DNA from: Nitrospirota bacterium
GTDB lineage: Bacteria > Nitrospirota > UBA9217
Reading direction: 5' to 3'
DNA length: 64,000 bases
NCBI GenBank assembly: GCA_963741205.1
Contig: CAVUHW010000030.1
Span: 1-64,000, forward strand
Shown one piece after another: positions 1-64,000 of the stretch. Position 1 is the stretch's first letter. Every line of letters begins with the position of its first letter. The notes beneath the pieces were generated by a model. That model made no database searches and had not been told where the DNA came from. It worked only from the letters and a program-made list of their open reading frames with translations. The translations under genes and the position numbers were made by a program.

Positions 1-219
1 TCCGGTGAAACTGCCGTGAAAAAATGGGGGACCATTCCTCCCTTCCCCGAGACGCAGAATTACGTCCAGAGAATTTTGAAACTCTATAACGGCTCCGGGA
101 GCGCGATCACGCCGGCATACACCATCTACGTGGGATACGGGGAAGACGGGTCGCTCCTTTTAACCGACAACCCCGGCAAGAGCAAGAACCTCAAACGAAA
201 GACCGGCAAAGACCTGTAG
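1..219 (+). CDS. Lytic transglycosylase (SLT domain), 3' end only
   Basis: SGETAVKKWGTIPPFPETQNYVQRI matches the SLT C-terminal motif (G..AV..YGGIPP..ETQ.YV); runs off the window start. Confidence 0.8.
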   Translation, partial: SGETAVKKWGTIPPFPETQNYVQRILKLYNGSGSAITPAYTIYVGYGEDGSLLLTDNPGKSKNLKRKTGKDL

Positions 220-440
220 CTCTCTTTTACGCCCCCACTACCTTCTAGAAATCCTGCATCCCGTTCCACTATTATAATATTTGTCGCTCCGCGGCTCTGC
301 CAACCTTAAAACCCGCTAGCAAGGATAGCCTTTCAAGACATAACTAACGACTCCGCTTTAACCGAATAAACTTGCTCGATTTTTCATTTCCTGCAGTTTA
401 GGGTTAACCGTAAAACCAACTGTACGGAAATGCTCCTTTG

Positions 441-540
441 TGTCTTAATATTCATACACAGATATAACCTGTTGATTTGCAGGTTTAAAGACTCCATTTA
501 GTTATTACAGCACATGCTTTGCTGTCTGAATAAACATACA
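441..540. promoter_or_regulatory. Pair of enhancer-like sites TGTC-N10-TACA (441-458, 523-540)
   Basis: Dyad motif ~90 bp upstream of a sigma54 promoter; related sites at 7303, 8093, 8179. Confidence 0.55.
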
Positions 541-629
541 GTTCCCATCTTTTCAGTGTAATAGGTCAATATGTTCAAGGGGTTAAATTAGACCAAGGAA
601 TCAATAGGATGAACAAGGATACAAATTCC

Positions 630-645
630 TGGCATTGGAAATGCT
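630..645 (+). promoter_or_regulatory. sigma54 (-24/-12) promoter
   Basis: TGGCAT-TGGAA-ATGCT, GG-N10-GC spacing. Confidence 0.65.
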
Positions 646-916
646 ATATATTGTGCACTAAGTGAAACAGAAAGCATTGCAGCCACAGCGAAGAACTGTT
701 CAGTGAGCCGTTACTCTCTAAAGACCCGCACGGGCAGCAGCAAAATAAGTTATTTGCAGGTAAGAAAGCAAAAACGAAGGCGTAGCGCAAAATATCAAAG
801 AAGATGATTTAACAAATATGGAAAAACAGGAGGGACGCCAGGAATAACTAATGCAAGTGCCGCGAGACGACACAAACCGGCGAAGTTAAATTCGAGTGCG
901 AGAAGGAGATCAAGAA

Positions 917-1446
917 ATGAAGAATAGAACCTCTCAATTAATCGTGTTTTGTGCTGTAATTCTGGGCTTCATGCTTGTCGGTTACGGTATCAGCTCCGCT
1001 CACACCCAAAGCTTTAATTTAGAACCATCTCACTTCGTGCCGGCTGCAGAAAGGCTGGTAAACGGCGCGGTGACACTGAAGGAGCAAATGTCACGCCGTG
1101 GCGGTCTGCATTTGAGTGGATGTTATTGGCAGCCATAATGCTGGGTTTGCCGCTTTTCATTGTGCGGACGCTGGTTTCTTCGGCGGCGTCGATGCTGCCT
1201 TCGCTACCGCAGATGACGGCGGCGACTGCCCGGAAGCAAGCTGTCTTTTCCGCACCATCATCTATGACAAAAATTGCGGAAATGATGCGAAGAAGCGGCA
1301 AAAGCCATCGTTTCCGCCGGATACTGCTTGGTGTCCATCGCAACTTACGGTTTCGAGGTCTAGAGGACGGCGAACTGCACCGTTCGGTCTTTGCAAGCTT
1401 TGGCCGGACATCGCCTTACTACCCAAGCCCGGACCGGGCCAGATAG
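917..1446 (+). CDS. Hypothetical membrane protein, frameshifted near 1115
   Basis: AGGAG RBS, N-terminal hydrophobic segment, second hydrophobic segment after the shift; several differences from the duplicate at 2247-2490 are synonymous in this frame. Confidence 0.55.
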
Positions 1447-1592
1447 ATAGATTCCTTTGGAAATAGCCTGCGGATCCCTTTGAACCTTCAGGCGTCGAAG
1501 ACGCAAAACGCCGCTCCATTCTTCGCCGCCGCTTCTGCCCAGTGCGTCCGCCGTGACGGTCGGTGTGGGGCGGCGTCTTCTTTTCCGGCCAA

Positions 1593-1879
1593 TCAATTTC
1601 TCGGTACAACCGAGATGCCGGAGTTTTTAACGATAACGGTTGACTCTGGATTGTTTTTTAATTGGATAATCATGTCAAGTACTTCAAGCGCCTTGGCAAG
1701 TTTTTTGTATCGTTATCTTCGATAGAAGATGCTGAGACAGAAAGCAGGAACACTGAGCCATTCGCAACGATTCGGAATTTGTGCCCATATCTATCGAAAC
1801 CGATTTCATCATCATATCTTGCATCCGGGAAGCGGTTGCCCAGATAGTCACGAATGACTTGCATTTTAGTGAGCTTCAT
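1593..1879 (-). CDS. Small hypothetical protein (copy A, frameshifted near 1700)
   Basis: MKLTKMQVIRDYL...VVPRN; paralog of 5176-5463. Confidence 0.6.
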
Positions 1880-2107
1880 TCATTCTCCCTTCTCTATTCG
1901 CGCGGTACCTCAATCATCATCTCCTTATACCTTTCCGCGCGGATCGTGCCTGACCGTATCGCCCTCGAGGGATAAGTTCATATTCATCCAGTGTTTTACA
2001 TTCCTTCATGATGGACCCGAAGAAACCGGATAACTAAAGGTCCTCGCCATTACATGACTCATCCGCATCCGGCACCTGTACTTAACACCTGTTCTTTTTT
2101 ACCGTTA

Positions 2108-2137
2108 TTAGACGGTAGAGAGAACGGAAAAGTTACA
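2108..2137 (-). promoter_or_regulatory. ECF sigma-type promoter
   Basis: Minus strand GTAAC-N17-CGTCTAA; the boxes are conserved in the second copy (5691-5719) while the spacer differs. Confidence 0.55.
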
Positions 2138-2246
2138 GACGGGGGCCTCTCCCTTCCGGTTTCAAGGAACGGATTCCTTACGCTGATTCCTCGTCCCGGG
2201 AGATGGTGAAGAGATAAGAGTATGTGAAATAAAAAAAGCCGGGCGC

Positions 2247-2514
2247 CATTGTGCGGACGCTGGTTTCTTCGGCGGCATCAATGCTGCCTGCGCTGCCGCA
2301 GATGAGGGCGGCGACTGCCCAGAAGCAGGCTGTCCTTTACGCATCATCATCTATGACCAGATTAGCGGAGATGATGCGAAGAAGCGGCAAAAGCCATCGT
2401 TTCCGCCGGATACTGCTTGGTGTCCATCGCAACTTACGGTTTCGAGGTCTACTAGACGGCGAACTACACCGTTCGGTCTATTGCAAGCTCATTGGGACGG
2501 TCACCGCCGTTTGA
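2247..2514 (+). pseudogene. 5'-truncated duplicate of the C-terminal part of the 917-1446 gene
   Basis: High nucleotide identity to 1158-1400; no start or RBS. Confidence 0.7.
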
Positions 2515-2655
2515 GGGGTGTATGCACCAGATAGCGCACCACAAGCCCAGGGAGAAAGGATTTAACGCTCGTATCCTTAAACGCCAGAATACAGTCAGGA
2601 GAGAAGGAAACTTTAGATAGTAAAACCGCAGGGATTCCAATCAAACACGAGTACA

Positions 2656-2690
2656 AAAGCCTCGGAGCGTATCCGCCTCCGGGGTTTTTA
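2656..2690. terminator. Probable bidirectional intrinsic terminator
   Basis: aaaagcctcggag...ctccggggttttt hairpin with A and T tails. Confidence 0.55.
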
Positions 2691-2749
2691 TTTTGTTATT
2701 ATTGAAGGCGTTCGGATAATAGCCCGAAGGAAAGGAAAATAACTGCTTG

Positions 2750-4112
2750 TTATTTTTTGAAGTCCGAGGGGTTAATGACGTGTTTCTTCAGGAGAGTATA
2801 CAGATCCGTCCGGTACTTTCCGGCAAGGGCCGCTGCGCTGCTTACATTTCCCGGGTGAGTTCAAGGAGCCTGATGAGATATCTTGTCTCGAAGTTCTCGC
2901 GGGCTTCTTTGAGCGGTTTGATCGCCTCCTCCAACGTGCATTTTTCGAGAGGGATGAGCTCCTCGCCGATAACGTCCTGTTCGGCCATGGCCGCGGCATA
3001 CTCTAGCGTGTTCTCGAGTTCGCGCACGTTACCGGGCCAGTCATGGAGCATCAGCCGCTGCATGGCGGCAGGCGTCAGGCCTTTCACCCTTTTATTCGTC
3101 TGTTCTGATAACTTTTTCAGGAATGCGTCAACCAGAACGGGAATGTCATCCCTGCGTTCACGAAGAGGCGGCAATTCGATGGGAATGACGTGGATCCGGT
3201 AATAGAGGTCCTCCCGGAACTGTCCCTGTTTGACCAGTTCTTCGATGTTCTTGTTCGTGGCAACGATGATGCGCACGTCCACGTCCACCGGTTTCTCGCT
3301 GCCCACAGGGTAAAACTGGCGCTCCTGGAGCACGCGCAGGAACTTGGCCTGGATGGAGAGAGGCATGTCGCCGATCTCGTCGAGGAAGATGGTCCCCTCA
3401 TGGGCCTGGACAAAGAGGCCCTTGGAGGTCTTCACTGCCCCTGTGAATGAGCCTTTCTCATGGCCGAAGAGCGTGCTCTCCAGGAGCGTTTCAGGAAGGG
3501 CGGCGCAGTTGATGGCCACGAAGGGCTTGTCGCTCCTGTTGCTCGCAAGGTGGATCGCCCTCGCGATGAGCTCCTTGCCCGTGCCGCTTTCTCCCCGGAC
3601 GAAGACCGTGGAATCCGTTTTTGCGACCCGGGATACGGTCTCGAGCACTACCTGCATGGCCCCGCTTCGCGCGACGATGTTTTTGAAATCATACCGCTCA
3701 GAGAGCAACCCCTGCAACGGTCGACCTCCGAGGCCAGCTTCCTGTTCTCCAAGGCGCGTTCCACGTGCAGGACCAACTCGCGATCGTCGAAGGGCTTCGT
3801 AAGGTAGGTGAAGGCGCCCCGCTTCATCGCATCCACGGCGCTCTCGATGCTGCCGTGGGCCGTGAGGATGATGGCCGGCATGCCGGGCGCCACGCGGCGC
3901 AGTTCCTCCATGAGCGATATCCCGTCCTGGCGCACAAGCTGAAAGTCGAGAACGACCAGGTCAAAGGCCTGCGCCACCACGGCGGCTTTTGCCTCGTCCT
4001 CGTCCGGCGCCGTCGTGACCGCATAACCGGACAACTCGAGCCGCATCTTCATCAGCTCCAGGAGGTTCCGGTCATCATCAACAATCAACAGTTTTGCCGT
4101 TTCCTTCGCCAT
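2750..4112 (-). CDS. sigma54-dependent response regulator (REC-AAA+-HTH), GlrR/QseF-like; frameshifts near 3717 and 2845
   Basis: REC LLIVDDD; GESGTGKE; GSFTGA; FLDEIGDMP; [21 protein letters not shown]. Confidence 0.9.
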
Positions 4113-4592
4113 CGCTACTTTCCGCGCCTTTCCTCAATTCTTAGGGTCTCGAGGTCCACCTGCTTCGTCTTCCTAATGGCCTGCAGCACGGGGGCGCCCC
4201 TATCATCGTCTCTTCCAAAAAAGAACTGCGAAAAAATCCCCTCTAAAGGCGCGTAAAAAAACCAAGGCGCCTTCCGTTAATCCTTCTTCGGGTTTGCATA
4301 GTTAGCGCTTAAGAGCTCCATGTCCGTGAGCGCTTCATCTGTCCACTTCCCTGGGTTTGCCGCACATGGTGCTTAAGGCCCGGGCCGAAGCTCCGGTTTT
4401 AAAGGACGAGGGCGCCCTTCAAATTCTCCTTAAAAGACGCCGGCTGTAATGTCCTTCGTCTTTTGCTGCATATCCCGGAAGAGACGCGTAATGCGCCTGG
4501 TAGTCACTACAGCCAGTGTGATCCCTAACAGAGGACAGGCGCCGGCTACCACCATGGCGGTGGTCAGCGCCTGCCTTTTAGACCTTGCTCAT
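4112..4592 (-). pseudogene. Fused remnants of a sensor kinase TM/HAMP region and a QseG/YfhG-like protein C-terminus
   Basis: LLGITLAVVTTRRITRLFRDMQQKTKDITAG (HAMP-like) with stops, then KTKQVDLETLRIEERRGK* abutting the regulator start. Confidence 0.45.
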
Positions 4593-5153
4593 TTTTTTGA
4601 TGCGTCTGCTGCAACCTCGACTGCCCGGCTGCTGGTTTTTTTGCAGCAAAGAAAAAGGGAAGCCGGCTAGTTTAATGCTTTAAAAATGAGGGATTTTCGT
4701 ATAGGAGAGCTTATTTCCACCCTGTATACAATTGCAGTCAGCAATTAATGACCTGATGATATTTTATCAGATATTCCTGCATATGATGCAATCACCGTAT
4801 AAAAACCCATGCAATACGGCTATTCGAAAAGGCGAAGATAAATGCTCTGATAAGAAAATCTATCTAAATATAAATAAGCTGCCTCTTACATGCTGATTGC
4901 TGTATTTGAGTTACCGTTAAATGGGGGGGAAGGCTCACTTGAAAAACAGAATTTCAAAGTATTTTCTTTACGTGAAGGAGCTGCAAAAGAGCAGTTCGGT
5001 TCCTTGACGGTTCACCACTTCTGGAAGTGCCGCATCCCTTCCACGATATGGTTCGTCTTCCGCGCTTCCCGGCTTTGAATTCCACTCGAGGTCGCAGTAT
5101 TAACCTCTGCCTCCGCCAAATGCGTCCATCGATTATGATCGGTGCGCTATATA

Positions 5154-5859
5154 GCGGCGTCTTCTTTTCGGCCAATCAATTTCTCGGTACAACCGAGATG
5201 CCGGAGTTTTTAACGATAACGGTTGACTCAGGATTGTTTTTTAATTGGCTCGCTATATCAAGTCCCTCAAGCGTCTTGGCCAGTTTTTCTAAATCATTAT
5301 CTTCGATAAATGACGTTGAGACGGAAAGCAGCAACACTGAGCCATTCGTAACGATTCGGAATTTTTGTCCATATCTATCGAAATCGATTTCATCATCATG
5401 TCTTGCGTCCGGGAAGCGGTTACTCAGATAGTCGCGAATAACTTGCATTTTATTGAGCTTCATTTCTCCTCCCTTCTCTCTTCGCGCGGCGCTTGAATCA
5501 CCCGCCCCTGTACCTTTCCGCGCGAATCGAGGCTGACCGCATCTTCTTCGAGGCATCGCCGGATAAGTTCATAGTCATTCGCTTTCCTGCCTTCCTTCAA
5601 GATCGACCTGAAGAATCCGGAAGCCCCCTTTTCCCTGGCTTATCCGCGGTCCAGCACCTGGTACTTAAAACCTGCCCTTCTTTTTACTGATTAGACGGTC
5701 GAGAGGTCATTAAAGTTACGGACTCGGGCCCGTCTGCCTTCCGGTTCCACAAACCGGATTCCTTACGCCCGAAGCTCGAGGGATGTTGCTGGATGCGTAA
5801 GTCAGAGTCATGGATCTCACGGTGCAGCGGCGCCTCCAAGATAAAAAAAGCCGGGCGCC
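5154..5859. repeat. Diverged duplication, copy B of 1570-2247
   Basis: Direct alignment. Confidence 0.85.
5176..5463 (-). CDS. Small hypothetical protein (copy B, intact, 95 aa)
   Basis: GGAGGAG RBS, MKLNKMQVIRDYL...; paralog of 1593-1879. Confidence 0.65.
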   Translation of the reverse strand: MKLNKMQVIRDYLSNRFPDARHDDEIDFDRYGQKFRIVTNGSVLLLSVSTSFIEDNDLEKLAKTLEGLDIASQLKNNPESTVIVKNSGISVVPRN

Positions 5860-6058
5860 TGAATATCGAAAGATATTTCGGCAGCCCGGCTGTCTCGTGG
5901 AGATCCTGGAGGTTTTCCGCCCAATCAAGGCGGATGGTTAATTATTTTTTCTACCCTATGATCTATAAATCGAACCGCAGAAAGACCGCCCTTTCGTAAG
6001 CTTTCCGGAAAATAAGGAAGCCTTGCGGCAGGGCGCTCCGTATATCCTTGCTTCTTAT

Positions 6059-7063
6059 TTACCACCTCTCCGTGCCGTGGCACGCGTTCGAGCAGGAATT
6101 CGTGGCCGGATTATAGCCCGGGGTGCTCGAGATGTTTATCACGCCGTCGTCGTGCCTGGTGGCGTTCACTGTCGTCTTGCTGTAGCCTGTGCCGTGGCAG
6201 ACGCCGCACGACAGCCCAACCTCCCCCACATGGAGTGAGTGATGGCCGGTTGCCGGAGGTATGGCGTGGCAGGAACCACACGCCGTCGGTGCCGGTGTAG
6301 ATCCCGCTGTATGCCCCAAGGGCAGCCGCTATCGCCTGGACCTGAGCGCTTGTGAGGTTTGACAGAGAGCTCATGGCGCCTACAATGCTGATGCCGGTCT
6401 GGATCTGTGATGCCGTTGCGCCCCGCTTGCTGCTGCTGGCCAGTGCACCGTGGCACGAGCTGCAGTTGCTGGCATAGAGCGCTACGCCGTCTAGCGAGTT
6501 CGATGTAGATCCGGACGCAGGTTTTGCCGCTAATGCATCCGCGATGGCCTGAAGCTGGGCCGGCGATAAAGTTGAGAACTTGCTCATTCCACCCATGTTG
6601 TTTGCAATCGCGGTCTGGATCATTGACATCGCTGCGCCGGCCTTGCTGCTTGTGGCAAGCGGACCGTGGCACGAGGCGCAGTTATCCGCATAGAGTGCGG
6701 CCCCGTCAATCGAGGCAGTTGAAGCGGGGTTTGTCGTCCCTGCCGGCCCTGCGCTGCGCCGGATAAAACGTTCATAATTGCCTGGAGCTCTTCGGCAGTG
6801 AGGTTCGCAAAGGCCCCCATGCCGCCCATGTTGTGTGAAATCGCGGTTTGGATCTGGGATAAAGATGCCCCTTTCTTGCCGCTTGTGGCAAGGGAACCAT
6901 GACATCCACTGCAGTCACTGCTATAGAGCGCGGCCCCATCGATCGTTCCCGAAGCTGTCGTATCCGCCGATGTGCCGCTGCCGCACCCAAAAAGCGCGAT
7001 GCCGAGCATTACCGAACCAAGCACGAACAGGTTGATCATAAACAGGTTAATGTTTTTATTCAT
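6059..7063 (-). CDS. Multiheme c-type cytochrome lipoprotein: three tandem monoheme repeats plus a C-terminal CxxCH/CxxxCH domain; frameshifted
   Basis: Lipobox LFGC; CSGCH, CASCH, CSSCH in DG.ALY...GM repeats; CGSCH, CGVCH, CSNACH. Confidence 0.85.
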
Positions 7064-7201
7064 AGTTTTTGTCCTTCCTTAAACCCTAGGGGGACTGTAC
7101 TTCGCGCCGTCACGGCGCCGAACCGCACTGGCGTAACTCCTTCACCCAAAGAAAAACTTCGAGAATATGATGTACTTCTATTCGCCTCTACTCCATTTAA
7201 A

Positions 7202-7217
7202 TGCAACTCAACTGCCA
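7202..7217 (-). promoter_or_regulatory. sigma54 promoter of the cytochrome gene
   Basis: Minus strand TGGCAG-TTGAG-TTGCA; AT-rich stretch, then TGTA-N10-TACA at 7303-7320. Confidence 0.75.
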
Positions 7218-7499
7218 GAATCGTACTTAAGTGTCATATTATTGATATATATATGTATTTTATTAATCCAGGGTGGTTATTAAGGCTGAGAAACAGTCGT
7301 ATTGTATGGATTTTAATACACTGATGATCCAAGATATGAAGGCAACTAAATGTAATATTATCAATAAAGCAGCATGAAACCATCTGTATGCAATTACACA
7401 CAATGTGGTGATAAGCCCTTAACACCGCCTGCATGGATGGCCGCGTTTCGTGAGGGCTATGTTATTGAAATCATTTACCGTTCCTAGAGCTCCGCAATC

Positions 7500-7955
7500 A
7501 ACCGGTCTACCTCAAGGGCCTGCTTCCTGATCTCCAGGGCGCGTTCTACTTGCGGGATCAGCTTACGGGCATCGAAGGGTTTCGTAAGGTAGGTAAAGGC
7601 ACCCCGCCTCATCGCATCCACGGCGCTTCTCGATGCTGCCATGGGCTGTGAGGATGATGGCCGGCAATCCGGGCGCCACGCGGCGCAGTTCCTCCATGAG
7701 CGATATCCCGTCCTGGCGCACGAGTTGAAGGTCGAGAATGGTCAGGTCAAAGGCCTGCGCCACCACGGCAGCTTTTGCCTCGTCTTCGTCCGGCGCCGTC
7801 GTGACTGCATAACCGGACGATTCGAGCCGCATCTTCATCAACTCCAGAAGGTTCCGGTCGTCATCAACGATCAACAGTTTTACTGCCGCCTTCTCCATCG
7901 CTATTTTCCGAGCCCTTTTTTCATTTCTTAGGGTTTCGATATCAACTTGCTTCGC
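7500..7955 (-). pseudogene. Truncated duplicate of the GlrR-like receiver domain with the upstream gene tail
   Basis: Near-identical to 3720-4170; no AAA+ domain follows. Confidence 0.8.
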
Positions 7956-8349
7956 CTAATTAAAGTCCTGGCGTAGGCGTATAGGATAAAGCATTGTCCA
8001 ATACCAAAAATTGCTTCCTCATACATCCTCTTAATTTCTAAGCGGAATTAAAGCTTTGGCGGGATATTACCCCATATACGGAAAGATAGCGTTGTACGGA
8101 TTTTCCTACAGCAAGAACATCAGTCAGCGATTAGTAAAACGCAGTATTTAAGCAGGAAAATCAGGAAGATATGCCTTTTGTACGAAGATTCATACACGAA
8201 TGGTATTTACACCGATAGTTTCACTGGGTTAATCGGAAGCTTAAGAGAAAATAAAAGACAGAGCAATCTTTTTTCGGTACTCAAGAGAAGTCTTGATTAA
8301 CGGCCGCAACCAATAGGCTGCTTCGTGAAAATATTTACGTTAATTGCTC

Positions 8350-10641
8350 TCATGGTATTTTTAATTCCATTCGGCTGTGCCTGCACTGGGATGTCCCAGC
8401 CCATTCATTCCTCTTGGCGCCACCATAACTTGCGGGACCGCTTCCAAGCAGCTCATTCATCTTGCTTACATCCGTTGTTGGAAGCTGGCACCTGAAGTTC
8501 AGACAGACATAGGCGGTTGCTTTTCCGTCGATACTCGACTGAGACTGAGTGAACCTCGCAATACGCGTGATGTCGTCCGATTGCCGGTTCGTCGGATGAA
8601 GGGGACGTAGAAGCACCACTTTATTAGGCATGTATATCGTTCGGAGCGCCTTTACCATTGCTTTCGTATCCCCTGCCAGCGGGTCGCCTACGATAACCAC
8701 CTCGTAAGAAGGGCCGAGGGCAAAATTGACCGCAGCCATTAATTGAGCATACGCTGACGGACTTTGCCTTACCTGTCCGGAAAAAGCTCGCGCGAGACGC
8801 GAGGCGTCCTTTTCAAGGTTAGGGTCTGCCGTCATTCGGGCCAAACGGAGGAGATTCGACATAGCCACGGAATTGCCGGACGGGATAGCCCCGTCATAAA
8901 TTTCCTTGCTTCGGATAAACAGATCCTCGCCGTCATCTGCGGTAAAATAGAAACCGCCTTTCTTATCATCCCAGAAGTGTTTGAGATAAATTGAATTCAA
9001 ATCAAGGGCCGTTTGCAAATAAGCAGCGTCAAATGTCGTTTCATACAGTTCAATGAGCCCCCAAATCAGGAAAGCGTAATCATCTCCATAAGCGGAGATT
9101 GCAGCCTGGCCGTCTCTAAAGCGATGTACAAGACGGCCATCCGGCAGTCGCATATGCTTGAGAATAAAATCCGCCGCTTGCTTTGCCGTAGCGGCATATC
9201 CTGGATCATCGAAGACCTGCGCGCCTTTCGCCAATGCGGCGATCATGAGACCGTTCCAATCGGTCAGGACCTTATCGTCTTTGTGGGGATGAATTCGTTT
9301 CTCACGCGCGGCGAACAATTTTACCCGTGCTGCTTCAAGGCGTTTTCCCAGCTCTTTCTCCGATATCTTGAGCGAGGAAGCAACCCTTTCCGGCTGCGTC
9401 TTCAGATGGAGAATATTCCTGCCCGTTTTCCGCGTCGATCCCGGCCCTTTTTCGCTATAATTGCCGCCTTTTTCAAGATGGAAAACGTTCATGACGAAAT
9501 CAGCTTCCTTTTTTTCGAGTACTTGACGGAGCTCTTCTTCGGTCCATAAATAAAACTTTCCTTCCTCTCCTTCGCTATCAGCGTCTTCCGCGCTGTAAAA
9601 TCCTCCGTCCGGGGCTGACATGTCCCTCTGGACATAGCTAAATATCTCCTTCGCGGTCTTCTTGTACTCTTCTTTTCCGGTTGCTTGATAGGCCTCAGTA
9701 TAAGCCATTGCCAGCATGGCCTGGTCATACAACATCTTTTCAAAGTGCGGAACAAGCCATTCTGAGTCGGTGGAATAGCGATGAAACCCGAATCCAAGGT
9801 GATCGTATATTCCCCCGTTTCGCATGGCCCTAAGGGTTTTTTCCGCCATCTCCAGCGCTATGATATCGCCCGTCCGCTTCCAGTACCGAAGCAAAAAGAG
9901 GATGTTTTGAGGGGTTGGGAACTTGGGGGCAGGGCCGAAGCCTCCGTTTTCTTTGTCGAAGCGCTGGACAAGCTGGTTAAATGCAGCCTCAAGATCGGCG
10001 TCGCCCAGTTCCTCTCCGGGTGCTTCATGAGAAGATTGGCGCAGATCTTCAGAGATTTCGCTGGCGGAGCTCAACAGTTTTTCCCTCTGCTCTTGCCAGA
10101 GTTCTTTGATGCGGGCAGTCAGATCCAGCAATCCGATCGTTCCAAAACGGCGTTCCTTGGGGAGGTACGTTCCTGCGAAGAAGGGTTTTTTGTCCGGGGT
10201 CATTATTATATTGAGCGGCCAGCCGCAGCTGTTGTTCATCATTTGGCACACACGCATGTAGACTTGGTCTATGTCCGGCCGCTCCTCCCGGTCGACCTTG
10301 ATGCATACGAAGACATCGTTCATCAGGCGGGCCACCTCCGGGTCATCAAACGACTCGTTTTCCATGACATGGCACCAATGACAGGTGGAGTAGCCTATTG
10401 AGAGAAAGATCGGCTTATTTTCCTTACGGGCCTTTTCAAACGCCTCGGCTCCCCACGGGAACCAATCAACGGGGTTGTGCGCATGCTGAAGCAAATAGGG
10501 ACTCTTTTCATGGATCAGTCGATTGGTATATTTCATATCGTGCTCTTTTCGTTGGGCAGCCCCTGCGGCAATACCCGGCCCGTTTACCAGGAACATGGAA
10601 ATTAAGGCCATACTAATGAATTTTGGAAAATTACTTATCAT
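8350..10641 (-). CDS. Thioredoxin domain-containing protein, YyaL/SSP411 family
   Basis: [41 protein letters not shown]. Confidence 0.93.
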
Positions 10642-10840
10642 CTGCTCATTTTTTTTGCTGTATCGCGCATGAAACCCGCTTCCTGATTGTCAACAAGGGT
10701 AACACGGTGTCAACAAATACGGGTTGATCCTTAAAGGTTGCTGAGAATAATGACTAAAGAAGATACATACAGGAAGGATTCGTTCCCCTACGTTGGAACC
10801 TGAATCCTTCCCCTCTTTCGGACAAAAGCAGCGCCGAAGT

Positions 10841-11227
10841 TTAAAGCTGTTCGTAGACTTCTTCCGCCCTGATAACCAGGACACCTCTCGCCCAGGGAAA
10901 TAGTTTTTTTGCCGCTTCGTATTTTTCGCCGTACTTCTGTATTTGCCCCGTTCCCCTAATCCTGCACCCCTTGCCCGGCCCATGAGTTCCCTGAACCTGC
11001 CTTGTGCCGCAGAGCAGTTCTATCCTGTCGTTCATCTCGAGATTATTCTCTGTTTTATTGTACCCGCCGATAGGTACAAGAAGCGTATCGTCATTGATCA
11101 CGCCGAGGGCCTTTACATATTCCCCCCAGGTGCCGGCCAGATGAGGCCCGTCAGCCCCCACTGTCGCAATGGCGATCCATTCCGTTTTATCCAGGACCTC
11201 TTTGCATTTTTTTTCTATCTTTGCCAT
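10841..11227 (-). CDS. Pyridoxamine 5'-phosphate oxidase-like FMN-binding protein
   Basis: IAIAT.G..GPHL..TW, V.G..GPG.G motifs. Confidence 0.8.
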   Translation of the reverse strand: MAKIEKKCKEVLDKTEWIAIATVGADGPHLAGTWGEYVKALGVINDDTLLVPIGGYNKTENNLEMNDRIELLCGTRQVQGTHGPGKGCRIRGTGQIQKYGEKYEAAKKLFPWARGVLVIRAEEVYEQL

Positions 11228-11247
11228 ACGATGCCTCCTCTTTGGGA

Positions 11248-11487
11248 TTAATTGAGCATAAAGTAAAACGTTGCACCTTTATCCACCTCTCCCTCAGCCC
11301 AGATGCGGCCGCCGTGCCGCTGGATGATTCGTTGTACCGTAGCGAGGCCAATACCAAGGCCTGGGAATTCATCTTCAGAGTGCAGTCGTTTATCCTCTTC
11401 TATTTTCTGCAGTTCATTAATTCGCTGGCGAAGCGCAGTCAGGTCATTTATGAGCTGTTCTTTCGTTAGATCGTTCGATATTTCCAT
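11248..11487 (-). pseudogene. Internally deleted histidine kinase (N-terminal coil fused to the HATPase G2 box)
   Basis: [19 protein letters not shown] joined directly to [31 protein letters not shown]. Confidence 0.7.
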
Positions 11488-11587
11488 ATGATTCTTTCTT
11501 CAACAACTGGCGCATTCTTCATTAACTGCATCTATGAGATTAAGACTTGACTGTGACTGTGCAAGACATCTTGCGAATCATGACCTT

Positions 11588-12058
11588 TCAAATGGGCGAA
11601 ACAGGGCCCATGCTCTTACACTCTTCCTCAGGCTTATGATCCACGACTAGCCAACAAAGGTTGAGCTGCTTTATTGCATCGACAAACCCCTTGAAGTCCA
11701 CGGGCTTCATTATGTAGCTGTTTGCGCCCAATTGAAAACTCTCAACCCGGTCAATCTCTTCCAGCGAGCTGGTCAGCACCACGACGGGCAGCAGTTTAAG
11801 CCTTTCGTCCTTTCGTATCCGGTGCAATACCTCAATCCCGTCCATTTTTGGCATCCTGAGATCAAGAAGCACCACCTGCGGCAGCTGATTGATGTCACGG
11901 CCCGCGTATTTGCCGGTTCCGAAGAGATAATCGAGGGCCTCTGTTCCATCCGTTGCCACTACAACCTCATTCAAGATCTTGTTTTTCTTGAATGCATGCA
12001 GGGTAAGCAGCACGTCGTCTGAATTATCGTCTACCAACAGGATGACTTTGTCTTCCAT
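11588..12058 (-). CDS. Single-domain response regulator, Rcp1-like
   Basis: ILLVDDN, LLDLRMPKMDG, PVVVLTSS, GANSYIMKP. Confidence 0.9.
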   Translation of the reverse strand: MEDKVILLVDDNSDDVLLTLHAFKKNKILNEVVVATDGTEALDYLFGTGKYAGRDINQLPQVVLLDLRMPKMDGIEVLHRIRKDERLKLLPVVVLTSSLEEIDRVESFQLGANSYIMKPVDFKGFVDAIKQLNLCWLVVDHKPEEECKSMGPVSPI

Positions 12059-12611
12059 GGTGAACTATCCACTTCTGCTTCGTCATCGTGCCACATATGC
12101 ATCTTTATTGCTTTTCTCAACGCGAACCAGGATAATGGAAAGCAGCCTCTTCGGATTTATAAAGGACCATTATTATCCTAATTTACAGTATATCACTTTC
12201 CGCCGGACATTTCATGAAAGTGCAAAATCATGCACAGATGCCGCATGCAATAAATAGCGGCGCCTTAATCCTGGAAGAGCGTTTAGCATGTTTTGGGACG
12301 GGTTGTCTTGCATGAAAAAAACTGGCGCGATAAACACAGATAAGATGACGGATGCTTGCCTGTGTGAAGGGCGGGAAACTTTTTAGCCTGGCGTCTTCTG
12401 TGACGGCATGAAGAATGTTATTCAGATGAAGGGTTATGATTCCGGGACAAGGGTCGGGGACATTTATCCTGTGTCGCGCCTAACTTGCTTTACTTCATGT
12501 GAACGGATACAGTGGTGACGAACACCGATACGCTGGCTAAACCTAAGAGAGACGATGATGCACGGAGGCTGATTATCGCCAAGCACCAGAGGGGGCGGAG
12601 TCCGGAGCTCC

Positions 12612-13517
12612 TCAGGCCGTTTCCACCCGGTCCCGACCATGCTCCTTTGCCTGGTATAAAGCGCGGTCCACGCGCTGGGTGAGTCGATCTTCAGTATCGC
12701 TCATGAGCTGCGCCACTCCGAAGCTGCACGTTACTCTCCCGACCCCCTGAATATGATGCCGTCCGATCATGAGGCGCAGATGCTCCGCGAGTAATCTCGC
12801 ATTGTCCTGTCCTGTGTTCGTCGCCAAAATCATGAACTCCTCGCCGCCCCACCGTGCGAAGACGTCATGAACTCTTATATTTTCCTTAACCAGCCCGACG
12901 ATTTCGCGCAGGACCTCATCACCCACATGATGCCCCCAGGAATCATTGACATTTTTAAAATGGTCAATGTCGAACATGATCAGCGAGAGAGGCATAGCGT
13001 ACCGTTTCGAGCGCTGGATCTCGGCGTACAGCGTATTATTAAACTTCAACCGGTTTAGGATGCCCGTTAACGGGTCGGTGGTGGCCTGGTGCTCTAATTG
13101 CTCATTGAGCCGTTTTAACTCTTCAGCCGTCCTTTTGCGCTCGATAGCGTAGCGAATTGAGCGCATAAGCAGGCTGCCGGCAATTTGTCCCTTTACGAGA
13201 TAGTCCTGTGCGCCTTTATGAACAGCCTCCACCGCTAAATCGTCGTCATCATGGCCGGTCAGCACTATTATCGGGACATTAGGCGACAATGCATACACTT
13301 TGTCAAAAGCGCCGAGGCCGTGGGCCCCCGGCAGGCCGAGGTCCAGCAGCACCACATCAACACCGCCGCTCTTTAGGCGTTCCAGGCCTTTACGAAGCTC
13401 GTCTACATGGTGGACCTGATATAAAACCTTCATCGCCTTGGACAAGTAGCGCTGAATAAGCAGGGCGTCGTCGTGATTATCTTCGACAAGCAGAACGACG
13501 ATCTCCTCGATATCCAT
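12612..13517 (-). CDS. REC-GGDEF diguanylate cyclase
   Basis: Receiver plus DIDHFK..ND..GH and RVHD..ARWGGEEF (I-site RxxD present). Confidence 0.92.
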   Translation of the reverse strand: MDIEEIVVLLVEDNHDDALLIQRYLSKAMKVLYQVHHVDELRKGLERLKSGGVDVVLLDLGLPGAHGLGAFDKVYALSPNVPIIVLTGHDDDDLAVEAVHKGAQDYLVKGQIAGSLLMRSIRYAIERKRTAEELKRLNEQLEHQATTDPLTGILNRLKFNNTLYAEIQRSKRYAMPLSLIMFDIDHFKNVNDSWGHHVGDEVLREIVGLVKENIRVHDVFARWGGEEFMILATNTGQDNARLLAEHLRLMIGRHHIQGVGRVTCSFGVAQLMSDTEDRLTQRVDRALYQAKEHGRDRVETA

Positions 13518-13653
13518 GGATGCTCCCCTTCTCCTCTCGCTCTGGGGTCTAAGGTTGTGCATGCACACTTCAGTTATATATGGATAGAGCGTAAGGTTAG
13601 ACTTCCCCATTAAAGTATAGGGGAAATTATTTTCAAGACTACTCAAAATAGAA

Positions 13654-13995
13654 ACCTCCTGCTAAGAATTAGTTTATGTGGGAACTAAATTCAAAAGGCA
13701 GGAGGTATCTATGAACTGCATAGATGATAGCAGACTTGAGCAGTTTCATCAACTAAAGAAAGAGATTCTTGATTCGGAGAAGTATTTGATTGTCGGCATT
13801 GATGCCGCGAAAGAGAAGCACAACGCATTCTTCGGTACGTCCTGAGGTAAAACGCTGGTTAAAAATCCGGTCTTTCACAACACGCTTGATGGCTTTCAAA
13901 AGTTGCTCGCTAACGTCGAGCGAATCAAGGTCCAGTACAACGTAACAGAGGTCGTTTTCGGCATCGAGCCGACAGGGCGCTACCACAAACCTTAA
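13654..13995 (+). mobile_element. IS110-family transposase remnant (N-terminal DEDD part) with an upstream hairpin
   Basis: ATG 13711: YLIVGIDAAKEKH...VVFGIEPTGRYH; internal TGA at 13843, ends 13995. Confidence 0.8.
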
Positions 13996-14039
13996 CAGGA
14001 GGAACATGGGATTTACCTTGAGGGGCGCGGCTGCACGTT

Positions 14040-14456
14040 CTACATAGCCGCGTATCGCGTGGGGATTTCCCTTTTTGGCATCAGGAAAGGAAGGGGGGAC
14101 AGGTGCTCCATGATCAGACGCGTCGTCTCTTCGTAATCGAAAGGCTTTTCAATACAGCGGGTGATCCCAAGCGACCTGAGCTTCGCAACGACAGCGGAGG
14201 ATGCATAGGAGGTCATGGCGATGAGGGGAACGGACGGGTAGAGACGGTTTTTATGCTCGATAAGCTGGTAGCCGTTCATGAAGGGCATCTCAAGGTCAGT
14301 CAGGACCAGTGCCACCTTCTTCCTATCCAGGATGGCCGCGGCTTCAAGTCCGTTTCTTGCCTTCAGAAGAATATAACCCTTTGCTGAAACGCCCAGGGTC
14401 AGTGCAAGTGCCTCAAGGAGGTACTGGTTGTCGTCGACGAGCAGAATGTTATCCAT
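14040..14456 (-). CDS. Single-domain response regulator
   Basis: ILLVDDN, VLTDLEMP..NG, EKPF. Confidence 0.88.
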   Translation of the reverse strand: MDNILLVDDNQYLLEALALTLGVSAKGYILLKARNGLEAAAILDRKKVALVLTDLEMPFMNGYQLIEHKNRLYPSVPLIAMTSYASSAVVAKLRSLGITRCIEKPFDYEETTRLIMEHLSPLPFLMPKREIPTRYAAM

Positions 14457-14564
14457 ACTATGATCTTATTGGGCCGACACTCCCGAATGATTCTAAGGGT
14501 ACTGATCATCGCCATCAGATGGTCAAAGTCCAAGGTGTTTGCCGGGCCGTTCCTTCGGCGCGTT

Positions 14565-15560
14565 CTACAGCATGTCGCTCAACGCGATGTTTCTGACCTG
14601 CATGAAGTTCCGAAGCTTGCGGATGGCCTGGTTCTCGATCTGCCGCACTCGCTCCCGCGTGATGCCGAACTGTATTCCGATGCTGTCGAGGGTCCGGGCA
14701 TTATGACTGTTGAGTCCGTAGCGCATCTCGAGAATGCTGCGCTCGGTCGTCGGGAGCTCGGAGATCCATTCATTGAGGTATTCGCGCCGGCGCTGTTCGT
14801 CGATTGCGCTGGATGGGGCCGGCATGTTTTCGTCGGAAAGCACGTCTTTAAGCGTATCGTCGCCCTCCCCGCTGATCAGCATGTCGAGGGAGTAGGTTTC
14901 CCGCGTAATCTGCGATATCACCCTGATCCGGTTGACGCTCACCTTCATTTTCTTTGCAATCTCCTCGGACGACGGTTCACGGCCGAGAAGCTGCGTCAGT
15001 TTCCGAACCGTGCGGGAATAGGAATTGGCCAGCTCCGCGACATGGACAGGCAGCCGGATGATCCGCACCTGGTTTGCGATGGAGCGCTCGATGGACTGCC
15101 TGATCCACCATGACGCGTAGGTGCTAAACTTGAAGCCCCGCTTGTATTCGAACTTCTCCACCGCCCGGATCAGCCCGAGATTTCCCTCCTCGATGATGTC
15201 AGCGAAGGGAAGTCCCCTGTTGATGTACCGCTTGCCGATGGACACGACGAGGCGCAGGTTGGACTCAATCATTTTCGCCCGGGCCTCCTCGTCTCCATTT
15301 TCGATGCGTTTCGCCAGGGCCTGTTCTTCCGCGAAGGTGAGGAGCGGAGTTTTGCGTATCTCCTGCAGATACAGCTTGAAAGTGTCGAAATCGGACGTGG
15401 TTGACTCCCCGCTTTTGAGCTTCGTCCGTCCGTCAACGGCGTCTTTATGCCCGTCGCTCTCCACAGCCTCGGCGTGATAATGGCCGTCTTCCCAGGTATC
15501 ATCCGGAAACGTGTTCTGCACCCCTTCTTCCTCGTATGCGATTCCTGAATTGGTGATCAT
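14565..15560 (-). CDS. RpoD/RpoS-family sigma factor lacking region 1.1 (RpoS-like)
   Basis: [43 protein letters not shown]. Confidence 0.92.
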
Positions 15561-15764
15561 GCCGCCTCCCTTGGTTGAAGAATTCCAAGCCGGTGTCCGA
15601 GATGAACTTAATTTTGCAATCGATGTTATTTTAATTTATTTGCGCTCCGAAGCCAGAATCGGAGCGTATGTTCTTCCTCTGTGTTTTCCCGTAGTGACGT
15701 CTAAAATCATTCCTAATCGTTTTGCTCTCCCGGTTCCGCCTTCCAGCCGGCCCTGCCGCTTAGG

Positions 15765-16139
15765 TTAACTCGCGTCCAGTATCGTTTCGGCGATCTCACG
15801 GAGATCAAGCGGTTTTTCGAGATAACCGGTGAAGTGCAAGCCGTCCAGGCGGTCCTCTACGGAGTTACGGGAATAAGCAGACATAATGATTACAGGCGTT
15901 CCGGGATGTCTTTGGTTAACTTCCCGCAGCACCTGATACCCGTTCATGCCTGGCATGTTCAGGTCTGTCACCACGACATCGAACTTAAAGGTCCGAAGCA
16001 TCTCGAGGGCCTTTTCCGCGGTGGCCGCAGTCATAATCTGCAGCCGCTGCGAACTCAGGCGCAAACCTTCAGCGAGGTCGTTGAGAAAAGGCGCTTCATC
16101 ATCGATTAAGAGCGCATCTACGTTTTTCTTTGCCAACAT
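15765..16139 (-). CDS. Single-domain response regulator
   Basis: LLIDDE, VVTDLNMPGMNG, EKP. Confidence 0.88.
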   Translation of the reverse strand: MLAKKNVDALLIDDEAPFLNDLAEGLRLSSQRLQIMTAATAEKALEMLRTFKFDVVVTDLNMPGMNGYQVLREVNQRHPGTPVIIMSAYSRNSVEDRLDGLHFTGYLEKPLDLREIAETILDAS

Positions 16140-16150
16140 GAGATAATTAA

Positions 16151-16166
16151 AGCAAAGGATATGCCA
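16151..16166 (-). promoter_or_regulatory. sigma54 promoter
   Basis: Minus strand TGGCAT-ATCCT-TTGCT, near consensus. Confidence 0.75.
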
Positions 16167-16409
16167 AAAATTAAACAAATAATGATTGCGAAATAACAAC
16201 AGGTTGACTGAATGTTACGACTTTTAAGGGGCGTGTTAGGTTATTTCGAGTTGCTCATTTTGAGGGGGTCCACTAATATTTAGCTGTATTCTTTTTCTCT
16301 TGAGTGTAACGATTGAATGTTACCATAATACTCACTCGGAAAATGACGGTTACAACAGGCAGGGTGACTCCACCCTGCTAAAACTTTATTTTTTCTTCAC
16401 TTTAAGAAG

Positions 16410-17090
16410 CTACCTCAAAAAGGGATTGATATTATCAACCTGATATGCTGCTGTTCCCGTGTCCTGAGTATACAATTTTAATACTGTTCCGGAATCGTCG
16501 ACCACCCAATAATCCGTCTGTGTTGTTGCGGGTATGACTGCAGTACAGTTTAGAACATCTGTAGCCAAGCCGTTGGCCCAGCTTGTTTTTCCACACAGTG
16601 CCCTGGAATTAAATAAATTTGCAACCAAGTCCGACCCCGGCGTCAAGGTTGCAGAATTAAACACCCCCGTGACCGCGGTGGCTTTTGAATTGGATGCTGC
16701 TCCCGCCGGCGGTGAGGTGGAACCGCTCCCATCGGTCCAGGTTGCGGTGGACTCCGCGCCCATCGTTGCAGTTATCGTTGCTGCGAAGATCTCGTCGGGA
16801 GCTGTTGTTTGGAGACAGCTTGAGGTCGTGGAGGTAGAGCCAGACCAGAGGGAGCTGTTCAACGTGATCGAACCTCCGCTGAACGTTTGTATTTCAAGTT
16901 GATTTGTCCCATCGGTATTATTATGCACACAGCGTTTCCACGCTCCATTCATATTCACAGCATTTCCGGAAGTTCCCTTCATGGCTAGTGATGCAGGTTC
17001 GGACGTCGTGCTACCTTTGCTCCCGCAGGCCGCAAGAAAGACCGGGATTATTAACAGTGGGATGAAGATTTTAAATTGCTTTGACTTCAT
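16410..17090 (-). CDS. Hypothetical Ser/Thr-rich lipoprotein
   Basis: AGGAG RBS, lipobox LAAC, four further Cys; hairpin terminator at ~16358-16379. Confidence 0.75.
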   Translation of the reverse strand: MKSKQFKIFIPLLIIPVFLAACGSKGSTTSEPASLAMKGTSGNAVNMNGAWKRCVHNNTDGTNQLEIQTFSGGSITLNSSLWSGSTSTTSSCLQTTAPDEIFAATITATMGAESTATWTDGSGSTSPPAGAASNSKATAVTGVFNSATLTPGSDLVANLFNSRALCGKTSWANGLATDVLNCTAVIPATTQTDYWVVDDSGTVLKLYTQDTGTAAYQVDNINPFLR

Positions 17091-17317
17091 CGGATGATTC
17101 TCCTTTGTGAGTGATATCGATAATAACGTAATCCCGAAGCAAGATCAAGATAAGGATAAAGCTTTGTCATTAGTTTATCACTTCTCCTCAACTTTCCAGG
17201 ATACTCTTTGCGGAACTGGTCACCAATAAGAGACATGATTTTAGTATGGCCTGTCTTTATTGTCGATGGCAATAAACCTGCAGCAGGGAGATGTATGACA
17301 GCATGATTAGAGCTCAA

Positions 17318-17515
17318 CTATTCCCCGCTATTAGGCCGCTTCAATCCGACCAACGCGTCCGGTGAATAGGATATCTCCAGAAAATCCTCAAGCCGCCGTT
17401 CAGCTTCAGCTTCGCTGTTTGCGGAAATGTTTATTTCGTATTCGCTTCCATCCAGCTTGCGAAGGACAAAGATAAATTTCTTTCTCGTATTATCCTCTAT
17501 TTTTCTGATAAACAT
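17318..17515 (-). CDS. Small hypothetical protein
   Basis: AGGAGG RBS and a 65-aa ORF. Confidence 0.5.
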   Translation of the reverse strand: MFIRKIEDNTRKKFIFVLRKLDGSEYEINISANSEAEAERRLEDFLEISYSPDALVGLKRPNSGE

Positions 17516-17681
17516 TTGTACCTCCTGATCGGTTCCAGGGTCTTATGGTCAATATTCTTAATTTCCCAAAGTGCTCATGCATAATTTCTGCGAGACACTG
17601 GAATGCCTAAACAACTAATCAGCCCTGCCGGCAATAGCTCATTATCCTGATCCGGTCATGGAGTCTACCCTTTTACTCGCT

Positions 17682-18140
17682 TCATGCATGTCTTGGCCTG
17701 ATGATTCTCTTGGGGATTCGATGAGCATAGTCGTTAGGGACAATTTCGGCAATTCGTGAAGAGAGATAGACACCTCCTGCCGCTACGGTCAGTATGGCAC
17801 CTATAATTTCTTCATAGGCGCTGTCTTTCAGAACGTAGCCCGATGCGCCGGCATTCATCATTTCCAGGACAACCCGCTTTTCAGTGTGCATCGACAACGC
17901 TATAATTCTTGAAGCAGCACTTTCCTCCACTATTTGTCGGGTTGCTTCTACCCCGTTAATTCCCGGCATCGAAATATCCATGATGAGAATGTCAGGTGCC
18001 AGTCTGGCCGCAAGTTCCACTGCCGATTCTCCATCTTCCGCTTCCGCTATGACTGTCATGACGGATAGTTTCGTAATTAACGAACGGAGTTCGTCACGCA
18101 CCATTTTGTGATCGTCTGCTAGAAGTATTTTAATAACCAC
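17682..18140 (-). CDS. NarL/LuxR-type response regulator receiver, HTH missing
   Basis: ILLADDH, MDISMPGING, ALSMH, GASGYVLK; no LuxR HTH follows. Confidence 0.75.
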   Translation of the reverse strand: MVIKILLADDHKMVRDELRSLITKLSVMTVIAEAEDGESAVELAARLAPDILIMDISMPGINGVEATRQIVEESAASRIIALSMHTEKRVVLEMMNAGASGYVLKDSAYEEIIGAILTVAAGGVYLSSRIAEIVPNDYAHRIPKRIIRPRHA

Positions 18141-18253
18141 GACGGCCCCACCTTATATCTCTTAATTTGAAGTCTGACCCTTACGTTGTGCAATAAATTG
18201 TCTTTTTTTTATAAGGGTGCTGACAAAAGATATCACCGGGGATAAAGGCTGGC

Positions 18254-18272
18254 AATCAGGGATTCCCTGATT
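18254..18272. promoter_or_regulatory. Perfect 19-bp palindrome, probable operator
   Basis: AATCAGGGA-T-TCCCTGATT upstream of the NarL-type gene. Confidence 0.5.
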
Positions 18273-18418
18273 TTTGCTTCGTTTTTCCTGACACGGGGAA
18301 GGCGGAACTGGTGGGCAAGTGATAGCGATTTTTTATGGTAACGGGTCGACCCGCTATCTATTTTATGGGTATATGTATAGCGAATTCTGTACGATATTAT
18401 GAGTTTAGATGAGCCTTG

Positions 18419-19258
18419 TTAACGAACGGTTGAGATTGTCCGTTTGTCCGGCACCGGGCAGGCCTGTCCGCCCTTGTGCCGATGCACGAGTCTAAGCAGT
18501 TCCTCTTGTCGGGCAGAAGATAAACCGAGGCTCTCCTTTTCCTTCAGCAATGATTCATAGGAGCCTTCACCCCCCAAATAGCCATTTACGCGGGCTACTG
18601 CTGTCGAGGCAAGGTATTCCGCAGGAGATGCATATATCTTCTTTAGCTCATTCTGAAATTCTGGGAATTGCTGGAGGCTGTGCTTCTGGTGGTAATTCTC
18701 CGCCAGCGTGAAGCCGTTATAGGGAACGATTTCTGTGTAGACCGTGCTGCCGCGGTCCATCATGACCCTGGCCTTAGACGCCTCCGCCTGCCGCCTCTGT
18801 TCCTCGTTATGAACGAAGATGATGGATGCGTACTGACGGGACCAGCTCCGGTAAGTGGGGTCATGTCCTGTCCAGAAGGCCTCAAGCAAATCCGGGTAGG
18901 TGATCTTCGAGGGGTCATAGTCGATCTGGATGGTTTCAGTATGGTCGCCTAAATCGTGGTAGGTCGGGTTTTGCCTGGTCCCGCCTGCGTACCCCACGCG
19001 CGTTCTGACCACGCCGGGCAAGCTCCCGAACCGGGAGTCCGGGCCCCAGAATCAACCCATGGCAAAGGTTGCGGTTGCAATCTGTTTCGGTAGCTGGGTA
19101 TCGATCAGCGGTTTGGACGGCACAGCATCGGAAGCAAAGACATTCTGTTTCATACCAGAAATCCACCTTTCAGTTGTGGGATTTATTGCGTTTCCGATCG
19201 CTGCTACAAGCATCATCAGGAGCAGGAGCGCCGGGATTCGCACAACTGTTTTCGTCAA
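18419..19258 (-). CDS. msrA: Peptide-methionine (S)-S-oxide reductase MsrA with an in-frame UGA at the catalytic position (selenoprotein type)
   Basis: ATFAMG-TGA(19052-19054)-FWGPDS..GVVRTRVGYAGG, DHTETIQIDYDP, AENYHQK. Confidence 0.92.
19014..19051 (-). promoter_or_regulatory. Bacterial SECIS-like hairpin
   Basis: Stem CTCCCG/CGGGAG with a G-starting loop 20 nt after the UGA; lower GGGC/GCCC pairing. Confidence 0.65.
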
Positions 19259-19413
19259 AGTAGTTATATTCTTACCCCGGATAAGATGGAAATTTATGCT
19301 TCAAAAATTATAGTAATTTATCCCACCTTTCCCTGGACAAAAGCAAGATAAATTCGGGACCCGAAAAGCTACAGGCATGGAACGGCGCTTGGTAAAACAG
19401 CCGCAAACTATGT

Positions 19414-19615
19414 TTATGCTACGGAAGCCTTGGCCCTGCATGTCGCCTGCACGAGTTCTTCCCCTTCTGTCTTCTTCCCGTTTTGCATCATGTATTTTGC
19501 CCCCCACTTGTGCATCGCGTCAAGGATAGGGCGCAGGCTCGTTCCAATGTCGGTGAGCGAGTATTCAACGCGGGGCGGGACCTCCGTGCAGATCTTCCGA
19601 CTGACCAGGCTGTCT
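19414..19615 (-). pseudogene. HxlR-family regulator, C-terminal half
   Basis: LVSRKICTEVPPRVEYSLTDIG..LRPIL; N-terminus not recognisable. Confidence 0.6.
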
Positions 19616-19829
19616 TGCCCGGGATGGAACAATGTCTGGACGGTGTTTCCGAGAATGTTAATCTCCAAATACACAAGGCCGTCAAGAACTTAGGTCCAAT
19701 CCAGAAAGCATGTGCATGGAGACAATTAACGTAAATTGTGCTACGCTTTACTGGTGCGGTGGAACGCTACACACCAGAATCTGTTCTTGTCTGTAAAAGG
19801 TTCTTATTCAGTTCAACGGAGGTAGAACT

Positions 19830-20415
19830 ATGTCAAAAAAAATTGCAATCATCGGCAAAGGCAATGTTGGGAAAGCGCTTGCTGAAGGACTGCGGCGTGC
19901 CGGGAATGAAGTCCGTTTCGGTTCCAAGGACACGCAGGAGTCACCGCGTAGCGCGTCAGTATGGGCAGATATAGTAATTCTGGCTGTTCCCTGGGGTGCC
20001 CATGTTGAAATTGCCAAGACGGTCGGGGGCGCACTCGATGGGAAAACCGTTGTGGATGTCAGTAATGTCTTAACACCTTCTTATGATCTCGCACTCGGCT
20101 TCACCACTTCCGGCGCGGAAGAACTGCAAAAACAGTTACCCGGAGCAAAGGTAGTTAAGGCGTTCAATACGATATTTGCCCAAAACATGAGCACTGGCAA
20201 GTTGCATGGGGAACGTCTGACTACCCTCGTTGCCGGCGACGATCCCGTCAGTAAAGGCATGGTACGTAAGCTTGCAGAAGGAAATAGGGTTTGATTCCGT
20301 GGATGCGGGGCCATTGAAGTCCGCTCGTTACCTTGAGCCGCTTGGCATGCTTAATATTACTCTCGGCTATATACTTAAGATGGGGACGGAAATCGGTTTC
20401 AGACTTGTGCACTGA
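19830..20415 (+). CDS. NADPH-dependent F420 reductase family oxidoreductase (frameshift near 20280)
   Basis: IIGKGNVG, LAVPW, VVKAFNT, DAGPL..ARYLEP. Confidence 0.88.
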
Positions 20416-20505
20416 GATTGAGGCCGCCGCAATAAACCTCCGTTAAAACGAAGCCGCATCATAACCCGAAATGCATATTTTTGGAATTCTAAAAGGAGGA
20501 ACAAA

Positions 20506-21096
20506 ATGAAGAACGCGATGGTTGTTTTATGCATGATTGGAATGCTCTTGTTGGGTTTCACGGCCCCGGCAATTGCAGACGACACAAAGGGAGGCTACTC
20601 TCCGGAAATGCAGGCGAAGATCGAAGAGACGAAAAATGAACTTAAAAAATTCACCGATGAGAAAGCGACCGTCGAGAAGAACATCAAGACCTTTGATGAA
20701 CTGGATTTCGTGGTCTTCAGCAATCAGGAATGGACACGGCTGCATGAAAGCCATTCAAAAGACGTCAAGGTCAACTGGCCTGACGGACATTACACGACCG
20801 GCATCGAAAAGCACATTGAAGATCTCAAGGCGTTATTCGTGTATTCGCCCGATACGAGCATCAAAGTCCATCCGGTCAAGTTCGGATCAGGGGAATGGAC
20901 CTCCGTCATAGGAGTGATGACCGGGACCTTTACCAAACCCATGCCAATCGGAGACGGGAAATTTATCCAACCCACAGGCAAAAAATTCTCCATCAACATG
21001 TGCACGGTGGGGCATTGGAAGGACGGCGTCATGATCGAAGAATGGCTGTTCTGGGACAATGCGACGTACGCGAAGCAAATTGGAATAGGGAATTAA
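20506..21096 (+). CDS. Exported SnoaL-like/ester cyclase family protein
   Basis: Signal peptide; FDELDF.VFS, WPDG..T.GI..HIEDL, GTFTKPM. Confidence 0.8.
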   Translation: MKNAMVVLCMIGMLLLGFTAPAIADDTKGGYSPEMQAKIEETKNELKKFTDEKATVEKNIKTFDELDFVVFSNQEWTRLHESHSKDVKVNWPDGHYTTGIEKHIEDLKALFVYSPDTSIKVHPVKFGSGEWTSVIGVMTGTFTKPMPIGDGKFIQPTGKKFSINMCTVGHWKDGVMIEEWLFWDNATYAKQIGIGN

Positions 21097-21200
21097 GACG
21101 ATCTCGGGAGGGTGGGCGAAAGGGAGAGTATTTTCCTTGATATGATTAAACATTTCAGGTAATACCGCCGCCCTGAATCCATGGCGGAAGGGGAAGACCC

Positions 21201-22475
21201 ATGGACCTTTTCAACATCATCGCCGTGCTGCTGACCCTCTCGGCTGCCTTCGGCTACCTGAACCACCGCTACATCAAGATGCCCGTCGCAATCGGAACCA
21301 TGCTCATATCCATGGTCCTGTCCGTGGCCGTTGTCGTTGCAGGACATCTCGGCGGGATCGGGTCGGGCATCGAGGAGCGATGGCTGGGGCTTGTCGGAAG
21401 CATCGAGTTCGACAAGACCCTGCTCGTCGGAATGCTCGGTTTCCTCCTCTTCGCGGGAGCGCTTGAGATAAACCTCGACGACCTTCTGCCCCGCTGGCGG
21501 GAAGTCCTCCTTCTGGCGACGGTCGGCACCGCACTATCCACGGCGCTCATCGCGGCAGCGGCGTACGGCATCACCCGGTGGCTTGACCTCAATATAGATT
21601 TCCTCCACTGCCTGATCTTCGGCGCTCTTATCTCTCCAACCGACCCTATCGCCGTGCTCGGCATCCTACGGGCATCGGGCGTGCCAAAGAGTCTGGAATC
21701 GCTTATCTCCGGCGAGTCGCTGTTCAACGACGGCGTGGGCGTCGTCATCTTCGTCACGCTGCTCGGCATTGCGGGCGGAGAGGCGAACATCTCGGCCAGC
21801 CGTATTGGCCTGTCCTTTCTGCAGGAGTTTGGCGGCGGACTCCTCTTCGGACTCGCCATTGGCTGGATCGCTTTTCTGCTCCTGAGGAGCATCGACAATT
21901 ATCACGTTGAGATCCTGATTACCCTTTCGCTCGTTACCGGGGGATACGCCCTTGCCTCGGCGCTTCATACGTCCGGCCCCATTGCCATGGTCGTGGCGGG
22001 GCTTCTCATCGGGAACCATGGACGCCGCTTCGCCATGTCCGAACGTACGCGGCATAACCTCGACACCTTCTGGGAGTTAGTGGACCAGATTCTGAACTCC
22101 CTCCTCTTCGTCCTGATCGGCCTGGAAGTGATGATCGTCTCCGTTTCGTTTACCATCGTGGCTGCCGGGCTGCTCTCGATAGTTTCGGCTCTGGCTGCGC
22201 GGTTCATATCTCTCGGGATTCCCCTTGCGCTCCTGCCCGATCAGGACTTAAAGGGCGGCCGTTCCCTTACCATTATGACCTGGGGCGGCCTGCGGGGTGG
22301 CATCTCCGTAGCGCTGGCCTTGTCTCTCCCCCACGGACCCGAGCGCGACACGATAATCGCCATGACCTACATCGTCGTAGTCTTCTCGATCCTGGTCCAG
22401 GGTTTGACAGTCGGGAAAATTTCCTCCCTGCCCGGACCACCTGCATTCTTCCGGAGTTTTTTGTTACGGAAATAA
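21201..22475 (+). CDS. CPA1 Na+/H+ antiporter (NhaP-like)
   Basis: FGALISPTDPIAV, GESLFNDG, WGGLRG. Confidence 0.92.
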   Translation: MDLFNIIAVLLTLSAAFGYLNHRYIKMPVAIGTMLISMVLSVAVVVAGHLGGIGSGIEERWLGLVGSIEFDKTLLVGMLGFLLFAGALEINLDDLLPRWREVLLLATVGTALSTALIAAAAYGITRWLDLNIDFLHCLIFGALISPTDPIAVLGILRASGVPKSLESLISGESLFNDGVGVVIFVTLLGIAGGEANISASRIGLSFLQEFGGGLLFGLAIGWIAFLLLRSIDNYHVEILITLSLVTGGYALASALHTSGPIAMVVAGLLIGNHGRRFAMSERTRHNLDTFWELVDQILNSLLFVLIGLEVMIVSVSFTIVAAGLLSIVSALAARFISLGIPLALLPDQDLKGGRSLTIMTWGGLRGGISVALALSLPHGPERDTIIAMTYIVVVFSILVQGLTVGKISSLPGPPAFFRSFLLRK

Positions 22476-22599
22476 TCTCATGACGTTGTATCGTGGCAAG
22501 ACTTTTTCCTGGCGCCCTTGACAGCCCGTGTTCATGGCCCTATGCTGATAACAAGAAGGCCGGTTCCCATGAATCTGGATCAGGATCAAAGAGGAATCC

Positions 22600-23061
22600 A
22601 TGATTTCTCTGACAGTAAACGGCAAAAAGCATGTGGTGGATGCAAGTCCTGACACGCCGCTGCTCTATGTGCTTCGAAATGACCTCGGACTGAACGGCCC
22701 GAAATTCGGCTGCGGCCTGGCCCAGTGCGGGGCATGCACGGTTATCATGGATGGTGCAGCGGTCCGCTCCTGCGTAACGCCGGCCTTAAAAGCAGCGGGG
22801 CGAAATATTCTGACGTTGGAAGGGCTCGGCACGCTGGAAAACCCCCATCCCCTGCAGAAGGCGTTCATCGAAGAGCAGGCGGCACAATGCGGATATTGCA
22901 TCAACGGCATGATCATGCAAAGCAAAGCCCTCCTTGACCGGAGACCCGATCCGACCGACCAGGAGATCCGCATGGCCCTGGCGTCCAATCTTTGCCGGTG
23001 CGGCGCACATAACAACATCATTCGCGCAGTCAGGCGCGCGGTACGGGAGATGAAGAGATGA
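22600..23061 (+). CDS. (2Fe-2S) subunit of a Mo-hydroxylase (IorA/NicA-like)
   Basis: KFGCGLAQCGAC, QCGYC, NLCRC. Confidence 0.92.
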   Translation: MISLTVNGKKHVVDASPDTPLLYVLRNDLGLNGPKFGCGLAQCGACTVIMDGAAVRSCVTPALKAAGRNILTLEGLGTLENPHPLQKAFIEEQAAQCGYCINGMIMQSKALLDRRPDPTDQEIRMALASNLCRCGAHNNIIRAVRRAVREMKR

Positions 23062-25269
23062 ACGACTATCCGCTCACCCGCCGCCAATTCGGCAAGATCT
23101 CAGCCGGCATCCTCGTCTCCTTCACACTCTCTCCGGAGATTGCGCGGCCAGCTGAGGCGGGACTGCCCGGAGATCTTGATAAGGCGCCCAGGCTGGATGC
23201 GTGGCTTCTTATCGATCCCGGCGGCAAGGTGACGATATTTACGGGAAAGGTGGAGCTCGGTCAAGGGGTGCTAACCGCTCTAGCCCAGATTGCCGCCGAG
23301 GAGCTGGATGTATCCCTCGCAAGCATCCGTATGGTCTCGGGTAATACTGAACTGACGCCCGACGAAGGATATACTGCAGGCAGCCAGTCGATCGAATACG
23401 GCGGCTCAGCCATCCGGTTTGCATGCGCCGAGGCACGCGCGATCCTTATTCAAAATGCCTCTCTCAAGCTCGGCGTGCCCCCTTCAGAGCTCACGGCAGC
23501 CGATGGCGCCGTAATCTCATCTGACGGAAAGAAGGTGACCTACGGAGAGATCGCTAAAGCCAACCTGCTTCACCGGACTGCTACGGCAAAGGTGCAGCCG
23601 AAGCCGGCAGCGAAGCATACGATCGTAGGCAAACCCGCGCACCGCCTCGACATCCCCGCCAAGGTGACAGGCGGCCCCGCCTTTGTTCAGGATATGCGCC
23701 TGGCCGGCATGGTCTTCGGCCGCATCGTGCGTCCGCCCGGCCCTCGCGACAGGCTCGTAGAGGTCGATTTAGCCCCGGTTAAGGCAATGCCGGGCGTGCT
23801 CGCCGCGATGCGAGACGGAAACTTCCTCGGCGTAGTAGCGGAACGCGAGGAGCAGGCGATTGAAGCGCGGGAGGCATTGAGTAAGAACGCGAAATGGCAT
23901 AGCGCGGCCGATCTGCCGGATTCTGACAAGATCCATGCATGGCTCAAGGACCAGCCGGCCGAGGATAGCGTCGTCAGTGAGAAGAAACCCGCGAATGCCC
24001 CTGCAGATCGTCCGGAGGTTCGATGCGACCTACACCAAGAGCTATGTGGCGCATGCCTCCATCGGGCCCTCCTGCGCTGTCGCTGAGATGAAGGACGGCA
24101 AACTTCGCATCTGGTCTCACACGCAGGGAGTCTACCAGCTCCGTCACGACGTCGCCACCGTGATGAAGATGGACCCCGAATCCGTGATCGTGTCCCATGT
24201 CGAGGGGTCGGGCTGCTACGGCCATAACGGCGCCGACGATGCAGCGCTCGATGCTGCTCTTCTGGCGCGCGCGGTGCCCGGCCGTCCGGTGAAGGTGCAG
24301 TGGATGCGGGACGATGAATTCGCGTGGGAACCGTTAGGCTCAGCGATGGTGATGAAGCTCTCCGCGGGACTCGCTGCCGACGACAGCATTTCCGACTGGC
24401 AGTATGAGCTTTGGAGCAACATCCACAATGACCGGCCAGGCCTTCCGGGCGGCGTAAACCTCCTGGCCGCCTGGCATCTGGACAACCCGATAAGACCGGC
24501 CCCGCTCCGGCCCATTCCCCAACCGGCCGGCGGCGCTGACCGCAATGCACTGCCGCTCTATGATTTCCCAAGCCAGAAGGTCGTCAGACACCTCATCAGG
24601 GAGATGCCGCTTCGCACCTCGGCCCTTCGCGCACTCGGGGCTTACGCCAACGTTTTTGGGATGGAATCTTTCATGGACGAACTGGCCGAGATGACCCGAA
24701 ACGACCCTGTCGAGTACCGGCTTCGGCACTTGAAGGACCCCCGAGCCAGGGCGGTGATAGAAACGGCAGCCGCGAAGGCGTCTTGGAAGGCTGGCTCGAA
24801 GAAAGACGGTAGGCACGGAAGCGGCATCGGATTCGCCAAGTATAAGAACCTTTCCTGCTATGTGGCATGCGTCGCAGACGTCGAAGTCGACCGCAAAACC
24901 GGGCGGATTCACGTCTCACGCGTGGTCGCGGCAGCGGATGCCGGCCAGATCATAAATCCGAAGGGTCTCGAGATGCAGATCGAGGGAGGCATCATCCAGT
25001 CCGTGAGCTGGACACTAATGGAGTCTGTGAGGTTCGATCGCAGGTCGGTAACTTCCCGCGACTGGGCCAGCTACCCAATTCTCACATTCCCGGAGGTGCC
25101 CCGAGTCGAGGTCCACCTGATCGACCGACCGGAGGAGAAGCCTCTCGGCAGCGGTGAGGCTTCTCAGGGACCAGCGGCAGCCGCGATCGCCAATGCGGCA
25201 AGCAGCGCCCTTGGCCGCCGCATTCGAGATCTTCCCCTTTCCCCGGGTAGAATCAGGGAGATGCGCTGA
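23058..25269 (+). CDS. Xanthine dehydrogenase-family molybdopterin subunit (IorB/NicB-like) with Tat signal; frameshift near 24000
   Basis: LTRRQF, GKVELGQG, GCYGHNGADD, QIEGGIIQ, GEASQGP. Confidence 0.9.
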
Positions 25270-25543
25270 TCTCAAGAGATCGGCCCGGGATTAAAGAGGT
25301 ACGCGCGGTTCTTACATAAATTTCCCGCGAGGTTTTTTATGCTTTCTCCCTGACCCGCTCCGGCAACAGGATGTCGTGTTTGTATTGAGGATTTCCTTGC
25401 GGGCAAAGCTCCTCAAATTTAGTGAGGAGAGAAGGTCCAGGATGTTGCTCCTTATCTATGTCTATGCGTTCTGAGCCATGCTTACTTTGGCCGGCTTGTG
25501 TGCTTCATCAGGAGAGTCCAGCCCAGCCGATGAAACGATCGCT

Positions 25544-26089
25544 ATGGATAGAATAAAATCTTCAAACAGCATAATTCGTCTGGTTATCATAGCGCTCATC
25601 CTTGCCCTTCCAGGATGCACATTCACTAAACTGATGACCAAACACTTGGAAAAACCGATTTTTACTTACAAGGGATTAGAACTGGTCGATGCCTCGCAAA
25701 GCAGGGTAATAGTGAACTTCCTGTTCTCGGCGTATAACCCGAATGTAGAAGGATTGAAGAACGTAACCTGCACGTATGAGCTTTTTATGGAAGGGCACAA
25801 AATTCTGACAGGAAAGGACATTCCCTTGGAACTTACCCCGAAAGGAGACACGGAGATCAAGGTTCCTGCAACGATCGTTTATTCGGACCTTGCCCCCGTT
25901 CTGGGGTCAGTCGTACAACGGATTTTATCAGGCCAGAAAACAATACCTATAACCATCAACGCCGTCTTTTCCGGTAACCCTGCGACCTATGGCGAAGCAG
26001 GAAAAGAGGAAACAATTTCCTTCGAAAGAAGATTGATCAAGACCGCCGACATCCCCTTGCAAAAGGAGAGAAGAATCAAAGGATGGTGA
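25544..26089 (+). CDS. LEA type 2/WHy domain lipoprotein
   Basis: Lipobox LPGC; YNPN motif. Confidence 0.65.
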   Translation: MDRIKSSNSIIRLVIIALILALPGCTFTKLMTKHLEKPIFTYKGLELVDASQSRVIVNFLFSAYNPNVEGLKNVTCTYELFMEGHKILTGKDIPLELTPKGDTEIKVPATIVYSDLAPVLGSVVQRILSGQKTIPITINAVFSGNPATYGEAGKEETISFERRLIKTADIPLQKERRIKGW

Positions 26090-26279
26090 TAAAATTCGAT
26101 TGTATTCTAGGGCAGTATATAATTTCCCGAATTATGCAGAGGATTCTGTGTTTGGACATTGCCTGATTCATGATGAAATTAATAAACCAGGTGGGTCACC
26201 CCGAAGGTTCCGACCGCTTTAATACTGCAGGAAGGAGACCGCGCAGCAGGCTAACGCGCGGATAGCCCGACATCGCCTC

Positions 26280-26879
26280 CTACACCCACACCACCTTCTC
26301 GAAGTCCTGCATGCCTTCCACCACGATGTTCATGGTGCCGCGGTGTCCGACCTTGAGTTCCCCTTCCAGTTTGTATTTCGCGAGGCAGGTGCCGCAGGAA
26401 TATATTTCCACACCCATCTCTTCCATGGCCTTGATTAGCCCGCACATTTCAGCATTCACGGTCGTCAAATACACGCCTGTGTTCAGAAAAAACATCGTAT
26501 GGGGCAGTTGCCTGTACGTTTTCATGGTTTCAAAAAAGGCCTTCATCAGCGTTTTCCCCAGCTCTTCCTCGCGGCCCATGATGTCGGTTCCGATGACAAG
26601 AAGCAGCGATTTTTTCTCTTCGCGTTCGGGCTTTTTCATTTGACTTTCCGTACCAGGAACTGTGCAGGTATATCCCTTCACGATCTGGACGCGCCAGTCA
26701 CTTCCCTCATTCCTTGTATCGGCAAACATGTCATGTTGAGCGGCAAATCCGGCCACGTTGAGCGCGGATTCCTCATTGTCCACGAGGACCTCGACGATCC
26801 CCTCCTTCATTTTGGAAAGCGCCTCCTCAGCCATCATGACCGGCTTGGGGCAGCCCTGCCCGCGTGCATCGATTTTCAT
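26280..26879 (-). CDS. yedF: Selenium metabolism protein YedF (TusA/SirA plus DsrE-like domains)
   Basis: GGAGG RBS; IDARGQGCPKPV, VLVDN, ELG..LM..FF, FFLNTGV, SCGTCL. Confidence 0.88.
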   Translation of the reverse strand: MKIDARGQGCPKPVMMAEEALSKMKEGIVEVLVDNEESALNVAGFAAQHDMFADTRNEGSDWRVQIVKGYTCTVPGTESQMKKPEREEKKSLLLVIGTDIMGREEELGKTLMKAFFETMKTYRQLPHTMFFLNTGVYLTTVNAEMCGLIKAMEEMGVEIYSCGTCLAKYKLEGELKVGHRGTMNIVVEGMQDFEKVVWV

Positions 26880-27056
26880 ACGACCTCCTTGTGCGTTTTT
26901 TCCTTTTACGAATTCTCGTCTCGCGACTGCGGACTTCCACATATCGTTGTAGGTCTTCACTTCGAACTGAGCCATTACTTAGTTCTTCATGAAATAATTG
27001 AGATTGCGCTTTTATCCGGATACGTAGCGATTTTTTGGCGCTCCAGTTCGCTTAAG

Positions 27057-27151
27057 TGGAGACTGGCTTCGGAATCGAACCGAGGACGAACCATGCAAGG
27101 CTGTCCGACGGGGTTGAAGCCCGCGGCCCACACCAGCAGACCTAGCCAGTC
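27057..27151 (-). tRNA. Opal (UCA anticodon) Sec-like tRNA with 8/4 fold and U73 (selC*-like)
   Basis: GACTGGCT/AGCCAGTC acceptor, 6-bp D stem with TGGT loop, CT-TCA-AC loop, long variable arm, TCGG-TTCGATT-CCGA, T-CCA. Confidence 0.9.
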
Positions 27152-27243
27152 TTTTAGAAATGCCTGATATGCGCCTCCAGGTACAAGCATTGTTTTCTCC
27201 TTTTGATAGTGACGGGATAGTTTGCCAGTTATGAATCATCGCA

Positions 27244-27287
27244 ACTATAATGAGGTTTAACAGACATGTAAAATAGATAATATCTAT
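27244..27287 (-). promoter_or_regulatory. sigma70 promoter for tRNA-yedF with an adjacent LysR-type box
   Basis: TTTACA-N17-TATAGT; ATAGAT-N3-ATCTAT (T-N11-A) at 27273-27287. Confidence 0.65.
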
Positions 27288-27341
27288 GGCAAGAGCGGGA
27301 CGTATAGGTTTGACCGGACTACCGAAACAGGGAAGGAATGT

Positions 27342-28232
27342 CTATAAGCGAGATACGGACTGTATATGTTCCAGGAACAATTGATAAAGCCGGGGAAGGA
27401 GACGCCTGCGGTGAGTGGCAATATAGAAATTTCGTTTCATTTTAACATCGATGAGCTTTATTTCTTTGAGCGTACGATGCTTCAATTCTTCGGCTACGGA
27501 CAGTCTCGACACGACGGCGATTCCCAGGCCAGCCTTGACCGCCTGCTTAATCGCGTCGCTGGAACCGAAAACGCCCGCCTGCGGCGTGCTTTCCAGGGAA
27601 AACCCCAGCGCTCCGAGAATCTTCTCCGTCTCCCGGCGGGTCCCCGAACCTTCTTCGCGCATCACCATCGGATAGTTCGACAGGTCCTTAAGCCTGATCC
27701 TGGCGGTTTTGACCAGAGACGGCGCCGCTACCACGATAAGCTCATCTTCCATGAACGGGATGTAGGAAATCTGGGAAGCGTTCAATTTCGACCCGACCAG
27801 GCCCGCAAGGAGCTCATGTTTTACGATCTTCTCCACGACGGCCCTGGAGTCGGACACAAGTACCTGAAACGAGATGGACGGGTATTTTTTTCTAAATGTC
27901 GCCATGAGGGCCGGCAGCAGGTAGGTGCCCGGGATGGAACTCGCTCCGACGACCAGTTCGCCGGCGACTTCTTTCTTAAAGCGGCCGAGGACATGACGAA
28001 TATTGTCGGCTTTTTCGATTATTTCGACGGCTTGGTTGTACAGGATCTCCGCCTCGCCGGTGGGTGCGATCTTGCGGCCCGACCGGTCGAACAGCGCGCA
28101 CTCCAGTTCTTCTTCCAGAGCCTTGATATGGTCGCTGATGGTCGGCTGGGTCAGATAGAGTTCCCGGGAGGCGCTCGAGAAACTTCGGTTCCTGAATACG
28201 GAAAGGAAAATCCTGAGATGATGCATGTCCAT
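27342..28232 (-). CDS. LysR-family regulator (selenium metabolism-associated/CysL-like)
   Basis: SFS.AS..LYLTQPTIS, GASSIPGTYLLP, REEGSGTR; next to yedF. Confidence 0.9.
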   Translation of the reverse strand: MDMHHLRIFLSVFRNRSFSSASRELYLTQPTISDHIKALEEELECALFDRSGRKIAPTGEAEILYNQAVEIIEKADNIRHVLGRFKKEVAGELVVGASSIPGTYLLPALMATFRKKYPSISFQVLVSDSRAVVEKIVKHELLAGLVGSKLNASQISYIPFMEDELIVVAAPSLVKTARIRLKDLSNYPMVMREEGSGTRRETEKILGALGFSLESTPQAGVFGSSDAIKQAVKAGLGIAVVSRLSVAEELKHRTLKEIKLIDVKMKRNFYIATHRRRLLPRLYQLFLEHIQSVSRL

Positions 28233-28359
28233 ACGGGCCCATTCTAGCCACCTCTTTGCGATAAGTCAATAGAATCGGAGAAACCGCCGCACTGGACACC
28301 TCCCGCAAACTGGGCTATACTTTCCGAAAAGAACGCCCCGATGCGATACAGGAGCATGC

Positions 28360-28950
28360 ATGGAATTTTTCAAGTCCTTTTTGGCGACCTTCATCCCGCT
28401 CATGGTTGCGCTCGACGCGCCGGGCACCCTCGCGCTCTATGTGGGCATGACCGAAGGCGTGATGAAGCAGGAACGAAAGAAAATCGTCCGCCAGTCCATC
28501 ATCACCGCCTTCCTCGTCACCCTGGGATTTATCCTCGTGGGACAGGCGATCTTCAATGCCCTCGGGATCCTCGTCGAGGACTTCATGATCGCCGGCGGCG
28601 TCGTGCTTCTGATCATCGCCATCGCCGACGTGGTGCGTGCGGGCGAGAGAAAGATGGAGCGAAGCGCTGAATTCGGCGTCGTGCCCTTGGGCACGCCGAT
28701 CATCGCCGGGCCGGGAACGCTTACGGCGGCCCTCGTGCTCGTGGGGACGAACGGCTACGTGCCGGTCATCCTTTCCCTCGTGGTGAACCTGCTTTTCGCC
28801 TGGGTCATTTTTGCCCAGTCCGAGAGGATCATCAGGATCATCGGGATCTCCGGCTCGCGGGCTTTTGCGAAGGTCGTGTCGCTGATCCTTGCCGCCTTTG
28901 CGGTCAAGATGATCAGGAGCGGGATATTCAGAGTTTCTCGAAGGTCGCTT
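28360..28950 (+). CDS. MarC family membrane protein (3' end approximate)
   Basis: [19 protein letters not shown]. Confidence 0.85.
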
Positions 28951-29371
28951 ATGAAGAAGGAGAACGGCATCATGCGGGAACTAAGGGAAGACCATGAATC
29001 CATGTGCGGCCCCAACCGCCGGGTCCATATGGCGAACGAGCGGACCTTCCTCGCCTGGGTGCGGACGAGCATCGCCATCATGGCCTTCGGTTTCGTCGTG
29101 GAAAAATTCTCACTCTTCGTGAAACAGATGGGATACTTACCTGGGGAAGGAGGCCACTCCGCCGCAGCCGGGTTATTCTGCGATAATCGGGATCGTGCTT
29201 GTCGGCCTCGGCGTTGTGATGGGCGTGCTTTCGTTCATACGCTATAAGGCAGTGGAAAAACAGATCGAGGACGATACCTACAAGCCATCACCAATCCTGA
29301 GCGTAATGCTCCTTCTGTCCCTGCTCTCGATCGGCGTCTTTCTTATCCTCTATCTTTATCACAGCATGTAG
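28951..29371 (+). CDS. DUF202/YidH membrane protein (frameshifted)
   Basis: [15 protein letters not shown]. Confidence 0.85.
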
Positions 29372-30522
29372 TTTAGAACGCATAGCGCATCTATGCGCAA
29401 TGCGCTATGCTCGCTATGCGCATGTATATACCCCTCGATCATCATGTCCCTTCCCACGAAACGCGAGGTGACATCTTCAAGTTGTATGGCCTGACCGAGC
29501 CGGACGGGTGATATGCCTCCGATAGAGCAGAGCGAATCCCTACCGGTCATCAGCACCGGGGCGACGAACAGCACGACCTTATCGACGATGCCGGACTTGA
29601 TCGCCGAGGCATGAACTTCAGGCCCCCCTTCTATCAGCACGGACATGATGCCTTTCCTGCCCAGCTTCTTCATGAGGTCCCGCAAGTCCACGCGGCCTTG
29701 GCGGATTTGACAAAAAGCACCTCCGCTCCGGCGTCCTGAAGACTCTTGATCTTTGTCTTCGGCGCATTGAGCAAGCGTGGCAATGATGGTCTCTGCCGGT
29801 GATCTCTGCGTCACGACCCTGGCGTTCAGCGGGATTCGCAGCCTGCTGTCCACGATCACGCGGACCGGGTCCCGGCCTTCAGGAATTCTGGCTGTCAGTG
29901 ACGGATTGTCCTTCAATACCGTATTGATCCCCACGAGGATCGCGTCATTCGTATCGCGAAGTCGATGCCCCTCTTGCCGCGCCGGCTCTCCCGTAATCCA
30001 CTTCGACTCGCCGGTCGCCGTGGCGACCTTGCCGTCCAGAGTCTGTGCGATCTTGAGCGTCACAAAGGGTATGCCCGAGGTAATGTGTTTGATGAACGCC
30101 TCATTCAGTTTCTTCGCCTCTGCTTCGAGTACGCCGGTTACTACTTCAAGACCCGCCTTCCTGAGGGTCTTCACGCCTCCGCCGGACACACGCGGGTTCG
30201 GATCGATCATGGCGATGACGACCCGCTTAACGCCGCTTTGTATCACCAGAGGCGTGCAGGGCGGCGTGCGCTTGTCCGTGTGCGAACAGGGTTCGAGTGT
30301 CACATAGAGCGTCGCGCCCTTCGCTTTCCTGCCGGCCTTCCTGAGCGCGATGGCCTCAGCATGCGGCTCGCCTGCTCTATGATGGTAGCCTGTCGCGACG
30401 ACCTTGCCGTTTTTCACCACCACGGCGCCGACCATCGGGTTCGGGCTCGTGCGGCCTTTCGCCTTGGCGGCCAACCGCAGCGCCATGCGCATGTATTTTT
30501 CGTCAAACGGTTCAAGTTTCAT
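29359..30522 (-). CDS. ribD: Bifunctional riboflavin deaminase/reductase
   Basis: SPNPMVG, HAE, VTLEPC..PPC, SVLIEGG. Confidence 0.95.
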   Translation of the reverse strand: MKLEPFDEKYMRMALRLAAKAKGRTSPNPMVGAVVVKNGKVVATGYHHRAGEPHAEAIALRKAGRKAKGATLYVTLEPCSHTDKRTPPCTPLVIQSGVKRVVIAMIDPNPRVSGGGVKTLRKAGLEVVTGVLEAEAKKLNEAFIKHITSGIPFVTLKIAQTLDGKVATATGESKWITGEPARQEGHRLRDTNDAILVGINTVLKDNPSLTARIPEGRDPVRVIVDSRLRIPLNARVVTQRSPAETIIATLAQCAEDKDQESSGRRSGGAFCQIRQGRVDLRDLMKKLGRKGIMSVLIEGGPEVHASAIKSGIVDKVVLFVAPVLMTGRDSLCSIGGISPVRLGQAIQLEDVTSRFVGRDMMIEGYIHAHSEHSALRIDALCVLNYML

Positions 30523-30655
30523 AATTTTGGATAATACATCCCGGATTGCTCTAGGCAACCTTCTTTGCATTAAGCAGCCGGCTCTCGGCAACACTGGGTG
30601 TTCCTCCGTCGCCCAGGTGGTACCCCCCGTTATTGGACAGAAAGAAAAAATCAAT

Positions 30656-31043
30656 TTATTCTACGAGTGCTCGTAGGACATCTGCGAATTCAGTTTTCCC
30701 AAGTTTGCCTGAAGCTAAGGTTATCATAGCGTCATATAGATTGTTCGTCTGAAAAGATACGCTAATGCCATTCAGTTCGAGAAAGACGAGCGCCGATGCC
30801 AAGCCCGTCCGTTTATTACCATCGATAAACGGATGATTCTGCGCAATGTGGAATGCATAGGCCGAGGCCATTTCATAAATATCCGTGTGAAGATATTCCC
30901 CGCCAAAACGATGCGGATGGCATTGCCACGGCGGAACTCAACAGGTTCAAATCTCGAATTCCATGAGATCCACCATAACGTTCGATCTGGTCTGCGTGAA
31001 TATCGATGACTTCGGCCAGCGTCAAAAAGATGATATCAGCCAT
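30656..31043 (-). CDS. Fic/Doc death-on-curing toxin (frameshift near 30905)
   Basis: HPFIDGNKRTG. Confidence 0.88.
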
Positions 31044-31046
31044 GCG

Positions 31047-31274
31047 TTACTCTGCGAGCTTCTTAAGAGTCTTCCCATGGACCTTATTCACCTTCTCCAG
31101 GGCCGCCCTGAACTTTTTATCCCGTTTGCCGTCCGCGACGGGCGACAGGATCAGATTTCTTCCATCGGTCGTAATTTCAAAGGATGCGTCCTCGTCAATC
31201 TTGAGAAGCTGCAAAATCGGTTTATCGATGATCAATGCTGCACTATTGCCGTGCGTAACCAGCTTTTTTATCAT
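31047..31274 (-). CDS. AbrB/MazE-type antitoxin
   Basis: KKLVTHGNSAALIIDK, upstream of doc. Confidence 0.85.
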   Translation of the reverse strand: MIKKLVTHGNSAALIIDKPILQLLKIDEDASFEITTDGRNLILSPVADGKRDKKFRAALEKVNKVHGKTLKKLAE

Positions 31275-31433
31275 GTGCTCGCCTCCGGTACTATTATGTA
31301 TATACATTGTATAATTAAAGGGTGAGGGTTGTCAAGGCCGCCGAGGCATTTATAAAATAGAAAAGCGCAAAAAGAATGCCTCCTTATTTGGGGAGGCATT
31401 CATGCATCGCTGAGCTGGTGACTGGCAACTAAC

Positions 31434-31757
31434 TTAGGCGGCCTTAAGCTCCTTTTCATGGACCGACGGTTTGCCGGTCAGGATCGCCTCTGCTTCCGAG
31501 ATGTACCTCCAGGTGCATTCCGGCTCTTTTTCGCAGTTGTATTTTTCGAAGATGCGATCGACGACATAGGCTGCGTCGGACGTCGCCCGGTTGACAAAAT
31601 TATTCCTGATCTTCCCGAGCATTTCCTGCGGAATAGCCGTCAGCCCGTGTATTTCGCGCGCATGAGTCGACACCAATTCCAGAAGCCGTTCATCCGTCGG
31701 GGCCGACAGGGTCGTTTTACAGTTAACACCAATGCTTGCACATGAGAATTCTTTCAT
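31434..31757 (-). CDS. DUF1059-like small metal-binding protein
   Basis: F.C...G..C ... H...HG. Confidence 0.7.
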   Translation of the reverse strand: MKEFSCASIGVNCKTTLSAPTDERLLELVSTHAREIHGLTAIPQEMLGKIRNNFVNRATSDAAYVVDRIFEKYNCEKEPECTWRYISEAEAILTGKPSVHEKELKAA

Positions 31758-31960
31758 GTTTGTTCACCTCCCTTGAAGACGCTTCAAGCAGCAACTAATT
31801 CTAATACAAGTATATCACCGCTTGCGGGGGGACCGTGCATCACGAGATCGAGCAGTCAGGGCGAGAGTAATACGTTTTTCGTATGTGAGGATGAGGAATT
31901 ATTTTATTCGCATAAAAAAAGGGCGGCTTTCGCCGCCCTTGGGATTGCATCTGGAATTAT

Positions 31961-34645
<2,685 letters not shown>

Positions 34646-34667
34646 GTGACTATCCTCCCTGGATATG

Positions 34668-34746
34668 AGTCATCAGAATTTCAGAAGCCAGAAGTCAGGA
34701 GTCAGAAAAAAATTCTGACTCCTGGCTCCTGACTGCTGACTCCTGT
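34668..34746. repeat. Heptamer-based intergenic palindrome (AGTCAGA/TCTGACT units)
   Basis: cagaagccagaagtcaggagtcagaa ... ttctgactcctggctcctgactgctgactc. Confidence 0.75.
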
Positions 34747-36819
34747 CATTTCTCTTCAGTGCTCAACACCAGCCGCGAGAAATCCGCGATCTGCGAAAAG
34801 AGCCCCGTGATGCCGGCCAGGAGCGCCAGGCGGTTCGCCTTGAGCGCGGCGTCCTTGTCCATGACCATGACCGTATCGAAAAAAGCGTCGACGGTCCTGC
34901 GGAGTGAAGCAATGTCCGCAAGTGCGCCCCGGAAATCGAGCTTCTCGGTCTTTTCGACGACGCGGTCCTTGATTTCCGCGAACGCGGCGTAGAGCGCCTT
35001 TTCAGCGTCCTGCGTGAGCAGCCCCTCGCTGACGGCGCCGGCAAAACCCTTCGGCAGGATGTTGCCGGCCCGCTTGAGCGCCGTTACCAGCGGCTGGTAG
35101 TCCACCGAAACGCGCAGCGCGTCAAGTGCCCTGACCTTCTCGCGTCCGATGACCGGATCATCGAACCCGACGGACAGCGCGGCATCCACAATATCGGAAC
35201 GGAGCCCCTCGGACGCCAGCATGCCGGAAAGCCGCTGACGCAAAAAGTCCAGGGTCTCCGCCGCGACCCTGTCGGCCTTCTCAAGGCCGTATCCCTTGCA
35301 GGCCTCGGCGACGAGAGCCGAGAGCGATAGCCTGAGCCCCCGGTCAAGAAGCATAGTGAGGATGGCAACGGACTGCCTTCTAAGGCCGTAGGGGTCTTCG
35401 GACCCGCTCGGGATAAGCCCGGCCGAGAAGCACCCCGTGATCGTATCGATGCGGTCGGCAATCCCGACAGCAGACGCCTTCGAGCGAATTCGGAAGCTTA
35501 TCGCCGGCAAAACGCGGCAGATAGTGTTCGAGTATGGCGTCCGCCACAGCGGGGGCTTCGCCGGAGTTCAGCGCATAATGCCTGCCCATCACGCCCTGGA
35601 GCTTGGGAAACTCACCAACGACGCCCGTGAGCAGGTCCGCCTTGCACAACAGCGCCGCCCGTTCCGACGCCTGGATATCCGCCTTGAAGACGTCGGCCAG
35701 GTATCCGGCAAGCGCCTTCACGCGCATGGTCTTGTCGTAGAGCGTGCCAAGCTTCTCCTGGTACGTAACTTTTTTAAGACCATCTACCCGGTCGGCCAGG
35801 GGCAGTTTCACGTCGTGGTCGAAGAAGTATGCCGCGTCGGAAAGCCGCGCGGCGAGCACGCGCTCGTTCCCTGCCCGGACGATCTCCATGTCCTCGGCCC
35901 GCGTGTTGCTGATCGTGATGAAATAAGGGAGCAGGTTGCCGGTTTTGTCCACCACGCTGAAGTAGCGCTGATGCTCGCGCATGGCCGTGATCAGGACCTC
36001 TTTCGGCACCCGGAGGTAATCCTTGTTGAAGTCGCCCATGACCGCGACCGGATACTCCAGGAGGTTCGCTACTTCATCGACGAGACCGGGGTCGTCGAGC
36101 ACGATTCCGTTCCTCGACAAGGCCATTTCTTCGGTCTGCTTCGCAATGCGCTGCCTGCGCGCTTGCGGTTCGGCGATAACGAAGTTCGGTTCCAACTGGG
36201 AGTAATAGGATTTGAAATCCTTGACGAGGAATGCGCCGGGACTCATGAACCGGTGGCCGCGCGAGAGGGTGCCGCTCTTGATCCCGTTCAGCCGGAAGTC
36301 GACGACGGCGCCGCCCCACAGGGCAAGCAGCCAGTGGATGGGACGGGCAAACCGTATGTCCTTGTCCATCCAGCGCATGGACTTAGGGAACGGGATGGAC
36401 AGGATGAAGCCGGGCAGCGCCTGTTTGAGCCAATCACCCGTGTCGCCGCCTTTTTCATCAATCCGGGCAACTACGTAATCGCCCTTATCCGTAGACTTGA
36501 ACGTGAGCGCGTCAACGGGGACGCCGTTCTTCTCGGCGAAGACCGTCGCGGCCTTGGTCGGTTTTCCCTCGGCATCAAAGGCGACCTTCCTCGGCGGGCC
36601 GACCACTTCCTTCGAGATATCAGCCTGGCGCTCGTCCATGTCGGGGCAATACAGGACCAGGCGTCTCGGCGTGCCGAAGGCCCTCAGGTCTCCTCGCGAG
36701 GCAACACGTCCCGAGGCAAGGAGCGCGGCAAAAAGCTCCTTCATCTTCTCAAGCGCCGGATTGAGGAAGCGGGACGGGATCTCTTCGGTGCCGATCTCTA
36801 ATAAGAATTCTTTTCCCAA
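34746..36819 (-). CDS. glyS: Glycine-tRNA ligase beta subunit (frameshift near 35470; start approximate)
   Basis: [36 protein letters not shown]. Confidence 0.95.
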
Positions 36820-36845
36820 AATATCTCCAAAGACAAAAATGATCG

Positions 36846-36935
36846 CAACCACAGATGAACACGGATTAACACGGATAATAAACCTGAGAAAATTTCTGCT
36901 TTAAAAACCGTGCCCATCTGTGTTCATCTGTGGCT
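36846..36935. repeat. Palindrome built of ~10-nt units (AACACGGAT-like)
   Basis: ccacagatgaacacggattaacacggat ... ccgtgcccatctgtgttcatctgtgg. Confidence 0.7.
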
Positions 36936-36940
36936 ACGCG

Positions 36941-37810
36941 CTATTTCTTCAGCATCGGAAAGCCCTTCGCCTCGCGGTCTGCTAGGTACGCGTGGGCGCA
37001 GAGCCTGGCGAGCTTGCGCACCCGGGCGATATAGCCCGTGCGCTCGGTCACGCTGATGGCGCCTGCTGCGTCCAGAAGGTTGAAGGTATGCGAACACTTG
37101 AGGCAGTAGTCGTAGGCCGGAAGAACGACGCCGGCCTTGACGAGCTTCTCGCTCTCCTTCTCATAAGACTCGAACTGCCGGAACAGCATGTCACGGTCCG
37201 AGAGCTCGAAGTTATATTTCGAAAACTGCACTTCGCTGTCGTGGTGGATATCGCCGTACTTGACGCCCCTGGTCCACTCGAGGTCGTAAACATTGTTCAC
37301 TCCCTGGAGGTACATGGCAAGCCGTTCGACACCGTAGGTCAGCTCGGCGGAAATGGGTTTCAGGTCGATGCCGCCCACCTGCTGAAAATACGTGAACTGG
37401 GTGACCTCCATGCCGTTCAGCCAGACCTCCCAGCCCAGACCCCAGGCGCCGAGCGTCGGAGATTCCCAATCGTCCTCAACAAAACGGATATCGTGTTTGA
37501 GGGGATTGATGCCGAGTTCGACGAGGCTTTCAAGATAGAGGTCCTGAACATTTTCCGGATGTGGCTTGAGGATCACCTGGAACTGGTAGTAATGCTGCAG
37601 CCGGTTGGGGTTCTCCCCGTAGCGTCCGTCAGTGGGTCTTCGCGAAGGCTGGACATAGGCGGCGCTCCAGGGTTCGGGACCGAGCACGCGAAGAAACGTG
37701 GCGGGATGAAAGGTCCCGGCGCCGACTTCGGTGTCGTAAGGCTGGTGAAGAACGCAGCCCTTCGAGGCCCAGAAACTCTGTAGAGTCAATATAAGATCTT
37801 GAAATGTCAA
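36941..37810 (-). CDS. glyQ: Glycine-tRNA ligase alpha subunit
   Basis: [32 protein letters not shown]. Confidence 0.98.
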
Positions 37811-37967
37811 TGATTGCCCCTGCCTGAGAAAAACAGGAAAAGATGGAAAAATAGAGTGTTATTATACAAAAAAACGTTCTGTTGTCAAGAAAATATGCGG
37901 TTATTTAAAGGATTTATAAGGGAATTGAAGAGGAAAATAGGGGGATGCCTCGTACCCGGATATGTTG

Positions 37968-40173
37968 TCACACCTGCCACATCATGGCCTCGAAGTCGTC
38001 GGTCGGGACCTTGAACTGGATGTATCCGCGGTAGGGCCACTTTTCCACTTCCGATCCTGAGCGCTCTACCGTAATGAAAAACTGGACGTCCTCGTTCGGT
38101 TTGACGCCGAGCAGTTCGAAGGGAACGGCAAGTTCGATGATATCATTCGCCGCGACGGTATTGATCACGGCGGCCTGCCGGCGGTTCCCGTTCTCTCCCC
38201 GGAAGAGCAGCGCGCTCACGCGCCTGTCCTGCGGGAGGACGCGAATTTCCACATCGAACCCCTTGGGAGAGAGGAAGGTGATGAAAAAAGCGAGTTCCGC
38301 CACCTTCTCATCCTTCAGGCTGCCGCTTGGGTCGAGGCGGATGAACATATTCTTCAGATCAAACCCGTAGTAGATGTGAGTGATGACTGATGCGCCCCGG
38401 TGCATGGCGCCTCCGCCCTGGCTTACGTCATAGAACCCGGCCGAGAGCCACTCGAAGTAATTGGTCACGGTGCCGTCGATCGTCGGAGAGATAAAGGCGG
38501 TCAGTTCCACGGTGGGCAGCGCCTGCCGGTCCTCGCGGAGGATGGGGATCTGAAGTTCATCGGGCACGTCCAGGCCGAGGATGCGGTAGACATTCATCAG
38601 GTGCGTCCTGAACAGGAGGTCGAACTCCTCGTCGTTCTCGGAAAAGTGGTCGTCGCCGTACCACCAGCACCAGTCGCTCCCTTCGGCGATGTAGATCTCC
38701 TCCCAGGCCTTCGCGAGCTTCTCCGGGTCGCCGTTCCGCGAGGCATAATCCGTGAGCGCCTGCCGCGTCTGCGACAGCAGGTCCCACGCCTGGTTGTCCT
38801 CTTCATGCCCGATCCAGACGCGGAAATTCGCGTTGATCCAGGAGCCCGCGTGCAGCCGCTCGATGCTGTCCCGGGCCGGGTGCTCATTCAGGTATTCGCC
38901 CACGGTCACGCACCGGAGCCCCTGTTCGCTGCTCAGCCGTTCATAGAGATACAGGAAGAAGTCCCGGCCGTCGTTCTGATAATATTCCCAGGCGTTCTCG
39001 CCGTCCAGGATGATCGACACCAGATGCGGTCCCTCCGGCAGCCCCCGTCGGACCCGGTGGAGGCGGTCGATGAGGTCGTTGACCGCATTCTTGTAATCCC
39101 ATTTCGAATACACGAAGCCGATGAGATCCGAAAGCGTATGGTCGCGAAACACGATCGAAACCTGTTTGTCCCCCTTGCCGGCGAGATAGGGTTTGTAGAG
39201 TAACGCGGGATTTTTCATCACGCCGGCGAAATCCCGCTCGATATGGATGCCGAGAGAGCGGGCGAGCACCCCCTCGTCCGTCGCGATCCACGTAATGCCC
39301 GCGCCGGCCAGGAGCGGAATGATATCCTCCGACACCGATCCCTCGGCGGGCCACATCCCCCGTGGCCGCGAACCGAAGAGTTCCTCATGGTACGCAAGCG
39401 CGCGCTCGATCTGGGCCTTGGCGTCCTCGGGATGGGAAAAACGGTGCTGCCGGGAGACGGATGTCGGGAGAGGCCACCCTGGCGAGGTCCGTGTCGTACA
39501 GGAGCGGGAGAATCGGGTGATAGAACGGGGTGGTCGTCAGCTCGATCCGGCCCTTCTCGGCAAGTTTCTTATACTCCGGAATGATGAGCGCCATGATGTC
39601 GCGCTGCTTCTGGATCAGAAGGACCTTCTCCTTCTCGGTGAAACCCGACCCCTTCCGGATCAGTTCCTTGAGAAACGGATCGTTTTGCTTGAAGAGCGGA
39701 TCGAACCAGGTAAGGTTGAACCAGACCTGCAGATCAAGATAGTCCTGCGTCGTATAGTACCGCGTGGCGTTCCAGAGGTCGTTGGGGGAAACGCTGTAGC
39801 CCCTCCGGTCAAGAAGCTGCCAGTAGGCCGGATAGGGCTTGATCATGGTGTCCCAGTTCGCCATGAAGGAGTTCTTGAGCAGGAACAGCTTGTCGTCATC
39901 GTCGAGTTCGCTGGCCGGCTTGAGCGTCAGAGTGAGGAACTTGTCGGTCGCGCCGTTCTCCACGTAGTCGCGTATCTGCTTGAGCAGAGAAGGAACGAGA
40001 TTGAAGGTCTGGTGGATCCGGGGGAAATCCTCAAGGAGCGACGGCATGTCGTAATAATCCTTGATGCCGTGCATCCGGACCCACGGAAGGATATAGGAAT
40101 CCGAGATATCGTCCTTGTAGTATGGCTGGTGCATGTGCCAGACGAAGGCTATGTTAAGCGGGTAGTCGGACAT
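37968..40173 (-). CDS. Glycoside hydrolase family 57 (amylopullulanase-like), frameshifted near 39400
   Basis: WHMHQP, MWPAEGSVS, ILDGENAW, AEGSDW.WW. Confidence 0.92.
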
Positions 40174-40303
40174 GGCGACAAGGACAAGCTCGAAGTTCTA
40201 AGCTCGAAACTCTAAATTACCGTTCAAGATTCAACGCTGCACTGAAATTTTGAATATTCGATATTATTTCAAATTCAGGATTTCGAATTTAGGATTTTTT
40301 TTC

Positions 40304-40630
40304 CTACGGTTCGCCATAATAGTACACTATCTCACCGGGACGCGCAAGCCCGAGTTTGTCCCGGGCGATTTTCTCCAGATGGTCGGGATCGCTTCTCAAG
40401 GCGCGGACGTCCCTGAGCAGCCTGGCATTGTCATGGTGGAGCGTTGCGATATCCTCGGTAAGGGAATTGAACCTCGCTTTCATCCGGTAATACTTGATCA
40501 GGCCCATCTCACCGAAGGTGAAGGACGCGAGGAGGTAGGCGCCGGCAAGGATGCCCGCGGCGATAAGCACTTTCCGGTTGCGGGAATGCCGGGAATTCCG
40601 GTCAGATTTTAAATAATTCCTCTTGCGCAT
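40304..40630 (-). CDS. Septum formation initiator FtsB/DivIC family
   Basis: TM segment, coiled coil, LEKIARDKLGLARPGE. Confidence 0.85.
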   Translation of the reverse strand: MRKRNYLKSDRNSRHSRNRKVLIAAGILAGAYLLASFTFGEMGLIKYYRMKARFNSLTEDIATLHHDNARLLRDVRALRSDPDHLEKIARDKLGLARPGEIVYYYGEP

Positions 40631-40696
40631 GACTCGACGTATGAAGCCGCGGTCGCCTGTTACGAAAAAGTCTCAACACGATGAAACATCAAACGG

Positions 40697-40776
40697 GTCA
40701 TTCCCGCAATGCCTTTGAGGGGAATCCATTTTATTCACTCCAAGATGGTTCCCCGATAGCGGCATTAGGGGATGAC
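40697..40776. repeat. REP-like double-hairpin element
   Basis: GTCATTCCCG...GGAATCC ... GGTTCCCCG...GGGATGAC. Confidence 0.55.
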
Positions 40777-40888
40777 GAACTATTTTGTATCGTCACCAGA
40801 TCCAAAAACAAAGCCACGAAGACCGGCTTCGTGGCAGTGTGTCAGCTATTCAGCTCATGGATTTTCCTATCCATACATTTTACATCAC

Positions 40889-40945
40889 TTATTTCTTTTT
40901 TGTGGTCTTCTTCGCCTTTTTTGCCGGGGCTTTCTTCGTCGCCAT
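40889..40945 (-). CDS. Lys-rich microprotein MATKKAPAKKAKKTTKKK (18 aa)
   Basis: SD AGGGGGTGA, ATG..TAA, downstream hairpin gccacgaag/cttcgtggc. Confidence 0.65.
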   Translation of the reverse strand: MATKKAPAKKAKKTTKKK

Positions 40946-41141
40946 TACTCATCACCCCCTTCCTTTGCACGCTGGTTAGAGAATAAAATGTGAAGAATGA
41001 TGCCGCTGCACCGCATTTCATGAAGGGTCTTGAAATAGTAACGACTTATGAGATCGTACACGCTGTTTTTACTGTCGCTAAATACGCCGGGGGCATTCCT
41101 TGCCCCCGGCGGGCCCCACTACGGGACGCGATGTGCGAAAG

Positions 41142-41204
41142 CTACTTCTTTTTGGTGGCTTTCTTCTTGGTCGCCTTCTTCTTTGCCTTCTTCTTGGCTG
41201 CCAT
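41142..41204 (-). CDS. Lys-rich microprotein MAAKKKAKKKATKKKATKKK (20 aa)
   Basis: SD AGGGGGTGG, ATG..TAG, downstream hairpin gccgggggca/tgcccccggc. Confidence 0.65.
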   Translation of the reverse strand: MAAKKKAKKKATKKKATKKK

Positions 41205-41251
41205 TAGCTCTCCACCCCCTTTCGGTATACCGCATTCGGACCCAAGCGGCC

Positions 41252-41713
41252 TTATCTTGAAACAAGCTGAGGAACATCGTTCAGCAGTGACATCTGCGAG
41301 TATTTCTCCCGGATCTTGCCGTTCACGAGTTCGAGGAATTCTTCGGCATCTTTGATCGCCTGCCCGGCCTCGTACCGGGAGATGATGCGGCCGGCTTCTT
41401 CCATGAAACTCTGATATTTTCTCCGCATCCGGTCGAATTTATTGATGAGGCTTTTATACTGCTCGCCGAGAAGCATCCCGGCCGCGGTCACCACGGTCTT
41501 TTGCGCGTCTCTGCCCCGGACCCCTTTGGGCCGGAATCCCTCGGAGAGGATAAGGGCCCTCGCCGAGCGGGCCATTGCAAGGTAGGCCGCCGCAAACGCC
41601 CACTCTTCGTCTTTGTCCTGAAGGAGTTTGCTCGTCGAGAGGTCCCGGTCCGCCCTGGTCACGAGAGCAATGATCTCCGTAATCTCCGGGGCGCGCTCCT
41701 CAACGATGCCCAT
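41252..41713 (-). CDS. HEPN domain protein, degenerate active site
   Basis: WAF..AY.AM...ARAL....G.RP, FDRMRRK; downstream of an MNT gene. Confidence 0.8.
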   Translation of the reverse strand: MGIVEERAPEITEIIALVTRADRDLSTSKLLQDKDEEWAFAAAYLAMARSARALILSEGFRPKGVRGRDAQKTVVTAAGMLLGEQYKSLINKFDRMRRKYQSFMEEAGRIISRYEAGQAIKDAEEFLELVNGKIREKYSQMSLLNDVPQLVSR

Positions 41714-41725
41714 TCTTTCAGCGCT

Positions 41726-42292
41726 TCATAAGTCATCTTCCTTACCTACCAGGAAAATCTTTTTGCCTTTCAGTAACTCCCGGATAAAGGGGTCTTTCGA
41801 TTCCTTCCGTTTCCGGTACTCCTGCTCATCAAAAACCAGATAATCGATATCCCGCTTCAGCTTTTCCTCCAGGCCCATGACCATGTCGTTCAATTCCGTG
41901 ATGTTCGCCTGGCCGATGACCATGAGGTTGATGTTGCTGTCCTCTTTTTCCGCCCCCTTTGCATAGGAGCCGTAGATGAAGGCCACCTGGACTCCCTTCA
42001 GCCGGGACAGCGATGTCTTCATGGCGCCCTGAGCGCCGGTGGTCTTGAAGATCAGACCTTTCATCTCGGAGAAGATCGGAGAGTTTTTGTTCGCGAAGTA
42101 GTATTTCTGCACCCCCCGCTTCTCTTTTCCGAGAAGCCCGATCTTGACCAGTTTGTCAAGCTCCCGCTTGATCCCCGCCGCATCCTTGCCGATGTGTCGC
42201 GCTATCTCTCTCAGATAGAACCGGTCGTCCGGATTGTTAAAGAACAGGCCTAAAAGCTCCGCTCTCGTGGAAGAGAAGAGTTTTGTCAGCAC
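41726..42292 (-). CDS. wHTH plus minimal nucleotidyltransferase (MNT) protein, DxD replaced by NxN
   Basis: FYLREIAR..KREL; AFIYGSYAKG....SNINLMVIG. Confidence 0.85.
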   Translation of the reverse strand: MLTKLFSSTRAELLGLFFNNPDDRFYLREIARHIGKDAAGIKRELDKLVKIGLLGKEKRGVQKYYFANKNSPIFSEMKGLIFKTTGAQGAMKTSLSRLKGVQVAFIYGSYAKGAEKEDSNINLMVIGQANITELNDMVMGLEEKLKRDIDYLVFDEQEYRKRKESKDPFIRELLKGKKIFLVGKEDDL

Positions 42293-42308
42293 TTGTATTC
42301 ACCTCGTA

Positions 42309-42343
42309 GACAAAATATACTACAAGAGTGTATATTTTGTCAA
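42309..42343 (-). promoter_or_regulatory. Operator overlapping a TTGACA promoter
   Basis: GACAAAATATAC-N9-GTATATTTTGTC perfect 12-bp inverted repeat. Confidence 0.7.
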
Positions 42344-42832
42344 CACAAATATTAAAAAAATTATATTTCCGATGACTTAGACAATTTATCAACACCTGAA
42401 TCAACACAATTTAAAATACGACCAAATATTATTTTTTTATATGTTATTTTCCACTTATTTATTGTGCGAGCATGGCGCGTGAATTTCACACAGGACAGCC
42501 GCAGGCTCGGACGCTCTCCGGCGAAAATACACGCGCGCTGCTCCATGAAACGTCGAATGATGGCGTAAACAGCACCCTTCCTTCATTACCTGCGCCAAGT
42601 TCCACGGCGCAGGATAACACCGTGATGAGTATGCGAATGCGTTCATGGTCTCATCCGCGTCTTCATCCAGTGCCGCGGACGGACCTGCGTTGAGATAACC
42701 TCCATTCGGACCACGGCTGAAGACGCACACCGAGGCAATCGGCAGATTTCCCTTTTGCTCGGCAGGCCACTTATGGTATACTAAAAAAAATATTTCGTTG
42801 ACATATTGTCTTCAAAAAGACATCGGAGGAAA

Positions 42833-44200
42833 ATGGATTTCAGTGAACTGGATGTGCCCTACGAAGTGAAGCAAGGAATCGAGCACTCGGGCTTTTCCAT
42901 ATTGACGCCCGTTCAGGAGGCGGTGATACCGCGAGCGGTCCGCGGAGAAGATGTCGCCGCGCAGGCGCAAACCGGTACGGGCAAGACCGCCGCCTTCCTG
43001 ATCTCGCTCTTTGCCCGCATGATCAGGAACCCGGCCCTGGACCTCGGGAACTCGCCGCAGGCGCTGATCATCGCGCCCACGCGCGAGCTTGCGGACCAGA
43101 TCTACCACGAAGCCCTGCGGCTCGGAAAGTTCACGGGCTTTCATCTTCTCGCCGTCTACGGCGGCATCGATTACCAGAAACAGATGGATGAACTCCGGAA
43201 GGGCGTCGATGTGCTTGTCGGCACGCCGGGCAGGCTCATCGATTATTTCAAGCAGAACGTTTACAGCCTCAAGAAAACCCGGTACCTGATCATCGACGAG
43301 GCCGACCGCATGTTCGACATGGGATTCATCGACGACCTGCGGTATCTTCTGAAGAAGATGCAGCCCTACACGAAGCGGCAGTCGATGCTCTTCTCCGCCA
43401 CCCTTTCCTACCGCGTGATGGAGCTTGCCTACGAATTCATGAACCTCCCGGAAAAGATCTCGATCACGCCGGAGAAGATCACCGTCGAGCAGGTGGAGCA
43501 GGTCCTTTATCACGTGGGCAAGCACGAGAAGATACCGCTGCTCCTGGGCCTCCTCAGGAAGGAACAGCCCGTCCGCACCCTCGTCTTCGTGAATACGCGG
43601 CGCGCGGCCGACATGGTCGTCGAGCGCTTGAACCGCAACGGCTGGAAGGCCGACGCGATCACCGGCGACATCGTCCAGAAAAAGCGTCTCAGGCTCCTCG
43701 CGGACTTCAAGGAAGGAAAGCTCCCCATCCTCGTGGCCACCGACGTCGCGAGCCGCGGCATCCACGTCGAGGCCGTCTCACATGTCATCAACTACGACCT
43801 CCCGCAGGACGCGGAAGACTACGTTCACCGCATCGGCCGCACCGGCCGCGCGGGAGCCGCCGGCAAGGCGCTCAGCCTGGCTGACGAGGAGTATGTTTTT
43901 TCCCTCGAAGAGATCGAAAAATATATCGGCCAGAAGATCCCCGTGGAATGGGCCGAGGAAGCCATGTACGTCAGGGAGATCCGGCGGACTGCGGAAGAAA
44001 GACAGCGTGCGGCCGCGGCTGCGCCTCAGCGCCGTTATCCCTCCGAGAAACCGCGGTTCTCGCTCACGGACAAAGAAACGCTGACCCACCTTCCGCCCGC
44101 CAATCAAGACCGACTCTTTCCCGCAACTCCATCCGCGCATCGCCGGCCTTCACGCGCATCGGGCTTTGCTCCACACCCGGCAAACGTCTTTACCCCAGCG
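42833..44200 (+). CDS. DEAD-box RNA helicase, RhlB-like (3' end uncertain, probable frameshift)
   Basis: AQTGTGKT, DEADRMFDMGF, SAT, YVHRIGRTGRAG. Confidence 0.92.
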
Positions 44201-44302
44201 TGTTATAATAGTATTAGAGATTTCAGAGTGTTTCTGTCTGAAATCTCTCCCGGATGGCGCGGAAAACCGAGGCGCCGATCATCCGGGAGGGAGACCGGTT
44301 CA

Positions 44303-46022
44303 ATGACTGCCGTCATGTCCTCTGAAAATGTCGAAAGGCCTTGGCTGAAATTCTATGAGGCCGGTGTACCCCCGGTCTCGCCTACCCCGAGATACACTCT
44401 CGGTGACTGTCCTTTCCCAAACCGCAAAGAAATTCCCGCGACCATACGCGCTCATTTTTTATGGCAAAAAAATCTCCTTCGCGGAACTCGACGGACTCGT
44501 CAACCGGTTCGCCCGCGCCCTTCTGCGTCTCGGCGTCAGGAAAGGCGACCGAGTGGCGCTCATGCTTCCGAACATCCCGCAGATGGTCATCGCCTATTAC
44601 GGAACACTGCGAACCGGCGCAATAGCCGTTCCGACCAACCCCCTCTATCACGAGCATGAACTGGACATCCAGCTCAATGACAGCGGGGCCGTGATCGCTC
44701 GTGGCGGTGGATATGTTCTATCCCGTCATCTCCCGCGTCCTGCCGATGACGCGCTGTGAAGCGCCTGATCCTTTGCGGCATCAAGGACTTCCTGCCCTTT
44801 CCCCTGAACCTGCTCTACCCCTTCAAGGCGAGAATGGACAAACAGTGGGTAAGCGTTAAACGCGTGCCGCCGCATATACGATTTTCTCGACCTCATCCGT
44901 CACGAATCGCGCCGCGGCGGTGGAGACGGCTTCGTGTCGCCCGACGACACCGCGCTGCTCCAGTACACCGGCGGGCACGACGGGCGTTCCGAAAGGAGCG
45001 GTCCTTACTCACCGCAACCTCGTCGTAAACGCGGTTCAGAGCAGGTCCTGGCTCACGCTTCGGAACGAAGGAGAAACGAGTATCCTCGCCGTCATTCCCT
45101 TTTTCCATGTCTACGGAATGACCGCAGCCATGAACCTCGGCATCCTCATCGGGGCCGAGCATGATCCTCCTCCCCAAGTTCCATACAAAAGAGGTGCTCC
45201 GACGTGATCGAGAAATACCGGCCGCACAATATTCCCGGGCATCCAGGCCATGTACCTTGCCATCAGCCACTATCCGAAGATCAAGAAGTATGATCTCACG
45301 TCGCTGAAGATCGCCATCAGCGGCGCGGGCCCGCTCATGCGCGAGGTGCAGGATCGAGTTCGAACAGTTGACCCCGGCGCGGATCGTCGAGGGCTACGGC
45401 CTTTCCGAAGCGTCCCCCGTGACCCACGCGAACCCCATCTTCGGCAGGCGCAAAGTCGGCAGCATCGGCCTTCCCTGGCCGGATACCGAGGCGTGCGATC
45501 GTGGACATCGAGAGCGGCAAGAAGGCCTGCCGCTTCGGCGAGGCCGGCGAACTCGTCATCAGAGGGCCGCAGGTCATGAAGGGATACTGGAACAAACCCG
45601 ACGAGACGGCGCTGGCCCTCAGGGACGGATGGCTCCATACGGGCGACATCGCGAGGATGGACGAGGATGGCTACTTTTATATAGTCGGACGGATCAAGGA
45701 TATGATCAAGACGGTGGGCGAGAACGTCTACCCGCGCGAGGTTGAGGAAGTGCTGTACACGCATCCGAAGGTCAAGGAGGCCGTGGTCGTTGGCCTTCCC
45801 CACGAGGAATTCCTGGGCGAGAAGATCAAGGCTTATGTCGTTCTCAAGGAAGGGCAGAGCGCGACGGCAGAGGAACTCATCCAGTACTGCAGGGAGCAAC
45901 TCTCGAAGTTCAAGGTGCCGAAGGAGATAGAGTTCCGCGATCAGCTCCCGAAGACCCTGGTGGGCAAGATGCTTCGGCGCGTGCTCAGGGATGAGGAGAT
46001 GAAGAAGGTGCAGGCAAAGTAG
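44303..46022 (+). CDS. fadD: Long-chain fatty acid-CoA ligase (several frameshifts)
   Basis: [38 protein letters not shown]. Confidence 0.88.
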
Positions 46023-46148
46023 CGGGGACACGGGAAGAACGGAAAGGGGAGAAATTGCGGACAAACCTTTCGAAAATATGCACGTTGTAAAATCCGCACC
46101 TTTCCGGTTTTTCCGCAGTTCCCGTGTCCAGAGATGTTGAGGTGTACC

Positions 46149-47433
46149 ATGAAAGACGTTGTCATCATAGACGGTTTCCGAACTCCTTACGCCAAGGCGG
46201 GAACGGCATTCAAGGACGTGCATGCCGTCGACCTCGGGGCAGTTATCGTCAAGGAGATCATAAGCCGGACAGATATCGACCGAGAACGGCTCGACGAAGT
46301 GATCATAGGGAATGCGGGCATGCCCGTCCGACGCCGCGAACATCGCGCGGGTAATCGCGCTCCGCGCCGGAATCCCCGAACGCATCCCCGCCTACAGCGT
46401 GCAGCGCAACTGCGCCTCCGGTATGCAGGCCGCGGCTGGCGCGTATACGCAGATCCTCGCAGGCATGAGCGAGATCGTTCTCGTCGGCGGCGTGGAATCC
46501 ATGTCAAACTATGCCTTCTCCATGAAGAAGAAGCTGCGTGACGCTATAACGGCGGTGCAGCGGTCCAAGACGTGTTATGCGAAGGCGCGCACCATCCTCT
46601 CGCTCAGGCCGAGAGATCTCCTCCCCGTCGTCGGTTTGACCGAAGGCCTTACCGATCCCGTGTCCGGGCTTATCATGGGAGAGACCGCCGAGGTGCTCGT
46701 CAGGGACTTCGGCATCACCCGGCGCGAGCAGGATGAGTATGCCCTCGACAGCCACCGGCGATGGACCGCAGCGAACGAATCCGGAAAGTTCAAGAACGAG
46801 ATCGTGCCGTTCTATGTGCCGCCCAAGTTCGAGGCAGTGGAAGAAGATATCGGGCCGCGCAAGAACCAGACCATGGAAGCGCTCGAGAAACTGCCTCCGT
46901 ACTTCGACAAGCGGTTCGGCACTGTCACGGCAGGCAATTCGTCGCCCATTACCGACGGTGCCGCTGCGGCGCTTATCATGAGCGCGGAAAAGGCAAAGGC
47001 CCTGGGATACAAGCCGCTCGGTCATATCAGGGCGGTTGCCTTCGCCGGCTTCGACCCGTCGCGCATGGGCATCAGCCCGCTGTATTCCTCGCACAAGGCG
47101 CTGAAGCTCGCGGGGATGACCATGAAGGACATCGAACTGATCGAGCTGAACGAGGCCTTTGCCGCGCAGATCATCGCCGTTGAACGGGCCGCGGTATCAA
47201 AGGAGTACTTTGCGAAGCATCTGCCCGGAGAAGAGCCGATCGGCGAATTCAGACGGGACATCATGAACGTGAACGGCGGCGCCATTGCCGTGGGCCATCC
47301 CGTGGGCTCGTCAGGTCTTCGGATCATCATCACGCTGCTCAAGGAAATGGAAAGGCGCGGCCTGTCCACCGGCCTTGCCACCCTCTGTATCGGCGGCGGA
47401 CAGGGCGGAACGATGATCGTGGAACGGAGATAA
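46149..47433 (+). CDS. Acetyl-CoA acyltransferase (thiolase, FadI/FadA-like), frameshift near 46325
   Basis: RNCASG, NEAFAAQ, GHPVG, CIGGGQG. Confidence 0.92.
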
Positions 47434-47499
47434 ATGCTTAGATGAAATTGAAAATTGGATAGTTGAATCTTTAAATCCAAATTTGCATGAGAGTTTCCC

Positions 47500-49617
47500 A
47501 TGAACGCTTTCACCTACGAAATAGACAAAGATGGAATCGCTATCCTGACCTTCGACCTCCCCGGAGAAAAGGTCAATAAACTCACGACGCCGGTGATGCA
47601 GGAACTCGGACCCTTCTGGACGAACTCGCTTCGAAGAAGGAGATCAAGGCCCTCGTGTTCCGGAGCGGCAAGGAAGGGAACTTCATCGTCGGCGCCGATA
47701 TCGCCGAGATCAGGGGGATCACGGACACCGCAACCGGCGAACAGCTGTCGCGGCGAGGACAGGCCGTTTTAAGCAAGCTCGAATCGCTCCCCTTCCCGAC
47801 CGTGGCCGCCATCCACGGCCCTTGCATGGGCGGTGGCCTGGAACTCGCCCTCGCCTGCGCGTACCGCGTCATCAGCAACGATCCGAAAACAGCGCTCGCC
47901 CTTCCTGAGGTCAAACTCGGCATCATCCCCGGGTTCGGCGGGACCCAGCGCCTGCCGCGCCTCGTCGGCCTCACAAACGCCCTCGACATGATCCTGACAG
48001 GTAAGTCCGTCTACGCGAAGAAAGCGGGGAAGATCGGGCTTGCGGACGAGGTGACGTATAAGGAGATCCTGCTCGACCGGGCAAAAATCATGGCAAAGAA
48101 AGCCGTCGGAAAACCGCGGCCGACGAAAGTCAGGGCAAGAAGGCCGCTCGCGGTCACACTGATCGAGGGGAACTCCGCTTACGCGGCCCCTCGTCTTCCG
48201 CATGGCGGAAAAGAACGTGATCAGAGGAAACTCGCGGCAATTACCCTGCCCCGCTTGCGGCATTGGAGTCGGTCCGCTACGGATTTGCGCACACAAGGGA
48301 AGATGGATATCTGAAGGAAGCGAGGCTCCTGGCCGAACTCGCCCCGACCGAGGTATCGAAGAACCTCATCTCCGTCTTCTACCTGAATGAGACGCTCAAG
48401 AAAGACCCGCATCCTTCTTCGGTGAAAGTCTCTTCCGCGGGCGTATTCGGCGCAGGCGTGATGGGCGGCGGCATTGCCCAGCTCTTTGCGGAAAAGGGCA
48501 TTACGGTCAGGATGAAGGACATCAATACCAAAGCGGTGGGCTCAGGCTTGAAAGAAGCCTGGGAGATATTCGGAAAGAGACGAAACAAAGGGATCCTCAC
48601 CGCGATCCAGGCCCGCGACGGCTTCGACCGCATCACGGGGACCACGGACTACACAGGCTTCGGAAAGGCCGAGCTGGCAGTCGAGGCCGTGGTCGAAAAC
48701 ATGGACATCAAAAAATCCGTGCTGCAAGATTTCGAACAGATGCCGGGGACAGCGGCGATCTATGCATCGAACACCTCGTCCCTCTCCATAACCGAGATGG
48801 CGACAGCATCACAGCGGCCCGAACGCGTCGTCGGCATGCACTTCTTCAATCCCGTTGAAAAGATGCCGCTCGTCGAAGTGGTGCGGGGAAAGAAGACATC
48901 GGAGGAGACCGTTGCCGCCATTGCAACGCTCTCGACGGAGGCTCGGAAAGCTCCCGGTGATCGTAAACGACGGCCCCGGCTTCCTCGTGAACCGCATCCT
49001 GATGACATACCTTGAAGAAGCGGTCACGATGCTTGAACAGGGAGGGACTATCGAGGGCATCGACGGTCCGCTCCTCAAATTCGGCATGCCCATGGGCGCC
49101 TTCATCCTGCTCGACGAGATCGGCATCGACATCGCGCACAAAGTCTCCGAGATACTCTATAAGGGACTGGGTGACCGCGTCAAACCCGGCAGCCTCCTCG
49201 GAGCGCTTTATAAGGACGGATATCTCGGCAAGAAAAACGGGAAAGGCTTCTATATATATGAGGGAAGAAAAAGGGGCGGACCGGATGCTTCTGTGTACGG
49301 CAAGATATCGTCCCGGGGGAAAGAAACGATCAGTCCTGAAGAAATCGTTGACCGGGCCATGCTGCTCATGGTCAAGGAAGCCGCGCTCTGCCTGGAGGAG
49401 AAGATCATCGACAGGCCGGACCTCCTGGATGCCTCGCTCATCTTCGGCATAGGGTTCCCGCCCTTCCGCGGCGGCCTGCTCAGGTACGCGGACAAGATCG
49501 GCGCGAAGACCATCGTAGAAAAGCTCGAAGGGTTTGCGAAGAAGTACGGCGACCGGTTCACGCCGCCCGCAGTCGCTCGTGGAGATGGCGAAAACGGGGA
49601 AGGGATTTTATTCGTAA
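47500..49617 (+). CDS. Fatty acid oxidation multifunctional enzyme (FadJ/FadB-like), several frameshifts
   Basis: GGGLELALAC, PEVKLGIIPG, GAGVMGGG, SNTSSL, GMHFFNP. Confidence 0.92.
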
Positions 49618-49808
49618 ATAAAAAGGATAATGTTCAAGACGTTCTCCGCGATCACTCGTCGGTGAGACTTTGACATTGCGCCCTCGTGAGAGAGCTGCCA
49701 AAAGCAAAGCTGGAATGCCGTTGTCGTAAAAGGAGGGTTCTCCTTGATGGTTACGATGATTAAAGGAAGTGTGACGGTATGTCAAGGAGATATTCGGGGA
49801 GATAACTA

Positions 49809-50213
49809 CTACGTTATCCATTCCACTGCCACGTCAGCGCCGAACTTCTTGAATTCCGGGTCGCCGGTCACGACCTTTGCTTTTTTCCGTACACCGAGAG
49901 CGGCCGCGAAACAGTCCGCGTAAGCGACGGCGTGTACGCCCTTGAGTCTCGCCGCTTCTCTGGTCATGTCCGTATCGGCGTCAACGATGGAGATCGGAAG
50001 CTGCTCCGCGATGAACCACACCTCGTCCGCTTGTTCGCGGCCCCGTTCCCGTAGCGTATTATAGTAGACCTCGCCGAGATTGATGACCGAGAGAAAGAGC
50101 TTCGTCTTGCCCGCCTGAGCCGCTTTCAGTATTTTTCTGACCTGCTCTCCGCCGGCCTCGTCTTCAAAATGCGCCAGCAGCGCATAGCTGTCCAGGACAT
50201 AGGCGCTATCCAC
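49809..50213 (-). CDS. PIN-domain VapC toxin
   Basis: YVLDSYA, INLGEVYY, YADCFAA, VTGDPEF. Confidence 0.9.
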   Translation of the reverse strand: MDSAYVLDSYALLAHFEDEAGGEQVRKILKAAQAGKTKLFLSVINLGEVYYNTLRERGREQADEVWFIAEQLPISIVDADTDMTREAARLKGVHAVAYADCFAAALGVRKKAKVVTGDPEFKKFGADVAVEWIT

Positions 50214-50442
50214 GCCTGGCCTCCTCGCGCCTGTCCTTGAGCAGGGCCTTTGTCAGAGACGTTTTTCCCTTCAATATGCCCCGGGATGCCTCGACCGGGT
50301 CGTCGGGGAGCGGTTTCAGCAGGATCACATTCCCCGCGCCTTCGGATATTGCGACCCGCGTGCCTTTTTTGATGTTGAACTTCTTCCTGAGCTCGGCAGG
50401 AATGATTACCTGTCCCTTGATAGTAGCCTTTGAGATGGTCAT
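50206..50442 (-). CDS. AbrB-type antitoxin
   Basis: KGQVIIPAELRKK; overlaps vapC. Confidence 0.9.
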   Translation of the reverse strand: MTISKATIKGQVIIPAELRKKFNIKKGTRVAISEGAGNVILLKPLPDDPVEASRGILKGKTSLTKALLKDRREEARRG

Positions 50443-50599
50443 GGTATACCTCCTCCCTGTTTGTTATACCATGATACCTGAAAGGTATACGTTCTGTCAA
50501 CGACATACATTACAGAATCGGAAGCACCAAAATACGGGGTGAAATTAATGAGGAGGGCGAGAGGCAGGCGACGGGGCGCGGGATTGCGCCCGACGCCCT

Positions 50600-50785
50600 T
50601 TATCCCTTCTCGATCGTGATGGCGTAGTAGGGACATACCAGGAGGACGCCCTTGTCCCTCTCGGCGTCGAACTTGTCGGCATTGATGACCCACGCCTTGT
50701 CGTCGCGCATCTCGAAGAACATGGGATACGCGTCGGCGCAGCCGCCGCATCCCTGGCATAAGCCGTAATCGATATTCGGGACCAT
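50600..50785 (-). CDS. Single-cluster ferredoxin
   Basis: CQGCGGC ... CP..AI. Confidence 0.85.
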   Translation of the reverse strand: MVPNIDYGLCQGCGGCADAYPMFFEMRDDKAWVINADKFDAERDKGVLLVCPYYAITIEKG

Positions 50786-50825
50786 GACCCGCCCTCGCTT
50801 TCTTCTGCCGCTGTTCCTCTCAGGT

Positions 50826-51047
50826 TCACTTCTTCGCTATCTTGACCTTCCAGACCGCCGGCCCCTGTTCGAGATACTCCCATTCGAACAGGCCTTCGCG
50901 CTCATGCAGGAAACTGTAGTAGAGCGGCTTCGGGTCATGATCGTTGACCAGAACGAACGCCTCGCCCTTCTTCATTTCGTCGAAGGTCGCAAAGATCACC
51001 GGGTGTCTTTCCTTTGGGATGATTACGGTAACATCTAACTCACGCAT
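50826..51047 (-). CDS. DUF2249 domain protein
   Basis: RHP.IF..FD, VNDHDPKPL, YLEQGP.VW. Confidence 0.88.
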   Translation of the reverse strand: MRELDVTVIIPKERHPVIFATFDEMKKGEAFVLVNDHDPKPLYYSFLHEREGLFEWEYLEQGPAVWKVKIAKK

Positions 51048-51255
51048 GGCTCGTCTCCTCTTGTTGTCGATGCGGCAAAACATCTCCGCATCAACAGAAT
51101 AGAATGATATATCTGGAATAACTATAGAACAAACAGAGGAGGTTCGCTATGACTCAGGTCATATCCTTTTTATCGAGGCGGGAAATGGGAAGGTTGGGTT
51201 CCGGCATCACCGGACCCAACCACGGGACAAGACTCTATCGCTGGCTGAAGGATGC

Positions 51256-51725
51256 CTAAGCGGAAACGTACTCTCGTGAGTACTCGTTGCCCGCGATGTA
51301 GTTTTCGAGGTCGGCAATCGCTTTTTCCTGCTCCGACATGATCGTGTTGACCACGTCGCCGATACTCACGACGCCCCGAAGCAGATCATGATCCACAACC
51401 GGAAGATGGCGGATGCGGTTTATGGTCATCAGCACCATACAGTCCTGCATTGAAGCATCCATGCCGACGGAGATCGGCGGGCTGCTCATCAGTTCCCGCA
51501 CTGTCGTGCCCTTGGACGACTTGCCTTTGAGAATCACCTTGCGGGCATAATCCCGTTCCGAAAAAACGCCGATAAGCCTTCCATCCTCCACAACGAGCAG
51601 CGCCCCGATGTTCTTGTCCGCCATGATCTCCAAGGCGTCATACGTCGTTGCCTCGGGGCCGACTGCGATGAACCCCTGTCCTTCTTTGACCGCAACACCT
51701 GACTGACGGTAATGGCTGTGTACAT
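51256..51725 (-). CDS. CBS-pair domain protein (frameshift near 51650)
   Basis: NIGALLV, FSERDYARK, RHLPVV, SIGDVV. Confidence 0.9.
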
Positions 51726-51795
51726 ATGCGTTCCCTCCTTTCGTTACTCGGAATGATACTGATGACTAAAAAGGCCGGGTATGCCTCAGATTCAT

Positions 51796-51881
51796 GTCTT
51801 TCGGCAACTCGGCCTCCCTCCCCCCGGGGAAGATGCGTCCGCTGTTTTCACCCCTCTTGCGAAGGCGGTTTTATCGAGATA
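51796..51881 (-). ncRNA. Candidate GEMM-I-like (cyclic dinucleotide) riboswitch, atypical
   Basis: In the 5' leader after TTGACA-N17-TATAGA; TCGATAA..stem-GCAA-stem..GCCGAGTTGCCGAAA. Confidence 0.4.
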
Positions 51882-52041
51882 GGCCGTTCATTCTTGACAC
51901 ATCTATAACACTCGACAGTATCCCTGTCAAATTCTATTTAAGAACAGCATATTATCTCAATCTAGCTTTTGAGTTGTCTTTTGTAGTATCTGAATGCGGG
52001 AAATGGGGGCAGGTGATCATCAAACACAACATGCGGGAAAA

Positions 52042-52828
52042 TTAGGTATTCGGGTCCGGTCCGGGGGTTTGCTTATGATCCATACCGCTGAAAACGATTT
52101 TGCCGATGTATTCCTTGAGCTCGGTCGACGCCTTGAGGGCCGCCTGGATCACTGACGGATCGTAGACCCTCCCTGATGCCCGGACGATTTCCTCCAACGC
52201 GTCCTCGAACGAGACCGCCTCGCGGTAGGTCCGTTTTACCGTGAGCGCGTCAAGGGCGTCGGCCACGGCGAAGACCCTGGCCCCGTGCGGGATGTCGTCA
52301 CCCTTGAGGCCCCTGGGATAGCCTGTCCCGTCGAAATGCTCATGATGGCAGCGGATGATCTCGGGCGGCATGGGCAAAGTAGCCGATGTGGCTGATGATC
52401 CGAAAGCCGATTTCCGGGTGTCTGCGCATAATGATTTGCTCTTCGGCAGTCAGGGGCCCCGGTTTGTGAAGCACGGCGTCGGGGACGCCGATCTTGCCGA
52501 TATCGTGGAGCAGCGCGCCGCAGTACAGGTCCACAAGGTCCCTGCCGTGGACTTCGCAGGCGTTTGCGATGATGAGGGAGTACTCGGTCACCCGGAGGGA
52601 ATGGTTGCCGACCTCATGCTCGCGGGCGTCGATGGCGTTCACGAAGGCCTCGAGCGTCACGAGGTAGGCGGTATCGATATGATGGACGATGCCTTCGAGA
52701 TAGGTATCGCTGAAATAGCAGTGCTCGCAGCGGTAGGTGCCGTCCGGCCTCATGACGTACCGGTTCTCTTCGATCGGCCCCCCGCAGTTCGGGCATGAAT
52801 GGATGTGCTCCACTTCCGGTACGGGCAT
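52042..52828 (-). CDS. HD-GYP phosphodiesterase with an N-terminal Zn-ribbon (frameshift near 52375)
   Basis: CPNC..CEHC; HS.RV, LLHDIGK, HHEHFDGTGYP. Confidence 0.9.
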
Positions 52829-52998
52829 GTTTTTAGCGTATCAGCGGCCGCATCGTTTGTCAATGGGAGGAAGTGCCCGTTTTTGCAAAAAGAAGACACA
52901 TCGACTATAATAGCAATACAGTCTCTAGAATTTTTGCACTTTCAATTTTCCAATTTTCAATTCTGCTTTCTTCGGGTTGGGGAAGGACATGCATGCTT

Positions 52999-53250
52999 AT
53001 GGACACGATGGAAAGGATCAGGAGGCTTTTTATCGACCGGATCGACATCAGGGAAGAGCTGGTGAAGCCGGAGGTTACGCTGGAAAGCCTGGGCCTCGAT
53101 TCTCTGGATAAGATTGAGTTCCTGTTTTCCCTCGAGGAAGAATTCCACATCAAGATCGACGATCGGTCGAAGACGATAGCAACGATCCAGAACGTGGCCG
53201 ACCTGGTCGATACCATCGTGGCAGAGCAGCGGCCCGGGGTACGGGCATAA
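52999..53250 (+). CDS. Acyl carrier protein
   Basis: LGLDSLD..E.....EEEF.I.I. Confidence 0.9.
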   Translation: MDTMERIRRLFIDRIDIREELVKPEVTLESLGLDSLDKIEFLFSLEEEFHIKIDDRSKTIATIQNVADLVDTIVAEQRPGVRA

Positions 53251-53260
53251 GGAGCCCATC

Positions 53261-54492
53261 GTGAAACGTGTCGCCGTAACAGGCGTGGGTGTCATCTCCC
53301 CTGTGGGAAATACCGCCGAGGTCTTTTTCCACAACCTTGCGGCCGGCAGGTCGGGCATCCGCAGGATTTCCTCGGATTTTGCGGACCGCCTCTCGGTCAC
53401 CGTCGCGGCGGAATCTACGTTCAGAGGAGAGGACTACTATTCGAAAAAGCAACTCGGCCTCCTCGACCGGGCGAGCCAGATGGCGCTGGCCGCCGCGTCC
53501 CAGGCATGGACCGATTCCGGCCTGGATCTCAGCGATGAGGAAAAACATCGCTCCGGCGTTTACATGGGAACGGGGATGGGCGGCGCAAACTCGCTCGATG
53601 AGATGTTCGGCAAATTATACAGAGAAGATGTTGCGCGGGTCAGCCCTCTTTTTGTCACGAAAATCATGTCGAATGCTCCCGCCTCCCACATTTCCATTCA
53701 GTACGGCCTCTCCGGCCCCTGCCTTACTTTTTCCACGGCCTGTTCCTCCTCCTCCGTGTCTATCGGCGAGGCCTTTCGTCAGATCAAGGCCGGTTACGCC
53801 GACATCATCCTCGCCGGCGGCGCCGAGAGCCTTCTAGCCTACGGGTCCTTCAAATGCTGGGAATCGCTCGGCGTACTCGCGCCCGAAGACGCGGAAAATC
53901 CGGCTGCCTCCTGCAGGCCATTTTCCAGGGACCGGGCCGGTTTTGTACTCGGTGAAGGAGCAGCCGTCGTGGTGCTGGAAGATATGGAGCGGGCAAGAAA
54001 GCGCGGGGCGGTCATCTATGCCGAACTTGCCGGCTACGGATCGACGTCGGATGCCCATCATATCACGAGCCCCTCCGTGGCGGGTCAGGCGCGGGCAATG
54101 CTGCGTGGCACTGGAGGAGGCGGAAACATCGACCGACGAGATCGATTATATAAACGCACACGGGACCGCGACGACCAAAAACGACATCGTGGAAACCCAG
54201 GCGATCAAGGAAGTCTTCGGCGCCCGGGCAAAGTCCATCCCGGCCAGTTCAACAAAATCCATGCACGGACATCTGCTGGGGGCAACAGGCGCGGTGGAAT
54301 TCGTGGCGGCCCTCCTCGCCATGAAACATCAAACAATCCCCCCCACGGCTTATCTCCGGGTACCTGACCCCGAATGCGATCTCGATTATGTACCGAATGT
54401 CGGGAAGGATGGGAGTGCGGGTGAGGACGATCATGTCCAATTCTTTCGCCTTCGGAGGAACGAATGCCGTGCTGGTTGCGAAGGCGGTATAA
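53261..54492 (+). CDS. fabF: Beta-ketoacyl-ACP synthase II family (frameshifted)
   Basis: TACSSS, INAHGTAT, KSMHGHLLGA, NSFAFGG. Confidence 0.88.
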
Positions 54493-54515
54493 GCTGCGCA
54501 GATGCTGTTTTGCGC

Positions 54516-54615
54516 CTACCTTTTTCCCAGAAAATACGCATGGGCGGAGAGCCCTGCGCCGAAAGCGACCATGATGCACCGCTCTCAGGAGGCGATCCCC
54601 TTTCCGAGTTCCTGC
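54516..54615 (-). repeat. Degenerate duplicate of the type III PKS 3' end (55474-55576)
   Basis: Encodes CIMVAFGAGLSAHAY again. Confidence 0.8.
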
Positions 54616-54642
54616 GTACTTGTCCTTAATCACGCAGGTTTT

Positions 54643-55377
54643 TCACGGGTTGATTGCCTCACGTGGAAGCAGCTTGGAGAAACGCGGATCGACGGAGAGG
54701 TCGGATTTAAGGACCTCATTGCGCAAATTCCTGAACGTCGTTTTCGGCCAGTCTTTTAGGAAGTAGTTAACGAGCCATTTCGGGATCCACCCTTTCGGGT
54801 CGCAGAGAAACTCCGCGTCGACCTTCGTTTTTGTGTCGTTCTCGGTAAAACTCAGGACAAAGGTCGCGTCGATCAGTTCGCCGCGAATATAGCTGGTACG
54901 TGGGGCAGAGGGGTCGTCTGATGGCTGATAATGGAAGGTCATCTCCCTCCTGGACTGATTGAAGCTCATGTTGATTTTCGACACAAAATCACGATCCCTG
55001 AAGAAGATCGGCATTCTAATGTGATCGTACTCAACGACATTGTCCTGGTCTTCCCAACGGATGATCCTGGTATCGACGAGGCCCTCGATCCATTCCCGCC
55101 GCCTGTCGGTATCAAAGATGATCGTCGCTACTAAGGGCAACGGCGCTTCGACGATGCCGACACCGCGAAATGCTATTAGCCTGTCGCCCATTTCCTTCTG
55201 AAAAATTTGAATGCCGTCGGTCGTTACGTCAACAGTGCTCCACTCGGCCCCGTGGGAAAGGTGAGCCAGGAGCACAAAAAGTGCGATACAGCCTGCCATC
55301 CGTCCCCAGCGACCACTCGAATCGCTCCAAGAGGATTCTCTAGGTGCTCTCCATTTTATAAGACGAGGGTCGCTCAT
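54643..55377 (-). CDS. Exported START-domain lipid-binding protein
   Basis: Hydrophobic leader; FRG.G.V, RDRDFV, DPKGWIPKWLVN. Confidence 0.82.
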   Translation of the reverse strand: MSDPRLIKWRAPRESSWSDSSGRWGRMAGCIALFVLLAHLSHGAEWSTVDVTTDGIQIFQKEMGDRLIAFRGVGIVEAPLPLVATIIFDTDRRREWIEGLVDTRIIRWEDQDNVVEYDHIRMPIFFRDRDFVSKINMSFNQSRREMTFHYQPSDDPSAPRTSYIRGELIDATFVLSFTENDTKTKVDAEFLCDPKGWIPKWLVNYFLKDWPKTTFRNLRNEVLKSDLSVDPRFSKLLPREAINP

Positions 55378-55473
55378 TTTGAGGCATTATGATCTTTTTC
55401 TTTCGAATAGGTTTTGTTCTTAAGAATTCCCGCTCTCGCCACTGTCCCGGGACAATCAGGCTGAAGCCCGGGC

Positions 55474-56540
55474 CTACCTTTTCTTTAGCAGATACGCATG
55501 GGCCGAGAGCCCGGCGCCGAAGGCGACCATGATGCACCACTCTCCGGGAGCGATCCCTCTTTTTTCGAGTTCCTGCAGGACGAACCAGACCGTGGGCGAC
55601 GACATGTTGCCGTGTTCGGAAAGGACCGTGCGCGTGGCCTGCACCTGCTCATCCGACAATCCGATTTCGTCGCGCACGGCATTGATGATCTTCTCTCCGC
55701 CGGTGTGAAGCGCCCAGTGATTGATATCCCGGGGCTGTGAGCGACCGGGGCGCCAGGAGGTCGGCAACGACCTGGGCCGCGGCTTTTCTGACATAGTCCG
55801 GCAGCCTGAGCGATAGCTGGTTGTAGAGCTGGCCCTTCTTGTGCACAAAACGTATGGAGTCGCGCTGCTCCGGCACATACCTGCTTGCAGATGCGACGAG
55901 TTCATATCCCTCGGGCTTCGTCCAGACCACGGCGGCCGCGGCGCCGTCCCCAAAAAGAGTATTCGACAAGAGCAGGCTCAAGTCGTCTTCCATCTGAAAC
56001 GTAGCGGTACAGATCTCCACGGACACGCTCACCACCACGCCGCCGTTCTGCCCTGCCAGAGAACCGGCGATCTCAAGGTTGGGGATAGCTCCGCCGCATC
56101 CGCTTCCCACGAGGTCGTATACTCGCGCGCTCCGGGAAAGGCCCAGCTTTTCGATCAGATAAGTCGAGATGCCGGGGCAGATGTACCCCGTGCAGGTGTT
56201 CACGACGAGACCTGAGACATCTCCGGCTCCCAGTCCGACTTGTTCAAGCGCCCGGTTGATCGCCTGCGCCGAAAGTTCCTGGGACCAGTGCGTGAACCGG
56301 GCAACGCGGGCATCGAGGTCTTCATCCACGAGATTTTCGACATTGTCGATCGCAAAGTTCCGCTGTCCTGATGCTCGGATGGGAAAAAAGGGCGTGGATG
56401 AGCGACAGGCTCCGGGAACTCAGCCTTCCTTTATAGTGCTTGTACGCCAGTTGTTGGAGCACGTCTTGACTCACCGCATGGGGGGGTGTTGCCGTAGCAA
56501 CGGACGCGATATGCGGACTGGACGTATTTGATGATTTCAT
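55474..56540 (-). CDS. Type III polyketide synthase (frameshifted)
   Basis: Cys-His-Asn triad: GSGCGG, WALHTGG, HGNMSSPT; FGDGAAA; AFGAG. Confidence 0.92.
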
Positions 56541-56593
56541 GGTCAAAGCTCGGCCTCCGGCCGCAAGCAGACTCAGATTTCCATACTGCAAAC

Positions 56594-56690
56594 GTTACGG
56601 GTTGTTGGATTTTCGGGTTACGGGTTGCGAGGTGCGGGGTGCGGGTTAGAATCTAACGCGCAACACGCAAAGGGCAACTCGCAACTGATT
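56594..56690. repeat. Heptamer-based intergenic palindrome (GGGTTRC units)
   Basis: gttacgggtt..gggttacgggttgcgaggtgcgggg ... aacgcgcaacacgcaa..caactcgcaac. Confidence 0.65.
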
Positions 56691-56737
56691 TTCCTCACCG
56701 TGCAACTGACAATGAAAAGATTCGCTCGCACACTTCC

Positions 56738-58162
56738 TTATACATCCATACCGATAAACCTGAGTCCCCTTCTTATATGGCGCGTGTACCGCCAGAGCGG
56801 CGCTCTGAGGCCGAGCCAATGCCCCAGCCGCGTGATCTGCGGAAGATAAGGGAACGAGAAGGAATCGGAATTCACAAAGTTCATGTGACTTCCCATGGAC
56901 CTTCCCACTTCCCGCATGATCCAGTCCGCATCCACCTCGGGAGAGACGTAGAACACCGGTTTGAGCATGTCGGCCGGAGGTAGGGAAAGCAGGCCCTGGC
57001 CGCGCGCGATGGATTCGAGCTCCGTACCCGGATAGATCCGAATTCCGACGTTGAAGAGCGCTGTATCCTGCGGCCTGATGGCGGTCTCCGCGAAGCTCAG
57101 GGTTTCCCTCACCGTCTCCTGGGTCTCTCCCGGCCCCCCAAGCAGGAAGATCCACATGCACGGCAGCCGATGGCCTCTGACCACTGCCGCTGCCGCGTGG
57201 ACCTCGCGCGCGGTGAACCCTTTTTTAAGACTGCGGAGAACAGGGTCGGAAGCGCTCTCCACCGTGAGTCCGAACCCGACGAACCCGGCCCGTTCCATGG
57301 TTGACAGTAGCTCATGATCGAAGGAGGCCGGGTTCAGCTCAAGGCTCTGGAAACGGGCCTGCGGCTGCGCTCGTATAAGGGCCTCGCACACGGCAATCGC
57401 GTGGTCGTAGGGGGCGTTGAAGACATTGTCGACGAACTCGATATCGGTAAGCCCCGAGGACGCAAAGCTGAGGGCGGCCTCAGCCGCGCTCCCGGGGTCC
57501 AGCAGGCGGTAGATGCCGCCTTCGATCTTTCGGTACGTGCAGTAGACGCACTGGAATCGGCACCCGAGTTTCGTCTGAAGAGGGACCGTGGACAAATAAG
57601 AGCGGTATGCCTTCATGTTCAGCCAGCGCAGATAATCCGGCGCCGTACAAATACCGCACGATCCGCTTGCGGGCGGATTTATTCTGAAGACGCCGTCATC
57701 CAAAGAGGCAACGCCGGGCAGATCGTTGCATGGTTCGCGACTGGCCAGTTTTTCCAGCAGCCGCGGCATTACAACCACGCCGTCCCCGATCACCGCCCGG
57801 GAGACTCGCGTTGTCCTGAGTATCTCCTCCGGCATGACCGCCAGCGCGGTCCCGCCCATGATGATGGGCGCGTCCGTCTCCGCGCGGACTGCATCGACGA
57901 GGTTTATAAGGTCGTTGATGAAGTATCGCGGCCCTCCCATTTCGACATTGTCGATGTTCCGCACCGACAGTCCTATGACATCGTAAGTCGCCGCATTGAC
58001 CGTCTTTTTAATCGCTCGCAGAGGGTCGGCTTCGAACATCAGGTCAAGCAGCGAAACGGAGTGTCCTGCCCTCTCCGCGGCCTCGGCGATCATACATGCG
58101 CCAGACGGCAGGACGGGCACGGGATATTGGTTTCGATTTGTGCAGATGATCAGAATATTCAT
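56738..58162 (-). CDS. B12-binding radical SAM protein (lipid-biosynthesis-associated type)
   Basis: N-terminal B12 domain with SVRNIDNV; QTKLGCRFQCVYCTY; FVDNVFN; GGPGET. Confidence 0.88.
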   Translation of the reverse strand: MNILIICTNRNQYPVPVLPSGACMIAEAAERAGHSVSLLDLMFEADPLRAIKKTVNAATYDVIGLSVRNIDNVEMGGPRYFINDLINLVDAVRAETDAPIIMGGTALAVMPEEILRTTRVSRAVIGDGVVVMPRLLEKLASREPCNDLPGVASLDDGVFRINPPASGSCGICTAPDYLRWLNMKAYRSYLSTVPLQTKLGCRFQCVYCTYRKIEGGIYRLLDPGSAAEAALSFASSGLTDIEFVDNVFNAPYDHAIAVCEALIRAQPQARFQSLELNPASFDHELLSTMERAGFVGFGLTVESASDPVLRSLKKGFTAREVHAAAAVVRGHRLPCMWIFLLGGPGETQETVRETLSFAETAIRPQDTALFNVGIRIYPGTELESIARGQGLLSLPPADMLKPVFYVSPEVDADWIMREVGRSMGSHMNFVNSDSFSFPYLPQITRLGHWLGLRAPLWRYTRHIRRGLRFIGMDV

Positions 58163-58689
58163 ACGCGGGATGCCTCCGGCAAGGAAAGAGCCGGGGCGGG
58201 CGAAACGCAACACCTTGTTTAATGATACAGCGCTAATCTGGCATGTCAACCCCGATGTTGCATTAATCAGTCCCCACAAACAGACACCACGATACGTTCC
58301 ATCTGCTTAACCCTCATTTCAGGACCTTCAACCACGGGGACTGCAAGCGCATGAGAAACTTGCCGAAAACCCGAAATTTGCTTGACTTTTTCGTAATTTA
58401 CGATATGCTTAGGTAAGTGCACCTTGCGACTTTGTGCTTTGTCTGCCTAAGAGAAAAAGGGCCGTCAGGTCCTGATTTTCAACGATGGTCCATAGATGGA
58501 TCACACCGCCAGCGCGAAAGCTCAAAGTTGAAATGCTCACTATAAACTCGCCAACATGATGACAAGATGCAGCTTCTGATTTCTTTGATAAAGCGCGTCC
58601 ATCCCAGTCAATCGAGGTTAAGGGTATTTCAGGGTCAATGTTATCTCGCCCGGAATCTCCTCTTCAGGATGGATGCCCAAGGAGTTGCA

Positions 58690-59475
58690 ATGAACAGGTT
58701 TTTCGTCCCGATGTTGGCCGCAATAGCCCTTTCCGCGACCCCGGCGTTGGGTCACGAGACCACAGCTACGAAAGCGGATATAGCCTTGGAAGAAAAGCTG
58801 GGACAGTCTATTCCGGATGACCTCGTATTTACTGATGAATTCGGCAACCGGACGAAACTCAAGGATTGCCTCGGCAAGCCTGTTATTTTCGCCCCCGTCT
58901 ATCTTGGCTGCACGCACACCTGCCCTCTGCTCCTGTCGGGTCTGGCGCAGACGCTCGGACGACTTGAGTTCATCAAGCCGGGGAGGGACTTCACGGTAAT
59001 CGCGCTCAGCTTCAACGAGAAGGATACCCCGGCCATCGCCCGGGCAAAGAAACTGAACTATATCAAGTCCATGGAGAGGCCTTTTCCGCCGGAGACATGG
59101 AAGTTTTTGACCGGCGACGCTGCGAACATCAAAAAGTTTACCGATTCTATCGGGTACAAATTTCAGCGAGACGGCGAAGACTTTTCTCATCCCATAACGC
59201 TCATCGTCGTCTCCCCGCAGGGGAAGATCGTCCGCTACCTTGAAGGCTTGAACTTCCTGCCCTTTGACGTCACCATGGCGGTGAATGAGGCGGCCGTAGG
59301 AAGGGTCGGTTCAACCACACGCAGGGCGCTCACGTACTGTTTCAGCTACGATCCCCATAAAAAGTCGTACGTGTTCAACGTCCTCAAGATAACCGCGACC
59401 GTCATGGTCCTGTTCGTTGCCTCGTTCCTCGTGTACCTCGTTTTCACATCGAAAAAGAAACGGGAAACACAATAA
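58690..59475 (+). CDS. SCO1/SenC family copper chaperone
   Basis: YLGCTHTCP, WKFLTG, FSHP. Confidence 0.88.
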   Translation: MNRFFVPMLAAIALSATPALGHETTATKADIALEEKLGQSIPDDLVFTDEFGNRTKLKDCLGKPVIFAPVYLGCTHTCPLLLSGLAQTLGRLEFIKPGRDFTVIALSFNEKDTPAIARAKKLNYIKSMERPFPPETWKFLTGDAANIKKFTDSIGYKFQRDGEDFSHPITLIVVSPQGKIVRYLEGLNFLPFDVTMAVNEAAVGRVGSTTRRALTYCFSYDPHKKSYVFNVLKITATVMVLFVASFLVYLVFTSKKKRETQ

Positions 59476-59567
59476 ACCCTAAGATTACAGTTGGTAGTTT
59501 ATAGTTTGTCGTAAACGAGAAACTCAAACTATAAACTCGAAACCCAGTTGTTCCGCGTTCGGAGAAT

Positions 59568-61160
59568 ATGAACATGGAAGCAAGTTTCTACCATACGCCG
59601 GGCAGATACCCCGGCATCTTCGGATGGATATTCACCACCGACCACAAGAGGATCGGCCTCCTCTACCTTGGTTCGACGCTGTCCTTTTTCGCTGTGGGTG
59701 TGTCGCTCGGACTCATCATGCGCCTGGAGCTCATTCGGTCCGGCATGCACTTCTTCAGCGCCCAGACCTATAACGCGCTCTTCACCCTTCACGGCGTGAT
59801 CATGATCTTTCTGTTTATCATCCCGGGCATTCCCGCGTCGCTCGGCAATTTCATCATGCCGCTTCAGCTCGGCGCAAAGGACGTCGCCTTTCCCAAGATC
59901 AATATTCTGTCCTGGTGGCTCTTCATTATCGGCGGCGCGCTGGCCGTGACGTCCCTGTTCACCGGCGGCGGTCCGCCGGACACGGGTTGGACCTTTTACG
60001 TGCCCTACAGCATCCGCACGGGTACGAACGTTTCCCTGGCGGTCTTCGGCGTCTTTCTGATCGGACTTTCTTCAACGCTCACGGGCATGAACTTCCTGAC
60101 GACGATCCACAGGCTGCGGGCACCGGGCATGACGTGGGGGCGCATGCCTCTTTTTACCTGGGCTATCTATGCCACATCCTGGGTCCAGCTGCTGGCCACG
60201 CCGGTCATCGCCATCACGCTCCTGCTCATCATCATTGAGCGATTTTTCGGTGTCGGCTTCTTCGATCCGGCAAAGGGAGGCGACCCCATTCTGTTCGAAC
60301 ATCTGTTCTGGATATACTCCCATCCTGCCGTGTACATCATGATCCTTCCGGCGATGGGAGTGGTCACCGACATCATCCCGGTATTTGCGCGCAGAAACAT
60401 CTTCGGATACAAGGCGATCGCCGCATCGAGCCTTGCCATCGCCTTTGTCGGGTATCTCGTCTGGGGACACCACATGTTCACGAGCGGCATGAGCGACACG
60501 TCACGGATCATTTTTTCCTTTCTCACCTTTCTCGTGGCCGTCCCGAGCGGCATCAAGGTCTTCAACTGGATCGCGAGCCTGTACAAGGGCTCAATCCGCG
60601 TGGATGCGCCCCTCCTCTACACGCTCGGCTTCATCTTTCTGTTCTCCATCGGAGGATTGACCGGCCTGATAAACGGCGCGCTGGCCACGAACCTGCACAT
60701 TCATGGGACCTATTTTATCGTGGGCCACTTCCACTACGTCATGTTCGGCGGCGCGGCCATGGGGTTCTTCGCCGGCCTCCATTACTGGTTTCCCAAGATG
60801 TTCGGCAGGATGTACGAGGAGCATCTGGCCAAACTGGCATGGGTCATCCTCTTCATCGGCTTCAACATGCTCTACTTCTCCATGCTGGTCGTCGGCTGGA
60901 AAGGAATGCCCCGGCGCTATTACGATTATCTGCCCACATTCAACGGGCCGAACCTGGTCTCGACCATCGGCTCCTGGGTCCTCGCGATGGGCCTGTTCAT
61001 CATGTTCTACAATCTGGTCAGGTCGTTGTTTGTAGGCGAGAAAGCGGGAGACAACCCCTGGGAGGCAGCGACCCTGGAGTGGCAGACGACCTCCCCGCCT
61101 CCGACAGAGAACTTTGAAGAGATCCCGATGGTCACCAAGGGACCGTATACGTTCAGGTAA
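59568..61160 (+). CDS. ctaD: Cytochrome c oxidase subunit I, A2 type
   Basis: TDHKRIG, FTLHG, WIYSHPAVY, WGHHMF, HFHY. Confidence 0.97.
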   Translation: MNMEASFYHTPGRYPGIFGWIFTTDHKRIGLLYLGSTLSFFAVGVSLGLIMRLELIRSGMHFFSAQTYNALFTLHGVIMIFLFIIPGIPASLGNFIMPLQLGAKDVAFPKINILSWWLFIIGGALAVTSLFTGGGPPDTGWTFYVPYSIRTGTNVSLAVFGVFLIGLSSTLTGMNFLTTIHRLRAPGMTWGRMPLFTWAIYATSWVQLLATPVIAITLLLIIIERFFGVGFFDPAKGGDPILFEHLFWIYSHPAVYIMILPAMGVVTDIIPVFARRNIFGYKAIAASSLAIAFVGYLVWGHHMFTSGMSDTSRIIFSFLTFLVAVPSGIKVFNWIASLYKGSIRVDAPLLYTLGFIFLFSIGGLTGLINGALATNLHIHGTYFIVGHFHYVMFGGAAMGFFAGLHYWFPKMFGRMYEEHLAKLAWVILFIGFNMLYFSMLVVGWKGMPRRYYDYLPTFNGPNLVSTIGSWVLAMGLFIMFYNLVRSLFVGEKAGDNPWEAATLEWQTTSPPPTENFEEIPMVTKGPYTFR

Positions 61161-61234
61161 GGCGCAGAGCGCAAAGAGCATAGCGTAAAAGGATTGAAAC
61201 ACCATACCCGATGCGCCATACCCTCTGCAGACGA

Positions 61235-61858
61235 ATGAATACCCATATGAACGAACTCGCTCACGTCGAACACCGCGACTACACTGGCGCCAAACTCGGG
61301 ATGTGGCTCTTCCTGTTCACGGAGATCCTTCTCTTCGGCGGCATGTTCCTCCTCTATTCGATTTACCGAGACGAGCACTCGGCTGATTTCCATGCGGCGG
61401 GCATGGAAATGAGCGTGACCATCGGCGCCGTCAATACCCTCATTCTTCTGACCAGCAGCCTCACGATGGTCCTTTCAATCTCAGCAATCAAACGGGGCGC
61501 CGGAACCCGATCCATCCTCTTCCAGGCAATCACGATACTTCTGGGCCTTACCTTCCTTGGGAACAAATACATGGAATGGAGCGATCATATCCGGCACGGC
61601 TTCTACCCGGACTCGCCCGAGCTTCTTCTCATGAGCCACGGGAAAATACTCTATTTCGGGTTATACTACGTAATGACGGGCATCCACGGCGTTCATGTTT
61701 TGATCGGCGCCGGAGTCATCTGTTACACGCTCATCCTGACTATGCGCGGCAGGGTAACGAGCACTGATTACGTCAAACTGGAAAACACCGGTCTCTTTTG
61801 GCACCTGGTTGACGTTATCTGGATATATTTATTCCCGTTGTTTTATTTGATCACGTAA
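61235..61858 (+). CDS. ctaE: Cytochrome c oxidase subunit III
   Basis: GMWLFL.TE..LFG, TG.HG.HV, WHLVD.IW. Confidence 0.93.
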   Translation: MNTHMNELAHVEHRDYTGAKLGMWLFLFTEILLFGGMFLLYSIYRDEHSADFHAAGMEMSVTIGAVNTLILLTSSLTMVLSISAIKRGAGTRSILFQAITILLGLTFLGNKYMEWSDHIRHGFYPDSPELLLMSHGKILYFGLYYVMTGIHGVHVLIGAGVICYTLILTMRGRVTSTDYVKLENTGLFWHLVDVIWIYLFPLFYLIT

Positions 61859-61984
61859 ATTTGGTTGGTAGCCGCAAACTTCAGTTTGCGTAGTTCATCA
61901 GGTATGAGACGACCGTCACCTGTTCGCAGGAAAAAGCCTGCGGCTACCACTAGGCGGTCACCCGTCTGGCATAAGAGGAACTCC

Positions 61985-62278
61985 ATGGAACAAAATAAAC
62001 CGCAGGAACATACCGCCGTGCCCGACCGGGTCTTCGTGTCCGTCTGGGTCGCCCTTCTCATTCTGACCGGAGTGACGATCAAGGCGGCGCAAATGCGCAT
62101 GGGCGAGTGGAGCATGATGGCCAACCTCCTGATCGCCTCCACCAAGGCGAGCCTGGTGCTCTGGTTCTTCATGCACCTCAAGTATGAAAAGAAGCTATTC
62201 AAAATGCTGCTCTTCGTCCCTATCGTAACGATAACGGTCATTATCGGGCTCACTTTTTTCGACATCTGGTACCGGTAG
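61985..62278 (+). CDS. Cytochrome c oxidase subunit IV
   Basis: KA.LV..FFMHLKYE. Confidence 0.88.
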   Translation: MEQNKPQEHTAVPDRVFVSVWVALLILTGVTIKAAQMRMGEWSMMANLLIASTKASLVLWFFMHLKYEKKLFKMLLFVPIVTITVIIGLTFFDIWYR

Positions 62279-62317
62279 CGCGCAGACACGAATTGGAAAT
62301 TCACCAAAGGTGACTCT

Positions 62318-63256
62318 ATGGTAACTGGCTGGCCGAACATGTCAAATCCCGCTGACGACACGTTCTTCTTTATCCTCGGGATCGCTGTCACACTCCTGGT
62401 CGTGAACACCGCGGTCATGATCTATTTCGTGATCCGGTACAACCGGAAGCGGAACCCGAACGCCGAGGACGTGAAGGAAAACCTTACTCTCGAGATCACC
62501 TGGACCGTGGTCCCCACCATCCTTGTTCTTGCCATTTTTTTCGTCGGCTGGAAGGGCTTCCAGTACATGCGCACGGTCCCGCCCGGCGCCATGCCGGTAA
62601 AAGTCATGGCGAGGCAGTGGTCGTGGACGTTCACCTACGAGAACGGCAAGGAAGACAGCGTGCTCAGGGTGCCGGCGCGAAAGCCGGTGAAGCTCTTGAT
62701 CACATCGGCGGACGTGCTCCACAGTCTTTTTATCCCCGCGTACCGGATCAAAGAAGATTGCGTCCCCGGCATGGAAACGTATCTCTGGTTCCTGCCTGAC
62801 GAACTGGGATCTTATGACCTCTTTTGCACGGAATACTGCGGCGTGGGGCACCATGAAATGATAACTAAGGTCGAGGTCATGCCGGAAAAGGATTTCAACG
62901 CCTGGTACGGGGGAGAGGCGAAGGCTTCCGGGGCCGAAGCAACAGCCGAACAGAAGAAGGAAAAGGCTCAACCCGGCACGGCGCTGCTGAATGTCAAAGG
63001 CTGCCTTGCGTGCCACACAGCAGACGGGTCCCCGAAGATCGGGCCGACCTTCAAGGGCATGTTCGGAAAGAAGGAAGTCGTGATCCGAAACGGCAAGGAG
63101 CGGGAGATCGTGGTTGACGAGGCTTTTATCAGACAGACTCTGCTCGAACCCGAACTCGACCGGGTCAAGGGTTTCCCCCCGATCATGCCGTCGCAGAAGG
63201 GACTTTTGACGGACAAGGAGATCGAGGAGATCATCGAATATTTGAAGACCTTGTAA
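62318..63256 (+). CDS. ctaC: Cytochrome c oxidase subunit II with fused cytochrome c
   Basis: DVLHS, CTEYCGVGHHEM (CuA), GCLACH. Confidence 0.95.
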   Translation: MVTGWPNMSNPADDTFFFILGIAVTLLVVNTAVMIYFVIRYNRKRNPNAEDVKENLTLEITWTVVPTILVLAIFFVGWKGFQYMRTVPPGAMPVKVMARQWSWTFTYENGKEDSVLRVPARKPVKLLITSADVLHSLFIPAYRIKEDCVPGMETYLWFLPDELGSYDLFCTEYCGVGHHEMITKVEVMPEKDFNAWYGGEAKASGAEATAEQKKEKAQPGTALLNVKGCLACHTADGSPKIGPTFKGMFGKKEVVIRNGKEREIVVDEAFIRQTLLEPELDRVKGFPPIMPSQKGLLTDKEIEEIIEYLKTL

Positions 63257-63264
63257 AACCTTTT

Positions 63265-64000
63265 ATGACATTGTTAACGCCTTACTTCACACTCTGCCGT
63301 ATCTACATCTCCCTCTTCGCCGCCTGCTCCGCGGCCACGGGCTTTTTCCTCGCCCCGGGTCACCGGGCCGCCGGCGTTTTCATTCCCTCCCTGGCGGTCT
63401 TTATCCTGGCTTGCGGCGCGTCTGCATTGAACCAATTCCAGGAGCGGGACATCGACTCAAGAATGGAGCGCACCCGCGACCGTCCGGTCCCCTCAGGCAT
63501 CATCAGGCCCGGAGCGGCATTGTTTCTGGCTTTCGCCTTGATCATCACGGGACTTGCATTACTCTCGTATGACGGCGGATCAGGAGCCTCTGGTCTGGGG
63601 CTTGCCGCTCTTATTTGGTATAACGGCGTCTATACCGGGCTTAAGAAGGTCACGGCATTCGCGTCTTTGCCCGGCGCCGTTGTCGGCATGATCCCCCCCG
63701 CTATCGGCTGGACATCGGCCGGCGGCACGATCCTCGATGCGCGGCTTGGCGCGCTCTGCTTCGTCTTTTTTCTTTGGCAGGTGCCGCACTTCTGGCTTCT
63801 GCTCCTGACCCGTGGAGAAGAATACGAACGGGCTGGCCTCCCCTCTCTCACGAAGGTCTTGAGCAAGGCGCAGATCAGCCGGGTTACCTTTGCCTGGATC
63901 GTCGCGGCCTCTATTGCAAGCCTGGCCCTGCCTCTTTTCGGATCGGTGACGTCGCCGGCGGTCTGCCTTGCATTCGTTCCGCTTGCGGCCTGGCTGATAT
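63265..64000 (+). CDS. ctaB: Protoheme IX farnesyltransferase (heme O synthase), partial
   Basis: LNQ..ERDID..MERT..RP.PSG, WQVPHF. Confidence 0.92.
   Translation, partial: MTLLTPYFTLCRIYISLFAACSAATGFFLAPGHRAAGVFIPSLAVFILACGASALNQFQERDIDSRMERTRDRPVPSGIIRPGAALFLAFALIITGLALLSYDGGSGASGLGLAALIWYNGVYTGLKKVTAFASLPGAVVGMIPPAIGWTSAGGTILDARLGALCFVFFLWQVPHFWLLLLTRGEEYERAGLPSLTKVLSKAQISRVTFAWIVAASIASLALPLFGSVTSPAVCLAFVPLAAWLI

What the first reader, a model, noticed from the sequence alone, without database searches (positions are those of the whole stretch)
27057..27151. Opal tRNA with a Sec-type body but an 8/4 fold and U73: candidate Cys-inserting selC*-type tRNA
Seen (minus strand): GACTGGCT AG GTCTGC-TGGT-GTGGGC C GCGGG-CTTCAAC-CCCGT C GGACAGCC-TTGCAT-GGTTCGTCC TCGG-TTCGATT-CCGA AGCCAGTC T CCA. 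The 6-bp D stem, long variable arm and UCA anticodon are tRNA-Sec features. However, the T stem is 4 bp (12-bp branch, not the bacterial 8/5) and the discriminator is U, not G. Known: U73 is the main CysRS identity element, and 8/4 selC* tRNA-Cys species mimicking tRNA-Sec have been described in some anaerobes. Inference: this tRNA could place Cys at Sec UGA codons, a genetic-code backup that annotation would mislabel selC.
Basis: partly seen in the sequence, partly recalled or inferred. Interest (0 to 1): 0.85.

Follow-up and report, generated by a model that had tools for sequence, protein, structure and literature searches.

The report
Cysteine-type look-alike of selenocysteine tRNA
This is a real, conserved second UGA-reading tRNA of the known selC*/tRNAReC kind, which probably puts cysteine where selenocysteine is encoded, and here it sits directly behind the promoter of a selenium-metabolism regulator.

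Summary
Window 27057-27151 (-) is a 95-nt tRNA with a UCA anticodon, an 8-bp acceptor stem, a 4-bp T stem, a 6-bp D stem with a tetraloop, a long variable arm, U73 and an encoded CCA.

It is not a mis-sequenced selC. The same genome has a separate G73 selC on another contig, plus selA, selB, a Sec-containing selD, one cysS and one tRNA-Cys(GCA). Homologues in relatives keep U73 and UCA in 17 of 17 aligned sequences. Ten pairs show compensatory changes.

It meets the published sequence definition of selC* tRNA-Cys / tRNAReC, a class already reported in Nitrospirae. I file it as a new member of a known kind. Charging and delivery remain inferred.

Differences from the best-described members:
- The 8/4 fold is perfect, with no bulge.
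- No selB* or cysS* was found.
- The gene lies between a selenium-metabolism LysR regulator and yedF, about 90 nt behind a promoter block conserved after that regulator in relatives.
- LysR_Sec_metab genes also flank related tRNAs in Smithella-type MAGs.

This suggests selenium-responsive expression, which is untested.

The parts
27057..27151 (-). selC*/tRNAReC-type tRNA(UCA), 95 nt including the encoded CCA. Acceptor stem 8 bp, 2-nt linker, D stem 6 bp with a UGGU loop, anticodon stem 5 bp, variable arm 23 nt (8 pairs plus one bulged C), T stem 4 bp.
   Evidence: Covariation on 17 homologues: 96.2% of cells paired, 10 pairs with changes on both sides, 0 of 500 shuffles as high.
27115..27117 (-). 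Anticodon UCA (tRNA positions 35-37 counted along the sequence) in the loop CUUCAAC.
   Evidence: T35 C36 A37 are invariant in 17 of 17 aligned homologues.
27060..27060 (-). Discriminator U73, followed by the encoded CCA at 27057-27059.
   Evidence: Invariant in 17 of 17. The resident selC has G73 and the resident tRNA-Cys(GCA) has U73.
27228..27316 (-). Conserved promoter/operator block downstream of the LysR gene. It holds the dyad ATAGATATTATCTAT (27273-27287, T-N11-A type), a -35-like TTTACA (27267-27272) and a -10-like TATAGT (27244-27249). The tRNA starts about 90 nt downstream.
   Evidence: Consensus promoter scan. Exact 10-mer and flanks shared with 6 relatives' loci. An nhmmer profile of 7 blocks finds 3 further loci (L090, L043, L083) and only this one site in the own 4.27-Mb genome. 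Its function as an operator is inferred.
27342..28232 (-). Selenium-metabolism-associated LysR-family regulator (LysR_Se), upstream of the tRNA and co-directional with it.
   Evidence: NCBIfam NF040786 303.5 bits (cut-off 250). Pfam HTH_1 plus LysR_substrate.
26280..26975 (-). yedF (TusA-like plus DsrE-like selenium-metabolism protein), downstream of the tRNA on the same strand. The likely true start is Met33 at 26879, behind AAGGAGG. Codons 1-32 look like a remnant of another gene's N-terminus.
   Evidence: TIGR03527 180.3 bits (cut-off 110), match from residue 35. Pfam TusA and DsrE. Leader sequence and N-terminal likeness to the double-cubane reductase gene of L049.
26187..26204 (-). Terminator-like hairpin with a T-run after yedF. 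It is a possible end of a promoter-tRNA-yedF transcription unit.
   Evidence: This is a consensus match only.

Best explanation
The gene encodes a selC*/tRNAReC-type tRNA. It has a selenocysteine-tRNA-like body (8-bp acceptor stem, 6-bp D stem with tetraloop, long variable arm, UCA anticodon) but the cysteine discriminator U73 and a 12-bp (8/4) acceptor/T branch.

The most likely mechanism has three inferred steps:
1. The organism's single housekeeping CysRS charges it with cysteine.
2. SelB brings it to SECIS-marked UGA codons, as reported for tRNAReC. Delivery by EF-Tu is not excluded.
3. Cysteine goes in where selenocysteine is encoded, for example at the catalytic UGA of this genome's own selD.

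In this lineage the tRNA belongs to a transcription unit with yedF. It lies behind a promoter block conserved next to a selenium-metabolism LysR regulator, so its level is probably tied to selenium status.

Shown here: the sequence, the fold, conservation, coexistence with a canonical selC, and the gene context.
Inferred: charging, delivery and regulation.
For: Structure:
- The MFE fold is the 8/4 cloverleaf at -45.2 kcal/mol, z -3.55.
- 8/4 beats 7/5 by 5.3 kcal/mol in the window copy, and is lower in 16 of 17 homologues.
- Pair 8:85 (U:A) holds in 17 of 17. The fifth 7/5 T pair holds in 10 of 17.

Selection as a tRNA:
- 10 pairs show changes on both sides, and 0 of 500 shuffles reach that.
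- UCA, the T loop and U73 are invariant.

Identity:
- U73, A2:U71 and C3:G70 contrast with G73 and G1-G2 in the resident selC and in the two canonical tRNA-Ser drawn.
- The resident tRNA-Cys has G1:C72, C3:G70 and U73.
- The pattern scan of the named genome collection gave 54 loci. Three of them carry the cysteine anticodon GCA on the same body, and ARAGORN calls them tRNA-Cys.

Coexistence with the Sec machinery:
- The own genome has a canonical selC, selA, selB and selD.
- selD reads ...SSCAG(TGA)ASK... at the catalytic site.
- A canonical selC was found in 22 of 24 same-family relatives. It was found in 5 of the 6 carriers among them (G001, G003, G010, G019, G024), but not in G008.
- Own selC* and own selC are only 56% identical.

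Literature:
- Mukai et al. 2017 (PMC5389517, sections 13 and 17 read) define selC* by U73 plus a GCA or UCA anticodon. They report it in Nitrospirae and Thermodesulfovibrio, and show Cys insertion at the selD UGA by an 8/4 member in E. coli.
- Passages in PMC11415595 and PMC13582414 cite Vargas-Rodriguez 2018. They state that tRNAReC is not bound by EF-Tu, is delivered by SelB, and reads SECIS-UGA as Cys.

Context:
- LysR_Sec_metab scores 303.5 bits and YedF 180.3 bits, both above cut-off.
- The conserved promoter block is unique in the own genome.
- In all 10 loci with the block, the tRNA lies downstream on the same strand, 0.08-4.9 kb away by my arithmetic from the coordinates.
- All 10 further LysR genes tested next to such tRNAs hit NF040786 above cut-off. 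Eight are from Smithella-type MAGs and two from Nitrospirota.
Against: - No aminoacylation, binding or expression data exist.
- SerRS might accept the tRNA. Mukai 2017 itself lists a long variable arm with G73 or U73 as serine-type elements in allo-tRNAs (section 13).
- U34 replaces the G34 that CysRS normally reads. Only the standard CysRS is present.
- A 12-bp branch is the EF-Tu-type length. About half of crude ORFs (1602 of 3127) end in TGA, so an efficient EF-Tu-delivered suppressor would cause read-through.
- 7/5 is also possible in 10 of 17 relatives. Six of 17 have U.U at the first T-stem pair.
- Fifteen of the 17 aligned sequences came from a pattern that fixed parts of the 3' half. 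Invariance of those columns (positions 71-92) is partly by construction, and that span includes A85 and U73.
- Independent support for U73 comes from the BLAST-only set. All 11 ARAGORN-called copies, the window's included, have U8, A85 and U73.
- The regulatory link is synteny plus a motif, not a measurement. The LysR gene is tandem to the tRNA here, not divergent.
Confidence: 0.68

Rival explanations
1. It is a second, minor 8/4 selenocysteine tRNA. SerRS charges it despite U73, SelA converts the serine to Sec, and SelB delivers it.
For: - The body is tRNA-Sec-like: RF01852 57.8 bits, and a 6-bp D stem with tetraloop of the kind SelA is known to read (recalled, not tested).
- My recollection of the Vargas-Rodriguez 2018 abstract is that one Pelotomaculum lineage of tRNAReC reverted to Sec use. 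That paper is not held.
Against: - U73 is invariant in 17 of 17, while every canonical selC examined has G73: own, L107, L108, L117 and both copies in G015.
- A2:U71 and C3:G70 differ from the G1-G2 start of the resident selC and the tRNA-Ser species.
- Sister sequences carry GCA, the Cys anticodon.
- The genome already has a canonical selC.
Confidence: 0.12
2. It is a cysteine-charged general opal suppressor delivered by EF-Tu. It reads any UGA, not only SECIS-marked ones, and is kept harmless by low or conditional expression.
For: - The acceptor/T branch is 12 bp (8/4), the length EF-Tu uses.
- Mukai 2017 showed that 8/4 and 9/3 allo-tRNAs are delivered by EF-Tu in E. coli (section 15 passage).
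- No dedicated selB* is present.
- Placement behind a regulated-looking promoter would fit conditional use.
Against: - TGA ends about half of crude ORFs, so general suppression would be costly.
- Citing passages state that tRNAReC is not an EF-Tu substrate and needs SelB and a SECIS.
- GCA-anticodon relatives sit directly after selB in 2 of 3 loci.
Confidence: 0.15
3. It is a decaying or non-translational tRNA-like gene, or an assembly artefact of selC.
For: - The assembly shows frame breaks elsewhere: selA is split, Fdh-alpha has frame breaks and stops, and the Mo-hydroxylase large subunit is in two overlapping ORFs.
- One relative (L038) holds only a degenerate copy, and another (L036) has C33 in the anticodon loop.
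Against: - Compensatory changes occur in all four stems and in the variable arm.
- The anticodon, T loop and discriminator are invariant.
- The window copy introduces no insertion or deletion of its own into the alignment.
- A canonical selC, 56% identical, lies on another contig.
Confidence: 0.04

Closest known systems
selC* tRNA-Cys (Mukai et al. 2017, Nucleic Acids Res 45:2776, PMC5389517)
   Same: - tRNA-Sec-like body, U73 and a UCA anticodon.
- An 8-bp acceptor stem with a 4-bp T stem.
- Found beside a complete selABCD set in an anaerobe-type lineage. The class was already reported for Nitrospirae and Thermodesulfovibrio.
- The genome's selD has a UGA, the same kind of target the paper used.
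   Different: - No A51a bulge: the 8/4 is perfect.
- G1:C72, not A1:U72.
- No selB* or cysS* downstream or elsewhere.
- The neighbours are LysR_Sec_metab and yedF. The paper's main text does not mention either (0 hits for yedF or LysR). Its supplement could not be read.
tRNAReC of Desulfotomaculum nigrificans (Vargas-Rodriguez et al. 2018, RNA Biol 15:471; known here only from citing passages, and from recall)
   Same: It meets the operational definition used in PMC13582414: at least 80 nt, UCA or GCA anticodon, discriminator U, and coexistence with a canonical selC. The canonical SelB is the only Sec-type factor available, as in that system.
   Different: - That tRNA is clostridial and carries GCA. 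This one is from a Nitrospirota-like genome and carries UCA.
- The fold of the clostridial tRNA could not be compared because the paper is not held.
- No biochemical data exist for this one.
Canonical bacterial tRNA-Sec (selC)
   Same: UCA anticodon, 8-bp acceptor stem, 6-bp D stem with a 4-nt loop, and a long variable arm. It passes the Rfam tRNA-Sec gathering score.
   Different: - 12-bp rather than 13-bp acceptor/T branch.
- U73 rather than G73.
- A2:U71 rather than G2:C71.
- The true selC of this genome is elsewhere, at C45, and is 56% identical.
allo-tRNAs (8/4 or 9/3; Mukai et al. 2017)
   Same: An 8/4 branch, a tRNA-Sec-like D arm, a long variable arm, and U73 allowed.
   Different: - Allo-tRNAs have many different anticodons and are linked to toxin-antitoxin loci, mainly in Acidobacteria (section heads and passages).
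- This family has only UCA (51 of 54 pattern hits) or GCA (3 of 54), and it sits in selenium loci.
- The anticodon restriction is partly by construction: the scan pattern allowed only T or G at position 34 and fixed the rest of the anticodon.
HrsM / LysR_Se control of Cys-isoform genes in Methanococcus (as summarised in Lin et al. 2015, PMC5322559)
   Same: A LysR_Se-family regulator sits next to a 'cysteine back-up' for selenoproteins.
   Different: There the back-up is a set of Cys-containing isoenzyme genes. Here it would be a tRNA that recodes the same genes. Regulation here is inferred from synteny and a conserved promoter block only.

Membership tests
selC* tRNA-Cys / tRNAReC | tRNA-Sec-like body: at least 80 nt, long variable arm, acceptor stem longer than 7 bp | tested here: met
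   95 nt, 8-bp acceptor stem, 23-nt variable arm, 6-bp D stem with tetraloop. RF01852 scores 57.8 bits.
selC* tRNA-Cys / tRNAReC | Discriminator U73 | tested here: met
   U at 27060, followed by CCA. Invariant in 17 of 17 homologues.
selC* tRNA-Cys / tRNAReC | Anticodon UCA or GCA | tested here: met
   UCA. The wider family has 51 UCA and 3 GCA among 54 pattern hits. The pattern itself allowed only those two.
selC* tRNA-Cys / tRNAReC | Coexists with a canonical selC and with selA, selB and selD | tested here: met
   selC at C45, selA and selB at C26, selD at C14 with an in-frame TGA.
selC* tRNA-Cys / tRNAReC | Charged with cysteine by CysRS and not by SerRS | not testable with these tools
   Indirect only: U73, A2:U71 and C3:G70 against the G73 and G1-G2 of the resident Ser and Sec tRNAs, and sister tRNAs with GCA.
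selC* tRNA-Cys / tRNAReC | Delivered by SelB (or selB*) and rejected by EF-Tu; SECIS-dependent UGA-to-Cys | not testable with these tools
   One SelB over the cut-off in the own genome and in each of 5 carriers. No binding data.
delta-proteobacterial (8/4) selC* subgroup | Modified 8/4 with bulge A51a; selB* downstream; cysS* with A1:U72 | tested here: not met
   No bulge and G1:C72. No SelB-like or CysRS-like hit in the flanks of 11 relatives' loci. One selB and one cysS per genome. The paper found the bulge dispensable, so these are subgroup traits, not traits of the class.
canonical bacterial tRNA-Sec | 13-bp (8/5) acceptor/T branch and G73 | tested here: not met
   The branch is 8/4 = 12 bp and the discriminator is U73. 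The resident selC has 8 (with one G.G) plus 5 positions and G73.
allo-tRNA | 8/4 or 9/3 branch with diverse anticodons; serine or other identity | tested here: inconclusive
   The 8/4 branch is met. Anticodon diversity is not seen, since only UCA and GCA occur, but the search pattern allowed only those two. Serine identity is untested.

The most novel reading that the evidence does not exclude
The selC*/tRNAReC gene is a target of the selenium-sensing LysR_Se regulator. It lies at one end or the other of a LysR_Se-linked operon: last in the relatives, after rhodanese, double-cubane reductase, activase and yedF genes, and first, ahead of yedF, in this window.

On this reading the cell switches UGA decoding from Sec to Cys at the level of a tRNA when selenium runs short. 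This would also solve the bootstrap problem of a selD that itself needs Sec.

It would be a regulated, reversible change of codon meaning. It would parallel the HrsM-controlled Cys-isoenzyme switch of methanogens, but act through one tRNA. In the Nitrospirota-type lineage it would need no dedicated selB* or cysS*.
Probability: 0.35. Interest if true: 0.7.

Novelty: new member of a known kind. Interest (0 to 1): 0.45.

Why it matters
Automatic tools label this gene tRNA-Sec. Genomes that carry it would therefore be credited with two selC genes, and every predicted selenoprotein in them might in fact be made with Cys, Sec or both.

The class is known but rarely noted, and its physiological role is still open. 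A 2026 paper says the division of labour between tRNA-Sec and tRNAReC 'remains unclear' (PMC13582414, discussion passage).

The link found here between the tRNA, a LysR_Sec_metab regulator, a conserved promoter block and yedF gives a concrete, testable handle on when the Cys route is used. It appears in Nitrospirota-type and Smithella-type genomes.

Tried and rejected
Sequencing error of selC: rejected. A separate canonical selC exists, and U73 and the fold are conserved.

Nine-bp acceptor stem (Rfam's A27152:U27060 pair): rejected. The 5' neighbour varies in relatives, and CCA follows U27060.

Search for selB* and cysS*:
- tblastn with the genome's own SelB and CysRS on 11 relatives' flanks found only the C-terminal end of one SelB gene, 7.7 kb from the second copy in G003.
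- On the 54 pattern loci, SelB appeared only upstream of two GCA-type tRNAs.
- Family searches gave one SelB and one CysRS per genome. The extra ~195-bit GTPase hits cover only the first 270-350 profile positions. I take them for EF-Tu without testing.

A second RF01852 hit next to selC in G048 turned out to be tRNA-Ser(UGA). The two hits in G015 are both canonical G73 selC.

Fdh-alpha as a further Sec target: the best hit has 2 TGA, 1 TAA and a frame break. This is too broken to interpret.

Stop-codon usage was estimated on crude ORFs only, and no gene finder was available.

Literature for a tRNA-LysR link:
- (yedF, selC, LysR, selenoprotein) listed 9 papers. None describes it, judged by title and abstract.
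- One search showed no paper holding both tRNAReC and LysR among its top-ranked results.
- The main text of Mukai 2017 has no hit for yedF or LysR.
- Supplements are closed, and Vargas-Rodriguez 2018 is not held. Either could already show this neighbourhood.

Structure prediction, complex prediction, the protein searches and read laying were not used.

Full report
THE OBJECT

ARAGORN calls it tRNA-SeC(tca), and it is the only tRNA in the window. Rfam's tRNA-Sec model scores it 57.8 bits against a gathering score of 47, E 4.1e-9.

The minimum-energy fold of the 95 nt is a cloverleaf with an 8-bp acceptor stem and a 4-bp T stem. It has -45.2 kcal/mol and z -3.55, and 0 of 200 shuffles fold as well. 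Read as 8/4, all twelve pairs of the acceptor/T branch are Watson-Crick. Read as 7/5, the fifth T pair is C.A and the energy rises from -41.5 to -36.2 kcal/mol.

U at 27060 is followed by CCA. The genome's selC, tRNA-Cys and two tRNA-Ser genes also encode CCA after the discriminator.

Rfam's own alignment adds an A27152:U27060 pair because its consensus is the 9/4 form. The base before G1 is A, C, U or G in the relatives' copies, so I reject that register.

NOT AN ERROR AND NOT ALONE

The genome that holds the window has 50 contigs and is 84% complete. It has a second RF01852 hit at C45:23391-23485 (63.5 bits) with G73-CCA, seven acceptor pairs plus a G.G, and a 5-bp T stem. That hit is the canonical selC. 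One relative has a copy with C:G in place of the G.G. The two UCA tRNAs of this genome are only 56% identical.

The genome also has:
- selA and selB at C26. selA is in two frames, probably an assembly indel.
- One cysS.
- One tRNA-Cys(GCA) with G1:C72 and U73.
- A selD that reads ...SSCAG-TGA-ASK... at the catalytic Cys/Sec position.

CONSERVATION

A BLAST of the 95 nt against 60 relatives' genomes found matches in 12 of them. Eleven of the 36 same-family genomes are among these 12. The matches include ten full tRNA copies in nine genomes, at 78-87% identity. All ten start GAC and end GUC-U.

A degenerate pattern scan of the named genome collection gave 54 loci. Sixteen carry Nitrospirota, Nitrospirae or Nitrospiraceae titles, and these are the nearest to the window's tRNA. 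The phylum assignment rests on that.

I aligned 17 Nitrospirota-type sequences: the window, 15 pattern hits and one BLAST-only hit. I left out L104, which is cut by its contig end, and L038, a degenerate copy that ARAGORN does not call.

Results on that alignment:
- The 8/4 cloverleaf is 96.2% paired. Ten pairs have changes on both sides, and 0 of 500 shuffles reach that.
- U73, the anticodon UCA and the T loop are invariant. CCA is encoded in 13 of 17.
- The pair U8:A85 holds in 17 of 17 but never varies, so it is compatible with 8/4 rather than proof of it.
- The rival fifth T pair (69:85) holds in 10 of 17 and fails in 7.
- Six of 17 have U.U at the first T pair.
- Nearest-neighbour energies favour 8/4 in 16 of 17.

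Caveat: the pattern fixed positions 71-92 of the 3' half, which include A85 and U73. Invariance there is partly by construction for the 15 pattern-derived rows. The BLAST-only set gives the same U8, A85 and U73 in all 11 ARAGORN-called copies, the window's included.

WHAT KIND OF tRNA

Mukai et al. 2017 (PMC5389517) define selC* tRNA-Cys as tRNA-Sec-like tRNAs with U73 and a GCA or UCA anticodon. I read the abstract, sections 13 and 17, and passages. The paper makes these points:
- selC* occurs beside a full selABCD set in anaerobes, including Nitrospirae and Thermodesulfovibrio.
- Some delta-proteobacterial members are 8/4 with a bulged A51a.
- selB* lies downstream in two subgroups, and cysS* occurs only with A1:U72.
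- An 8/4 member inserted Cys at the UGA of a selD gene in E. coli.

A later paper, Vargas-Rodriguez 2018, is not held. I know it only from passages that cite it and from recall. Those passages say that tRNAReC is charged by CysRS, is not taken by EF-Tu, is delivered by SelB, and reads SECIS-marked UGA as Cys. PMC13582414 uses the operational rule 'at least 80 nt, UCA or GCA, discriminator U'.

The window's tRNA meets every sequence criterion. Further support for Cys identity:
- Three of the 54 pattern hits (Actinomycetota and Coriobacteriia titles) carry GCA on the same body, and ARAGORN calls them tRNA-Cys.
- Two of those three lie directly after selB.
- One of their genomes also has a G73 selC 3 kb away.
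- The acceptor end (G1:C72, A2:U71, C3:G70, U73) differs from the G1-G2...G73 of the resident selC and of the two canonical tRNA-Ser drawn. It shares G1:C72, C3:G70 and U73 with the resident tRNA-Cys.

WHAT DIFFERS FROM THE DESCRIBED MEMBERS

There is no bulge, and the first pair is G1:C72.

No selB* or cysS* was found:
- The own genome has one SelB and one CysRS over cut-off.
- The same holds in five near-complete carriers.
- Nothing SelB-like or CysRS-like lies next to the tRNA in 11 relatives' loci. The single SelB hit is the end of a gene 7.7 kb from the second copy in G003.

So the housekeeping CysRS, together with either SelB or EF-Tu, must serve it. The 12-bp branch is the EF-Tu length, and TGA ends about half of crude ORFs (1602 of 3127). 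Unrestricted suppression would therefore be costly. This favours SelB/SECIS restriction or tight control of expression. None of this is measured.

CONTEXT, THE NEW PART

Upstream on the same strand lies a LysR regulator that passes NCBIfam's 'selenium metabolism-associated LysR' model (NF040786, 303.5 bits, cut-off 250). Downstream lies yedF (TIGR03527, 180.3 bits, cut-off 110).

Between the LysR stop and the tRNA there is a sigma-70-like promoter, TTTACA-17-TATAGT, at 27272-27244. An ATAGATATTATCTAT dyad overlaps its -35 element.

The same block follows the orthologous LysR gene in relatives:
- The 10-mer CTATTTTACA with similar flanks occurs in six relatives' loci, and seven times in the own genome.
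- A profile of the seven aligned blocks finds three more loci. In the own 4.27 Mb it finds only the window site.
- In all ten loci the tRNA lies downstream on the same strand, by my arithmetic from the coordinates. The distance is about 0.08 kb here and up to 4.9 kb elsewhere.
- In between lie variable genes: tandem rhodanese, a double-cubane-cluster reductase (NF040772, about 494 bits), its activase (TIGR00241), a DNA-binding-domain-less LysR_Se paralogue, and yedF.
- In seven of the 16 Nitrospirota-titled loci, yedF ends 26-72 nt before the tRNA. In the window the order is reversed.

The first 32 codons of the window's yedF ORF resemble the N-terminus of the double-cubane gene that follows the block in L049. 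A strong AAGGAGG precedes Met33. I read this as a rearrangement scar that brought the tRNA next to the promoter.

In the Smithella/Syntrophaceae/'delta' group, a LysR gene lies upstream and divergent at 287-1350 nt. This holds in 8 of the 13 loci with at least 2.2 kb of upstream flank, plus two cut copies. All eight tested pass NF040786 at 264.9-283.6 bits, as do two further Nitrospirota ones.

No LysR or yedF hit was seen near the Desulfobulbus, Desulfococcus, Eisenbacteria, Acidobacteriota or Actinomycetota copies.

LysR_Se is the bacterial counterpart of HrsM, which controls Cys-isoenzyme genes by selenium status in Methanococcus (Lin et al. 2015, PMC5322559, passages). The inference is that the tRNA's level follows selenium status. 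I did not find this link in print, but the closed supplements and the unheld 2018 paper could contain it.

VERDICT

The object is a new member of a known class, with a lineage-specific clean 8/4 fold, no dedicated factors, and a selenium-regulon context that makes its physiology testable.

My confidence that it belongs to the class by sequence is about 0.85. My confidence that it really inserts Cys at UGA is about 0.65-0.7.

Noticed in passing
window 22600-25269 (+): A xanthine-dehydrogenase-family molybdenum hydroxylase. The 2Fe-2S subunit lies at 22600-23061. The large subunit has a twin-arginine-like N-terminus and is split into two overlapping ORFs (23058-24086 and 23935-25269). This is probably a frameshift or an assembly indel. 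It lies 2 kb from the selenium locus, and selenium-dependent Mo-hydroxylase models are among its weak hits.
   Followed up: partly
window 26880-26975 (-) and L049:3489-3570: The first ~15 codons of the annotated yedF ORF (MAQFEVKTYNDMWKS) resemble the start of the double-cubane-cluster reductase gene that follows the same promoter block in a relative (MAGQFEVKAYPEMWRS). This looks like a deletion or rearrangement scar. The real yedF start is probably Met33.
   Followed up: partly
window 26987-27190 (-): A 67-codon ORF with a good Shine-Dalgarno (AAAGGAGAA, then 5 nt, then ATG) starts 39 nt before the tRNA and runs through it. It is probably a leftover of the former first gene of the operon, or chance.
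   Followed up: no
G000:C26:85156-88560; G000:C22:118886-120554: selA is in two frames, with its first part open into selB's frame. An Fdh-alpha homologue has a frame break, 2 TGA and 1 TAA. The assembly seems to carry indel errors, so counts of selenoprotein genes from it are unsafe.
   Followed up: no
G000:C8:79935-80028 (-) and G000:C42:15773-15863 (-): ARAGORN calls two odd 'tRNA-Ser' genes without CCA, with mismatched stems and an off-position anticodon. One is drawn with an 8-bp acceptor stem. They are probably false positives or decayed tRNA-like genes.
   Followed up: no
L064:3636-5699, L094:2123-4219, L108: In two Actinomycetota/Coriobacteriia MAGs the GCA-anticodon, U73 member of the family lies directly after selB. 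One of these genomes has a canonical G73 selC 3 kb further on.
   Followed up: partly
G003 (L041/L051 and L029/L042); L074 and L098: Some genomes carry two copies of the selC*-type tRNA. In G003 one follows yedF, and the other lies 7.7 kb from selB and 18 kb from the canonical selC. One Smithella-titled MAG has two identical copies on different contigs, only one of them beside the LysR gene.
   Followed up: no
cross-phylum set L053-L106: selC*-type tRNAs from different phyla are 68-84% identical to one another. The canonical selC genes of the same genomes are 60-76% identical. This could mean lateral spread of the gene. The set was picked by a sequence pattern, which biases it upward.
   Followed up: partly
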